Below, piece by piece: positions 1 through 64,000 of a DNA stretch of 64,000 nt; position 1 is the first letter of the stretch, and every line of letters starts with the position of its first letter. Position numbers and translations under genes: made by a program. Where the stretch lies: the NCBI GenBank assembly GCA_051047955.1, contig JBPGPT010000001.1, positions 868,001-932,000 on the forward strand, given 5' to 3'. The stretch is from Cystobasidiomycetes sp. EMM_F5 (Eukaryota). Under the pieces are notes generated by a model. That model did not search any database. It was not told where the DNA came from and saw only the letters and a program-made list of their open reading frames with translations.

Positions 1-578
1 AGGCGATGCTGCACGTATCTGGGATAGAAGGTTCTGCTCAATAAACTCGGCATGCAATTCCTGGCAAAGACGAGCTGAGCGAATTCTTCGGGACGTGGAA
101 CAGAGCACATACCACAATCTCCCAGTCGTCGGCGGTGACGGGCTCGACACTGACGGACGCAGCGGCTGGAAGATTTCGCAAGAGGTCTATGGAGACCTGC
201 GGAGATTCGAGTCAGAACGGCGACGCGGGATGTTCGCAGGGGATTACAGCGCACCTCCTGCCCATCTCGCAGCCCTAGCTCGAGGGCGCAGACGGGGTCC
301 ATCTCGACCGTCTCGTTGCTCTTTGCTGCGATGGCTGCTGCCCCACCCACCACTCGACTCGGCATCCCGGACCACCCAACGTAGGCCAATTTCTGCGCGA
401 CATTAGTATTTTTGTGCTGGCTGTCGCTGCCTCTGCTGCTCGCATTTCCAGGAGCCAGGCACACGACGACGCTCTGAGGGGTGACGCCGCGAGAGACGAG
501 CTGGCCGTACACGCTCAAGGGGAGGTTGACTAGGCATGTCTGGAGGGGCAGCAGCCTCAGCGTGGCTCGCCGTGGCAT
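1..578 (-). CDS. PEX1: Peroxisome biogenesis AAA ATPase Pex1, N-terminal part (runs off the window edge)
   Basis: Manual minus-strand translation from ATG at 578 across two introns: MPRRATLRLLPLQTCLVNLPLSVY...AYVGWSGMPS...VEMDPVCALELGL...VSVEPVTADDWEIV|ELHAEFIEQNLLSQIRA. These are the characteristic fungal Pex1 N-domain motifs. Missing from the ORF track because it is open at the edge. Confidence 0.88.
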   Translation of the reverse strand, partial: MPRRATLRLLPLQTCLVNLPLSVYGQLVSRGVTPQSVVVCLAPGNASSRGSDSQHKNTNVAQKLAYVGWSGMPSRVVGGAAAIAAKSNETVEMDPVCALELGLRDGQEVRCNPLRTSRVAVLTRISAGLHRPLAKSSSRCVRQCRARHRRRLGDCGMCSVPRPEEFAQLVFARNCMPSLLSRTFYPRYVQHR

Positions 579-744
579 GGGTGGACTCTCATAAAAGCTG
601 AAGGGGCAGTCTGCATAATCACAACCGAGACATATTTTGTTGTCAATCCTTTGCTTTCGGCAACGCTAATAACAGTTCTAATACCCACACTGGCCATTAC
701 AAGCATTGGCACGCACGCAGAGTACTTGTTGTGCGTCTACGGCC

Positions 745-1789
745 ATGCGCATAGCAGTCACCGGTTCGTCCGGCAACGTCGGTGCGGCCACCGTACACTA
801 CATACTCGAGCACGGCGGAGAGGCAGTCTCTATCCTTGGATTGGACATAACAGCGCCCACGCAGATCCTACCCGACAGTCTCAAACCTCGCTTCGAGTTC
901 AAACGCCTCGATTCTACCGTCTATGACGATGTCCACCAAGCGTTTCGAGGCTGCGACGCCATCATACATTGCGCTGCTTTGCCCACAGTTGGCAAGTTTC
1001 CCGCGCCGCTTATACACAACACGTACGTCGGCCAGTGTTGTGTGCTGTCGGATTTATTCGGATTGATTGACCATGCCTACAGCAATGTCGTTTCCTCTTA
1101 CAATGCTCTGCACGCCGCTGCATCCTTGGGCATCACCCGCGTCGTCCAGCTGTCCAGCATAAACGCCATCGGAGCATGCTACACGCCATATCTACTCGAT
1201 TTCCACTACCTTCCCCTCGACGAAAGCCACCCCTTCATCGGGGCTGACCCCTACGCCCTATCCAAGCAGGTCTGCGAGCTGCAGGCCGACCAGATCGCTC
1301 GTGCTTTCCCAAATACCCGTATCGCCTCGATTCGGCCGCACGCTTGTCTGGAACAACCCCCGTCAATACCAGAGTCGCCAGAGTCGCTCGCGAAATACGG
1401 TAGGACTTATTCCTGGGACAGTCAAATCAATGTAAACGACGTATTTGGATGGGTGGTACGTTTGCCATATGCGAGCAACGACAGGCCAGTCCATTCTAAA
1501 AGGTCTTGCCGTACAGCTCATGACGGAAGTTGCGAGAGCGTGCTGGTTAGGCATCGTATCGGAAGGTTGGGCAGGAGCCGAAGCATTCTACATTGTGGCA
1601 CCGACCAACAACGTGTACGAGAAGCTGGGGCCGGACGCTCCAGGGAGTCTCAGTCTGGCGCAAAAGTATCATTCCGGCGCCAAGCTGCGAGATGGGTGGT
1701 TTGACGATAAAGACGAAGGGAGACGCGGTCGGGGCTTCTTTGATTGCTCAAAAGCCGAGAGATTGTTGGGGTGGAAGCACACCGTCTAA
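745..1789 (+). CDS. NAD-dependent epimerase/dehydratase (extended SDR family)
   Basis: MRIAVTGSSGNVG Rossmann motif, IIHCAA, SSINA, YALSK (YxxxK), C-terminal FDCSKAERLLGW; two introns (~1023-1082, ~1456-1517). Confidence 0.88.
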
Positions 1790-1810
1790 TGTGCTGTCTG
1801 TTGTATAGAA

Positions 1811-2404
1811 TCATTCCCAGATTGGCTTTCTCGGACGTACTTTGCCCAATACGAGGCCAGACGACCCTTCGGCCATGCTGATAAGATCTGCAAACGCATC
1901 GAAAGCGTACAGTTTCTGCAAGCTGCCCTGTTGTCGCGCGGCCTTTGCGTTGAGCATGGAGGGCCTCGACATGAACAAGGCCTCCGGAAGAAGCTTTGCG
2001 GACTGTCGGCGTCTGATGTGACGGGGAGGGTCTACGTGATAGCGCATGTTGGCCAGACTCTGTGTGAGCTTGTGGGGCACTCCGTTGCTCAAGGATGATC
2101 GATGGAGCAGTCTCAGTGTATGTTCAGCTTTTGACCCAACAGCAGATAAACGCCGTCAGCACTGTGCACACTTGAACGACCTGCTGATAGCTGACTGACT
2201 CCGCCTTGCAAATTCTAACCACGCCTCTGGCTTTACTGATCCTGGTTCCTTTGCTGCAGCCATCCAGATGTCAAACTCTGGCCGATACAATGCCCGCAGA
2301 TTCGGCTTGGCTGGCCGGGCATACAGCACGGCTGCAGTCGCATAGCGGAGTACGGCCTTGTACAGCTGGGCGACCTGCCGTGGCGTGGGCTTGACCGCTG
2401 TCAT
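1811..2404 (-). CDS. Small conserved fungal protein with LYR-like N-terminus (possibly mitochondrial)
   Basis: MTAVKPTPRQVAQLYKAVLRYATAAVLYARPAKPNLRALYRPEF..., spliced to exon 1811-2092 ending MAEGSSGLVLGK; LY(K/R)xxLR-type start. Confidence 0.55.
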
Positions 2405-2693
2405 TTGCTGCAAGACAAAGCATAGCAAAAAACGCCACCAATTTTGACAGAGCAAAGAAAGAGCAGTGACAGACCTCGAAAGATTAGGAATTGTCCGCAA
2501 TACATTTGTAATCTTGCATTCTATGTCAGTCATATCTGAGTGATCCTTCGCTATACTACCCCGCTCTTGCGTTCCATTGCTGTCCCTTGCCATAGTCTGT
2601 CAACCCAAGCAAGGCCCGTGCGCGGCTACATAGGCAAAAAAGGCCAGAATACCTCTCATATTCTGAGCTGAATTGTGACTTAGCTTAACCTAG

Positions 2694-3271
2694 GCGGGTA
2701 CTACATTCGTATCCCTATCGAAAAGGGCCATGCCCAGTCGCTCCACCGCCTGGTCTTGGCACTGAATGGGTAGGCGCGTTTCTGTTGCGCAGCTGAATTG
2801 ATGCTGAAAACGTTGCTTTACAGTCGTGACGAAGTCTTGAAGCTCTACAAGGAGAATTGGGATGCTTCCCACCTGTGCCATCAGCCAACGTGCCTGAATC
2901 CTCAGCACATCATCGCGGAGAGTCATGAAGACAACTTGTCTAGACGTGAATGCGCAGGAAAGGTGAGTCAGCGCCCGAATTTGATCTATTAGTTACTGAA
3001 ATCAGCTCGGCAGACCGTATATGTCGGCGAATCTCGCGGACAGGTCTGGGAGATCCAGCCAGAAGCGTGCAAGCACACTCCTGCTTGCATCTACAAGGTC
3101 CAAGCCGTCAATGGAGTGCGCGAGCTGGACAAGGAGTCTATTGAAGACTTCAATCTCCTCCTCAACTGGCAGTGCCGCAAGGAGGTTCATGAGAAGGCTG
3201 TCCTCGATTTTGACAAGGCCAACAAAGCCCGAGAGAATAAACGCCCAGCAAAGAAGGCTAAGACTGAGTGA
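2694..3271 (+). CDS. His-Cys box / His-Me finger endonuclease (zf-His_Me_endon-like), copy 1; 5' end unresolved
   Basis: Removing introns 2770-2823 and 2963-3013 gives GYYIRIPIEKGHAQSLHRLVLALNGRDEVLKLYKENWDASHLCHQPTCLNPQHIIAESHEDNLSRRECAGKTVYVGESRGQVWEIQPEACKHTPACIY...KRPAKKAKTE*. Contains SHLCH-x3-C-x-NP-x-H-x8-N-x2-R-x2-C plus CxHxPxC. Confidence 0.85.
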
Positions 3272-3392
3272 GAAGATGAAAGTGGGTCAGTCGACTGTAG
3301 CTTCCCTATTTCGTATTACTTGCTTACCAGCTACGTAGCTCCAGAAAACCGCAATTGGGGTGAGGTAGTAGGTTTGAAAAGCAAAGTAAGCC

Positions 3393-5240
3393 TCAGATTA
3401 GACGGAGAACACTCTTGTTGTGGTAGAAGTCGGTAGCGAGATCCAGGGTCTGTCCGGACTGTGTCGGAATCAGATGTGGCGGTTTTTTACTGGAAAGCGT
3501 TCCAAGGGCGAAGACTTCGCCATATGCATATTTGCGAGCGAAAGTTAGTCGTTCTACATCACCGAGATGACGCGGCTGCGGATCTTTTCGCTGTAACCAA
3601 TCCACTGACAAAAAGACGTGGCGTGTCCGGTGCCAGGTGTGGGCGAAGATCGCTCTGATCCGGCATAAAGTCGTCTCGCCGATGCCAGTGTTCATGTGAA
3701 CAAATGAGCCTGTGCGGATTGTCACTCTTTGGTGCAGAATATTGTCGTACATCCGCAATTTTTTGTAATTGACGATTCGACCAGAATCTCCACGGAAGTC
3801 GACTGAATCGATACCGTAAAATAGCGAGTAGGCGGCTTTGACGGCTTCGGCGAGAGCTCGTAGACCAGTAGCGGAATTCCCATCTTGCGAAGCCTGACTT
3901 AGATGAACGACAAAGCGGTTTTGCAGGACTTCAGTGCGCCTCAAGGGCTTGTACAGCGCGATGTCGAAGAATCTGGCCAGAACATGAGAGTATGTTTTCG
4001 CACATCTTTCATTGAGTATCACCTACCTCTCCTCAATAGCCTTGACGGGAAATCCGTGCTGCCCCTTAGGGCCTGCATCTCCATGGACGATGTTGTCGTA
4101 ATAGTAGCCTTGAAATAGGAGGGGACACGCTTCTCGCAAGCGATGTAGAGCTGAACTCCAATCCTCTGGATCATCTGGACAGCGATTGACCATCACCAAC
4201 CGCAAAGCTTGACCAAGATTGTCCGTGTGGAGAAAACTGCGTTCGACGTCGCGATTGTTTGTGTGTGGCATAGTAGATTTGGCGATTCTGTGTATCATTT
4301 CATCCATAGCGCAGCTGGCGTTCATAAGATTGCCCAGAGCCCTCGCAGAGGCAGCGAGATGTAGACCAGTATGCATATTCGGAAAAGCATAGTCCAGCTT
4401 GAAAGGCTTGAACAGAGCAGCTGATTGCTCTCGAGACTCTCTAGCAGTCAGGTCCACCAAAGCATACATTTCCTCCGTAAAATCGCGCTGTAGAGCCACT
4501 GCGATATGTTTGCTGACCGCGACGGACGTGGCGATGACCTGACTGAGAGCTTGATCTTTGGTTTTGCCCAAAGCCTTGAGCGCTGTCGATTTCATGCCGT
4601 TATTCTTGACGTTGGGTAACACCGTATGTAGTACTAGCGGGAGGACTGACACCATCGCTACCGCTTCGTGCTGCGTGTAGCTCTGGACGTGACCAATCGA
4701 GCGGACCGATGAATATGTGGCTGGCATTACGAAGCCGCCTTTGGCGCCTTTGTTCATTGCGAGGGATATCGCATCCACTGCCTTGTCTGATAAAATCTTC
4801 TCTACTAGGGGCACCAGAAATCGGTCTTTGACCACGCCAGAAGCTATGGCATGAGACGGGTCTACAGGAAATTGACGATACGGGTCCAGAGGTAGACCAA
4901 CGCGTTCGAAAGGCGAAGGGTCTGCGCCCAATCCCTTTTCAGCAAGAATCCGCTTTCTTTCGGCTTGAGTTCCAGCATTCGATGCGATTGTTCGCACATT
5001 TTGCATAGGTCCCAGCTGACGTTGCTGCTTGAACAATGTCACGGGACTGATGGACATGTCCCCCAATTCAGATCTGTGTACAGAGCACATCCGGCATCCG
5101 TATTCAGCAGTGGGAGCCAGGCAACCTGCCATACTGTTTGCTTCGGGCATATCGAATCGTCCACAGATCACATCGACGTAAACGTTAAGCTCTTGATCGT
5201 CGATGATTGCTTTGAAAGGCCGTCGAGCATATTTGCTCAT
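3393..5240 (-). mobile_element. CACTA(EnSpm)/Plavaka-like DDE transposase with C-terminal BAH-like region; 5' exon(s) unresolved
   Basis: Motifs in the expected order: FDMPEANSMAG...GCRMC (DxP + CxxC), PVDPSHAIASGVVK (DxxH...G..K), FPNMHTGLHL...LGNL...DEMIHRIAK (PxxHxxxH...G...E..H). The apparent stop at 4023-4025 lies in a 54-nt GTAGGT...CAG intron (3973-4026) that joins ORF 4023-5240 to ORF 3393-4022. Confidence 0.8.
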
Positions 5241-5357
5241 GTGGATCAGGCTTTTCTGGAAAGAATCGTAGAAGGAGGCGCCTACCGAAGGTGTCAGCTT
5301 AAGTTTACAGAATACGAGAGTATGTTTTTCGCTGACGAAGTGCGTATTGATCTACAG

Positions 5358-5649
5358 GCTCGCTACCCGTCGGCCACTCCGGGCTGGGGAATCGGCTCTT
5401 GCAATCTACAGTCAATCTTGGTTGCAGCAAGATACGATAAGGAGTGAGTTTGACTCCATCAAATGGAAGGGAAAGCTAACTAGACGGTCTATATACAGTG
5501 ATCCTCTACTTCTAGCATACAAAGCTCAAGGTGTTGGCGGCAAGCTTCAAGCTTCGCATCTCTGCGGGGAACCGTTCTGCCTCAAGCCGATCCACATCAT
5601 TATCGAGTCTTCTTCCAAGAACAACAAACGCAAAGGTTGCTTCAATGGT
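5358..5649 (+). CDS. His-Cys box / His-Me finger endonuclease, copy 2 (core exons; both ends unresolved)
   Basis: Exon 5358-5443, intron 5444-5498 (GTGAGT..GCTAAC..CAG), exon 5499-5649: ARYPSATPGWGIGSCNLQSILVAARYDKDDPLLLAYKAQGVGGKLQASHLCGEPFCLKPIHIIIESSSKNNKRKGCFNG, followed by a GTGAGT donor at 5650. Confidence 0.78.
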
Positions 5650-5897
5650 GTGAGTCTCAAAAAACATACACTACTGATGTTTGTACAACGCTTACATGTC
5701 TGTGCATGCGATAGTTCCGCTGGGTCTTCTGCCATACTTGACATTTCATCTCGACGGTATTGCTGACGAACGCCGCATGCACAGCTTCAAATGGGTTTTT
5801 GGCCCTGCGTTGCCAGGCCCTATCCAAGGTCACTTAAGCTCAACCCTGCACTTTCACAATCTTGCAGATTTATATCGATCGCATATAGGGCTTCGAT

Positions 5898-7502
5898 ATG
5901 GTCACAACCCCTCGCGGTGCTCAACCCTCAGAGCCGGACAGCGAAGCATCTGACACATCTGACTCCGATTCGGCAACGGGTAGCACCAGTCCCGACCAGG
6001 ACGAGGCAGACGAGGACGAAAGCGGCAGTGAGGATAATCAGGCCCATGCGAAACGTGGTAGACTTGGAGAGGACTTGGTTAAGGCGGCGGACAAGCGCGG
6101 CAAGTCCAGCGACAAGAGCAGTGACGGTACGAGCGGACAAGATAGCAGCGATCTCGAGGAGGTACTCAATCGAGTCTTACGGCGACCTTCGAACAAAGCA
6201 AAACCTGAAGCTAGGACTAGCGAGGATAAACGTCGTGGTCCTGCGATAAGCGCAGACAAGACATCCAAAGCTGCAATACACCTCACACACGTCGATAAAA
6301 GTCGCTCAGTAGGGATCAAGCCGTCGAACAGTCATACGAGAACCTCGGGTAGCAAAAGTGCCCGCTCCGATGAAGCTCGTCCTCCTGCACACGCAAGTAG
6401 TGACACAGAACCGGAGCACGAACAGGGAGGCGTTGCGCAAACGAGACGTTCGGTCGGAAAGACAACAACTGCTGCCACATATAAGCCTAAGAACAAGCCT
6501 GAGAAAGGACATGAATCTGACTCCACATTCGCGTTTCCCGACTCGGAGCCCGGTTCTGAAACTTCAAAAGATGCCCGACAGGCTCAGAAACCACCCCAAA
6601 GCCACACAAGGCGATCAGCATCGGACAGAAAGCGAGCGCAGGTCGAGGGAGATCAGTCCCCTAAGGCTACATCCACCAAAAATGGCAGGCATGTTGATAC
6701 CAAAAAGCGATCCGCAAAGACTGTCGATACTGCGAAAACATCCCACAGTAGCTCCGATCTGCGCTCGCAGACGAAAAGGCGACTTTCTGGTGCGCAAGCT
6801 GTTGAACTCGCTGGAAGCACGCCGCGCAGATCGAACGGGCGGAAAGGACAACTTCCGAATGACACGCTCAACGACTCCCCAAGCAAGCGAGATCTCAAAG
6901 GCAAGCGTCGAGCTGTATTTGCAGAAGAAGTTGATATGGTCGACATTCGCGATGATTCCGATGAAACCGGATCCACTGAGAAACAAGAAAAGAAGCGTAA
7001 CAAGCCTTCATTCTCGAATAAGCAGAGGCAACCCATGAAGACGGCAGATGGCCCTCGTATGAAGGGCGAGGAGATTGTGGCAGCCTATCCCGGCGCTGTC
7101 AGTCCGTTGAGTGGAATACCACTCTTCTCAGCGGTTCACGAAGAAAGGCCTGCTTCCTCTAGCGCAGTCTCGCCGAATCGCGTCAGCTTACACCAGCTTG
7201 CACTGACACCTGGATCCGTCAAGGCGGATGAGACTCTACGAGTGAGTCCGGGAGGTCATGCTACCCCGTTGGCCGAAACTGTTCGTCATGATGGTCAGTC
7301 TCTCCGCTGAGCCGGCTTCTGAGATTCAGCTGACGCGGACATGCTAGCAGTATCACCTTCGTTGCATATGCACGCGAATAAGAAGCAACGCGTCATAAAT
7401 GCAGCCTGCGGTTGCTGCGATGTCTGCTGTGACATCATGGATATACTCTGCGGGTGCATGATGATATGTTGTGGTTACATCCAACGCTGGAGTGCAGATT
7501 GA
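5898..7502 (+). CDS. Long S/D/K/R-rich disordered protein (possibly the 3' exons of endonuclease copy 2) with a Cys-rich last exon
   Basis: 470-codon open frame 5898-7310; in-frame TAG acceptor candidate at 5886-5888; intron 7294-7347 (GTCAGT..GCTGAC..TAG) leads to a final exon ending at TGA 7502. Confidence 0.55.
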
Positions 7503-7795
7503 AACGCAAGTCGACTCTCTGCGCTCTCTTTGCCTTCGAGTTGGCCATTTCTATCGTTTGGCGCGCCTCGCGTTCGTTGACTTGGCACTTTGCGACGCTT
7601 GCGAGAAACCCTGTCGCGCCACGCAAGAAGGCTATCACAGTACTGCGACTGTGACTACCGTCGTGCAGCTTTGTTGTCATCCTGCACATACGCACATCCA
7701 GCGCTTGTGCGTAATATGTGTGACGCGATGACTACGAGGTGCGTGGTGGTATGTAGGCTAGCCGGGGACGTGGCAGGGCAGAGACGTGACGGAGA

Positions 7796-10700
7796 CTAGA
7801 CCACTGCCACGCCAGCAACAGCGGTCAACAACACTGTAGATAAAGCCATTAGCATAATATCCAATTCGACATTGTTATTAGTTACGCACTCGGATCCACA
7901 TAATCTGGTAAAGCCTTATCCAGGCGCTCGAGAAATTCCATTCCGACTCGATCTCTTGCTCCTTGTGAGTGCCACATACGATTGACGTCCAGACCGGAGA
8001 AGTCTATCCTCAATCCACCTAGAACTGCATCCGTCTGCCATTGCTCGTCATGCTTCGGTCTCTGGCCTTTCTTGCGTTGTGACTGCCGAAGCGCAGCATC
8101 AAACTGGTCTTGCCCAAGCTGTATCGTCATGGACAGCTGCCATTCCGATATGTTAAAGGAGGAAGCTTCCTGCAGCACCAAACAATATGTCAACGTTCCG
8201 CTTCTCGGCGTTTGCTATAGAGCTTGCCTTTATGTGATGTCGAGTGATCCCACGAGGCGGTTGTTCTGGAAGATCCCAGCGTATGACATCGGCATCGAAT
8301 GCAATAACTGGTGCCGCCGAAAAAAACATGTGAGTAATGCTCCGCGACATGTGTCAAATCCTTACCTGTCCAGATGATTTGCGGATGCTTGATAACGATT
8401 TGCAACTCTCTTGTCTGCTGTACTGCATTTAGACGAGACTCGACCACTTGCACCGTGAAAGAATCTTTGAACGGCGATCTATATGCAGCCGGTAAGGAAT
8501 CCAGAGGTATCTTGTAAGAGTGCAAGAACTGGCTGACGGGATATATCTGTGGATGCAGATGTCAAGCTCGTCACTGATCCTTCTGCTTGGTTACCTACTA
8601 TATCCCAATCTGGTATATCGTCATTTATGTGCGATATTTGCGGCCGATTGGACAGCTCCATGATGTCGGTCGCATCTTCGACCATCTGTGCGAATAGAGT
8701 GATGGTGTTGTCGAGTCCCGCAATATGAAGGTCCAAAGAATTGCTAGTCGTGTTCTCCATGTACAGCACGCAAACACGCTTTGGATGCATGGCGTCGAAT
8801 GACGGCCACTGCGGTGCAGCAAAGATCGCTACCACGACGGCAGTCATAATTGTCAAAAGAAGCACTAAGCGGTAAAGCATACCAGTGCCCCAGCGATGTA
8901 GTAGGGAAGGAAATACTGGAAGTACTAACGGTATCATAGCTGATACTGCCTCGCTGCATGTCAGCTGGGGTCCGTACCCTTATGGTAGACACAACAAACC
9001 TACCCGTGACGGAAATAATGTGATCCGATGGCGCAGTAGCACCCATCCTGCCGGTGAGTGGAACGATAATATCCAGAACCAGCGCAAAGCCCTCACCACC
9101 GATCAGCAGAGGGATTGCTTGACAAAGGAAGTGAGTTAGACCAGAGATGCCACGTCGCGCGGCTGATTCGCGACCTCGGATCAATACAAAATCATTAACA
9201 ATTAACGCCATAAAGATTGAAAGAGCTGGCACAGCAATGATGTAAGCCGACCTATGGAGGTAAACATTCGATAGCCGCTCTTGTCAAAGTTTTTGATCCA
9301 GTACATACATAATTCCAGCTACATGGAGTCCAAGCGTGAACGTAGATGTGTAGAGGAGCATTCCTACGAGAGAAGCATGTTCGAGCAAACCCTCTCCTGT
9401 CTTGAAGTATTTTCGCGATTCGAGGAAATGTGATAACCCAAGTTGTCCAACAGCTATACCTGTAGTGTCAATATGCAGTCAGTATAGTGCACACCAATGA
9501 GATTCTGCCACAATTTTTGAATCACCCAACAAAGTAGGAACGCCATACAGGACTAGAGCATACCACTCTTTCGTAAAATATGTCAATCTCTGGTCTAAGC
9601 ACTGGACCATGGTGAAGGCCGTAACATTTGCTGTGACGATACCAAATATGCTCGTGACGGGTATACCTATTGCGCAGATGGCGTATCCACTTCTCCTGTC
9701 GCAACGGGCCTGACGTGCCGTGTATCCAACGGCACACAACCATAAAAGGGCATAGAAGCATGTTGCAACCTGTTTCTTGACCATTAGAAAAATATTTCCA
9801 CCGAAAGCCGAAAAGAAGACCGTATCACGGGCTGGCTTTATGGCCCTAAGTTCAGCTGATGAGGGCTTGCTGGATAGATACAGCAGGATTGCCAGGACAT
9901 TCTGGCCAAAGTTCTGCAAAGCACCTGGCTCTAGCTGATCGGAAGTATCCAGACGGGTGTGATACTTGTAAGAATCCTTGATCAAAGCTATATCGAGACC
10001 AGTGAGGTTGCCATACTTGTGGAAAGTAGGCCTGGTCAGCGAGCACGAAACATTCACTCCGGAAAACTGATTACCTGGACGAATTGCCGAAAGTCGGTGT
10101 CTGAGCCAATCAAACCGGTCTGCGAAGGAATTGCCTCAGCTTTTGGGAGAGATACAATTATACTGACCACGCACCATGAACACCTCTGTCGCCATAACGG
10201 TGCCCATGGCCCGCGGGACATGCGAGTAGGCTTTGATCATTTCTGTGCTCGTGGCTTGAAAGAGCATCTCTGCTCCACCTGTTCCGCAGGCTTCCAAGTT
10301 GACAACCGCACGGACAGTGTCGCGCCAAAGATGTTTCGTAATGAACAGATGACTGGCGTCTTGTAAGGATTCCTCCGCCCCGTTAAACAGAAAGATGAGA
10401 GAATGCTTGAGCACCAGTCCAGGTGTTTGAGATATTACTCTGATTACTTCGAGCATGACAGCAACTCCTGCTGCATCATCAGCCGCGCCTAACCAAAAAA
10501 ACCAAGTTTCGTCAATTACGTATTGAGGCTGAAAATTGTGGACGCACCGGGCGACGGCAGTGTACTGTCTAGATGTGCATTGATAAGAATCGCATCTTCC
10601 ATACTTTCTTGGCCGCTGTGCAGCCGCACGACGACGTTACTGATACCCAAATACTTCTTCCATACACGCTTGCCCATAAAGTCGAACAGATGATGACCAT

Positions 10701-11155
10701 CTCCTATTTGATGGTCAATGTCCATTCGAATACTGCTTGAGGGGTCTATATCTGCTTTTAATTTGTTTGCAATGCTAAGCGTGTATTGGACGGTCTGGTC
10801 CATTTCTGGCGTCCCAACAATTCGGTAGCCGATAGTATCAGCATAGTGATGGATATAGTCAAGTGCCTGCGCTTCGCTGATTTGGGGCAGACCAGTCTCG
10901 GGGTGATGCAGCGACTCCAGTGGCGTAGGCAAATAATCTGTACGGCATTGAACGTCAAGCTTGGCTGTCAACCAGTCGCAATAGCTACGCACAGTGCAGC
11001 CTTGTCGAATACCATCCAACAAGTACGCAGTACGATATCAGCGTTCCCAGAAAGAGCAGGACTCTCAGCAGCTGGGTCGGCCGCAACGGTGGTGACGCAG
11101 CGGCCGCAGTATGAGCTTTGACATGACTGGGCGGACTGCGGGCCGTCGCAGACAT
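7796..11155 (-). CDS. M28-family ER membrane metallopeptidase (ERMP1-like)
   Basis: LINAHLDS, PGAADDAAGVAVMLE, IFLFNGAEE, VVNLEACGTGG, YHTRLD; multiple transmembrane segments; ATG 11155; last exon LLTAVAGVAVV* ends at 7796; many introns. Confidence 0.92.
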
Positions 11156-11318
11156 TGAATCCGGCAGACAGCAGATATTTTATGGCTGGCAAGAATACCG
11201 ATATCCGCGCAAGGACTAATAGCAAGTCAACAGCTAGAACGCTTTACGTGCGTGATTTGATCGAGCTCAAGACGTCCGTAAGCCGAGTGCCTCAGTATAA
11301 GTATTTCACAGCATTGAC

Positions 11319-11955
11319 CTAGTGCTTTGCTAGTGCTACAGGCGTGATGGTAGCCTTGGACATGTCCCAGGCTCCTCCTGCAGACGGTTCTTACATTCTT
11401 CAGACTCCGACGCTTTCGTACGCACAGAGGAAGCCAGACGTACCAGTCGTGTAGATATCCTTCTCGAGCATTTCTCGCGCTTTGGCAATGTTTTCTGCGT
11501 GGAAGAGCATGAAGCTGCCAGTCATTTGCGGTTTGGCGCCCGTAGCCGGATCTTCTTTGAGCGTTGCGCCTCCTTGAACTGTTCGAGGTGCGATGCCGTG
11601 TCAGTACGGCAGGAACTTGCGTGTACAAGTGACCTACTCAGAATTCCGCTCTCGTGGAGCTTGGCAGCTAGGGAAAGCCATAATCAGCGTGCTGCAATTT
11701 ACCGATACTTTCACCAGGTTCACCGTTGGCAAGGTGTTGTGGTCGGACGTCCATGCTGAGCCACGGCGTTGCCAGTCAGCTGGACCGCAGTAGTAGTCTC
11801 AACTGCAGCGCCTACCGCTTAGAGCCCTCGGTAAAGCTGGCCGATATTTGGCTCGTTCAGCATCTCTAGCAACCCCTCACAGGTCCAGGTCCATCAAAGG
11901 AAGCTCACTCTGGGAGCATGGCAAGATACGTGTTGAGCTTGGGTTCTGACGACAT
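11319..11955 (-). CDS. YCII-related domain protein
   Basis: Reconstructed over several short exons: MSSEPKLNTYLAMLPD|FTEGSKR|RMDVRPQHL...QMTGSFMLFHAENIAKAREMLEKDIYTT|GGAWD. PD..RRxxVRPxH and MxGS...LExDxY..GxWD are YCII hallmarks. Confidence 0.8.
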
Positions 11956-12664
11956 GATGGTTCGACCGGAGTGAAGCTGGCGTGCAAGACCTGTTTGCAG
12001 ATTGCGCGTAAAGAGACCGCGAAGCATGAAGAAAAGCGGCAGCGGGATCGATTTGTTGGTTACGGCTATATCGCGCCGGGATGTCTCTTATTATGGACGA
12101 CCTTTCGACAACGCCAGAGCGAGCGCCTTAAACTACAACCATCCTTTACGTTTCCGCCATCACGTCTGGCGCATCCAACATCTGTTGGCAACCGGCTACT
12201 GACAGGATCTCGTGTCGCACGGAAGCCAGCAAAATATCTTGCGACTTTAACGCTAGCAAGGAGGTCTTGCAGCGATGTAGCTTGTGCAGCTTTGTAACAT
12301 TCTAGCTGGACTACGCTCCACAACGCACGACTCGCGACTATTATCCTGATGCATTTATGACAATCTCGCGCGCTTCTCATCCGCCGGTCTCGACTAGGCG
12401 GACGCTACTCTCACCACAACGGGCATTTATCCGTCTCCGCTCCAGTTATGACGCAGTAGCGCTTCTCCGCCATTATCTTCGGGTCAGATAACGGACTTTT
12501 TGCGCAGCCGTAACTTGGCTGTACCTGACTTCACTGATAAGAAAGAGTCGAAAAAAAAGCCGGGGTTGAGATCACGGATGAGATGGCCATCAGCAGTGGT
12601 AGCTCATCTCGCCCGTAGCAGTCTTGCCTTTCCTCTCAAACAACCAATACTGAAGCAAGCAAGC

Positions 12665-15289
12665 ATGGGCTACTTTACTCGTGCTGACCTCCGCGAGAAG
12701 TACGGACTCGACGAAGTGGAGGAGCTTGAGAACTCGACCATCTCCTGGCCAGGCTTTGCCTCCATGTAAGCTCAGCTTGTTGACACCGGTACACTATGAG
12801 ACTGATGTGCTTTTAACGACAGCAAGAAGAAGCTGACTACAAAACATGGTTGGGTTGGGAGTTTCGACTTTGCCAATCTCTGCTTGCCGTGAGCTTCCAT
12901 CTTGGTACATGCGGACCTCACAGTGGTCCACCAAGGCTGAGATCTCTTCACCAGCACTCTCAATCCTTGGTCAAAGACGCCAAAGGCTAGACTCCGCAGA
13001 CGCACTCCATTCTACGGATTAAACGATGAGGTTAGACTGCGTCTCCGTAATCCGTGTGACCTCAACTGATTCGGCCACGACTTCAGCTGCCACTGGTGCT
13101 CGCTCTCGTCTGTGGTTTCCAACATTCGCTAGCAATGTTGGCAGGTAAATATTAATGTGCTGCAGGTTTGGATAACATACGCTGACTGGGCCTTGTATAT
13201 AGGTGTCATTACGCCCCCGATCATCTTCGCTTCTTCGCTGTCATTGGATTCGAGCACTCAAGTCTACATGGTAGCAGCTTCCCTCATCTGCTCCGGTATC
13301 CTGTCTGCTGTGCAGATGTCTCGTTTCCGCATCCCCGGAACAAACTACTACTTTGGAACTGGTCTAATTACCGTTGTCGGCACTTCGTTTGCAACACTCT
13401 CGACTGCAGCAGCAATCTTCACTGCTTTATATGCTGATGGCACTTGTCCAATGGTCACGTCTGCGGCTGGTGTCAAGACGCGCGGACCATGGTAAATTGA
13501 CTTTTATTTCAAAGCCCAAGGATGCAAAGCTAAGCATTGTCTGAACAGCCCCGATGCCTACGGCTACTTGCTCGGAACGGCTGCACTGTGCTCGCTTTTG
13601 ATGATGGGAATGAGCTTGTTAGTCGGCTCGCAGACTCCGTGTTCAACGAGCTGACGGCTTCGGGCGACACAGTATCCCAGCCCGTGTGCTGAGACGTATC
13701 TTCCCTCCCATGATCACCGGTACAGTCGTACGTGCTGCGCTTTGAGGCTATACAACCGTATATGTTGCTTACGGGCAAAGATAGGTTCTTCTCATCGGAG
13801 CTTCCTTGATCAGTCACTCAAGTTTCCCGAACTGGGGAGGTGGTTCAAATTGCCGAGCTCACCCGACAACTGGTATCTTCCAACTGTGTCCTACCATTTA
13901 TGCCCCCAACGCCGCTCCCTGGGGCTCTGCTCAATACCTCGGCCGTAAGTCACGCTAGATTCCGTACATCAACACAAGAATCGCTGACATTTCGTACAGT
14001 CGGCTTTTTGTCCTTCATCTCCATCATCATCGTTGAGCTCTTTGGATCTCCATTCCTCAAGAATGCAAGTATCATCGTCGGCTTGGCTATTGGGTGAGTG
14101 TATTCTCGAGATGTTTGACGCGCTCAGACTGACGTTGTTTGCAGTATGATTGTCGCTGGGCCAACTGGCTACGTCGACCCGGCTACCATTAAGTCCGCCC
14201 CCGTCATTACGTTCGTTTGGGTAAAGACATTCAAGCTCCGCGTATATGGACCGGCTGTACTGCCGCTTATGGCCGTATACATTTCCCTGGCCATGGAGGT
14301 AATGGGTGATATCAGTAAGCCATCTCTGAGGCAAGTCGAGAATTGCGCTAAGCGATGTGTGGCGCGCAGCTGCCTCAAGCGAAGCTTCCCAACAACCGGT
14401 CCGTGGATTACTCTACGACAGCCGCATTCAGGGCGGTATCCTGGCAGATGGCTTCAACGGCTTGCTTTCTGCGCTCATGACAAACTGCCCAATGAGCATT
14501 TTCGCACAAAACGTAAGACAAACGAAATATTCGTTCTAAGCAAAAAATCTGACTATGAATTGCTACAGAATGGAGTCATCAGCATTACCCGTTGCGCAAA
14601 TCGTACAGCGGGCTACTTCTGCGCCGGTATGTTCGCTGTTACCGCCTGATTCTTCCGCGCTAAGCCGCGCGCTGTCAGGTCTTATGGTATTCTATGGCGT
14701 GTTGGCAAAGATTTCCGGTGTCTTCCTTGCCATTCCGAATCCTGTTCTCGGAGGCGTCACTTCTTGTTAGTGGACATCATTTTAGGGTTGCGTGGTCGCT
14801 GCTGACATCGGTTATGCCCAACATCAGTCCTTTTCGCTACGGTGGTTGTTTCAGGCCTGAAGGTCATCTCGTTCACCGAATTCACACGCCGCAACCGCAT
14901 AGTGATCACTTCAGCACTCATGTTCGGCCTTGGTACCCTTTTGGTCGAAGATTGGTATGTGATGCAGCCAATGGCTTATATAGCTGTTGATTAACCGTGT
15001 TCATGTTTTCAGGACCAAGTACATCTTCACTTATTCGGGCACAAACCAGGCTCTTCAGGGCTTCATCAACAGTATCATCATTGTCCTCTCCACGCCCTTC
15101 CTCATCGCCGCCATTGTTGGCATTGCCGTGAACACTGTACTTCCAGAGGATGAGCCGGCAGATGTCGCAGAAGCGGAGCATGCGGATGATATCGAAGATG
15201 GCATTGAGCATGTCCTACCATCAGTCGGACAACCGAATGCAATGGAGAAGACATACTCTGATGATGATATCAAAGGCACTCCCATCTAA
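12665..15289 (+). CDS. Uric acid/xanthine permease (NAT/NCS2 family, UapA-like)
   Basis: GFQHSLAMLA|GVITPP, GTGLITVVGTSF, RIFPPMITGTV, NAT signature FAQN|NGVISITRCANR, IPNPVLGGVT, FTRRNRIVI; highly intron-rich. Confidence 0.93.
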
Positions 15290-15498
15290 GGGCGGCCCGC
15301 AGCTTAGACTTGATTCCATCACTTTAGCAGCAGAACATCGTGCTTTTTGTTGAGTGCTCGATTAATATGTACCCAAAGCACTTTCACGCCTCAATTAGCG
15401 GCACCACATGGAGGTCATTTCGGAAATCGTATTGCCTAATCCTATCCGGTTGACGGCATGTCAACTCCTTCCTTCACGTCCAGCAGCAAAGTGCAATC

Positions 15499-16753
15499 TC
15501 ATCTATTGCCCGTCTTCTTCTTCTTCTTGTGAGGCTTCTGCGCCGCGGCACCCTGCTGAACAGGTGCGGCCATCGATTTATTTGGATCCTCCGTAGCAAT
15601 ACCTTGCGTCATTGTAGCTTCAAGCTTCTTTCTCATTTTAAGACGGCGTTTCTCCTTCTCGCGTTCGCGCGCAGCGATAACCTCCGCGTAGCCTTTACGC
15701 TCTCGCTTCGGCAGCCAGCGTTCTGGATCGGGAGCAGGACGTTGCTCTTCGGGCAATGCTGCGACGGCGGGCGGCAGCCTAGGTTTGGATGCTGTCGCCT
15801 TCTTGGACTTCAGGGCTGCGCTCGATGACGCTTGAGGCATTGCAACGACCGCTTGCGGGCCGCGGGGCTTGTACAAGTGATGCGCAGCAATAAGTGGTGC
15901 TATTGGCGTCGTTTCGAGCATTTCAACAGATGGCAACGTGTGTGTCGATGAGTGTGCCATGTCTCCTAAGCGGGATGTGACAGTGGACATGAAGTCGACG
16001 TAGCTGTTGCAGGCGTCGAGATTGCTCGTAAGATCCGCGTACTCGGGCGATTCCTGCCATTACTTTTAGTCTTTCGTCCAGCAGTGTCACCCTACTGATT
16101 CAGACTCACTCTATCAGTATCCGCAAGCAGATCCTCGTAGAGTGTTTGCGCTGTTTCGAATTGTTCCAGGCGGTATTCCTATGTGATAAACCTGGTCAGT
16201 CCACAAACGCTCATTTCGTAGATTTCGTGTCGAAGCGCACCACCTGTGCTTCCAGAACGGCTGTGGTTCGTTCTATATCCGCATCGCTACTGGCTGTCTT
16301 GATGTCCTTGACAGTTGTTGCTGCCTGTTCAAACCTTCCAAGCTTGTATAGTGCATAGGAACGCTCGACGGCGTATGTTTGCGAGCGTGTCTCATCACGA
16401 TCTATGTACTGTAGCGCTTCTCTGTATCTGTCGAGCCCAAGCAGCAGCTGTATGTGGATTTGTCGTGCCAATTCATTTTCAGGTTGCAGTTCAAGGACTG
16501 TGGGGTGAGCAGGCTGTGAGCTCAAAGCCGTCTCAATCTTGCTAGACTGTCCACAGAGCTTACTCCTGTCGCACCTCTTCAGGGCTTTCTCGAGGTATCC
16601 ATCGCTTATTTGACTCTTGATGCTTTTCCAACTCTTTCGAACACGCTCTTCCACAGGAAGCAGGACCTTTTCCTTCTTGGCAGGCTTTCTGTGTCTATCA
16701 GCTGATACTGACGCCTTTGATGGACCCGCTTTACTCGTGCGCTGCGGCGGCAT
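15499..16753 (-). CDS. SRP72: Signal recognition particle subunit SRP72 (short form)
   Basis: N-terminal TPR-like segment (LLLGLDRYREAL...ERSYALYKLG...LEAQV|EYRLEQF) and the C-terminal RNA-binding motif PDPERWLPKRER...MTQG with a Lys-rich tail. Confidence 0.85.
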
Positions 16754-17422
16754 GTCGTTTGGCGAGAGCGAACCTAGCCCAAACTGTTTCTGACAACAGG
16801 AAAGCGGAAAAGTGATACGCTAATTTGATTATCGTACAAAACCGCTAGTAATCTGACGAAGCCGTCTCCTGGCCCTTCTGTCAAGCTCTGTTCCATCGTG
16901 AAAACCCCGCCAGACCGCAACATGGGAAGTCATCTGGGACATTGGGATGCATCACATAACTCGTTGCTCGTAATTGGCTCTCTCCTTAGCACCTCAGCAT
17001 CGTTTTCACCCACTTATTGACACGCTCTGACTGACTGGTCAATGCTGCTAGCGTAGATATCCTTTTGCAGCTATATATGCTAAGGCCGATTCTGCCAAAG
17101 ACCGAGAACACCCCCACATCCTCTGCTCATATGTGCGCGCTTTCGTGCATTGTCAGTGCGCTCGGAAAGTCTGCATGTATGCAAAAAGAAGCAAGCTAAG
17201 CTATTCCCATAAGACCATTGGCGCCAGGCGTATTTTTGCCGCACGTCTCATGGATGCCTATGTGCTCACAAGTGCGTGTGATTGAGGAGTTGGACAATAT
17301 TCGAGACGCGTTGCGCATATTTATCGTTTCGGTAATGGTAGTAGGATCGCCCTTAGTGGCGCTACAGGCTGATTGTCTATTCGGAACTATATGGTCTTCT
17401 CCATATCACCACCTCACACATT

Positions 17423-17777
17423 ATGAGCGGCGTGGTCACAGGAATCAATCGACGCTACATTGCTCCACTGGGCGTCCTGGCGGCTGTGAGTCTCGGACAA
17501 GCGGTCTGGCCTGGTCAGAGAGCTCGAGCTTAAACTCTACCTGTTTATCACCCTCTTCTTTCATTTATACCGAAAGGCCGCTGGAATTGCTTTATGGATC
17601 AGCTCCACACGTACCGCTCAGGGAGAGCGGGAGTTTGTTCGAGAAGCTCGGTCGCATCGACAGCATAGCGGGAACGATCAGCCGTTACGCGATGCTATCG
17701 ACAAGAGGCAGGAAGCTAGAGATAATCTCACCAATGATAACAACACGCAAAAGAAGGGAGGATTTGTCAAGCTTTGA
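17423..17777 (+). CDS. Small protein with one N-terminal hydrophobic segment (~87 aa)
   Basis: MSGVVTGINRRYIAPLGVLAA|AAGIALWISSTRTAQGEREFVREARSHRQHSGNDQPLRDAIDKRQEARDNLTNDNNTQKKGGFVKL*; GTGAGT donor, phase-0 intron splitting the hydrophobic segment. Confidence 0.5.
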
Positions 17778-18078
17778 CAGTATACGCGGTCAGGTTTGAA
17801 ATTCGCCACCAGATCTGCAACAAAGCAAAACAACACTATCAGATTGTGGACAAAGCTGAAGTGCAGCTGTGAGAACGAACAAAGAGGAGAATGTATTGCA
17901 AGTGTACTAGTGGCTCAGCCTTCCGTTGTAGCCTTCTTTCCAGACCTCCCTGACATCATGGGCACGACCCCTATCTTTAGATCTGCCCTCAGCATTGACA
18001 GTCCCAAGCCTGCAGCTTCCGCAAATCTTCCAAGTTGTGCTGCCATACGTTGAAGTATCACAATCCACTGCCTCTACG

Positions 18079-18482
18079 ATGTCGATGCCTCGCCATAGAA
18101 TGACGCTCCCAGTTGCGGGGATCCTTGCGGTATGTGCATCAAAAAGCAGCATAACAGCATGGTAGACTGACTGTGCGTTTGGTCGCAGCTGGCAGCCGGT
18201 GTTTTCTTCTACGGCAACAAGAGCGTCAACCCAATCGCGTCTGAGGGTCGTCCGTCAAAGCACAACCCACCTACTTCAAGCTCGATGAAGAACTCCCCAC
18301 CGGAGGAGGGCGAGAGCACCACGAATTACTCCAAGATCATGTCGCAAGGCACTTCTGCAACACAGTCGTCTGCAAAGGATGCATTCCAAGAATCAGTAAA
18401 GGGCACTCGGGCTGGCGGTGCGGATGCACATATTGACAACCGGACGCCTAGCAAGGAACGAGTTGCAAGAGGCGGCAATTAG
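18079..18482 (+). CDS. Small protein with one N-terminal hydrophobic segment (~114 aa)
   Basis: MSMPRHRMTLPVAGILA|LAAGVFFYGNKSVNP...VARGGN*; clean GTATGT..CTGAC..CAG intron joins in frame to ORF 18285-18482. Confidence 0.6.
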
Positions 18483-18593
18483 GCAGTAGATCGAGCAGTC
18501 AAGAGGACGATGCACGGTCTACAATAACAAAAGATCATAATTCGCGCGACATGCAAGGTGAAAGCGCACTGTAGTCCCAAACGGTGCATGCGT

Positions 18594-19877
18594 TCAGCTC
18601 ATTTCCAGACTATAACAGGCGGATGCGCACAAATGAGCGGACAAATGTATCATTGAGCATCATCAGTAATGCGATATTCCTCGGTAGCATGCCTAATATG
18701 ATTGCTTACCTTGCGCCGTCGTGAATCTCTGACGGATGGACGTGGGGCAATGAGCGGATTGACTTCTCGTGTCAAAACAAGCTGCCTCACCATAATCTTC
18801 CAGAGCGATGTGATCCTTGAATATTGTATACCATTTCTTGAGCACAATCTAATGCAGCTACGATCAGCACATCTTTCGATTTCGTATATCAGGCTTCTGC
18901 TAACCTTTTCCGGCTTCGTACCCTTTTGTGCGGCGATAAGTTTCTTGAGATCTCCCACCGTATCCTTCGGGCTATATGCGCGGGTTGTGTGAGCCGAGCC
19001 CGAGCGAGAGACCACCACGCAGCCCCACTGACCTGCACTTTACGCGAACTGCCGATTGCGCGCACAAGGTCTCAATTCCGAACAAGGTGGGTGTACAGAT
19101 AGAATGGCGACACACCTTTGCCTCCAAGCCTGTCGTTGGCAATGACTTCGATGAGCGGAACCACTCGTCTTTTGGCAGCAGGTGCAGCTGAAGCAGCTTG
19201 TGCTCTTGAGGCTATTATTGATTCGCGCGTCGGGGGGACGAACTGCTCGACTTGCTCTTCATTTGGACTTTCGTCTACTTGTAGAGGCGGTAAGTCTCCA
19301 CCAGCAGGAATGCCTTCTCGTGGTCTCCCTGCCGCAACTGTCAGCTTGATTTCGGTATTCGTTACAGAACGATGTGGTCCTCACGAGTGACAGCATCTCT
19401 CTCTTTCTCATTGGATCTCCTTGTATTGTGGTCCTCTCCGCTCCGCCTATCTGGACTTCTGCTTCGACTTCGACTCCTGCTTCTTCGGCGTTCGTCCCGT
19501 CGGCCGTCTTCTCTGCGATCAGTGCGCCTATAGTCGTCTCGGTCTCGATATCGTCCTGCATCGTTGTCTCGAGAGTATTTTGACCTGTCCTGGCGGTCGC
19601 TATTGGATTTAGACTCTGGACTTGTTCTTCGTTCATGCCGCCGCGAACTGGAGGTGTATGAGTCCCTGCCATTGTCGCTTGATCTCATTTCCGAGCGACG
19701 ATAGTCTCTTCTATCGCGATCATAGCTCCTTGAAGTGTCGTGTCTACTGATACTCAAATCTGCGTCCGTATTTCTGCCTCGCCCAAAATTACCGATTTTA
19801 TCGCGGTAAGCAGGGCGGGTACTGCTTTGATGTGGGAGGGCGCGAGAGGAGCCCGCTAAGATTTCATCATCCGACAT
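18594..19877 (-). CDS. HUB1: Ubiquitin-like protein Hub1/UBL5 with long N-terminal RS/RD-rich extension
   Basis: Spliced C-terminal domain [71 protein letters not shown]; in frame via one intron with the RS-rich ORF starting MSDDEI at 19877. Confidence 0.88.
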
Positions 19878-20391
19878 GATTTTGCAACAGTCTTGACGTG
19901 AGGAAAGCCGTGATGGGATTGATCGATGCCGGACCACTCGGTAGGACAGGTGTTCGTTTCTAAGCTTCCACTAACTACAAAGTCGTCAGACATCTGTAAA
20001 ACAAAATGAATCAGGATACAATAGAGGATCTTGCACGGCTCAAGGTCAGTATGATCTGAGGAGTATCTTGCGTAATGTGCCACCATTGTTGATATTCGGC
20101 TCGTTTATAGGCCATCGCGGGCGAAAGACAAGCACGAGATTCGAGCAATAATCCTCAGATACCTGACGAGAAGGTACCGAAAGGAAGTGCTGCAGCAAAG
20201 ACCAGCTCCGGTGTGTCTGGCGGACCGGATGTTGGGCCCTTTGGCTGATGAGGTCATACGTTCCCAGCGCTCGCGAGCTATACCAAGGGTCTACAAGCAG
20301 AGGACGAGACAGTCACTACTTTTACCTCACTTTTACTCAACTTCTTGCTGACGTGGACCCAAACGGACAGGGTGCCTCAGTCAGATCTGAC

Positions 20392-20607
20392 ATGACTTCC
20401 ACAATTCCCTCCTCAATCGATGGGGAACCGACAGCACTACGAGATGAGCCGAAGCTAATTGCAAAGATAGGCGCACAAGCCCAAGATGCCAGCACTACCG
20501 AAGGAGCGCAACATTTCGATAATGCGGCTCAAAAGCTAGATGAAGCCTACAAACAAGACCAGGAATGGTTGGCAAAGCACCCTGAGCATGCTAATACGAG
20601 AATATAA
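20392..20607 (+). CDS. Small hydrophilic hypothetical protein (71 aa)
   Basis: MTSTIPSSIDGEPTALRDEPKLIAKIG...; protein-like composition in an otherwise empty gap; no recognisable motif. Confidence 0.35.
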   Translation: MTSTIPSSIDGEPTALRDEPKLIAKIGAQAQDASTTEGAQHFDNAAQKLDEAYKQDQEWLAKHPEHANTRI

Positions 20608-20953
20608 AGACAAATATCCAGATGATTAATAGTCCTAGCCAACCTAGCCAACGCGATGCGAATTCCCTGCCCAAACCTGCGAGAATCCTCCACAACGGCC
20701 GGAGAGCACACACAGGAGGCACGGCGGACATGGGAAATTTGAGGAACTCCTGACACAATGAAATAAAAGATGAGAGTAAGAACGAGATCTTTGCATTACA
20801 TGCTATGGACTTGCACACCTCATGCCGTCGAGGCAGTGCCGCCTACCTGACTGACTAACTAACAGAGAACGAATTTTCTGAGAGCTGGAAATATCTCCAT
20901 CATTCGTTAATACTACACTCGCTGTCCAAACAGTCCACCACACTCCCTAGATC

Positions 20954-22728
20954 ATGAATACCAGTGCTCAGTATGATCCGGAATATCAGGCGCGCAAGCT
21001 CGCTCAAGGACGAGGGTACCATTCCGATCCTTATCTGTTCGACCGGCTTCCAAATTCTCGCAAGGTGAGCATCACTCCACCCTCATCATTACGCATGTGT
21101 CTGAAAAGCGAATCTAGCCAGTACTGGTCGTGATTGTCAGCATGTGTCTACTGACAATTATACTCTTGGTTGTTGGCTTGGTCTACCCAGTACCTCAGTT
21201 CTCGCAGACGGGAGGATTGTTATCGTTGGCCTTGACTAGAAATGGCACTGCTCTGATATCGGGTGGCGAGGGCATAGCGACCATCACATCGACAATTCAT
21301 GCCAGAAGAGAATTCGTTGCGAATAGCAGTCTACCTGGCACATTCTTTGGCCCGCAACTGAATCAACGTGCGAAGGCTGAAGGCGCAGTGCGATACACCT
21401 CTCATACAGAGTATTGGGACGACAATTGCGGTTGCATGGCAACAAAGACTGCCGTATATTTTACTACACTGCGTACAACGCGGACTTTGAGGCCCACAGT
21501 CACCCTGCCGACTAATCGACCCCCAGCTTCAACACCGACAGGCGTCTCCGGAAGCAGCGCCGATTCAGATTATGATAAAAGCAATAATCCCGACGCGGGT
21601 GATTTTGTGGGTCTCTGGTTGGGTGTAATGGGCGGATGTCTTCAAAGACAGTCTGGAGTGCTTGTTTGCACAGGTTCAGCATTCTCGCCAAATTTTGCAG
21701 AGATATATGAACAGGTAGAACTCCCTCAGAATATTACAGCCTTGCTGCCGAACGGGACTGATGGCGCTCCCGCTGGTATACTCATGGGCGTAAGTGACCT
21801 CGCTGCAGTCATCGAACTACTACATGAAGTTGACAGCGCGCTTCTTCTAGATTGTCTCTTTCGGCGTCGGAGGGGGACTATACGCGGCTTCTCAATTCCA
21901 GTCGGTCATCCGGTATGCTCCTGGCCAGTGGGTCATGCAAGGCACCGACAGCGATCCGACTATGCTAGATCCACGACAGTGAGCTTCGCTTTTGGCAAGT
22001 CTTACACCATACTGATCTATATCTAGTCAATGGGTGCTGGCGATCTGTGCTGGAATAACAGCCGTTGCAGTTTTTTCCACAGTCGGTGCGTCTTTCGTGT
22101 TTTGTATTACAGCGGGTCGCTTACACACCTGGATCAGCTGCTGTCATTACACTTCGAAACGCCTTCAATTCTATCCCCGAAGCTGTGACAGCCTGGGATC
22201 GGTCTGGGTTGCTTGAAGCTAAGTTGCAGAATGGCTTCAAATTGCTTGCAAGTACCCAAATCCAGCGCTACCTTGTCGGTGACATGAGCAACTTACCTAT
22301 TAATTCAACAGGATGCGTCTGCTGTCATTGGCTGCCTAATACTTATGGCAGGCCTTGCCCTGATAGCCTACGTGAGCATACATACATCATACTCGCTTGA
22401 TGTATTTTTCTAATGACGGCTCAAACAGGATCTCTTCAATCCTTGGTAGGTCTAAAACCACTATGATTTGTTTACTTCCACTCATGGTGTTTTCCATCTG
22501 GAATTCCACAGGTGGTACAAAGGTCGGTAGTCCGGGATACTCATTACAAGGAAGGAGACTGAACTGCTGACAATCACAGCACGCGCTGAGAAATGGGTGG
22601 ATCCAGCCGTCTTATCTACAGCTAGAGCCGCTCGAGGTCAAGCAAGTCAATACGGCGAATCTGTATATGGCGGTTCTACCGTCCTTGGAACCCCTTTTGC
22701 TGGCACGCCCGGCACACCACGATATTAA
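20954..22728 (+). CDS. SUR7/PalI-like multi-pass membrane protein
   Basis: ATG 20954; first TM VIVSMCLLTIILLVVGLV; large luminal loop with GLWLGVMGGC-x8-C (claudin-like G-x-x-G-x-C); three further hydrophobic segments; several introns; TAA ends at 22728. Confidence 0.6.
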
Positions 22729-22757
22729 AGGGCTGACACCACGATATTAAAGGGCTG
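22714..22757. repeat. Perfect 22-bp tandem duplication ACACCACGATATTAAAGGGCTG x2
   Basis: Copies read directly at 22714-22735 and 22736-22757. Confidence 0.95.
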
Positions 22758-24245
22758 TGTGGGTCAGCATCTGACCAAATGGCAAATCGTCTGCCTGTTC
22801 ATCGTAGATTACATCAACAACCAGAACACAGCCAGGCGAGATTTACTGACTATTTTATGCTACAGATTGCTTTTTATACGGATCACCTTTACTAATACTT
22901 ACTTAGCATACGTATCTTTCCATATCGATCCCGTCGGCGCCGCCCCAGCGCGCTCCACGATATAGACCCCGCTTCATTACACCTACTTGTCGAAAGCCCT
23001 TACAGACGTAGAACCTGATGGCTGCGGTATTACTTGTCTGGACTTGCAGAGTCACTATGCGTATCCTGCATGAAAGCAAGGACGCAGATCGCTCGGCTGC
23101 GACGATAGCATCGTCAATTAAGCGGGTAGCCAGGCCTAGGGGAAAATGCAGCGCGAGTTAGCTGCCGTCGCCAAATCGGCGAAACTGAGCCTCACCACTG
23201 CGTCTTGCGCTCTCGTCCACACACAGTGTCATGATGTGCAGTGTCTGCTTTGCTGCATCCAAACGAACTGTAATGCAGCCGAGTATACGATTTGGCATAG
23301 AGGGATGATGCGCAACCAGGGCGAAGGAGTTTTGCGCGAAGAGCAGGGGAAACAGAAAGCCTATCGGAAAGAGCACAGGCAGGTTGTCCGACTGGGAACG
23401 GATTCTATCAGTCTTTGTTACCCTTGTGGCTGACGCGAAGTGCCCCTATTCTGGACACAACTCACGTGCAGCTTGGCGAGAGCAACAAGATCCCGCGACT
23501 GAGCCATGACTATCTCTGCGAAGCAGCTGGGCTTGCTGCAGAGTTGAAAAGGTTTCTTTGAGTAGTCGTCGCCAACGTTATTCCTTTCCAACTTTCGCTT
23601 TCGGCTTCTTGCTGAATCCAAGAGCGGGAACGGCGTGAACGCGGTACGGACAGCTTCGATACCGCACGATTGAGCCGGCAGAGTATTATCGGCGTTGTTG
23701 CTCCTGGCGGAGTCGATGCCATAGCTTTGCTGGACCTGCCCGACACAGGCTGCTGCTGCCGCGACTACCAGGGGCAACGGTAATAGGGGAAGCCAGCAGC
23801 TCGCCTGACCATTGTCGATCGAAGATGCGGCAGTCTGCATCATGTGTGGAATGAATGCCTATGTTGGAGGGATCATAGCGTCTGGGACTGGAGCGACAAA
23901 GCTTTAGGATTGCCGTCGTGGGTAAATTGTCGGACACGTCCGGGACGCTGAACGCGGTTATCCGAATCTCTCCGATCCCGCACAGACCGGCACCGTCATA
24001 AGTTCAGCCTGTGTAAGGAACAGAACAGAACAGACCTTGCAATTGGCTGTACATGTAATGCTACCAGTTCTCCTAGAAGTCTTCGAAAGGCAGTTAGCGA
24101 GAATTCAATTCATGGTACCTGACGACGCTACATCCACGGTCGACGCATCGCATTGAGCAAAACTCAGCCTGTTTGAAACCTGCCTATTCTGCATTGAATT
24201 CCGCTAGTTGAATTCGGCACACGACTCGACGCTGCCATCACCACC

Positions 24246-25096
24246 ATGGAATCGTCACCAACCAGCGCCAATTCGGCAGGAAATAATCCATTCTCCGACA
24301 GAAACGCAATTTCGCCAGACTCCCCAGTGCAGAGGGGTGAGCCGGTAGAGAACGTACTGAACGCTTACGGCGGAGCGGCAGCGTGAGTACTTGACTGCTC
24401 GATGCCGAGTTCTCGCCAAGTGACATCATCTCGTGATTCAGTGCAGCACCGGGCGCCGCATATGAAGCAATCTCCAAACAGGTGTCTGGACTTACCAAGA
24501 CTGTGCAAGATAGCGATGCTGTCGCCCAAGCCAAAGGGACGGTGACAAATGTCGCAAATACCGCGGCGTCTACCTTGAACAGCGCGGTCGCATCCGTCAC
24601 GTCCTCGCTTCCCTCTACGACCAATGTTCAGACCACTGCTCAGCAAGCAGCTACTTCCATCACGCAAAGTGTTGCAGGTCTGGTCGAGCAAGTGAAGCAG
24701 GCACTACCAGAGAGCGTCGCGGATTACATTCCCACGTCAACAGCGTCATCAACGTCAACGTCAACATCCACAGGGGCTGCGACACATCATGCGGACATGC
24801 CAGTAACGCTCGAGTCGCGCGAGACTACTTCGGCACCCCTGGAAGACAGCAGAACAGAACGGCCTTCTGGCGTGATGAAACCGCTGATCCCGGATGCATC
24901 AACATCTCAGTCTCTTCCTGCTGTTGGGACTGTAGCGCACGTCAGCAACCAGCCAGCCGCACAGGAAAATGATTTTACGAAGCCTCATTCTACAGGCGTC
25001 TTTGAGGCAGCCGGATCTCTGCAAGCTACAAACAATCCAGAATTAGTGAACGCTCAATCGGATCTGGCTACTCGAGCAGAAGTTGGGAACATTTAG
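24246..25096 (+). CDS. Ser/Thr/Ala-rich hypothetical protein
   Basis: ATG in CCACCATGG context at 24246, GTGAGC donor near 24337, then the open frame 24482-25096. Confidence 0.6.
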
Positions 25097-25370
25097 AAGA
25101 TATTAGCGATGTCTAAACCGGAGCCGACCCCCAGACTACTCAAAGATGTAGACAAGCGAGCATTGAAGCAGGTGTTGTCTCGATCCAATGATTTCATGCG
25201 AGGTTGACACCGTTTGTTTCGTCTTACATTGGAGGTCTTACCTCTGATTCTAACTAATGCTACATTGCTAATGACGTTCTGCCCTTGGCTGCCGTATTTG
25301 TACAATGCGAAATGGCAAGGGGCGCAGAAGGTGAAGGTGGGCAATACCGCAAGAACCGCATGTCGACGGT

Positions 25371-27671
25371 CTAGACACGCGCGGGCTGTTCGGCGATTGA
25401 TCCCAGAGCCGTCACGCTGAAACGACGGTGATTCATGTCGCTTCTGCCTGCAGACAGTGGTGCCAAATAGCTACTCGCATTTTGCGTAGCATACGGGAAA
25501 GTACGGGGAAAATGCTGTCCTTGCGGTTGCCAGTAAATTCCGTTACTCGGTGCTTGATGAGATATGGTTTGCCAGTATCTTGCTGGCTCTACGGTTTCCA
25601 CACTGCTTGATCTGTGGTGCGGAACGAGCGGGGCAACGGGCTGTACGTCACCGATAACCGCGACCGAATGCCTGCGGTACATTGCGGATGGCAGATCGTC
25701 CTGCAGCGGATGAGCATTGCCTTGTACGTAGCCAGCAGCTTCCTCAATCTGGGAGGTGGGCAGCAACGCGTCATGAGTATAGACGGGTTGGAGCACGGTC
25801 TGATAGGCAGAAGTGTATGCAGGGTTGATCTGCGACGTCGCACTGTTGCCCTCCTCCGTATTGGCGTTTGGCCAGCCTGCTTCAAACGACTGATTCGACC
25901 ATAAAGATAAGCTGGGTCCTGGAATAGCTTGAGATGGGCTGATGAGACGCTGGTCCTGGAGTGATGAGGGTGCAACTTGCGAAAAATCGGTCGGTACGAC
26001 ATGTTGAGCATACGTGGGCGCATTTGCAGTCCCGAAATGCGGGTCGAGTTTCATACTGGCGTACTCGTAAGCGGAGTGACCTGGCACAGGATAAGCAAAT
26101 GGAGAAATTGGTGTTATCGGTCCAGTGCTCTCATTGTCAGAACTGCCTGGGATGGACGAGTCGCTCGTCGTCCTACTTGCCGAAGCCAGCGTCGGGGGTA
26201 TCGAGAACAACAGATTCTCACTTTGCGGCGACGCTCTGACGGACGTCACAGGCGCGGATGCTGGCGATGCCTGATGGGAATGCCCTGAGTGGCTTGATGG
26301 CTGCCGTGCGTAAGGTATCGCATGTAGCGTGGATTGAGGGACGGAGGCATACACATCTCCAATGACAGACTGATTTGTGGTCGGTGTGGCTTGATATGGA
26401 GATAATGACGGTCGTCTTGCATCATGCCCTGATCCTATCGAGACTTCGACAGAATGTGAACCTGCATGAAGCGGTGACGCCGGCAATCTTACGCTCGTAG
26501 GCGATTGGAATGGTGTCTGAGTACCCGAAGTTAGCTGCCGTGTATAGTCAAGCATTGCAGGCGTGTAACGGGACATCTCGAGCACGGCAGTCGGGGCAAG
26601 CGATGGGACAGACTTTGCTGGCGATGCTGAGAAGGTGTGCGGACTCGTCATTTCCGGCGACATTCCGTATGATGACATATCAGATGCCGCGTCTTGAGAC
26701 ACGGCGTCTGCCATCTTAGCATCGATTTTTTTCTGCTTAGCGCGTCTGTTCTGAAACTGGACGGGTAAACATGCGGTAAGTCAATTACCCAAAAGACCGG
26801 AACTGCATATCTCGCTTACCCAAATCTGAATATCTCTGGACGTCATGCCGCATTTGGCGGCTATAATCTGCCTAGCATCTACATCCGGCTTGGGGCAGGT
26901 CAGGAAGTCTGCCTCCAGCACTTCTAGTTGAGCTGTGGTTGTACGCCTCCGTTGCTTAGCGCTGCGCGACCAGTCAATAAATTGCCATCGTAGGAATGCC
27001 AACGCAGCTACTCACTGTAAGTCGTGACCTGATGATCTTCTCTCATTCTCCTCTGCATCTCCAGCACGCGCCAAGGTACTGCTAGTACCGCCATGGGCGA
27101 TCCGTGCACGATACGGGCCTCGTATCGGGTCTTGGGACTGTTTACGGGGGTACTTTTTGGCCGTTCGGGGCGCTTCAGTTGCAACGGACAGCGATGTCAC
27201 ATCGTCTACAGACTCCACAGTGTCCTGCTCCAGCGCAGGCACTGCGATTGTCGGATGTGTGGGCCGCTGGACTAGAGTATTAGTGTGCTGATCTGCCAGG
27301 GTATGCACACTGCCGCTTGGCTGAGAAGACCCGCTGAAGGCTTCGTTGGTAAACTGCCTTTGCCCCGCAGTTGCAGCATTGTATTGCTGAGGCAGAATGG
27401 AGTATCCTTGGAGCTGCTGCTGCTGCTGCTGCTGCTGTATTTGGGCTTGTCGCTGTTGTTGAAGCAACCAAGCCTCGTTGAATTGCAGTGGGACAGGCTG
27501 CTGAATCCTGGCATTATTTGCACGTGCCCAGAGATCTGCGTGGAACTCTTGTTTTGCGTGGCTCTGGCTTGAAGCTGCCAACGGAGCGGCTACGCGAGCA
27601 TCATCGAATTGAACAGTGTACGCGAACGGTATCGGAGAGGTGTCGCGGTCTGTATTCGAGGCACCGGCCAT
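25371..27671 (-). CDS. Homeodomain transcription factor
   Basis: KQRRRTTTAQLEVLEADFLTCPKPDVDARQIIAAKCGMTSRDIQIW|FQNRRAKQKK; polyQ N-terminal region and S/P-rich C-terminal region. Confidence 0.92.
27413..27437 (-). repeat. (CAG)n polyglutamine microsatellite in the homeodomain gene
   Basis: Run of CTG triplets on the plus strand, encoding QQQQQQQQ on the minus strand. Confidence 0.85.
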
Positions 27672-28524
27672 CTTTTGACACCTTCTTCCGACTTTCTACG
27701 CGTCTCTAGGAAGCTGAAAGGAATCCGTGTCGTCCAAGTCCAAATCTGGCTGGCGGAAAACGAAGCGAGTCCAGCATGACAGCGTTAGTGTATTGGCTCA
27801 TGTATGCACCGAGGTCCGGCAAGAGCTGCATACCTTGGCCGTACTTTGCGGACTTCTTGCTCTATCCGCTCTAAAATCGATCAGCAACTCCGCGCGTGGC
27901 TGTTGTGCGAATTACTGCAATGCAGACACTGCATCATGCTGAGCTTGGGCCGTCGGGAAGAAGCATATTTACACCTGTCAGACAGAAGCATCAGGTCACA
28001 ACGGCCGCCAGAGTTGTCCAAGACCTTTTTCGACGTTTGGCCTCGTCCGCCATCGCTAAGGCCTGGCCCAGCTGGCGGCGGCCCTCGATCACACTTTCCG
28101 GAGGATACAGTCCAGGCCTAGCCCGTCTGTGCATACAAGCACTTTTGTAAACACGGAACGCCGACAGCAGAAGACAAACATTGTACACACTTTGTTGATG
28201 TTTCCGCTGTCTCTAATTGCATTGCGCGCCGTGCCCCTGCTTTCCCGCACACGAACCAACGGGAACAGCCAAAATGCACGATTTTCGGATCAACATGCCT
28301 CATACTCCGCTGCCGCATTAGCGAGTGAGCCGCTATCCATGACGAAGCAATATTTTGCAGCGATAGCGGTAGCTATCCGCTGTTCAAGCACGATGTATCG
28401 CGTAGCAATGACTTTGAGTGAACAGCACGACAAGCGCCTTGATTGCATCGCCGTCTTGCGTCATACTGGAGCAATGAGGACGCGAGGCGCTGAATAGAGA
28501 AGATCGGTCGCCAATTGGCAAAAC

Positions 28525-30883
28525 TCAATATGCAGCAGCCACTCCATTCTTGCGACTATCGGAAGCAGCTGAAACAGACATCTCATCAATCTACATTCGA
28601 TTTACATACCATCTGATCACTTACCGTATAACCAACCGTCAGAGTGATGCATGACAGCCTGCACTTCAGCTACGCCTGCATTTCTGTCAATTGGATGTAA
28701 TCAGATCATACCTACAATGGTACGAAGGGTGAGCACGCTTACATGTCAAAGATGGTAATGTTGTGGCCTCTGTCTCGCAAGCCTGCAATGACATCTGCAC
28801 GCATGCCCGATTCGACAGATACCTGCAGAAAAGCGATTAAGTAAACAAATCGGTAACAATTATCTAACGTCAAGTTCATCGGTCTGCACTCACAACTGCA
28901 GGAAGAAGCTGGCTGTGAACGCGAGGCTCTTCGATTGCATGAGATAGATCATACCCCCAATCGAGATGAAGGATGACTTGAGCAACTGCTCCGAAGATGC
29001 GACTGCCGCCAGAGCCCCCTAAGGCCAGCCAGAAGTTGCCGTGCGCGTCATCAATGATCGTGGCAGACGTAGACGATAGTGGTCGCTTGCCGAGACTGCG
29101 TGTCGCATTATGATCGGGAAAATTGTACGGTGAGGGGTAGAGACCGAAGGCGTCCGGCTTGCCAGGAGTAGCAAAATCATCTTGTTCTATTGCAATCGAG
29201 CCATCGTTAGCAAGTCATCATCTCTCCTACAGACGCTACGTACCGTCATTGAAGATAATGCCAGTCTGACTGTCCATGACGCGGGAACCGAAGATGAGGT
29301 TGACCGTCGTCGTGAGAGCAACAGCGCCACCTTTCGAATCAACAACTGAGAGGTGCGTAGTACCGTGATCATCGTGATGCGTATACTCTGGATCGTAGTA
29401 CGCGATTGTATGCGTTGCGTCCTTTATGAGGCTCAGCTTGTTTCTGTGATATCATAGATTCCGCAGCTTACATCGGTAATACGCTTGTAACTGTCATACG
29501 CAAATTGCTTTGAGAGAAGTTCCTGTATGCGTTGATCCTGATCAGGCCAGAACGCGGGATCGCCGAGCGATGTCCTCCGAGCGAATGCGACTAATTTGTC
29601 GAGTACACCAGTCAGCCACGTACACTGCTGTCATGACAGAGTCACTCACACTTTTGAGCTTCTACTAAGCGATGTGTATTCAAGGGCGTGCGGCCTTCTG
29701 CGTCCAACGGGTAATTCTCCAGAATGTTGAGCTCGTGTATGAGTACAGGCCCAGCTGATGGCGCATGCGTAGTGTATATTGTCCGATTGCGGTACGTGCC
29801 CTTCACTGCTGGCTCAGCAATGGCTCGATAGTCTGCAAGGTCGTGAATTTGCATGATACCTCCCGCAGCCTGAATAGTGCGTATCGAAGACTCGGCTATG
29901 GGTCCAGTGTAGAAGGCATCGGCGCCGCGTTTTGCCAAAGTCTCTAGCGTACGAGCATACGCGGGTCTCGATATTGTATCGCCTTTCCGGGCGAGCTTTC
30001 CGTTTGGTGCAAAGATGTCACGCCAAGCTGCATCAGTCTCCTCGAGCATGATAAATTGGCCGAACAGATCCAAGCGGCGCTGTAGTTCCGTCGATACGAC
30101 AAACCCCCTGGCCAGCTCGATATTTGGCTGAAAGATGCGTTGCCAAGAAACACCACCGCCATGTGCTTTATACGCAGCTTCGAAGCCTCGCATTTCTCCC
30201 GGTACACCGACTGCCAGTCCACCTACACGCGACGCTGCCGCCGTCAATTTGGCATACATGTCTGGCGAAGATCCAGACGGAGACGTTTCGCGAAAGTCGA
30301 CACTGATAGGTCTGCCATTGCCAGCGGGTCTCGAGACGAGCCAACCACCTCCGCCTATACCAGAAGAGAATGAGTTGACGATACCGACTGTGAGCAAGTT
30401 GCGGACAATTGTCATGACATGAGAAACCGACCCGCTCAGCGAACGCAATAAATCGCGGTTTTGACAGAGCTACTCACCGCAGAGAGCGCCTGCAATAGCA
30501 GCATCGACGGCCCTCCCGCCATCTTTGAGTACGTCCAAACCAATATTTGAGCAGACTTCGGCTTCGGTTGCTACAGCTCCATGACGGCCTCGAAACAGAT
30601 AACTAGGATTGCGCAGGCCAGGCTGCTCGCCTGGTAACTTGGAGTAATCTGGAATGTCTTTCACTCTGTGCGATAGCTTGAAGTGCAGCACTAGCACTGA
30701 TGCGGCCGCAATGATCCCGACGGCGACGAAGCCGCCAGCTACCGCGCATATCCGACGCTGCCTCCTGCTGGAAGATGATGTCGGAGCTAGACCTATACGA
30801 TTAAGTGACTTGTGCAATGGACCGCGCAGTGTGCCATCGCCATTCTGGGGCAGTAATGGGTCGCTATCTCCAGGCTGGTCCAT
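28525..30883 (-). CDS. Gamma-glutamyltranspeptidase (type II membrane)
   Basis: N-terminal [17 protein letters not shown]...[40 protein letters not shown] (nucleophile Thr); PGKRPLSS; C-terminal [13 protein letters not shown]. Confidence 0.95.
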
Positions 30884-31821
30884 CCTCGTTGGAACGACGA
30901 CAAGCGAATATATCAACGGGCATTGTCGGCATTGGGTCCATGAGCATTACACCAACGCGACAGCTAAAGGCTGCAGCAATAGGGCGGGCTTACTGCAGGC
31001 CCTGCTCGGAACACGCGCCCATTATCGATTATTACACAACCAAAACCCCTCCAATCATCATTCACAGAAACAGACTCATTGAGCTGATACGTTGTAAGAC
31101 TTCTTCCTCCCTACCCTCCTTGTGTACAATCCGCTCCGTCGCAATCCATTCAAGGATGACCAGCCGATGAAACCGAAAGTTGGTCTTACATGCACCGACG
31201 TCACAGCAGCATGCTTGGTCTCAATTATAGCTGAAGTCTCTGCTTCTCTTCGTAGACTGCCGACTACTATTCCTGTTAGATTCCCTCAAGTTGCAAGTAT
31301 GGTCTCCTGATCGATATGTATGTATATATGGGATCTCAGGCGCTCCTAACAAGCCTCGTCGCGCTGCTATCCTGTCTACGCTGTTTCAAAAAACACTTAC
31401 GAGCATGAAAAATGGCTGCCTGCCCTAACACTGCTTGCAATCTTGGTGTAAGCCGGCTGTGAAAAGCAGTCATGGAAAGGAGTCAATGAAAGTTACATTT
31501 TGCAGGCATCGTAGCGAACTTCCTTCGCTGCCTATGGAAGCCTCTTCTCGTGGCACCTCCATTATTTTATGTTGTAATCCGTTCGTTGCATGAATGATAC
31601 TTCCGCGTTGCGACTCGTGCAGAGCCTGACAATTGCTACCCATTTCATTACCGTGCCGGTCGTCTTGAAAGTCTCAAAGGTGCGTCCTACAGGCAGAAAA
31701 GCCCTCAGAAACCTTCAAATATTATACGACCTCAACAGAAACAACACCGCCACTCTATCAGCGCGTTGTGTGTGCACGGAGCGACAGCTCAATTTGTTAC
31801 GAGACACCAACCACAGCCATC

Positions 31822-32681
31822 ATGTCGCAAGTTCAGGATCTGATACGTAACATGCCGGGAATGCTTCAGGATGCTAGGGTGCGTTGCAAATGTTTGCCTG
31901 CTCCAATTGCTGCGGAATATGCGACATGGTCAACCCGGTAAAAGGGCGTCAGTCGACGACGGTCTCGCATATAGACAAAGCGCCGACCTGCCGTGCATAC
32001 GAACTTAGCGAGAGCGTCTACTGACGCTACGACTCTTTCCTGAAGAATTTCCAGACTCGCCTGGCTGTTCGCCCTGTACAAGAGTTTTTTGACATTCATC
32101 GCGTGTCACGACCGAGCGATATCAACGACGCGACCAGACGTGTATCGCACAATGCTCGGTATTTCGGAGGCAACTACTCTCTCGTCGGTCAGTCTCACTG
32201 TGCAGCTGGACTGGACCGACTGCTTATCGCTGGGCTGGGAGGCTTGGTCGCGGCGCGAAAGGCTAGCAATGCTAATATTGGTCATCTACTCTGCGTTTTC
32301 TTCTTATGCAGTTGCGGTTCTAGCCGTCTACGCGCTTCTGACCAATCCCCTACTGCTTATCGCTATTGGATTCCTAGCAGGCGGTTTCGCAGCTATCAGC
32401 AAATTCGCGGCAGAACCCGCGCAGCCTGGCGATCCAGCTCCGCCAGTCACTCAGAAATCACTATATACTGGCCTCTTCGTCATTGGCATTCCCTTAATGT
32501 GGTTTGCCGCGCCACTTAGTACCGTGTTTTGGATTGTCGGCGCTTCCTCGGTATTGGTGCTAGGTCACGCAAGCATGCTGGAGCCAGGTGTAGTAAGTCA
32601 ACATCATTCTCGTTACGCGTTGCTCCACCTGAGGTCCTCCGTTTGCAGGAGTCTGAATTCAACTCTGTAGAATCGGTGTAG
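31822..32681 (+). CDS. YIP3: Prenylated Rab acceptor PRA1/Yip3
   Basis: RVSRPSDINDATRRVSHNARYFGGNY, VYALLTNPLLLIAIGF, LYTGLFVIGIPL, VLGHASMLEPGV|ESEF. Confidence 0.88.
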
Positions 32682-32808
32682 TAGGGCAGTGCAGTTGGTT
32701 CTAGATATGCGAGGTACAATGCAAAGGTGTCTCGAGATACCGGACAAGCTTCGATGCTCTATATGGTTGTAATGAGGGCTTTCGCGCATTACCGAGACCA
32801 GCATAGAT

Positions 32809-35259
32809 CTATGTGGATGGCTCTTCCAAAGCCATCTCCTTGACTCGCATCCAGTCAGATGCTAGTGCTTCTCTAATTTCGTGTAAAGCCGTAACGACCT
32901 TGCTTTTGTCTGACCCCCAGCCCTCCAGATAATACTTAATTTTAGGTTCAGTACCCGAAGTTCTCACTGTCCCCACCAGGCCTTCGATGCCTTCGCTGTC
33001 GGAAGTGTCGAGTTCGAAGGACAACATTTGACCGCTCGCATCTACAGGCAATGCCTTCAATTTTTGGTCGCTTTCGCTAGAATCGTAGCCTGTTGTGATG
33101 TCGCGCAGAGATCGAACTCTCCGTTTTCCCAGCTGGACAGGGTAGAAGCCTGAAGCGGAGGACTTCCTCAAATCGCCGAATATCGTTCTGATTTTCTCCG
33201 GCGAGCGACAGACCCAATATGAGTTAAGGTTTGCGAATTGTCCGTACCTTTCGTATAGCGAATCCAAATACGCTTTCAAAGTGGAACCAGAGCTGTATAA
33301 CGCGTCTGCCATGCAAGTGAAGACTGCAAGTGCTGATATCTAAACATCCACGACTCGTCAGCGAATACGCATTTTGAATCGCTAAACACTAATTGACCCC
33401 GTCTTTGTCCCGGAGGTTCGTAGACACCATGAAACCGATTGCCTCCTCGTAAGCGCTGCCGTGTTGTCAGCTCGAGCCGTTGCCGCTATACTATGGTCAG
33501 AACGCACAATATTGATGTGTAGCCTTGACTGTCTAGCTGCTGCGCTCCGTTGCCTAACCACCTACTGGGGTCTCAGTACGCAGAAGGCTGCCATCTTCGA
33601 CGCAATGCTATCTCACTTAAAGCCTGTCAGAGTCTCCTTGAAATGGAAGCCTTCGGCTTTGGCAACGACAGCCAGCATTTTTGAAGATACCGTAGACGCA
33701 AGCATCGCCAATTTGTCGACGGGCTTTCCTTGACGCTTGTATTGACGGAAGAGCCAGACGCCAAGCATTACGCCCATCTGGTCGCCGGTAAAGACGTGCC
33801 AGCCAGTGCTGCACGAAGAAGACGATGATCAGCCTTGAAAACAAGCTTGGAAACATCTCGACCTACCCAGTCTTCTCGGCAGCGCAAAATCTGTCTGCAT
33901 CTGGATCATTGGCGCATACGATGCTTACGCCATGCTTATCAGCATACGCGATTGCCTGATCCAGGGCGCCCTTCTCTTCAGGGTTGGGGAATTTGACAGT
34001 AGGGAAATCTGGGTCGGGCTTTGCTTGTGTGTCAACTACGAGTAAGCGTGACTCTGCCAATCCTACAGCAGATAGAGCAGACTTGGCGAAAGGGAGACCG
34101 ACCCCATGCATGGGCGTATAGACAATAGACACAGAGCCGCTAGTCGTGAGGTCGCTGTATGCAAAGATCAGCCAATACGCTAGCGTCTTATACATAGCAT
34201 GTGAACCTCACTTGCTTCTGCATAGGTGAGCTATACTCTCGATGTACTCGCTTTGCAACCGCTCCGTTTGGTCGATATTAAGGACATTAACAGGTACGCT
34301 GTCGATGTTCCACGCCTCGTCGGACACAGACAGGTGCTCATCAATACTGTCTGCAATGCCCGAGTCGTGAGGAGGTATGATCTGTACTCCGTTATGCCCT
34401 GATCACACCGTCTGCATCAGCGCTTATACCGTTTTAACACAAATTTGGTAGCCCACAGTACACCTTATCTGTTCACAAACTGCGCGTTAGCTACTGAATC
34501 CACATAAGGCCAAAAAGCGCCACTACTCACATCCGTTGTCCATTGCGGGGTTGTGAGATGCTGTGATCATAATTCCTGCTGCTGCCTTCAAGCGCCCAAC
34601 ACTGAAAGGTACCAGGGGCGTGCACGAAAGACCCTTCAACGCATATACACGGAATCCAGCGCGTAGAAACACATTAGCGGTCAAGGCTGCGAATCGGGCG
34701 GAATTATGACGATGGTCCTGATTACACACTTCAGCTTGCATAGGGGGGACAGGGCTTATACACTGACGTGTCCAATAACGACACCCATGTCCGTGGCGTC
34801 AGACTTCTGTTTGAGAATGTATGCACATAACCCCTGCGCGATATTTGTCAATACAGGACCAAACACGAGCCTGTCTTCTTCGGTGAGCCAACCTGCGATG
34901 CTTGTAGTACAGTAAGATCATTCATTCGAGAGAATCCAGCTTCCATTCGTGCTCTAAGCCCTGGAATACAAATGTTCACCTTGCCATTGTCTGCCCAAAC
35001 GCTGCAGCCTATCTTGCTTGCCGTTCTACACACTTACCAGCGGTGCCAAATGCAATGCGCTTGCCGAGACGTGCAACGAGCTCTTCATGATTATGGTTGG
35101 CTTGCAGTGCCAGTATTTCCCGCCGCGTCGCTTCGTTCTTAGTATCGCGTAAAATGTCAATGGACTCCGCTCTGGTAGCGAAAGCAAACGAATTCGACTC
35201 ACCCTGTCTTGCGACAGCCAGAGTTCGCACAGTGCTTCGACCGACGCTGTACTGTCCAT
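32809..35259 (-). CDS. Phosphoglucomutase-2/phosphopentomutase (alpha-D-phosphohexomutase)
   Basis: FGTAGLRARM, GIMITASHNP (phospho-Ser loop), YTPMHGVG, ANDPDADR (metal loop), ETLTGFK, RTSGTEPKIKYY. Confidence 0.95.
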
Positions 35260-35605
35260 TCTTATCGATTCCACCAGTGCATTAGCAACGGGCGCGGCAT
35301 CAAGCCAGAAGCTAACCCAAAGGGTCCCGCTTACATTCCCGCGAGACTCGCAAACAGATCTAGATGCAGCGTTTTCTGAAAGAATAATGTGTATACAACA
35401 CACGGTCTTCCCTTCAACGTAACGGTGCTGCGTGGGATGCTGACCCATCTCCCTGTCTAACCGCATCTCCGTATCACGCACACCGCTAAACGCAACTAAT
35501 CATCAGCGAGTCTGGATAGGGCATTGGTGCTCGTCTTGCAGTCAATCCTGTCGTCGCAGCTATTCGCATATCGCCGCTGGGTAGAGTCGCCCTCTGCATA
35601 TCGCA

Positions 35606-36627
35606 ATGCCTCGCCCAGGCATGGAAACACCGTCCAAATCGCAAGCTGCACAAAGCCTCGACGCCGCGTGGTCAGTCTTTCGCAAAGAACTGAATGACAC
35701 AGGTTATGGCCAGGCCCTAAAAGGGTGGATGCAAGCTCTTCGGGGGATCTACAAGGAAGATCAGATCCCGGTAGTGTCAGACAGTGTCTGTTTGGCTTTG
35801 GGCCATCTTCGTCGTCACAAAAGCCGAGATGCTCCACTCGAGCTCGGTGATCCTTACAAGCCTTCTTTCTGTCAGCTTGCAGCATACATGCACCTCTTGT
35901 CGGCTTTCGGGCTGGACGTATCTGTCGCAAAATTGCACGATCCAGCATTTACCAAAGAGGATAAGGCATTCCTACATGGCCTTGGATTTATGATACCAGA
36001 GAGTCCGGAAGAAGCTCTGTTACAACTCCGCTTTGACGTTCCTACGCTGGTCGTCATGTGGTTTCTTCCGTTCCCAGTCATCGAGCTGATCCTGAAGATC
36101 AATTGGGACAAACGTAGACTTGGGAATATCGTCATGATCGGTCACAAAATAGAAGGCTGGCTTGATGATGAGTAGGCAGCCTGGATTGCGATCACGTCTT
36201 GCTCAGAAGTTAACCGATCTAACAGGAATTGGCTACGAGGCGTCAAGGATGCTCACGTACCGCGATCCCGGCGTTGTAGTAAGTTCCAACCGGATACTTG
36301 GTAAGTCGATACTTAAGTCATCTCACAGTCCCGCTTTTCGAGCGGATAGATCTACCTAATCCCAGCGAGCTGGAATCGATTAACAAGACGCAAACGGGAA
36401 AAGATGATCTAGATTCCCCCGCATCAAAACATGGACTCGACAGGATCTCGCTTCAATGGATACCGCGCGCCAGATTGGAGGCCATGGGTGCCGAGTTTTG
36501 GAATGTCAGGCCCCTTACTGAGAGCGCCTGGAAACATCTCGTTCTCCCGCATGAGCATAAGCATACCCATGAGCAATGCAAGGATGCCAAGGTGGAAGAC
36601 AGTGGGAAAGTCAAGGCGAAGCTCTAG
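35606..36627 (+). CDS. SRR1-domain protein
   Basis: VCLALG...CQLA...HDPAFTKEDKAFLHGLG...PTLVVM...ILKINW...IVMIG fits the SRR1/Ber1 pattern; one intron near 36171-36224. Confidence 0.65.
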
Positions 36628-36762
36628 CATACTGCCAGCACGCGGTAGTACAAAGACAACAACACAAACTGAGACACTTATGGAGTCCAAAACGGGGTAG
36701 TCTAAAAAAGTCTGCAACATTGCCTAGCTAGCATCATCATCCGAATCAATTGCTTTCCGTTT

Positions 36763-37810
36763 TTATGACTTCTTGACCTTCGATTTGACTTTGAGCTCGT
36801 CGATAGTTGTCACGACGGCAGAACTTGGTTCTTCGGGCTGTGGGTTGGATGGTAAGGCGAACGGCGAAGCTGACCGGGAAGTGACTGTACTGGTGGCAGC
36901 TGAAGGAGCTATACCTAAAATTTCTGCTAGGGCATCGGCTGAGGCGTGTAGCATTCGCTTTGACGCAAGATGTCGTGCACGAGAGCTGCATTGGCGGAGT
37001 CAATAGTTGTTGTCAGTCAAAAGATGCGGATACGTATTTTCAGAAATCAGAAGAAACCTACGCCATTCGTGGATTCAGGGGCATAGTTGCAGGTGATGCC
37101 GGCGCAGTAGCGACTGCTTGTATAATCTCGGAGATGCTATGGTTGTCTGGCTGTGAAGTAGATGGCGGAAGTGAAGATTGCCGGTTACCAGACATCTTTC
37201 TCGCCTTTTTCGCTGCTTTGTACTCTTCCTTGTCCAGTTTGCGTAATCTCTTTCGCTCTCGCCGTTCTTCCTTGGTTTCGCCTTGCATTGAATTTGTCTC
37301 TCCGTCGACCGTCGTATCTGCTTGATTCGTGTCAAGAAGCGCTGCCTCTGCAGCCGCAGCATTTAACCTTTGAAGTAGTCCAGCGAATTCTCCTCCCTCT
37401 GTCTTTGCTCTGTTGATAACTTCTTTACTGGCGCCGGCGCTAACGAATTGTAATGCCGCCCTACTGCCCAACCTGGAGAAGACGCTGGATGAGGCGGAAG
37501 CCAGCCCGGAGCTACTGCTTCCAATGGACGTTGGCAGAGCTCCGACGCTGCTGACAGCTGGTCCGCCGCTGGGTCGGTAGCCTATTCCCTCCATACCAGA
37601 TTTTGCAATAGGTATGGCTCGCAACCGCTTTGATCCAGAGTAGGCCATCAGACCCACTTTGTTCTCTTCGTTGCCGGTATCCGCAGAGGGCGACACATAG
37701 CCCATCGAGTTTAGCAGTCGCATTCCGACATTATTCGCATCGTTAATCCACGCCGTGTTTCGCGGGTCTGCCGTGATGATTTGTTTCTGTTTCCGCCCTG
37801 CAAGCCCCAT
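36763..37810 (-). CDS. PXR1: G-patch protein Pxr1/PinX1-like
   Basis: MGLAGRKQKQIITADPRNTAWINDANNVGMRLLNSMGY...GMEGIG (G-patch); K/E/R-rich region; PRMA|ARARHLASKR...ALAEILGI. Confidence 0.8.
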
Positions 37811-37956
37811 GATGGGTAGTTCAACAGCTCTGACAGCACAGATGGGTTGGATGAAAGTCGAATTTTGCTGGCTTGAGCTCAAAGAGGTGTCTTGCTGTTT
37901 GATCAGGCCAAAATTTGGCAGCCGAGCTTGTTTCCCGACCCTAGCGTCATGAAAAC

Positions 37957-40059
37957 ATGCCGGGCAGCGAAATTGGCGTCAGTCATGGTCTCCAATTACC
38001 GTACACTGAGGTAGCAAAGCATGTCGGCCTCCTCAAGCGCCATCTTGGTGTCGCGACGGATGGGCAATCAACGACTACGGCTATTAACGCGTCGAGCAGC
38101 CAGCACCGCGACCGTATTCCATGGAATGAGCTGTGGAAGCCGCTCAACGTATTCGACAATGTTGTAGCAGTCGCTCAGGACGACCTCGTGCAGAAAGCCT
38201 CATCTTTGCAAGGCAGGCTGGAGACTCTCCGTCAAGAAGGAAGAGTTACTGCCGAAACGCTTGAAACTAGCGGGCAAGCACTTTCTGATATCATACAAGG
38301 CGCAGACGGCGAGCGTCAGAGATACTTCACTCTTGCACTCTTCTGGCGTCGCGCCGTGCGTACGGTCTGGCATCGAACAAGGCACAACCCGCTGACGCGC
38401 CGTTGATAGGCTGTATATCATGAATTGCGCCAAAAGCCTGCTGCTCCCGATACGGCACTCGATATCGTGCACAGATACCTCGTCTCGCCGAACGCTTCGA
38501 CCGAGCGGACCTTGAGCGAACGCTCCTGTCTCTTGCGCGTGACAAAGCCCGGGGAGGCTGACCAACTGCAAAGAGAAACGACTAGATGCCGGGATAGGCT
38601 TCGCAACATATCTCTTTGGCTGCAGTCGTACCCTGCTGCAGCTGAACTATTGCGGGATCCCAGAGGCAAGGGCAAGGGTAAAGCAAGCGATAAGAGCAAT
38701 ACAAAACAGCCCCCTTCACGAATGACGGATGAAGCTGCCAAGGTTTACGCCGATCATCTGTTACGATGTATCCGTGGCTTAGAGCCGGAAGGGCGTTTAC
38801 AAGACTTGGCGACCGCGACAGGTGACTGGCTGACCGCTTTCGAAAACCGAATAGATGCCATGATTGCATTGACGACGACGATGAACGGAATTGCGCAATC
38901 ACAAGTCCGAAGGGGAGGATCTGCGGAGGCGACAACTACCCTGCCTCTTGAACAAGGCGCCGAACATGAGCAAGCGGAAACTTTGGCTGCTACATCACCT
39001 GCTGGTAACCCAACCTCGGGAACGAGCCATCAACAACTAAGTCGCAAGCGAAAGCACTCATCGATCTTTGACATACCTGCGCAGCATCATGTTGAGCAGC
39101 GGCCACCTATACCCCCACACACGAGCAACGGACCTCAGGAAACTATTCCTTTCCACAAACTTGATAACGGAAACCCGAATTTACGCCCGTTTCTTCAACG
39201 TGAATCGAATGATGAGCCTAGCCAAGCACCTCAGCATATTTCTGTACCGACAGTCCCGCTTCAAAATGGTTCTCAGTCGCAATCGTCGACCTCCAAATCG
39301 TTTGATGCAACACCTCCGTCACCAGTGTCTCTCCCTTCCCCTCCGCCCTTGACCAATATACCTCTAGCTCGCCAGCAAAGGGTCATCTACAGTCCGTCTA
39401 ATGGTAGTCTGAATGACCTTGTACCACCAGATCATGCCGCCACGCACAAATCCAGTCGTGCGGGTAGTCCATACCGGTCTGTGCCGCCTGTGCCCCAAGC
39501 ACCTCAAATTCCGCACAAGACTATACCGCTTCCGGCCGACCAGCTACAATTGCTCGAAGCGGCTGCGAGTGAAGCGCAACGGCGTTTAGAAGCTCTGACG
39601 CGGTCAGGGAGATCGTCCAGAGACCCCTTTGACAACATTATCTGGTCACGGCCCGCTGCATCTGTCTCTGCTTCTACAGGCCTTTATGCGGTGCCTGATG
39701 ACATGATAGAGGCAGGAGAAGACGACTATGGGACCGCAGAGACAAGTTATACTAGCACCGATGACGACAGCAATATCTCGGATTATATCGATACTGCTGG
39801 ACAGTCTCCAGAATTAGGCTCTATTGATGGAGACAGAACTACCCGGGCATTGGGGCCAGGGAACGCGCAACAAGACATGGCGGGTGACGACACGAGGGCG
39901 AGAGTTGCCCGAAAGGGTGGTACATTACAAGGCTTTATCGGCATCAATGCCGCGTGGGAGGATATGATGGATCAGCAAAGCGTCAATTCAGATGTGGAGA
40001 TGCGCTCTCCCGAGGAACAACGGCGTATGCGCGACTTTCTGTCACAGCAACTCGAGTGA
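37957..40059 (+). CDS. Hypothetical protein (~680 aa; helical N-half, P/S-rich C-half)
   Basis: ORFs 37957-38406 and 38425-40059 can be joined by a GTACGG..GCTGAC..TAG intron (~38360-38409); no family recognised. Confidence 0.7.
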
Positions 40060-40171
40060 GCAAAGTCTGGGATGCTATTGACGGGGATGGGGCATGATGT
40101 GCGTAGTTGAGGTGACAATTCAGTGTTGCAGCAAGCCGACTCAATGAGCTTTTAAAGTCATTCCGAAACAT

Positions 40172-40507
40172 CTACGACAGCACACTAACTGTCACGCTCG
40201 CTACGCTCTGTGCTGCTTTACTACTCAAGGCGGCCGCTGCACTAGTTGTTGCCCTCTGTGCAGCTATCTGTGCTGCCGCATCGGGGTTTGTAATTTTCAC
40301 GAGCAGAGCATTGAGTACGGCGGCCACAGACATCCTGGAAGAGAGACATGATGAGTAAATGCCTTTCGGTTGGCTTGTAGCTGCCTACATGACACCGGTC
40401 CATGGGCTGGTGTTGTTGCTTGAAGCAGCAATGTCTGGAGCATTGAGCAACCCAGCCAGGGATATAGCTAGCGCAAGGAAAGCGACTGCTGGGAGTTTGG
40501 TAAACAT
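40172..40507 (-). CDS. Small putative secreted Ala/Ser-rich protein (~94 aa)
   Basis: MFTKLPAVAFLALAISLAGLLNA (signal-peptide-like)...WTGVM|MSVAAVLNALLVKITNPDAAAQ...SVLS*; in-frame GTAGGC..CAG intron. Confidence 0.5.
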
Positions 40508-41229
40508 TGCGGCTGCCCCGAGAGCCTATCGAGCAGATAAATCGTAGCGATTAGCAGGCAGCAAGACCATCCCTGAAATGCACTCGCCATTCCGCCCCCG
40601 CTGCTGAAGACTGCCGCAACACATCGACAGTCAGCCCGAATCTCTTCATGCAAGTTGACGCAGCTCTCTCCGCTCACCGGCATACGTGTCAGCTCCAGCT
40701 CGATGCCGGAATGCCTTTACGAGATCCGGCCTCTTTGGATCCGACGAGTCTGCAAGTCGTGTACACTGTCTCAGCGGCTAGGCCAAGCGAGGGGAGCATG
40801 ACTGGCTCGGTAGCATCCCACTGCCTCACCGAATCGAGGTATTACAGAAGTCATGGCGTGGTCTAGTAATGTGCAAGAATGACAAGGTGCGACATTGATT
40901 TTAAAATAACAAGGCTGCCATGCAGACTTGAACAACATCTATTGCACGACTGTGTTGCTCGGTTGATTAATATGCAGAGCGTACTTGCTCTTGACTTTGC
41001 ACGCCCGCGTCTCACGTTGCTGCTCCAACGGTTCAGGGACGCTCCGGAGTTTCGCACCAGGCAACACGGGCAGAAATTGGCAGAGACGGCCAGGGATCCG
41101 ATCTGTTAGGCTGGCGTGTCTGCAGGTTGCCTCCGCTCCTTCTGGCACGGCTGACTCTGACTGATATCTCCCGTCCGCGAGATTGGCTGACCTGACTGAG
41201 TCCCAGCACGTCGGACCGTGACCCGCAAA

Positions 41230-44200
41230 ATGATTGCTCCAGGTCATCCCGGCATCTCGCCGACACGAGACGCTCATTCCGACTACCAGGTCAATGCTAC
41301 GAGCGATCCCATCCTCCCGCAGACCGATCCTGGTATCGTAAAGTCACTGACGGGTCTGCTCGGCGGTAAGTAAACATAAAGTAATGCTCGACAAGTCGTC
41401 TGACGCGTCCGAATCGATTGCATAGCTGTACTCTCACAAGTCCCAACCGCCCCGGATGGCCTCAAAGTAGCTGAAAGGCTTGCCCTGAATGAGCAAATTG
41501 CACAACAGCCCACTTCGCTAGTCCGAGATGTAGTCAACCAGATCGTCTCGGGCAGAAGTTTGGGCGACATGGGGGTACTCATACAGTGGGCGACATTGAG
41601 AATGAGAGGCAGAATTCAATACTAACCTGCTAACCTTCTAACTATCAGAGCGCTCACGACTGCTGGGAAACCGGTCAACGATAGAGGTACGGCGTCGTTG
41701 ATCCTCCCTTGAAGTCAACTTACAAGGAAACACTTTCCTGCAGAACTCCTCATGGAGCGTCTAATACAGCGCCTGACCCAAATGGACGCGACATCCCCCA
41801 TCAGGGCTGCTGTCAGCGATGCATTTATCAATTTATTGTGGAAGGTGCTTTCCTTTCGTAGGCGATAGCGATACACAAAGTCCTGACGGTTCGTATAACG
41901 GTATAGGATCTCCCTCATCCAGCGACGTCCATGCTAGGCGAAAAATACAAATTCCGTCAAGCTGACGGATCATACAATAATCTGTATGAGCCCAATCTTG
42001 GCGCAGCAGGCCAACCATACGGCAGGACCGTCAATTCTGTACACCCTTTGCCGCCAAACCTGCCAGATCCCGAGGTCATCTTCGATTGCCTCCTCAAGCG
42101 CAAGCCCGGTACTTTTACTCCGCATCCGAGTGGCATCAGCAGTATGATGTTTGGATTTGCTGTCACTATTGGTGATTCTTTCTATACACGGTAGTGCGGA
42201 CGCCAATCCTGACGAGTCTGCCTGGTCACAGTCCACACGATATTCCGAACAAGGAGAACGACCGATCCATCTGCTGACTCATACGAACGTCGAGAAGCAG
42301 CTACAATCAACGATGCATCATCCTATCTAGACTTATCCATCTTGTACGGCAACAATCAGACTGAGCAGGATCGCGTGCGCGACAAATCTCAAGGTCTCGG
42401 CTTGCTGTATCCTGATGTTGTGGCCGAAAGAGTTCTGTTCCTCATGCCCCCGCATGTGACTGCATTCGCTGTATTGCTGAATCGGAACCATAACTACATT
42501 GCCGAAATGCTCTACAAGATCAACGAGAAGAACTTGTTCAAGCCACCTGGTGAATTATCAGCAGACATTCTTGCCAAGCAAGACGAAGAAATCTTCCAGA
42601 CGGCTAGATTGATCAATTGTGGCCATTACGTCAAGTACGCAGAGTGCCGTGTCCCATACGAAGTCTACTGCACACATACTGACCCGTGGTGGCTGAAATA
42701 GCATCATCCTGCACGACTACGTCGCATCGAGTGCGTATGTTATCCTAGCGTTTTGGGATTGGCTGATGTTACGGATATGATAGTTCTTGGCACGAATCGT
42801 ACTCAAACGGACTGGTTCCTGGACCCAGCAAAAGACATCAAGGATCTGATAGCCGGCAATGGTGGAGCTGAGCGCGGCACCGGCAACGTCGCAAGCATCG
42901 AATTCGGCATTCTTTATCGATGGTAGGTATCCTAGTGCTATGAGTGGCGAGGCAGTGTATACTTATCCAGCTGCCCCGCAGGCACTCGTCCATGAGCCAG
43001 GCAGATGAGAAATGGTTTACCACGCTGATGTGCGAAAAGACTGGCAAAAGAGTCGACGACATCAGTACACAGGACTACTTCAAGGTAAGGTACAGATCCG
43101 ATCTTACGCAGGTTTCAGGACGAGCTGTCGGCTGACTCAACCTCCACAGGCTGCCGGATCGTCTTTTGCCAAACTCGGCGAAGATCCCCGTTCATGGCAT
43201 ATACCTGGCCTTTCAAGATTAGAGGATGGCAGATTTGCAGACGATGATTTGGCTCGAATCCTTCAGGATGCTATCGAAGAGCCTGCAGGCGCTTTCCAAG
43301 GTCAGTAATACAGCTGCTTGACTCATTACAACTGCAAACTGATCCGCAATTCATCTTGCATTAGCAAATGGCATTCCCGCCATCATGCGGGCTATCGACA
43401 GCGTTGGTATGACTCACGCGCGCGAAGTCTATGGGCTTTGCACCCTCAACGAGTTCCGCGAGCATTTCGGATTGGCGCCATACCGGACCTTTGAGGAGTG
43501 GAATTCGAACAAGGACGTCGCAGCTCTTGCAGAAAAGCTATACATACATCCGAAGTAAGCTTGCAGACTCGAAGTCCGATCAATGTCGCTAAGTAGACGA
43601 CTGCTCATACATTCGTATAGCAATATTGAGCTTTATGTAGGCTTGATGGCTGAAGAAGCCAAGCCGGGAAATATGGTAGGGAGTGGTTTGGCCATCAATC
43701 ACACAATTTCACGCGCCAGTGAGTGTCGAAGGATGGCACTCAGTTCTAGCACAGGCTGAAAATGGTGACAGTCTTGTCCGATGCGGTCGCACTCGTTCGA
43801 GGAGACAGATACTTCACGACCGGCTTCAACGCAGGCAACCTGACAAAGTGGGGCATGCAATACTGCTCACCCGATTTCCAGGCAGGCAGTCAGGGCGGAA
43901 TGCTCGGCAAGCTCATTCTCCGAAATCTACCGCGACATTTCGACTTCAATTCGGTTTATGCCTTATTCCCCTTCCAGACCCCGACTTCAATACGCAGGAT
44001 TCTTGCTGCTCAGGGCTTGGATGGGAAATACAACTTCGATAGACCAAATCGTCAGCCAGATTGGCGAGTACTGCGCAGTAAGGAGGCTATCGACGGAGCT
44101 TTAAGGGACCATCAGACATTCGGTGTGATCTATACAAACGCCATCGAGAATCTGACTCGCTCGCGTTATGGCTTCGTGCTCGGTAGGAGACTCAACGCTG

Positions 44201-45729
44201 CATGCTGGCCCTTCTGACAACTTCAGTCACATAGGTTTCGACAGTGCCAAACATCACGATGGGGACCTTCTGATTATGAACGATGCGGTATTCCCGCCAG
44301 GCTGGCAGGCGGCGACCAGACAGTGCGCAATAGTAATGTCCTACAGGTGCGAAAGCTGATTTATATGTCCGATAGGTTTTACGATAATCTGCTCCCCAAG
44401 CTTATCACATCATCCAGCTACGTTATCCCGGGCACGGACAAGCGTATCTGCGATTTCGTGCGGGATGTATCGAACTTGGCGCCAGTTTACTGGATTGCGA
44501 ATCAATTTGGGTAGGTCAGCATTGTCACGCGGGGCGATCGCTCCTAACGTGCGTTTGCAGAGTACCCCTAAAAACAGCCGAGTCTCCGCTCGGTCTGGTT
44601 ACGCCCCAAGAGCTGTTCCTGGCCTTATTCGCGACTTTCGCCTACATCTTCATGAATTTTGATGCAGTCGAGTCTTTCAAGCTTGGCCAGGGAGCGTTAC
44701 ATGCGTGAGCTTGGCCTTCCATTTATTCTGTCCCGCACATACAATCTGAAATTATCAGGCCTGTTCTCCAGATCGGAGCTTATTAAGACGATTGTTGAAG
44801 CGAGAATTCTCCAACACAAAGGCATTCTCGGCAGAGTGGAGGGACTTCTGAAAAATATGCCTGGACTCATGAAGCCTAGCGACGACGCGTCAGCCTTCTA
44901 CAGGCGACTCATAGCATCAAATCGCGACATGGACTTTATGGTGTCATCGACTGTGGCTGTGATGACTGCCTCGTGTATGAGTGCGTGTAGCAACGAGTGT
45001 GCCCTGCATGCAGCGGTTTACTGAGTCGCATTATCACCAGACCAAGCTCAAGCATTCGCGCAAATGTTCAATGGACTCCTGGAAGATCAACACACTGCGG
45101 CATTACAGCAGCTCATCGACTTGGCGGAAGACGAGGGTACAGAATCTGAGCGAATTTTTCTCAAAACTTGTTGGGAGGCGCAGCGTTTGGACCCACAAGT
45201 ACCTGCTATCCCGCGATTCGTCCGCAAAGACGTCCACATTCCAGACGGACTCGAGCATCCGACCGCCATCAACAAGGGTGAACGCGTCTGGCTTGATGTA
45301 CATTCGCTGTGCATGGATCCTATAGCTTTCCCGGACCCTGAAACCATCAAAACCGATCGACCTATGCAAGACTACCGCATGTTTGGTGCGTAATGAATCG
45401 ACTTGGGTCGGACGCTGAGTTGACCTTCGATCTACGTAGGTCATGCTATGCACACATGCTTGGGTGCAAAGCTGGTTGCAGTGACTCTTCCTCGACTTAT
45501 GCGGCACGCGGTGAAATTACGCAATCTACAACGAGCACCTGGCAAGCAAGGACAACTGTGAGCTACTTGCCGAGCATGTCAAAGCAGCGAGATGTCCGGG
45601 CTAAGCATACGCTTAAACAGGATTCGCTTCAAGGACACATTGCACGGCATCTGGGTGTGGAAGTATGTGACTCAGCAGTCCTCAATCCTGCCCTTCGCTA
45701 CGAGCATGTCTATTCAATACGAGATTTAG
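41230..45729 (+). CDS. Fatty-acid dioxygenase (heme peroxidase)-cytochrome P450 fusion (linoleate diol synthase/Ppo family)
   Basis: FRQADGSYNN, SSYLDLSILYG, DEEIFQTARLINCG, EFGILYRWHSS (catalytic Tyr, proximal His), LSDAVALVRGDRY; P450 part with EAQR (ExxR) and FGHAMHTCLG. Confidence 0.93.
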
Positions 45730-46712
45730 GCTACGCGGGTGAATTGCGAGAACTCATAAGATTGGACTGTTGTAGGGTTCAGTGAGAGTGCTAGTATCAG
45801 GAAGATATGTCGCTTTTCTGTATTTGAGTCACAACATGAATTTCTTTTGCTTTGTAGACTGCAGTATATGGCCTCTTTGCTTCTGCCAACTCATTCAAAT
45901 GATGGCGCCGGCAAGACAACCAGACTATCAGCAAAAGACGACTATGCTGCCAGCTTACTAGCTGTCGCGACTGCCAGCCCGCGTCACACCCGTCCATTGC
46001 GGATTCTCTGAATATCTAGTCCAGCCCAAATCAACTCCACAAAACGTACTCCGCCGGTTCATTTATTTCTCGCTTCTCGACAGAGTATCTACTCTACACA
46101 ACGAGATTAGTGCAGATTGTACGCCAGGCAAGAACAGCTCCGTGACCAGCATGCGCCTCTGCGCATTTTGCTGGCACCGGAAAAGCAAGGCTCTAATTCG
46201 GTTCTAGTTGCTGTCTCGCTACAATTTAGCTACAACGATGGATCTTACGAGGAGTCTGACATCGACGCATCGCTCATGTACAGGATGTTGTGTCTGGATA
46301 GCCTTGCGGGCTCAGTAGCAGAAAGGGTATCGAATTTCATGGGTACTTGCGCGCAGGTCGCTTGGCCAACCGATGGTCTTAAGCATGAGGAGGGTGTTCT
46401 CCGATTTGCGGAAAAGCCCATAGAGACTTTACAGACGCGAAAGCGCTGAACAGCAGCGCTGCCCTCCAGGAATTCTCTGCATACACTGGACCCGATATCA
46501 CAATTGTGCGCAGCACGCCTGATCTCGCCAATAGCTGACGACTGACCACATTGACAAAGCATCGTGCCGCATGGCTGATTTTGGTTTGCGCTGTCCCGCT
46601 GTGTCTTTGTTTCTACTGGTCGCCAGTTTCGACTTTTCGGCTTGATTGTGTATGTAGTTTCTCTCGGAGTCTTCGAAGCCGCGCGCTTGAAGCGTTGCCC
46701 ACGGAGGCACTG

Positions 46713-46971
46713 ATGCGTCCTCATTCCGCAATCCACTTTGCTGCACTTGTTGTGGCAGCTTCCGCATCGACGCTCAAGTCGAAACATGCCAATCCGCCGT
46801 GGACAGTATTCGGGCGAAGCTACAAGGAATTCTCGACATCCACCAGAAAAAGCCTGATCATGCGTCTGTCGGCGCATAGCGACTGACGGCTCGGGCGCAC
46901 ACGTTTCTCATAGGCTAATTTGACATCTTGCAGAGGGGGTGCAAATTGGTATTTTTGACCGCCACGATTGA
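46713..46971 (+). CDS. Possible small secreted peptide (~63 aa)
   Basis: MRPHSAIHFAALVVAASA signal-like start and a GCTAAT..TTGCAG acceptor at 46933; donor site is weak. Confidence 0.25.
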
Positions 46972-47113
46972 TGAGTTAGTCATAGCTTCATGATACATAA
47001 TACGCTGCGCGTCTTGCAGAGCCTTTGCGTGCAGCGAAGATGGGTCGGACAGACTTATGGATCCGAGTGTTGTAACTTGCTGCCATTGCGAACGAGCTGC
47101 AGCAGGGAAACGG

Positions 47114-47606
47114 TTACTGTGCCGCAGTTACCCAAGGCTGTCTGTCCATGGGGCATTGGTTCTTGCTTGATTCCTGTTAGTGCTGCATGTTTAGCCGTTT
47201 TGATGAGGGGTTTTGTTTTAACGATACTTGCAGAGTTGAGCCATGTCAGAAGGCAATGGAGGTGAAACTAGGCGGGAGATTACAGAAGTCTTCATCAGCT
47301 GGCCATCGTCTCTCCAGGCTTGTACTGGCTCACGACATGGGTACATTCGCCAAAGACTGCAGATGAACTTCAGCAGAGCTTCAACTCGACAAGGCCCGAC
47401 GTACTCAGCGGACAGTCGTCTCCCGGCACCTTGCACGTTGGGCAGCAGCCTTCGAACGCGACCTGGCATATACCGCACACGTCCTCCTCCTCGTCGCTGT
47501 CCGCCTTCATCGACTCGTCTGCCTCAGCCGCAGCGGAGGCTCCCTTTGGCTTGATATTCCATCGCCAGCTCGCAACAGCATGGTACGACTTGATGGTAAT
47601 CTTCAT
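47114..47606 (-). CDS. APC11: Anaphase-promoting complex RING subunit Apc11
   Basis: MKITIKSYHAVASWRW...VCGICQVAFEGCCPTCKVPGDDCPL|.FGECTHV|FHLHCLLTWLNS|ESSKNQCPMDRQPW. Confidence 0.95.
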
Positions 47607-47700
47607 TGTTGCATGATAGTATACGATTGGACGGCTAGCCGTACCCCAATGTCCCAAGCTGGCAGGTGCTGATCGAATAGTAAACGCGTCAAGAGTCTGA

Positions 47701-48848
47701 TTACAACGATGTGTTCTTTTGCAAGAAGTCCATGGTAAGCTCAAAGGCTACAAAAGTGCTCGCCGCAGCCGGCACGGCACGAATGTACGTCGGCGTCAGA
47801 CCGCGAAAGAATGCCCCGAAGCCTTCTTCTCGGTAGATTGTCCTGAAGGTGTCACGGATATAGCCTAGACCTCGAAGCGGGGTCGTGGTGTTTTGTACTC
47901 TACTCTTGACGACATCTGTACATATTGAGTCTCAGTCTTTGCTTGCCTCTGGTTTCAACGCGCAAATACTGCTGACCTAATGGATAGCATGCCGTCCAAT
48001 AAGCGATTCCTCCGGTTGCTCCAGCTGTCAGAGTCGCCCATACCGGCAGACTCTGATTCGCAGACGCGTGTGGACCGTGTAAGCGTCTACCAAAGGTTCT
48101 TTTGCTGAATTCGTACGCAGAGTAAAACCCGGCATACGCAGGCATCTCGCGAAGTACAGTCACCCAGAATCCTCGCATGACTCCGTGCCGAAAGCCATAC
48201 TTGCTCGCCATCTCACTGAATACATCGCGCAGCTTCATGTCTGTCGCTGCACCGTACTGGCCTATGACAGATCGGGAAATAATGCACGTTATGATCATGC
48301 GACGACTTCCTCAATTCTGGCCTTCGCACCCTGCATTCTGATCTTGAATAGCTCCACCGGACTGGCCAGAATCGAGTTGACTGCGCCTCCTAGTGCCCCA
48401 GCTAGCGCTATCTGTGGTATAGAGAGCACTGGATACGGAGAGACGATCCTCTTCGCCTGATTGAACGAGGCAAACAGTAAAGCGTTCACCCCGGCTATTC
48501 CAACGAGCGGAGAGGCCATTCCTTTATACAGAGCTAGAAAGCCTTCGCGGCGGACGGTCTGGGTCGCGATATCCCATGTATTTCGATATTGGCCGGGCTT
48601 GGCTAATTGAGCACGGACTTTGAGCGTATCCAGAGGTTGACCTCTACCTTCAGAAGTAACAAGTAGCGATATGTCAGAAGTAAAGTCGGGTTTTGCGTCA
48701 TATCGCAGCTGATTGCGCACATGATGACCTGAGCTGCTCCGCCCACGCTTCCGCTGATTAGGGAAGCTACGGTGGAAGGTGTTCGCGCGGATGCAGCAAC
48801 AGTGGATCCAGTACTGGTAGGCTCATCTCGTGTTAGCAAATCAGCCAT
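47701..48848 (-). CDS. Mitochondrial carrier (carnitine/ornithine-type subgroup)
   Basis: Three PxD/ExxK repeats: GQPLDTLKVRAQ, SPVELFKIRMQ, YPLDVVKSRVQ; LYKGMASPLVGI; REMPAYAGFY. Confidence 0.93.
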
Positions 48849-48970
48849 GTCAGCGTCAGTTGTACAGAGAGCAGAAGTGACTGATCGAGGCAGCATTTGG
48901 GAACATCCTCGCGCGCCCAATGCGTCTATTAGATCCAGTCCAACCATATTTGCGAACGACGAAAAGGCGC

Positions 48971-51900
48971 ATGGCAGTCGTTGGGAAGCGGGCTCGTGTC
49001 AAAAGCTGGATTGCCGGGCAAGAAAATGGCAGCACCGGCCAAATTGAGTCATTCAGTGACTTTGCAGCACCAGCGGGACAGCCAGACGACAGCAGCGACG
49101 ACGAAGATGATATTCATGTCAACGGCGTCAAGCAGAATGGAGTGAACGGCGGCGATGAAGATGCCGCAGACACCGTAGCGGTGGATCCGGCGCAAGATTG
49201 GGATGCATTCGAAGATTTCGCTAGCCGGAGCATAGGCTCATCCAGTACAAACAGTCGCGTCCATTTCCTGTCGGATGTGATGGCTAGGTTGCTCAGAAAG
49301 AATGGTGCGGCATGTCTCTGCGATATTTGAAATAATCTAACATGTCCTTGGGCAAACTATAGTCTTCACGCCACAACAGTCTGCAGCGTTACTACGACTT
49401 TTGATTCCTACGTACTCTGTGTATGTGGATGCCAAATCGAGGGAAGCTTCCCTTGCTGCCCTCGATTCGCTGTTTCGGTCCGACTTGGTGCAGTCTGATG
49501 GGAAGCTGTGCGGCAAAGCTCTTGTGTTTCTCGACTCTGAAGTCAAAGGCAAGGTTGACTCAGCTGCTGGATCTACCGTGTTCGGCCTTCTATCTTGGTC
49601 TGTTACTCTGGCTTCATGCTATGCCAGCCATTATGAAGCAAGCGTTTTAACCAACAATGCGCAAATATGGCCAACTCTTGTCCGTATATTAGCGCTTGCC
49701 TACGATGGTCTGCTCTGTGCAAAGGTAAAGCCTTCCATCAAGAAAGCTGGAAGCGTGCTACTTCGTCGACTGGTCCGCAAGGTACGCGGATCGAAACCCC
49801 AAGCTGGATATGAGCTGATACAGTGATTTTACGACAGAACGCCTCCCTTATCCCACCTTTGTTGAGAGATCTCAGTGGACCAGTGTCTACAATCAAGCCC
49901 GAGCCCCGCAAAGCCGCTCTGCTGGGAGTAGTAATATCCGTCGCCCTGAGATTGAAGCACAGGAAAGGTCTTGCGGACGGGCAAGGTTTACAATGGGTTC
50001 AGGACACCAAAGAGGCAATAATGTCGTACTTTAAAGACAACATCCTCGCTTCGCGCACGGCCCTCCCGCCACATACTCTCATCGCGTTTAACGATTTCGT
50101 TGGCGTCTGTGTCAACGAGGAAGACCTATTTCCGAGTAGCGAGTTGGTCAAGACCATGGAAAGAGCGCTTTTGCGCAATCCCGAGTTCTCCCTGACCGGT
50201 AGGGACAGACTGTATCGTGCCAATAGGAGTAGTGCTAATCCTCGGCTTCCAGCCATCGATGTTTTCTTCACGGCGTATGTCTCTCCTCCGATGCCTCTGG
50301 CCGAAATCTCTGCGAGTCAGCGCGCGCCTGGACACGAGCTGATACGGACGAAGATGCTCCCTTCTATCATGTCTTCGGCAAAATCGGCAAATGCTTTAAC
50401 TCGATCGTCAGCTGCCCTGCTGCTGAATACCCTCATGCAGCCATATTTCCGCGGTAATGCAAGCGATGCTGAATTCGTGCTATCTATTGCGCGAGATATT
50501 GGAAACATCCTGAAGACAGCAAAGACGATCTCGCCCGAACACAGGGCCACATTGTATCAGACTCTGTCAACCTTGATCAATGGCAGCGATGCGAACACCT
50601 TGGCATACATGTCTTTGTACGAGGAGGTCGCAGACGTCGTTGCAGTAACAATGGCTAAAGAAACAAACGAGTCGACACTGAAAGTCGCCTTGGAATTATG
50701 CTGCGCGGCTACAAGTCACCTACTCGCCGCGGATCATGATGCACCGAGCACTTTACAAATCTTGTTAGTAAAAGGTATACAAGACACGAAAGCCAATATC
50801 CGAAGACTATACCTCATGGCAGTGGGCAATCTTCTCTGGGGTTTCGGGAGCACGACAAAATCGTCCTTTTCCTCCAGAAAGCTCGCCAAAGACTGCTTGC
50901 CACCCTATAGCTCGATACTGAAGAATGCGATGACAGCCCCGGCAGGCACTGCTGTCGAGGGCTGGATAGCCGTGGCAGCGGTCCTAGGACCATTTTCGAA
51001 GTTGGAACTCTCCGCTGCAGCTGATAATGCGGCGACGGTGAAAACACTGCTGACAGTCACCCCGAAACCCTCATTCCTGCTGAGCGAGCGTAACTACAAG
51101 AGAATCAGCAATGTAGATGATGAGGTATGGTTATTACGCGCCTTTCAAGCAGTTTTCGACTTTTCCGAGCCTATTCAACGCTGCACAGAGGATTCGTCTC
51201 GAGGTGTTGCAGTGGCGCAGCCGATTCTACATATTGCGGTCAACAGCGCGTCGCATGCAAATCGTGCGCGAGCGTTGACGATTATAACTCACCTGTGTGG
51301 CGAAGAAAGCAACAACTCTCATCGAATAATTCTTGATGCGCTTTTGCGGCAGCTTGCGCAAGATGCTACAGCCGTACAAGCGGAATTTGAGAATGAGAAA
51401 GTCACCGACCGTCGGGCACAGAGTCGGAAGGTCATTGTTGCGATGGCCAGAGCTGGTCGATACAAACCCCAAATTTTAGGCGATTTGCTGGTCGTATGTC
51501 ATCACGAACAGATCGGTAAGTGCTCCGTATGTTATTTTGTATAATCGCGGAACGGCTTGATGACCAGTAAACACGCCACCAGTTGCGGTGAAGCAGCAGA
51601 TATGGGTCGAATTGGTCATATCATGCGGATACGATCTCGGAGCGTATGTCAAAGAGCACTGCAGCCGACTTGTCGCCGAAGTCAACACGTATGCGGGCGT
51701 TGGCGATGTCCAGCTCGCACATGCTGCATATGCAGCCATGGCAACCTTGGCATTTGTGTCTCCACTATTGTATATGCCATTGTTGGTTTCCGAAGCGACC
51801 GCACTGCTGGACGTGGGACGGCTACAATTTATTGGTCCGACAGAAATCGGCATACTTTCCACTCCTGATGGGCAAACCTTCGTTGACGGTATGTCAGAAT

Positions 51901-54900
51901 ACTCTGGCTGTGTGAAATGCGGAAGCAGTCTTACGTTTGTCTATCTTAGTACTGAGCATTAATGCGAAAGCCTCCTCGTCCAGTAGCAAAAACAAGAATG
52001 CTGCACTCGATAAGTGGGATGCAGAGACTCGGAAGGCCATCGAGGCCAAAAGAGGCGCGGGGCTTGCAGCTAAACTTTCGAAGAGCGATCAAAAGCTATT
52101 TGATGATCAAATCAGAGTGGAGGGAGAGACGAGAAGGCGTGTCATCGCAGCACTAGCTGAAACAAGACAAGGTTTCCGTACTATCCAGAGCATTCTGACC
52201 TTGCAGGACGACATTGTGTACCCCTTTGTCCCGCAACTTCTCCATGCCATGCTTCCCGCCGTTTCAATCCCTTTTGCGTCATTCTACGCCCAGGATGCTT
52301 TCAGAGTGTTCATGGTGTGTGACCGGCTGTGGAGAAATCGGATTTTACGATACTGAATTAGCATCTCCTCGGCAGAAATTGTTCGAGCGATGCGACCCGC
52401 GTCTTTCCGAAGTTCGTGCCAGTCTAAGCCTATGCACGTTGAAGGTACACGAATCCCCGGCGGTCCCAGATGACTTCTACACAGAATCTCTCGCCGCGTT
52501 AGTAACCACTATCCTTTATCGACTACGTTTCCAGAGCGAACAATACCCCTTCGCACCGAGTACATTTGCATTGGCATTTCCGCTGATGCGGACTTGTCTC
52601 ATGAGAGGCGGTCTAGGTCTTGCAGTCGATGACGCGGACGGGTTGATGGAGCAGCTGTCTTTATGCCTGGATGTCTTAGCATTTCATGTGCGCAATTGTG
52701 AGTGTCGGCTGCTGTCTGTCGTTGTCAACCAGCTGACACTTAGCCCAGTCGCGGATACAGCATACCCGCGTCTTATAGTTATAAATACTTTGACATACTC
52801 TCTCCTCAAATACCCTTCGCTTGCGCGTGTCGCATCTCAGGCGCTGATTGATCTAGGTGCTGCGATCAGCAAAAATTCGACAAGCGATGAGCATGCAGCA
52901 TTACTGCATAGCCTCCTCGTTGACGAGAGTACCGTCCGACATGCCTGTTTACAGGCTTTGGTAGTGAGTGGTCGACCGTGGGAAAGGTAAAAGATGCTAA
53001 GTGCGCTTGGCAGCCTCTGGATCTCACCGACTTAGAGTACTCTCAGGAGCTCTGGGTTGCCATTCATGACACGGACGAGCGTAATCATCAGATTGCCATG
53101 GATATCTGGGAGGAAAATGGGCTAGATCTTAGCCGGAATGTCGCGGCAAATCTTCTGCCGTTATTAGGTTGGGCGGACCGTGCTTGCCGCATGCTTGTAA
53201 GCTGACGAAGCATCTCCGTATCAGGACATCAAAACTCTTTCGTCCGCGGTGCAACAGCTCGGGCCATAGCAGATGCTGCCGCTCAACAACCACAAAGTAT
53301 CGGGACAACTCTGAGTCTACTCGATGCGGCGTACATTTCATCGGCTAAGGAGGTGCTGCCCGAATACGATCAATTCGGAATGCTTGTACACGCTTCGCTC
53401 GATCAAGAAGACCCTTGGAAAACACGTGTTGCTCAGGCTGAGGCCTTACGGAACATGGCGCACCTATGGGGTCCAGCCGAAGTCGTAACCCTTTTTGAAA
53501 TGTTGATTGATGGCGGCGCCCTCGGTGACAGAGTCGAAGCTGTCCGCACGAGAATGCTAGAGGTAATTGGTCGATCATCTCACAGACTCAAGAGTCGATT
53601 TCTGATTCATATAATCTTAGGTGGGCACCCACGCAATTGATGCTCAAGGTAAACCAAATCTACAACCTTTGATGGACCGCTTCCAGACGTATCTGGCCAA
53701 AACGCACCCGCCAAATGACGTGGGCGATCGCATCACCGAAACGGTCATTGTTCTCTTTGGACGACTAGCACAACACTTAGATTCGGGCGATGAACGTGTC
53801 CAGGGTGTATTGGATCGTCTCCTAGAAGCCCTGAAGACCCCGTCGGAGATGGTACAGATCGCGGTAGCGGAATGCCTTCCAGCGTTGATGAAAGCCAATC
53901 CGAACCGCAGCGACAAGGTGATAGAGCAGCTTCTTCGCCAGACGACGGCGTCTGTCTCGTATGCTGAACGTCGAGGGGCTGCATATGGCTTGGCCGGGGC
54001 TGTAAAGGGTCGCGGTATCAGTGCCGTGAAAGATCTGGAAATAATCCAACGTTTAGAGGATGCGACCGAAGAGAAGAAGAATGCAAATGCTCGACAAGGT
54101 GCTATATTCGCGTTCGAGACCCTGTCAAGCAATCTCGGACGTCTCTTCGAGCCATACATTGTCAAAATACTTCCGCTACTGCTAGCTTGCTTCGGCGACA
54201 GTTCGGCAGATGTCAGGGAAGCAACGTCAGATGCAGCGAAGGTTATCATGAGCCGATTATCGGGCCATGCTGTCAAGCTCATCCTGCCGATCCTGCTAAA
54301 CAGCTTAAACGATCGACGTGAGCGTACTCCAGAAAAGCTGGGCGGCCAGCACTGATTTTGCCTGCTTGTAGAATGGAGAACGAAGAAGGGAGCTATCGAG
54401 CTTATGGGCAGTATGGCCTATCTGGCACCAAGGCAACTCTCGCACTTCTTGCCGACGCTGCTGCCTCTGCTAACGGAAACGCTTACCGATACCCACGCGC
54501 AAGTCCGAGCAGCAGCCAACGCAAGTCTGAAGCGATTTGGAGAAGTAAGCGATCACTGCAGAATTGAATTGTTTCACCTAACATCGCTTACTGACTCGTG
54601 GATCCAGGTCATTGACAATCCTGAAATAAAAGCACTGCAGTCCACATTACTTGGGGCCCTTGTCGATCCTACGAAGAGGACAGGGAAAGCTCTCGACTCG
54701 CTCCTGAAAACGTCGTTCGTACATTATATTGACGCGTCTTCTTTGGCTTTGGTATGTCTCGCAACGGAGTCAATGAACAATACCAGAAATTGTTCCTGAT
54801 GCTCATCTTATGTCCCCAGATAATTCCAATAATCGAGCGAGCTCTGCGAGAGCGTGCGACGGAACTAAAGCGCAAGGGAGCGCAGATCGTCGGCAACATG

Positions 54901-57899
54901 GCTTCTCTCACCGAGTCGAAAGATTTGATCTACTATCTCCCACAACTTATCCCACGCGTCCGCGAAGTTCTGGTCGATCCAGTTCCTGAAGCTCGCGCTA
55001 CGGCTGCAAAATCCCTCGGTGTATTGATTGAGCGGCTTGGAGAAGATGCTTTCCCTACGATGGTTGAAGACTTGATGAGAGTGCTAAAATCAGATATGTC
55101 TGGAGTAGACCAACAGGGCGCTGCGCAAGGCTTGGCCGAAGTGCTCTCTGGACTCGGAGTCGACCGAATGGAATCAATGTTGCCCGACATAATATCGTTT
55201 ACCGCATCCGCCAGATCATACGTAAGAGAGGGCTTCATCTCTCTTCTCGTATATCTGCCCTCGGTTTTCGGCGAACGCTTTTCACCATACTTGAATCGCA
55301 TTATTCAGCCAATCCTGAGTGGGTTGGCAGATGACTCAGAATACGTCCGTGAAGGTTAGTGGATGTGTTGCAGTGATGAATATTCAGCTGACTCCCGTCT
55401 TAGCGTCCATGCGGGCGGGCCGAATGATCGTGGCCAACCACTCTCACAAAGCTATCGACCTTCTCTTGCCAGAACTTGAAACGGGACTCTTCGATCCGCG
55501 CTGGCGCATCAGACTTTCGTCCATACAGCTGGTCGGCGAACTTCTCTTCCGTATCTCTGGCATTAGTGGAAAGTCTGACATGGAAGAAGAGGTCAACGAA
55601 GATGAAGATTCGTATACTAATAACGCGGAGGCTGCCAAGAAGATGCTGGAAGTACTCGGTAAAGAACGCCGTGATCGTGTACTGGCAGCAATCTACATAA
55701 TGCGGCAGGACTTCGCAGGCCAGGTCCGCATGTTCTCGCTGACAGTGTGGAAGACCCTGGTGTCGAATACGCCACGAACTGTGCGAGATATGCTGGCGGC
55801 ACTGAGTAAGCCTCTCTTGCTTCACAGGTCATACGAGAAAGGGCTAACCCACTGATATGCCCAGTGCAAATAATTATTCGTCTCTTGTCGGCTGATGGCG
55901 AGGAACAAAGAGAGACCGCAGCCAGAACGCTTGGCGAGTCAGTTGCATGCCCTTCGCGAACCATTCAACCGCTGTGCTGAATCGTTTCGTCATAGATTAT
56001 GCCGCAAGCAAGGTGACAGAATTTTGGGCGATATTATCCCGATCTTGCAGCAAGCTTCTTCTGGATCAGCAGTCACACGGCAAGGCTGTTGCCTGGCATT
56101 TGCCGAGATGCTTGCCACAACCAGCGCAACTCAGCTGGAGGGATAGTACGTGACTCTGTGACGAACGTAGTCCGCGCATGACTGACCTCCTGCATTACTC
56201 AGCGAGGACGCTATCATCAATTCGGTTCGCGCAGCTCTCGTCGACGAGAATGCATCTGTCCGACAGGCCGCAGCGCAAGCATTCGATGCTTTACAGACGC
56301 AATTAGGAGCGCAGGCGATCGATCAAACAATACCTACCCTCTTGGTAGCCCTGACTCAGGGCGGAGGCGCGAGTGGCGCTGCCTTGTCAGCTTTGCGAGA
56401 ACTGTATGTTGCAGCGGCTCTCAACCAGGTCTGGTGTCTAACCTTTTCTTACCGGCAGAATGGCGGTACGCTCGCAAGCTATCTTCCCAATCCTTATCCC
56501 TGCACTTATAGCTCAGCCTATTTCGGCGTTCAATGCCAAGTCTTTGGCATCACTGGTCGTCGTTGCTGGCGACGCCCTGAATAGGCGATTGTCTTTGATC
56601 CTGGACGCTCTTCAACAGAGCCGCGACCAAGAGACAGACGAGAATACAAGAAGCGAGCTCGACAACGCCATCCGTGCCGTCTTGTCCTCTGTCCGTGACG
56701 TGGACGGCCTACACCAGCTCATGCTACACTTGCTCGCTCTGGCCAAGGATCCTCGCGCCGGCAAGCGGATCGGTGGATGCCGGTTGTTTGCAACATTCTG
56801 CGAAGTCTCCGAAGAGGATGCTTCGGCGTACGATATCGACTGGATTAGGCAGCTCCTAGCACTTGCAGAAGACGACGTGCCGGAAGTTAACGAGGCAGCT
56901 GGTGATGCTATGGCAGCTCTAGCGAAGACTTTCACAAAAGAGCAGATGGAGAACTTGTCGGTACCCTTAAGGCGAACGATCGACAACCTTGGTCCGCCGG
57001 GTCGTGAAATCGCAGGCTTCTGCCGTCCTGGCGGTCTCAAACCTATTCTTATTATTCTCATTCAGGGCTTGCTGGCTGGCACGAATGAGCAGCGCGAACA
57101 GTCGGCATTCGGCCTCGGCGATGTCGTGGAACGTACGGCCATCGACGCTTTGAAACCGTACGTGACGCAAATCACCGGGCCACTGATTCGAATAATTGCC
57201 GAAAGATACCCGCCTCCCGTGAAAGCTGCAATCCTCTCCACCCTAACGATTCTGCTGGTGCGAGTACCTCAATTCGTCCGCCCGTTCTTTCCCCAACTTC
57301 AGCGCACCTTTGTCAAGAATCTCGCCGAGGTTGCCAGTTCAGTAGTCCGAAGCAAAGCCGCCACTGGCCTCGGAGCGCTCATGTTGCATCAACCTCGTAT
57401 CGACCCACTCATTACAGAGCTGGTAAATGGTACAAGCCATGACGAGTCTGACATCAGGGATGCCATGTCAGCAGCTTTGGCGAATGTCGTACAAGCCGGA
57501 GGGCCCAACATGAGTGTGTCATCGCGCGAAGCGGTCGCAGATGTCGTCAGAAGAGCCTTGGAGGAACCTGGCAAGGACAATTACAATAATAGCATAGCGC
57601 GGGTCTTGGCATACTTGCTAATGCACGAGATCCCGCATGCGAAGCCTCTCGTGTTATCAGTCTACGAGGGTAGTTCGACCAACATCAGCAGTACCACCCT
57701 GACTATCTGTCTGGAGATCGCGCCAAGTCAGCTCTATAAACTAAGCCCAGTGACGCCAACAGCTGTGGTCAATCGAATTCTGAAGAGTGTGGTGAATGAA
57801 CAGCCGGGTATCGCAAGGCCGGCAAGGGAAGCTCGTGAGTTGCTCAAGAATAGTATGCCGTGGTCGGACGACGAGCAGGTGCAGTCTAGGTTAGCTTGA
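48971..57899 (+). CDS. GCN1: Translational activator Gcn1 (HEAT repeats)
   Basis: [88 protein letters not shown]; ~9 kb with many introns. Confidence 0.96.
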
Positions 57900-58037
57900 T
57901 ATTCGATGTACTCGAAATGCAATACGCTGGCAAGTCTTGCTAACATGACCAAAGCGCCGTATGCTTGGAGTTTCTGTTGAGATGTCACAGTCTGCTCCGA
58001 TACATTATGCTAGCCTTGCCGTTGTCATTTTTGCTGT

Positions 58038-58577
58038 TTACTTTTTGGCAGCTTTACTTTGAGCCTTAGCTTCATCCTTTTTGCGAATCTCCTCTGATGA
58101 TAGTGTCAAGTATATCAGCAAAATATAAAGGTGATTATGCTTTGCGCTACATACCCTCCTCCTCATTCAGGATCTGCTCATCGATTTTCGCTCCTTTGCT
58201 GGGTTCGTTGCCTGGTAATGTGAATCAGAACACAATATAAAGGCCGAGCTAGACTACCCGAGCATACCGTGAGACTCTGCGATAGCGGTTGGCTTTTTCG
58301 CGAGCATCTCCTTCTCCCTTTCCTTCTCGTCCTCTTCTTTGTCGGCGGCCTTCTCGGCATTTGCTCGACCGCTGAGCGACCTCGAATCCTTTGGGTCAGT
58401 GCCCTTGTGCGATCCTTCTACACCCTCTTCAAAACGCGGACCGGTGTGCTCATCAGCCTTTGTAGGGTGCGGGTGCTGGTCACCATCTGCCATGTGGGCA
58501 TCGGCGTGTCTGTTGCGAAAACTGAGTATTAAGTTCGTCTCTTCGAAGTTATTTACTCACGCTACGGTAGTGGACAT
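58038..58577 (-). CDS. Small hydrophilic fungal protein
   Basis: ...DPKDSRSLSGRANAE...KPTAIAESHG|NEPSKGAKIDEQILNEEE|EEIRKKDEAK; canonical introns keep the frame; the HGNEPSKGAKID motif looks like a recurrent fungal hypothetical family (from memory). Confidence 0.75.
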
Positions 58578-59698
58578 GTTTGGGAAAGTAGGTGCGGGTT
58601 CGGCGCTTGAGGAGACACGACAGCAAAGCCTGGACACTTTCTTCCATCACCACAGGATTGTGATCGAGGTGCCGACTTTCTGCCACTACGTCATCCAAGT
58701 ACTCCAGCTAGAATATGTAATGAACGAGCACCTCTGAAGCGACAGCTCAATCTCGCAACACGACATTAATACAGGATCGTCTTCGGAAACGTAGCGCTTG
58801 ATTATCGAAGTGACACAGTTGCTGAAATCACGGGCGAATCTTGGCGGTAACCGACTAACAGATTCATAATGAACTTGATTCGCAGAAATGCGTCAGTACT
58901 CTTGCTCGTTAGGATTGCGGAGTTTATAAGATTGCGGGGACCAGTACATGTACAGCCAGTGCAACCGGGCTCAGGAGTCACTTAAAAATTGCAATTCAAT
59001 TCGAATATTGGTGCGCGGGAAAAATCTTGCTACACACCGAACGTTATGATGATACGCAAGAACGATATGCTTGTGGTCATGTTTGACGCGACATCATGTA
59101 GCTGTAACGAGTGGCAAAAACAGTGTGACACGTAAGATATTCGAAATCTTGATCTTCTGTGTGCTCGCAAAAGCAAGTGAAACAGACGCTTTACCACTAA
59201 GCTAACATGCCGTAGATTAAGATCATCCGTATTGTATACTATATCAACTATACAAAGGCCATTTTCGCACCCGTTCAAGCGAAATCTTCTTTTAGAATTA
59301 CAGCGTTACATAACGTCTCCAGCTTCAGCGTAGTATGTGTGAACTCATTATTTCGTTGCTCTTTCTTGACTCCAGCTGAATACCGCCACTTGCATATATA
59401 ATTTTGTACCTGGTCTTCGACACTGGAGCAGCTCCGCTGACTACAACAGCCAAGCCAATAGATTTATGTTTACCTGAATAGCTTCTACCCTCAATGCAGC
59501 TGCCATCGCACGGCAAGAATCATATCAATAATATTGTGTCAGGCACATCGCATTCATTTGGGCACCGACTTGTAACGTAATATACTCGTGTGCTGGATTT
59601 CTCCCTCCAAAACGCACAGTGTGCAACCCAGCTACACAGTCTAATGGCCGATGCTATGACCTGAACTGAGCAAAGCGCTGCACTCAAAGCCTTCAAAC

Positions 59699-61132
59699 AT
59701 GGACTCCATTCGCTCGGAGGTCTCACTAAAAGACCGCGTCATTGCAGACATCTACTTTGAGCGGCAGGAGCCAGATTCGTCGCTGTGCGCACAGCACTGT
59801 CTCAATGCGCTGCTGCAAGATGCAATGTACACTGCAGCCGACCTTGCAGACGTTGCGAAACAGCTCGACCAACGTGAAGCGGACGCGCGTGGCGAAGCAA
59901 CAACATCATATGCAACTGCTACAAGGGCCGCGAACCCTTCCGGTAGCAGCAGACGTCGACAAGCTTCTCCGACGCCTATAGACAGGTTCGGTCAACCCAG
60001 CTACCTCAATGCAGACCAAAGTCGCAACATGGACGACAGCGGATTCTTTTCAGTACAGGTCATGGATGAAGCGTTGCAGAATTTTGGGTTGCAATTAGTC
60101 CGGTGGAGAAGCGAGCATATGCGGTCACTGCACGATGCGCCAGAGTAAGCTGATTCGAAGTCTGAAAATCGTTTCTTGGTCTCTTCTGACTACGTCAAGT
60201 TAGGCAGCAGGAAGCGTTTGTATTCAACCTGTTGGTCTTATCGTCCTGCCGGCGATGAAAATGGACTAAAGCATGCTGTGCAGCTCGCAACACTGGTTTG
60301 TCATCCGCCGTTTCGGCCATAGCAAGCACTTCTGGTTTGACTGTGCGCATATTGTCTACACGGCTGCTGCGAAGCTGAACAAATGTCATCAGTAAACTCA
60401 TTTCATCCCCGGCCAAAACACGTCTCTCCGCTTTATCTCGGTCTGCAGATTGATCAGGCGGAAAATGAAGGTTACAGCGTGTTTGCAGTCATGATGCGAA
60501 AGAATGAGACCATCGACAGCCCAACACTACCGCAATGTTTGGCAGACGCGGCCGTTTTTGCGCTAGCTCAAGAAGGACGCGTTCTGAATGGCTTCCATAC
60601 GAGTGCAGCGGGCGATGACCGCAGGGGCACTGCAGTCGTTGACGACGAGTCGGTATTTACAAGCACCGGTTCTGGTCCACAATTTTCACGAAGCGGATTT
60701 GGCAACGAAGACGAGGAACTCAATAGGGCTATTGAGGCGTCTCTGCAAAGCAATACCGCCTCGACGAGCGGCAGTGGGTACTCTCCTGCCAACTATGGCG
60801 CGCAGTTTGCGTCAACCGGTGCACAATCAACATCTAGTAGCATTCCTGATTTCGATATGACTGAAGACCCAGAGTTGGCGGCTGCGATAGCTGCTAGTCT
60901 CGAGACATCCAAACACGAACCTCCGCAAAGTGATGCAAATCTTAGCGAAGATGTCAACGTATGGGCGGAAGAAGGAGAGGACGAGGATATCTCTTATGAC
61001 GAAGAAGCGACAAAAGGTCCTGCGGGGCCACGGGGAACAACCGTCGAGTCGGCCGAACCAGCGCATGACGTAGAGGAAGAGGTGCTTACGGCAGATGAGA
61101 TTCGGAGACGAAGACTAGCTAGGTTTGCGTAG
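59699..61132 (+). CDS. Ataxin-3-like Josephin deubiquitinase with UIMs
   Basis: YFERQ...LCAQHCLNALLQ (catalytic Cys), NMDDSGFFSVQV, QHWF (His), WFD.NS (Asn); UIMs EDEELNRAIEASL and EDPELAAAIAASL; C-terminal EIRRRRLARF. Confidence 0.93.
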
Positions 61133-61148
61133 CAGAGGTACTATTAGA

Positions 61149-61178
61149 CGTTGTCTACTTCGTCGTTGTCTACTTCGT
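61149..61178. repeat. 15-bp tandem duplication CGTTGTCTACTTCGT x2
   Basis: Read directly, just downstream of the ataxin-3 stop codon. Confidence 0.9.
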
Positions 61179-61448
61179 CCTGATGAAGATTCAGCCACTT
61201 GATGCGCCAAATTATTGCAAAACGAGCATCAGTGGCCACTCAATCTTGGATGGAGGGCATGCAGAGCTTGCGGAGCTGCTATTAAAACATAGCCAATACC
61301 TGAGATACTGCCCACATCTGCCTACCGTTACGTCCAACAAAGTCAAGAGTCGCAGCCGCCCTTAGCCGTCGCTGTCACTTGCCGCTGGTGGCTCATCAGC
61401 TGTTGCAGCTTCAGGGTTCAACAGCAAAATTGGATCAGAGCTGCCAGT

Positions 61449-63949
61449 ATGGCATCCTTCTCAAGGCTGCGCGGGCGTGCACCACTCGCTGGAACTGCCT
61501 TGCGCATTGCAGCTGGCGCTGGAGCACTTTATGCATCCTATGAGCTGGTCAGCCGCCGGCAGCACATTCGCGCAGACGCTGTAGACGCCTCGGACGCAGT
61601 TCTGAAGGCTCCGAGTCCGAAATGGATACCGCCAACGAGAAAGGAAATGCTCGAAGCCCTCAAAGGGAACAAGTCTCTGGCCAGTCGATACGAGCCGACG
61701 GAGCAGCTCGACCAAGCGAGAAATACAGACTCTGCAGGCAGGACACAGGATCTTGGGCAAGATGGTTACGACCTACTGGTACGCACATATTGCTACGTTT
61801 ATCTTGCAGAAAAAGTAAACTGACGTCTGCGACCCCTTGGCAGATTATCGGTGGCGGCGCGACTGGAGCTGGCACAGCTGTGGATGCTGCATCTCGTGGA
61901 CTCAAGGTGGCCCTGGTGGAGCGCGATGACTTCTCTTCTGGTGAGTGTGTACACATCAGGCCAGCCCTTCGGCGCACTGCACTTTTCCCTGCCTTGGCTA
62001 ACTTTGAGCTTTGCAGGCACATCATCCAAATCTACCAAACTCATCCACGGAGGCGTCCGTTACCTGCAAAAGGCCATCATGGAACTAGACTATGAGCAGT
62101 GCGCAGGCTGATCAGCAGCATACACTGCCGTGCTGACAAGATCTCCGTGGCAGATGGAAACTTGTCAAGGAAGCACTACATGAGCGGAAAACCTTTCTGG
62201 AGATTGCGCCTTACCTCTCACATCCTCTCCCCATAATGTTACCTATATATACGTGAGTATAGATGGCGCACAGGCGGGAATATTGACCGACCCGTTGCGA
62301 TAGATACTGGCAAATTCCCTACTTCTGGTCTGGCTGCAAGGTATACGATTTGCTGGCAGGTAAGAAATATGATGTCGAGTGGTCATAAATTCGGCCGACA
62401 CAATCACTGCAGGCAAGATGAACATGGAAGGATCATACTTTATGTCAAAAGGCAAAACTATGGAGCAATTCCCCTTACTCAAGGATGCCAATCTTCGTGG
62501 ATCTCTAGTATACTACGACGGACAACACAACGATAGCAGAATGAACATGGCTTTGATAATGACTGCAGTACATCAAGGTGCCGTTGTGGCAAATCATACA
62601 GAGGTTGTCGAGCTGTACAAGAACAGCGAGGGACAATGCAAAGGGGCCAGAATCAGGGACAATATTAGCGGAGAAGAGTGGGACGTCAAGGCGAAGGTAT
62701 ACGACGCTCGCCGCCTTCCGTTGCGGTTTGCTGATGCTTGGTTCTGCAGGGTATAATCAATGCTACTGGACCTTTCAGTGATGGAATTCGTAAATTGGAC
62801 GAGCCTACTACCCAAGAGATCGTTGCACCCTCTGCCGGCGTGCATATCACGTTGCCAAACTACTACTCACCTCAAACAATGGGAATGCTTGATCCAGCCA
62901 CGTCCGATGGCCGTGTCATCTTTTTCCTGCCATGGCAGGGTAATGCTATCGCCGGAACGACCGACTCCGCATCGCCAGTTACAGCCAACCCTATACCGAA
63001 AGAGGAAGAGATTCAGTGGATTCTGGGCGAAGTCAGGAATTACCTGAGCAAGGACATCGAAGTTCGGAGGGAGGACGTGTTATCTGCCTGGTCCGGCATT
63101 AGGCCTTTAGTACGCGATCCAGACGCAAAGAACACAGAGTCATTGGTCCGCAACCATATGATCAATATTTCACCGTCAGGTTTGCTTACGATAGCAGGCG
63201 GTAAATGGACAACATACAGAGCTATGGCAGCAGAAACCGTTGATGCTGCCATCAAGCAGTATGGTCTGCAAGAGTCCGCTATTTACCCATGCAAAACAGA
63301 GAAGATTAAGCTTCTTGGCTCACATGGCTGGCGGAAAAATCTTTACGTCGAGCTGATTCAACAATATGGACTGGAGACAGAAGTTGCCAAGCATCTTACG
63401 GATACATACGGTGATTTGGCTTGGAGCGTCTGTGCCATGGAGGAGCGGACGAACCAGAGGTGGCCTCAGCATGGAAAACGCATAGATCCTGTGTATCCTT
63501 ATATCGAAGGCGAGGTACGGTATGCGTGCCGGAGAGAGTTCGCCCATACCGCAGTCGATGTCATTGCCAGACGAGTGAGTTTGCCTATGTTCCGACCACG
63601 GCGGCGCTACCGTTACTAACGACGCTTTTGTCAGACACGACTCTCCTTCCTGAATTCTCAGGCTGCGCTGGAGGCCCTGCCGCGAGTTATCGACATCATG
63701 AGTGAGGAGCTGTCGTGGAGCAAGAAGAGACAAGCACAAGAATTCGATCAAGCGAAAGAGTTCCTAATGTCAATGGGACTGCATCCGGATCTCAAGACTG
63801 CCACTATGGACGACGTCCGTAAAGGTAACATCGTAGCTCGTCGCTCTCTGGGCGATGCGCCAAGGACCGCTCAACTGTCCGACGAAGCAGCGGGTAGTAA
63901 GAACGAACGTCGGACAATCCCTGTTTCCAGATCTGGCGGTGGAACATGA
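61449..63949 (+). CDS. GUT2: Mitochondrial FAD-dependent glycerol-3-phosphate dehydrogenase
   Basis: YDLL|IIGGGATGAGTAVDAASRGL, GTSSKSTKLIHGGVRYL, YYDGQHNDSRMN, TSDGRVIFFLPW, SAWSGIRPLV, GGKWTTYR. Confidence 0.96.
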
Positions 63950-64000
63950 CCTCAAGGTGAATGTCATCCGCCTGAACCAAAGGGCGTCAAAATCTAAAAT

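Follow-up and report, generated by a model that had tools for sequence, protein, structure and literature searches.

What is a transposase-like gene doing between two homing-type nuclease genes, in the midst of host genes, and is the resulting block still a mobile element? We address this question for a locus of Cystobasidiomycetes sp. EMM_F5, within a stretch of 64 kb that we refer to as the window. The block consists, in order, of Endo-1 (+), a transposase-like gene (-), Endo-2 (+) and a 470-aa disordered ORF (+), as the first-pass annotation of this DNA had described. On its left lie an NAD-epimerase ORF, recognized by Pfam, and a small minus-strand ORF with its Met at 2404 and no Pfam family; on its right, the minus strand carries a Peptidase_M28 gene of several exons, whose 3' end is placed only approximately. 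Our Pfam scan of the window took in 56 of the 87 ORFs of at least 130 aa, 31 being omitted by eye (ORFs lying within 2159-7084, that of the epimerase, and any that a longer ORF overlapped). Host-type families were found in 16 of the 56 scanned ORFs and transposon families in none, which upholds the earlier description of a selfish-type block among host genes.

GC3 is 0.50-0.65 in the block genes and 0.49-0.60 in the host genes, placing the block within or near the host range. No Rfam family was found in 2000-8200 at E<=1, hence no group I intron, and the surroundings of the block show no rDNA gene. The disordered ORF (5898-7310, +) encodes 470 aa of low-complexity, Ser/Lys/Asp-rich sequence without a Pfam family, and its DNA is A-rich (AT skew up to 0.39). 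Its exact protein sequence is present in NCBI and Logan sources, and its top Atlas score, 0.81, serves as a lead only. We treat it as a candidate member of the block, associated with the other genes only by position.

Two His-Cys box nuclease genes

Endo-1, an I-PpoI-type His-Cys box nuclease gene identified by PF05551 and by alignment to I-PpoI, occupies 2684..3271 on the plus strand. Splice sites read from the sequence give exons at 2684 (or 2694)-2769, 2824-2962 and 3014-3271, separated by introns at 2770-2823 (54 nt) and 2963-3013 (51 nt), each of which holds one in-frame TAG. The ORF at 2774-2989 scores 43.2 bits (E 5.6e-11) against PF05551, for which the gathering cut-off is 27 bits, and a read-through from 2684 scores 45.4 bits over profile positions 30-98. 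Against I-PpoI chains, phmmer aligns 35 residues without gaps (I-PpoI 94-128, E 3e-4), and Endo-1 has equivalents of S97, H98, C100, C105, H110, E114, N119 and C125 in the I-PpoI numbering of PMC9587614, among them the catalytic H98 and N119. At the first zinc site the equivalents of Cys100, Cys105 and His110 are kept, with a His at the place of Cys41 by eye alignment only. The third exon contains CKHTPAC, and the arrangement C..(21)..C-K-H-T-P-A-C fits the second zinc site (Cys125, Cys132, His134, Cys138), which this motif possibly represents. Endo-1 thus appears to retain every catalytic and zinc-binding residue that can be aligned to I-PpoI, and we infer from that enzyme that it would fold as a beta-beta-alpha-metal nuclease with a long, specific cut site. 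Its 5' end is another matter: splice reading gives no in-frame ATG, and the one ATG on the plus strand within 2405-2693 (at 2523) lacks a usable donor. The protein collection contained no Endo-1 relative of 107-342 aa at E<=10.

Endo-2 (5322..5741, +), a His-Cys box nuclease gene or pseudogene, is likewise recognized by PF05551 and by the spacing of its core. It has an ATG at 5322, an exon to 5443, an intron at 5444-5498, an exon at 5499-5649 and, at 5650, a GTGAGT donor; of the downstream exons the best, 5715-5738, reaches a TGA after ..FCHT. The ORF at 5272-5763 scores 39.2 bits against PF05551 and the exon at 5500-5649 by itself 38.8 bits, so that both of the His-Cys box nucleases proposed earlier exceed the cut-off. 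The core SHLC..C..P.H..E....N.....C (SHLC-x4-C-x4-H-x3-E-x4-N) is spaced identically to that of Endo-1; the equivalents of Cys100, Cys105 and His110 are kept and, by eye alignment only, a Cys stands at the place of Cys41. The second zinc site is incomplete, with its first Cys followed by ..FCHT and the stop, and C-x-H-x3-C is absent from every frame of 5650-6000.

The cores of Endo-1 and Endo-2 are identical at 25 of 67 positions by BLASTP (E 8e-10; tblastn E 2.9e-8), and both internal introns fall at the same codon positions in the two genes. By these sequence comparisons we take them to be old, anciently diverged paralogues with 37% identity. I-PpoI and other His-Cys box homing endonucleases are encoded in nuclear rDNA group I introns. 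The two genes share PF05551 with this group, and Endo-1 the gapless stretch described above; however, they do not have an rDNA group I intron setting, being flanked by protein-coding genes, and they differ from the group as free-standing nuclear genes with spliceosomal introns whose similarity is limited to the catalytic core.

The transposase-like gene and its family

The 5'-truncated transposase-like gene spans 3393..5282 on the minus strand, as delimited by tblastn with a relative, P0154, and by the NCBI protein P0152. Two ORFs, 4026-5351 and 3396-4022, share one frame with a single TAG between them, which falls within a canonical 54-nt GTAGGT..CAG intron (4026-3973); the spliced product is the NCBI-annotated P0152 of 597 aa (CDS 5240-4027 + 3972-3393). 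P0154 is a full-length relative of 1137 aa (EMMF5_002543) annotated in the same organism, and its residues 521-1137 align to 5282-3396 with 45.7% identity (tblastn, E 1.5e-169). The 64 kb contain no further P0154 homology below E 0.64 by tblastn, and the N-terminal part is nowhere in the window. The homology begins at 5282, upstream of the annotated CDS start at 5240 and right after a splice acceptor. The adjoining 5283..5340 (-) reads as an orphan 3' intron piece, with an acceptor ..cggtag/GC and a CTGAC branch-like site, that should join a missing upstream transposase exon; a 25-nt motif of this piece recurs in the 54-nt intron (positions 5308-5324 and 3978-3994). The block with the first catalytic Asp (LSHYYDKFG in P0154, also in P0007 and P0015) lies upstream of the start of the window copy, which does not contain a complete DDE triad. 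With the first-Asp region missing, this transposase alone would be unable to form a DDE active site. What is left is open throughout, 597 codons without a stop and with the canonical intron kept, and it retains every residue invariant among its five closest relatives. By a rough estimate an old neutral pseudogene would gain stops, so that either the truncation is recent or the protein is under constraint. We note that further exons, of Endo-1 or the transposase, might have escaped splice reading and tblastn.

Residues 1-336 of P0152 (4233..5240, -) form a RAG1-core-like part, delimited with AF2, Foldseek and VIA-align. Within it lie the second catalytic Asp (D30), C49-x2-C52, H290-x3-H294 and E314; in a comparison of 82 sequences, P287, H290, H294 and E314 are each conserved at 90% or more. 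P0152 thus has the set of second Asp, CxxC, HxxxH and Glu that characterizes CMCT transposases according to Kojima 2025 (PMC12730594), with C(2)C and H(3)H placed after the second Asp and before the Glu. The AF2 model has a pLDDT of 92 and a pTM of 0.89, and its top Foldseek matches are all RAG1 chains (6dbo_A, E 1.3e-4). VIA-align places model residues 1..339 on mouse RAG1 679..990 with Z 14.6 and an rmsd of 3.7 over 281 aligned residues; Z ranges from 13 to 14.6 against mouse RAG1 679..~1000 and is 13.8 against BbRAGL 6b40. The C-terminal residues 407-590 (3417..3968, -) form a BAH-like beta domain, matched by VIA-align to the ORC1 BAH domain (4dov_A, Z 9.1, 126 aligned), ZMET2 (7ubu_A, Z 9.1) and DNMT1 BAH1 (7lmm_B, Z 8.3), and one relative, P0010, is named a "BAH domain-containing protein" by a source.

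The Pfam model for Plavaka, PF18759, gives 17.8 bits for the window ORF, 16.4 for P0152 and 17.5 for P0154, all below the gathering cut-off of 26.3 bits; 9 of 58 relatives score 16-24 bits and none of the 58 reaches the cut-off. These matches are weak and consistent, falling on profile positions 190-320. Judged by its motifs and predicted fold, we consider the transposase to belong to a Plavaka-related, RAG1-like family of the CMCT clade. The CACTA/Plavaka-like transposase of the first-pass annotation therefore stands as to its CMCT kind but not as a match to the Pfam Plavaka model, and profile support extends to both nucleases but stops short of the transposase. The protein shares the C(2)C and H(3)H motifs and the RAG1-core fold (Z about 14) with Plavaka, EnSpm(CACTA) and Transib-RAG1, whereas its family differs from Plavaka in falling below the Pfam cut-off in every member tested and in its C-terminal BAH-like domain.

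HMMER finds 292 relatives at E<=1e-3, including full-length proteins of 1100-1600 aa from Microbotryum, Mrakia, Ascobolus and Drechslerella. Relatives also occur in Atractiella and Cyphobasidiales. The closest relative in 5.8 billion protein clusters is 51% identical.

Mobility and origin of the block

CMCT transposons are expected to end in TIRs of the 5'-CA..TG-3' type with target-site duplications of 2-5 bp. No TIRs were found: inverted pairs in 2000-8200 reach at most 19 nt, at 79%, the best inverted match of left against right is 13 nt, and occurrences of CATCA/TGATG and CACTA/TAGTG do not pair at plausible ends. Nor were the Plavaka termini given in PMC12730594 (TGT..ACA, or CATCA..TGATG, with 2-3 bp TSDs) found as paired ends at the locus. 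With no TIRs, no second copy of the block within the 64-kb window and a transposase deprived of its N-terminal 520 residues, the discrete mobile element proposed earlier is not supported. Its strongest form, a new transposon that is intact and active and carries homing-type nucleases as cargo, has only gene content to recommend it; it is contradicted by the truncation and the missing first-Asp region, no close copy occurs in the protein collection, and we regard it as highly improbable.

We consider it probable that selfish DNA has left an immobile remnant here between host genes and that the block is not a working transposon. All three selfish-type genes (Endo-1, the transposase and Endo-2) look incomplete, which argues for a dead remnant over a working new mobile element. 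The core, at approximately 2640-5340, would comprise the 3' parts of two convergent genes, Endo-1 and the RAG1-like transposase with its BAH-like domain, each apparently interrupted on its outer, 5' side, where the break falls at or within an intron. The transposase keeps its second Asp and Glu together with both zinc motifs, CxxC and HxxxH, and lacks some 520 N-terminal residues, and Endo-2 would begin right at the transposase breakpoint, its start codon present and its 3' end decayed.

The first-pass annotation knew of no named element with such an architecture, but there is a precedent in KolobokP, animal DNA transposons in which a DDE transposase is accompanied by a downstream, opposite-strand I-PpoI-like nuclease (Kojima & Bao 2022, PMC9587614). 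At our locus too, a DDE-type transposase gene is followed, on the other strand, by a small gene for a His-Cys box nuclease; in KolobokP this makes a protein-guided, homing-type enzyme part of a cut-and-paste transposon. KolobokP differs in belonging to the Kolobok superfamily and to animals, the locus to the CMCT/RAG1-like clade and a fungus; it is present in many copies and is bounded by long terminal direct repeats that have TIRs of their own, where the locus has no repeats or ends that we could find, a truncated transposase and two diverged nuclease genes. The earlier parallel with TnpB/Fanzor, an accessory nuclease with a transposase, is conceptual only: those are RNA-guided RuvC enzymes, whereas the locus nucleases are protein-guided, belong to the beta-beta-alpha-metal type and have no sequence relation to them, and no guide RNA feature was found at the locus.

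By analogy with KolobokP, the locus might be a relic of a genuine nuclease-carrying family, a Plavaka-related CMCT transposon of Pucciniomycotina with a convergent downstream I-PpoI-type nuclease, represented here by one truncated copy and the nuclease of a second, nested copy. The Endo-1 stop at 3271 faces the transposase stop at 3393 at a distance of 122 bp, as in the KolobokP layout (PMC9587614); the outer 5' ends of both genes are cut, as they should be if a single piece had come from within a larger unit; PF05551 is confined in the 64 kb to two genes, which are also the only two places matched by a His-Cys box regular expression in six frames, and both touch the transposase remnant; and not one of the three genes is intact, a state more in keeping with selfish than with host genes. 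However, the nuclease-transposase linkage that should recur elsewhere did not do so in a small sample: a His-Cys box was found at none of five metagenome loci of relatives (short contigs; relatives of 26-30% identity), its motif was fused to none of 149 family proteins, and PF05551 occurred in none of the 58 relatives scanned. The passages on nucleases in two papers on fungal transposons, PMC12730594 and PMC5751038, report no nuclease cargo for Plavaka or EnSpm, and the age of the two paralogues means that a second, lost element must be assumed. We therefore hold this relic to be a serious though lesser possibility. That this transposon formerly bore the nucleases as cargo, as against their separate arrival in a transposon nest, seems to us somewhat less likely than the converse. 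Alternatively, the N-terminally shortened transposase, which has zinc motifs and the BAH-like domain, and one or both nucleases might be domesticated and serve the host, for instance in chromatin or DNA-break functions. Such a role would suit the intact 597-codon ORF with its conserved intron and motif residues, the annotation of the gene as an NCBI protein, a codon composition like that of host genes, and nearest fragments that a Cyphobasidiales genome supplies, by a small margin (44-45% identical, versus 37-42% to P0154). The catalytic triad is incomplete, however, Endo-1 has no start codon and Endo-2 is truncated, and the protein collection contains no orthologue more than 51% identical, all of which make domestication unlikely.

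As an immobile remnant, this copy cannot move and its immediate biological consequence is small. It mainly draws attention to a RAG1-like transposase family, little described so far, that has a BAH-like domain and extends across Pucciniomycotina and into some Ascomycota, and it shows that a basidiomycete yeast lineage has I-PpoI-like genes that are free-standing and contain spliceosomal introns. If the nucleases did belong to the transposon, cut-and-paste transposons would have recruited homing-type nucleases more than once, and fungi would offer a tractable system in which to test donor-site re-cutting, multimerisation and drive. We tentatively speculate, while thinking it doubtful, that Pucciniomycotina harbor a family of RAG1-like (CMCT, Plavaka-related) transposons combining a BAH-like chromatin-reader domain with a convergent I-PpoI-type nuclease, of which this locus is a decayed copy. 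If true, KolobokP would have a second, independent counterpart in which a protein-guided homing endonuclease has joined a DDE transposon, and this would be the first such case in fungi as well as in the clade from which RAG1 arose.

Gene content of the block and its surroundings

The window is DNA of fungal origin, and the protein KAL7010296.1 (NCBI, Cystobasidiomycetes sp. EMM_F5) clusters with the transposase ORF at an identity of at least 90%. The gene layout drawn by the first-pass annotation was borne out by stop-to-stop ORFs together with Pfam: a PF05551 nuclease ORF (Endo-1) at about 2774-2989 (+), a long transposase-like reading frame at 3396-5351 (-), a second PF05551 ORF (Endo-2) at 5272-5763 (+) and a low-complexity ORF of 470 aa at 5898-7310 (+). 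The two nuclease sites are the sole matches to a His-Cys box regular expression in six frames across the 64 kb. When 56 long ORFs outside the block were scanned with Pfam, 16 carried host-type families (Peptidase_M28, GGT, PRA1, SRR1, mitochondrial carrier, GCN1, Josephin, glycerol-3-phosphate oxidase and others) and none a transposon family; the flanking single exons had no Pfam match, and neither base composition nor GC3 distinguished the block from its surroundings. We note that a large multi-exon GCN1 gene (Gcn1_N, HEAT_GCN1_fung, HEAT_EF3_N) occupies 49800-57900 (+), and that the rest of the window consists of this and other ordinary host genes.

The 470-aa ORF is rich in Ser, Lys and Asp and present in both NCBI and Logan sources. 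No family was found for it, and its best score in an Atlas search, 0.81, is a lead only. A splice from the Endo-2 exon end at 5649 to 5889 (AG at 5887-5888) would keep the frame into it, for which the odds by themselves are one in three, and no branch site supporting this splice was found.

Two His-Cys box nuclease genes

Endo-1 scores up to 45.4 bits against PF05551 (profile positions 30-98) when its in-frame TAGs are read through, and each of these lies within a short canonical intron (2770-2823, 54 nt; 2963-3013, 51 nt). I-PpoI was its only PDB match (phmmer, E 3e-4), gapless over residues 94-128, and Endo-1 has the equivalents of all of Ser97, His98, Cys100, Cys105, His110, Glu114, Asn119 and Cys125, in the I-PpoI numbering quoted in an excerpt of PMC9587614. 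Its exon C contains C-K-H-T-P-A-C, a candidate for the second zinc site, and closes with a basic stretch (KRPAKKAK) resembling, to the eye, a nuclear localisation signal. No ATG was found in the frame; the first exon begins at an acceptor (2683/2693), and the sole ATG on the plus strand between there and the start of the neighbouring gene, a distance of 290 bp, lies at 2523 and has no usable donor. Among 38 word-sharing candidate relatives of 107-342 aa none matched at E<=0.001, nor did any at E<=10, and the 63-aa Endo-1 ORF, Endo-2 exon 1 and the flanking ORFs had no exact match in the protein collection. The Atlas cluster nearest the Endo-1 core is mostly eukaryotic PF05551, with Ascomycota as the commonest known phylum. 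A 33-aa match to this core at 9595-9497 (-; tblastn E 0.001), within the stretch of the M28 peptidase gene that encodes its membrane part, has every catalytic and zinc residue missing and was set aside as probably due to chance.

Endo-2, which starts with an ATG at 5322, has the core spacing of Endo-1, and its two internal introns interrupt the same codon positions, namely 29 codons past an acceptor-like site (a 54/55-nt intron) and directly after the Cys125-x3 codon (a GTGAGT donor). Past its donor at 5650 the best exon (from 5715) reads ..FRWVFCHT and then a stop, and C-x-H-x3-C is absent from all frames of 5650-6000. A recent local duplication was ruled out, since the DNA of the two genes aligns over just 50 nt of the core with a similarity that is not significant (27 of 100 shuffles score equally); given this, and the 37% identity of the proteins across the 67-residue core, we regard Endo-1 and Endo-2 as old paralogues. 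An Rfam search gave no family, group I introns included, around either gene. According to the paper on His-Me classification, the I-PpoI group is confined to eukaryotes and counts 62 fungal members.

Structure and truncation of the transposase-like gene

The minus-strand reading frame comprises a pair of ORFs in a common frame separated by one TAG, which sits within a 54-nt GTAGGT...CAG intron (4026-3973); the spliced product is matched exactly by P0152, a 597-aa NCBI protein. Its match to the Plavaka Pfam model is weak, at 16-18 bits where the cut-off is 26.3, and confined to the last third of the model (profile positions 213-320 of 325). An exhaustive HMMER search gave 292 relatives at E<=1e-3, of which the full-length ones, from Microbotryum, Mrakia, Ascobolus, Drechslerella and EMM_F5 itself, have 1100-1600 aa; others come from Atractiella, a Cyphobasidiales genome and Ascosphaera. 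The closest match to the transposase part in the protein collection stands at 51% identity, and the family profile, when searched against PDB sequences, gave two matches only (E>=0.5), which we read as chance. A search of viral contigs gave nothing.

The region matching the window begins at about residue 300-920 of the long relatives, mostly at about 550-700. Residues 521-1137 of P0154 (EMMF5_002543, 1137 aa), from the same organism as that named for the window's own protein, align to 5282-3396 with 45.7% identity (tblastn E 1.5e-169), and residues 1-520 have no match in the 64 kb, all other tblastn matches having E>=0.64. In an alignment of full-length members the first acidic block of the family (LSHYYDKFG in P0154) falls in this missing part. 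The first retained exon is preceded by a good acceptor for splicing (..cggtag|GC, 5283/5282), together with a CTGAC site. A nesting of Endo-2 antisense within a transposase intron was rejected, since the intron of a relative at this place is apparently about 55 nt (as inferred from the ORF fragments P0158 and P0002) and no upstream transposase exon was found here, where the minus-strand frames are closed and the plus strand is Endo-2.

An AlphaFold model of P0152 built on 82 family sequences was confident (pLDDT 92, pTM 0.89), and its best PDB matches in Foldseek were all RAG1 chains (6dbo_A, E 1.3e-4). By VIA-align, model residues 1..339 superpose on mouse RAG1 679..990 with Z 14.6 and an rmsd of 3.7 over 281 aligned residues, and the amphioxus RAG-like transposase 6b40 gives Z 13.8. 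In mouse RAG1 the catalytic residues are D600, D708 and E962, and the zinc ligands C727, C730, H937 and H942. With residue 1 set on RAG1 679, D30, C49 and C52 of P0152 line up with D708, C727 and C730, and the superposition and the RAG1 residues together place the start of P0152 shortly before the second Asp. On the model, then, P0152 is a CMCT-type transposase whose active site is missing its first third, the clade being understood as defined in an excerpt of PMC12730594.

Two side observations concern this gene. P0009 (198 aa, from an ENA contig of 25,784 bp of another organism) has a reverse-transcriptase-like stretch (weak RVT_1 match, 17 bits) directly abutting the transposase, at nearly the point where the window copy starts, and is perhaps a further copy, truncated or chimeric. 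A motif of about 25 nt, GCGAAAA(A)CATACTCTCRTRTTCTG, is found in two transposase introns (3978-4001 and 5308-5332, both -), in the 3' part of each; the pair outscores 300 of 300 shuffles and gives the only two matches in the 64 kb, a weaker gapped copy that is equalled by 1 of 300 shuffles lies just 5' of the first Endo-1 exon (2634-2668, +), and the Endo-2 ATG is formed by the complement of the motif.

Status of the locus and of the transposase family

What the first-pass annotation observed stands, and the parts belong to the families that it named. Its proposal of an intact or novel working element is not upheld: the transposase is without its first catalytic part, no terminal inverted repeats were found for the block, and an active element is accordingly very improbable; long direct repeats and a second copy were likewise not found within the window. 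We consider the locus to be probably a remnant. The ORF is intact over 597 codons with its motif residues conserved, so that either the truncation is recent or the protein is constrained; domestication is, in our judgement, unlikely.

Within or beside the remnant reading, the nucleases might have been cargo of the same transposon, a possibility that we hold tentatively. Endo-1 and the transposase run towards each other, their stop codons separated by 122 bp, and each gene breaks off on its outer, 5' side at an intron or inside one, which would suit 2640-5340 being a single internal piece of a former unit. The convergent layout is that described in an excerpt of PMC9587614 for KolobokP, the closest known analogue, and this named precedent contradicts the statement that no named element has such an architecture. 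Against this, in five metagenome contigs with transposase relatives at 26-30% identity (scan with A3; that with A1 gave 268 pattern matches and no relative), no His-Cys box was found by regular expression or tblastn, nor PF05551 by Pfam in 21 ORFs of the two closest; a fused His-Cys motif occurred in 0 of 149 fetched relatives, and PF05551 in none of 58 scanned. This absence of a nuclease near or fused to relatives is weak negative evidence. In nuclease-related excerpts of two papers on fungal DNA transposons (PMC12730594, PMC5751038), neither Plavaka nor EnSpm is reported to carry a nuclease, and our literature searches found no paper linking a His-Cys box nuclease (PF05551, zf-His_Me_endon) with either.

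Beyond its RAG1-like core, P0152 folds in the model as a BAH-like beta domain over residues 407-590 (window 3417-3968, -), matching the BAH domains of ORC1 and ZMET2 (Z 9.1) and BAH1 of DNMT1 (Z 8.3; VIA-align). A literature search found no paper treating 'BAH domain' and 'Plavaka' together. As modelled, such an end on a RAG1-like transposase family suggests that its members may be directed to their targets through chromatin.
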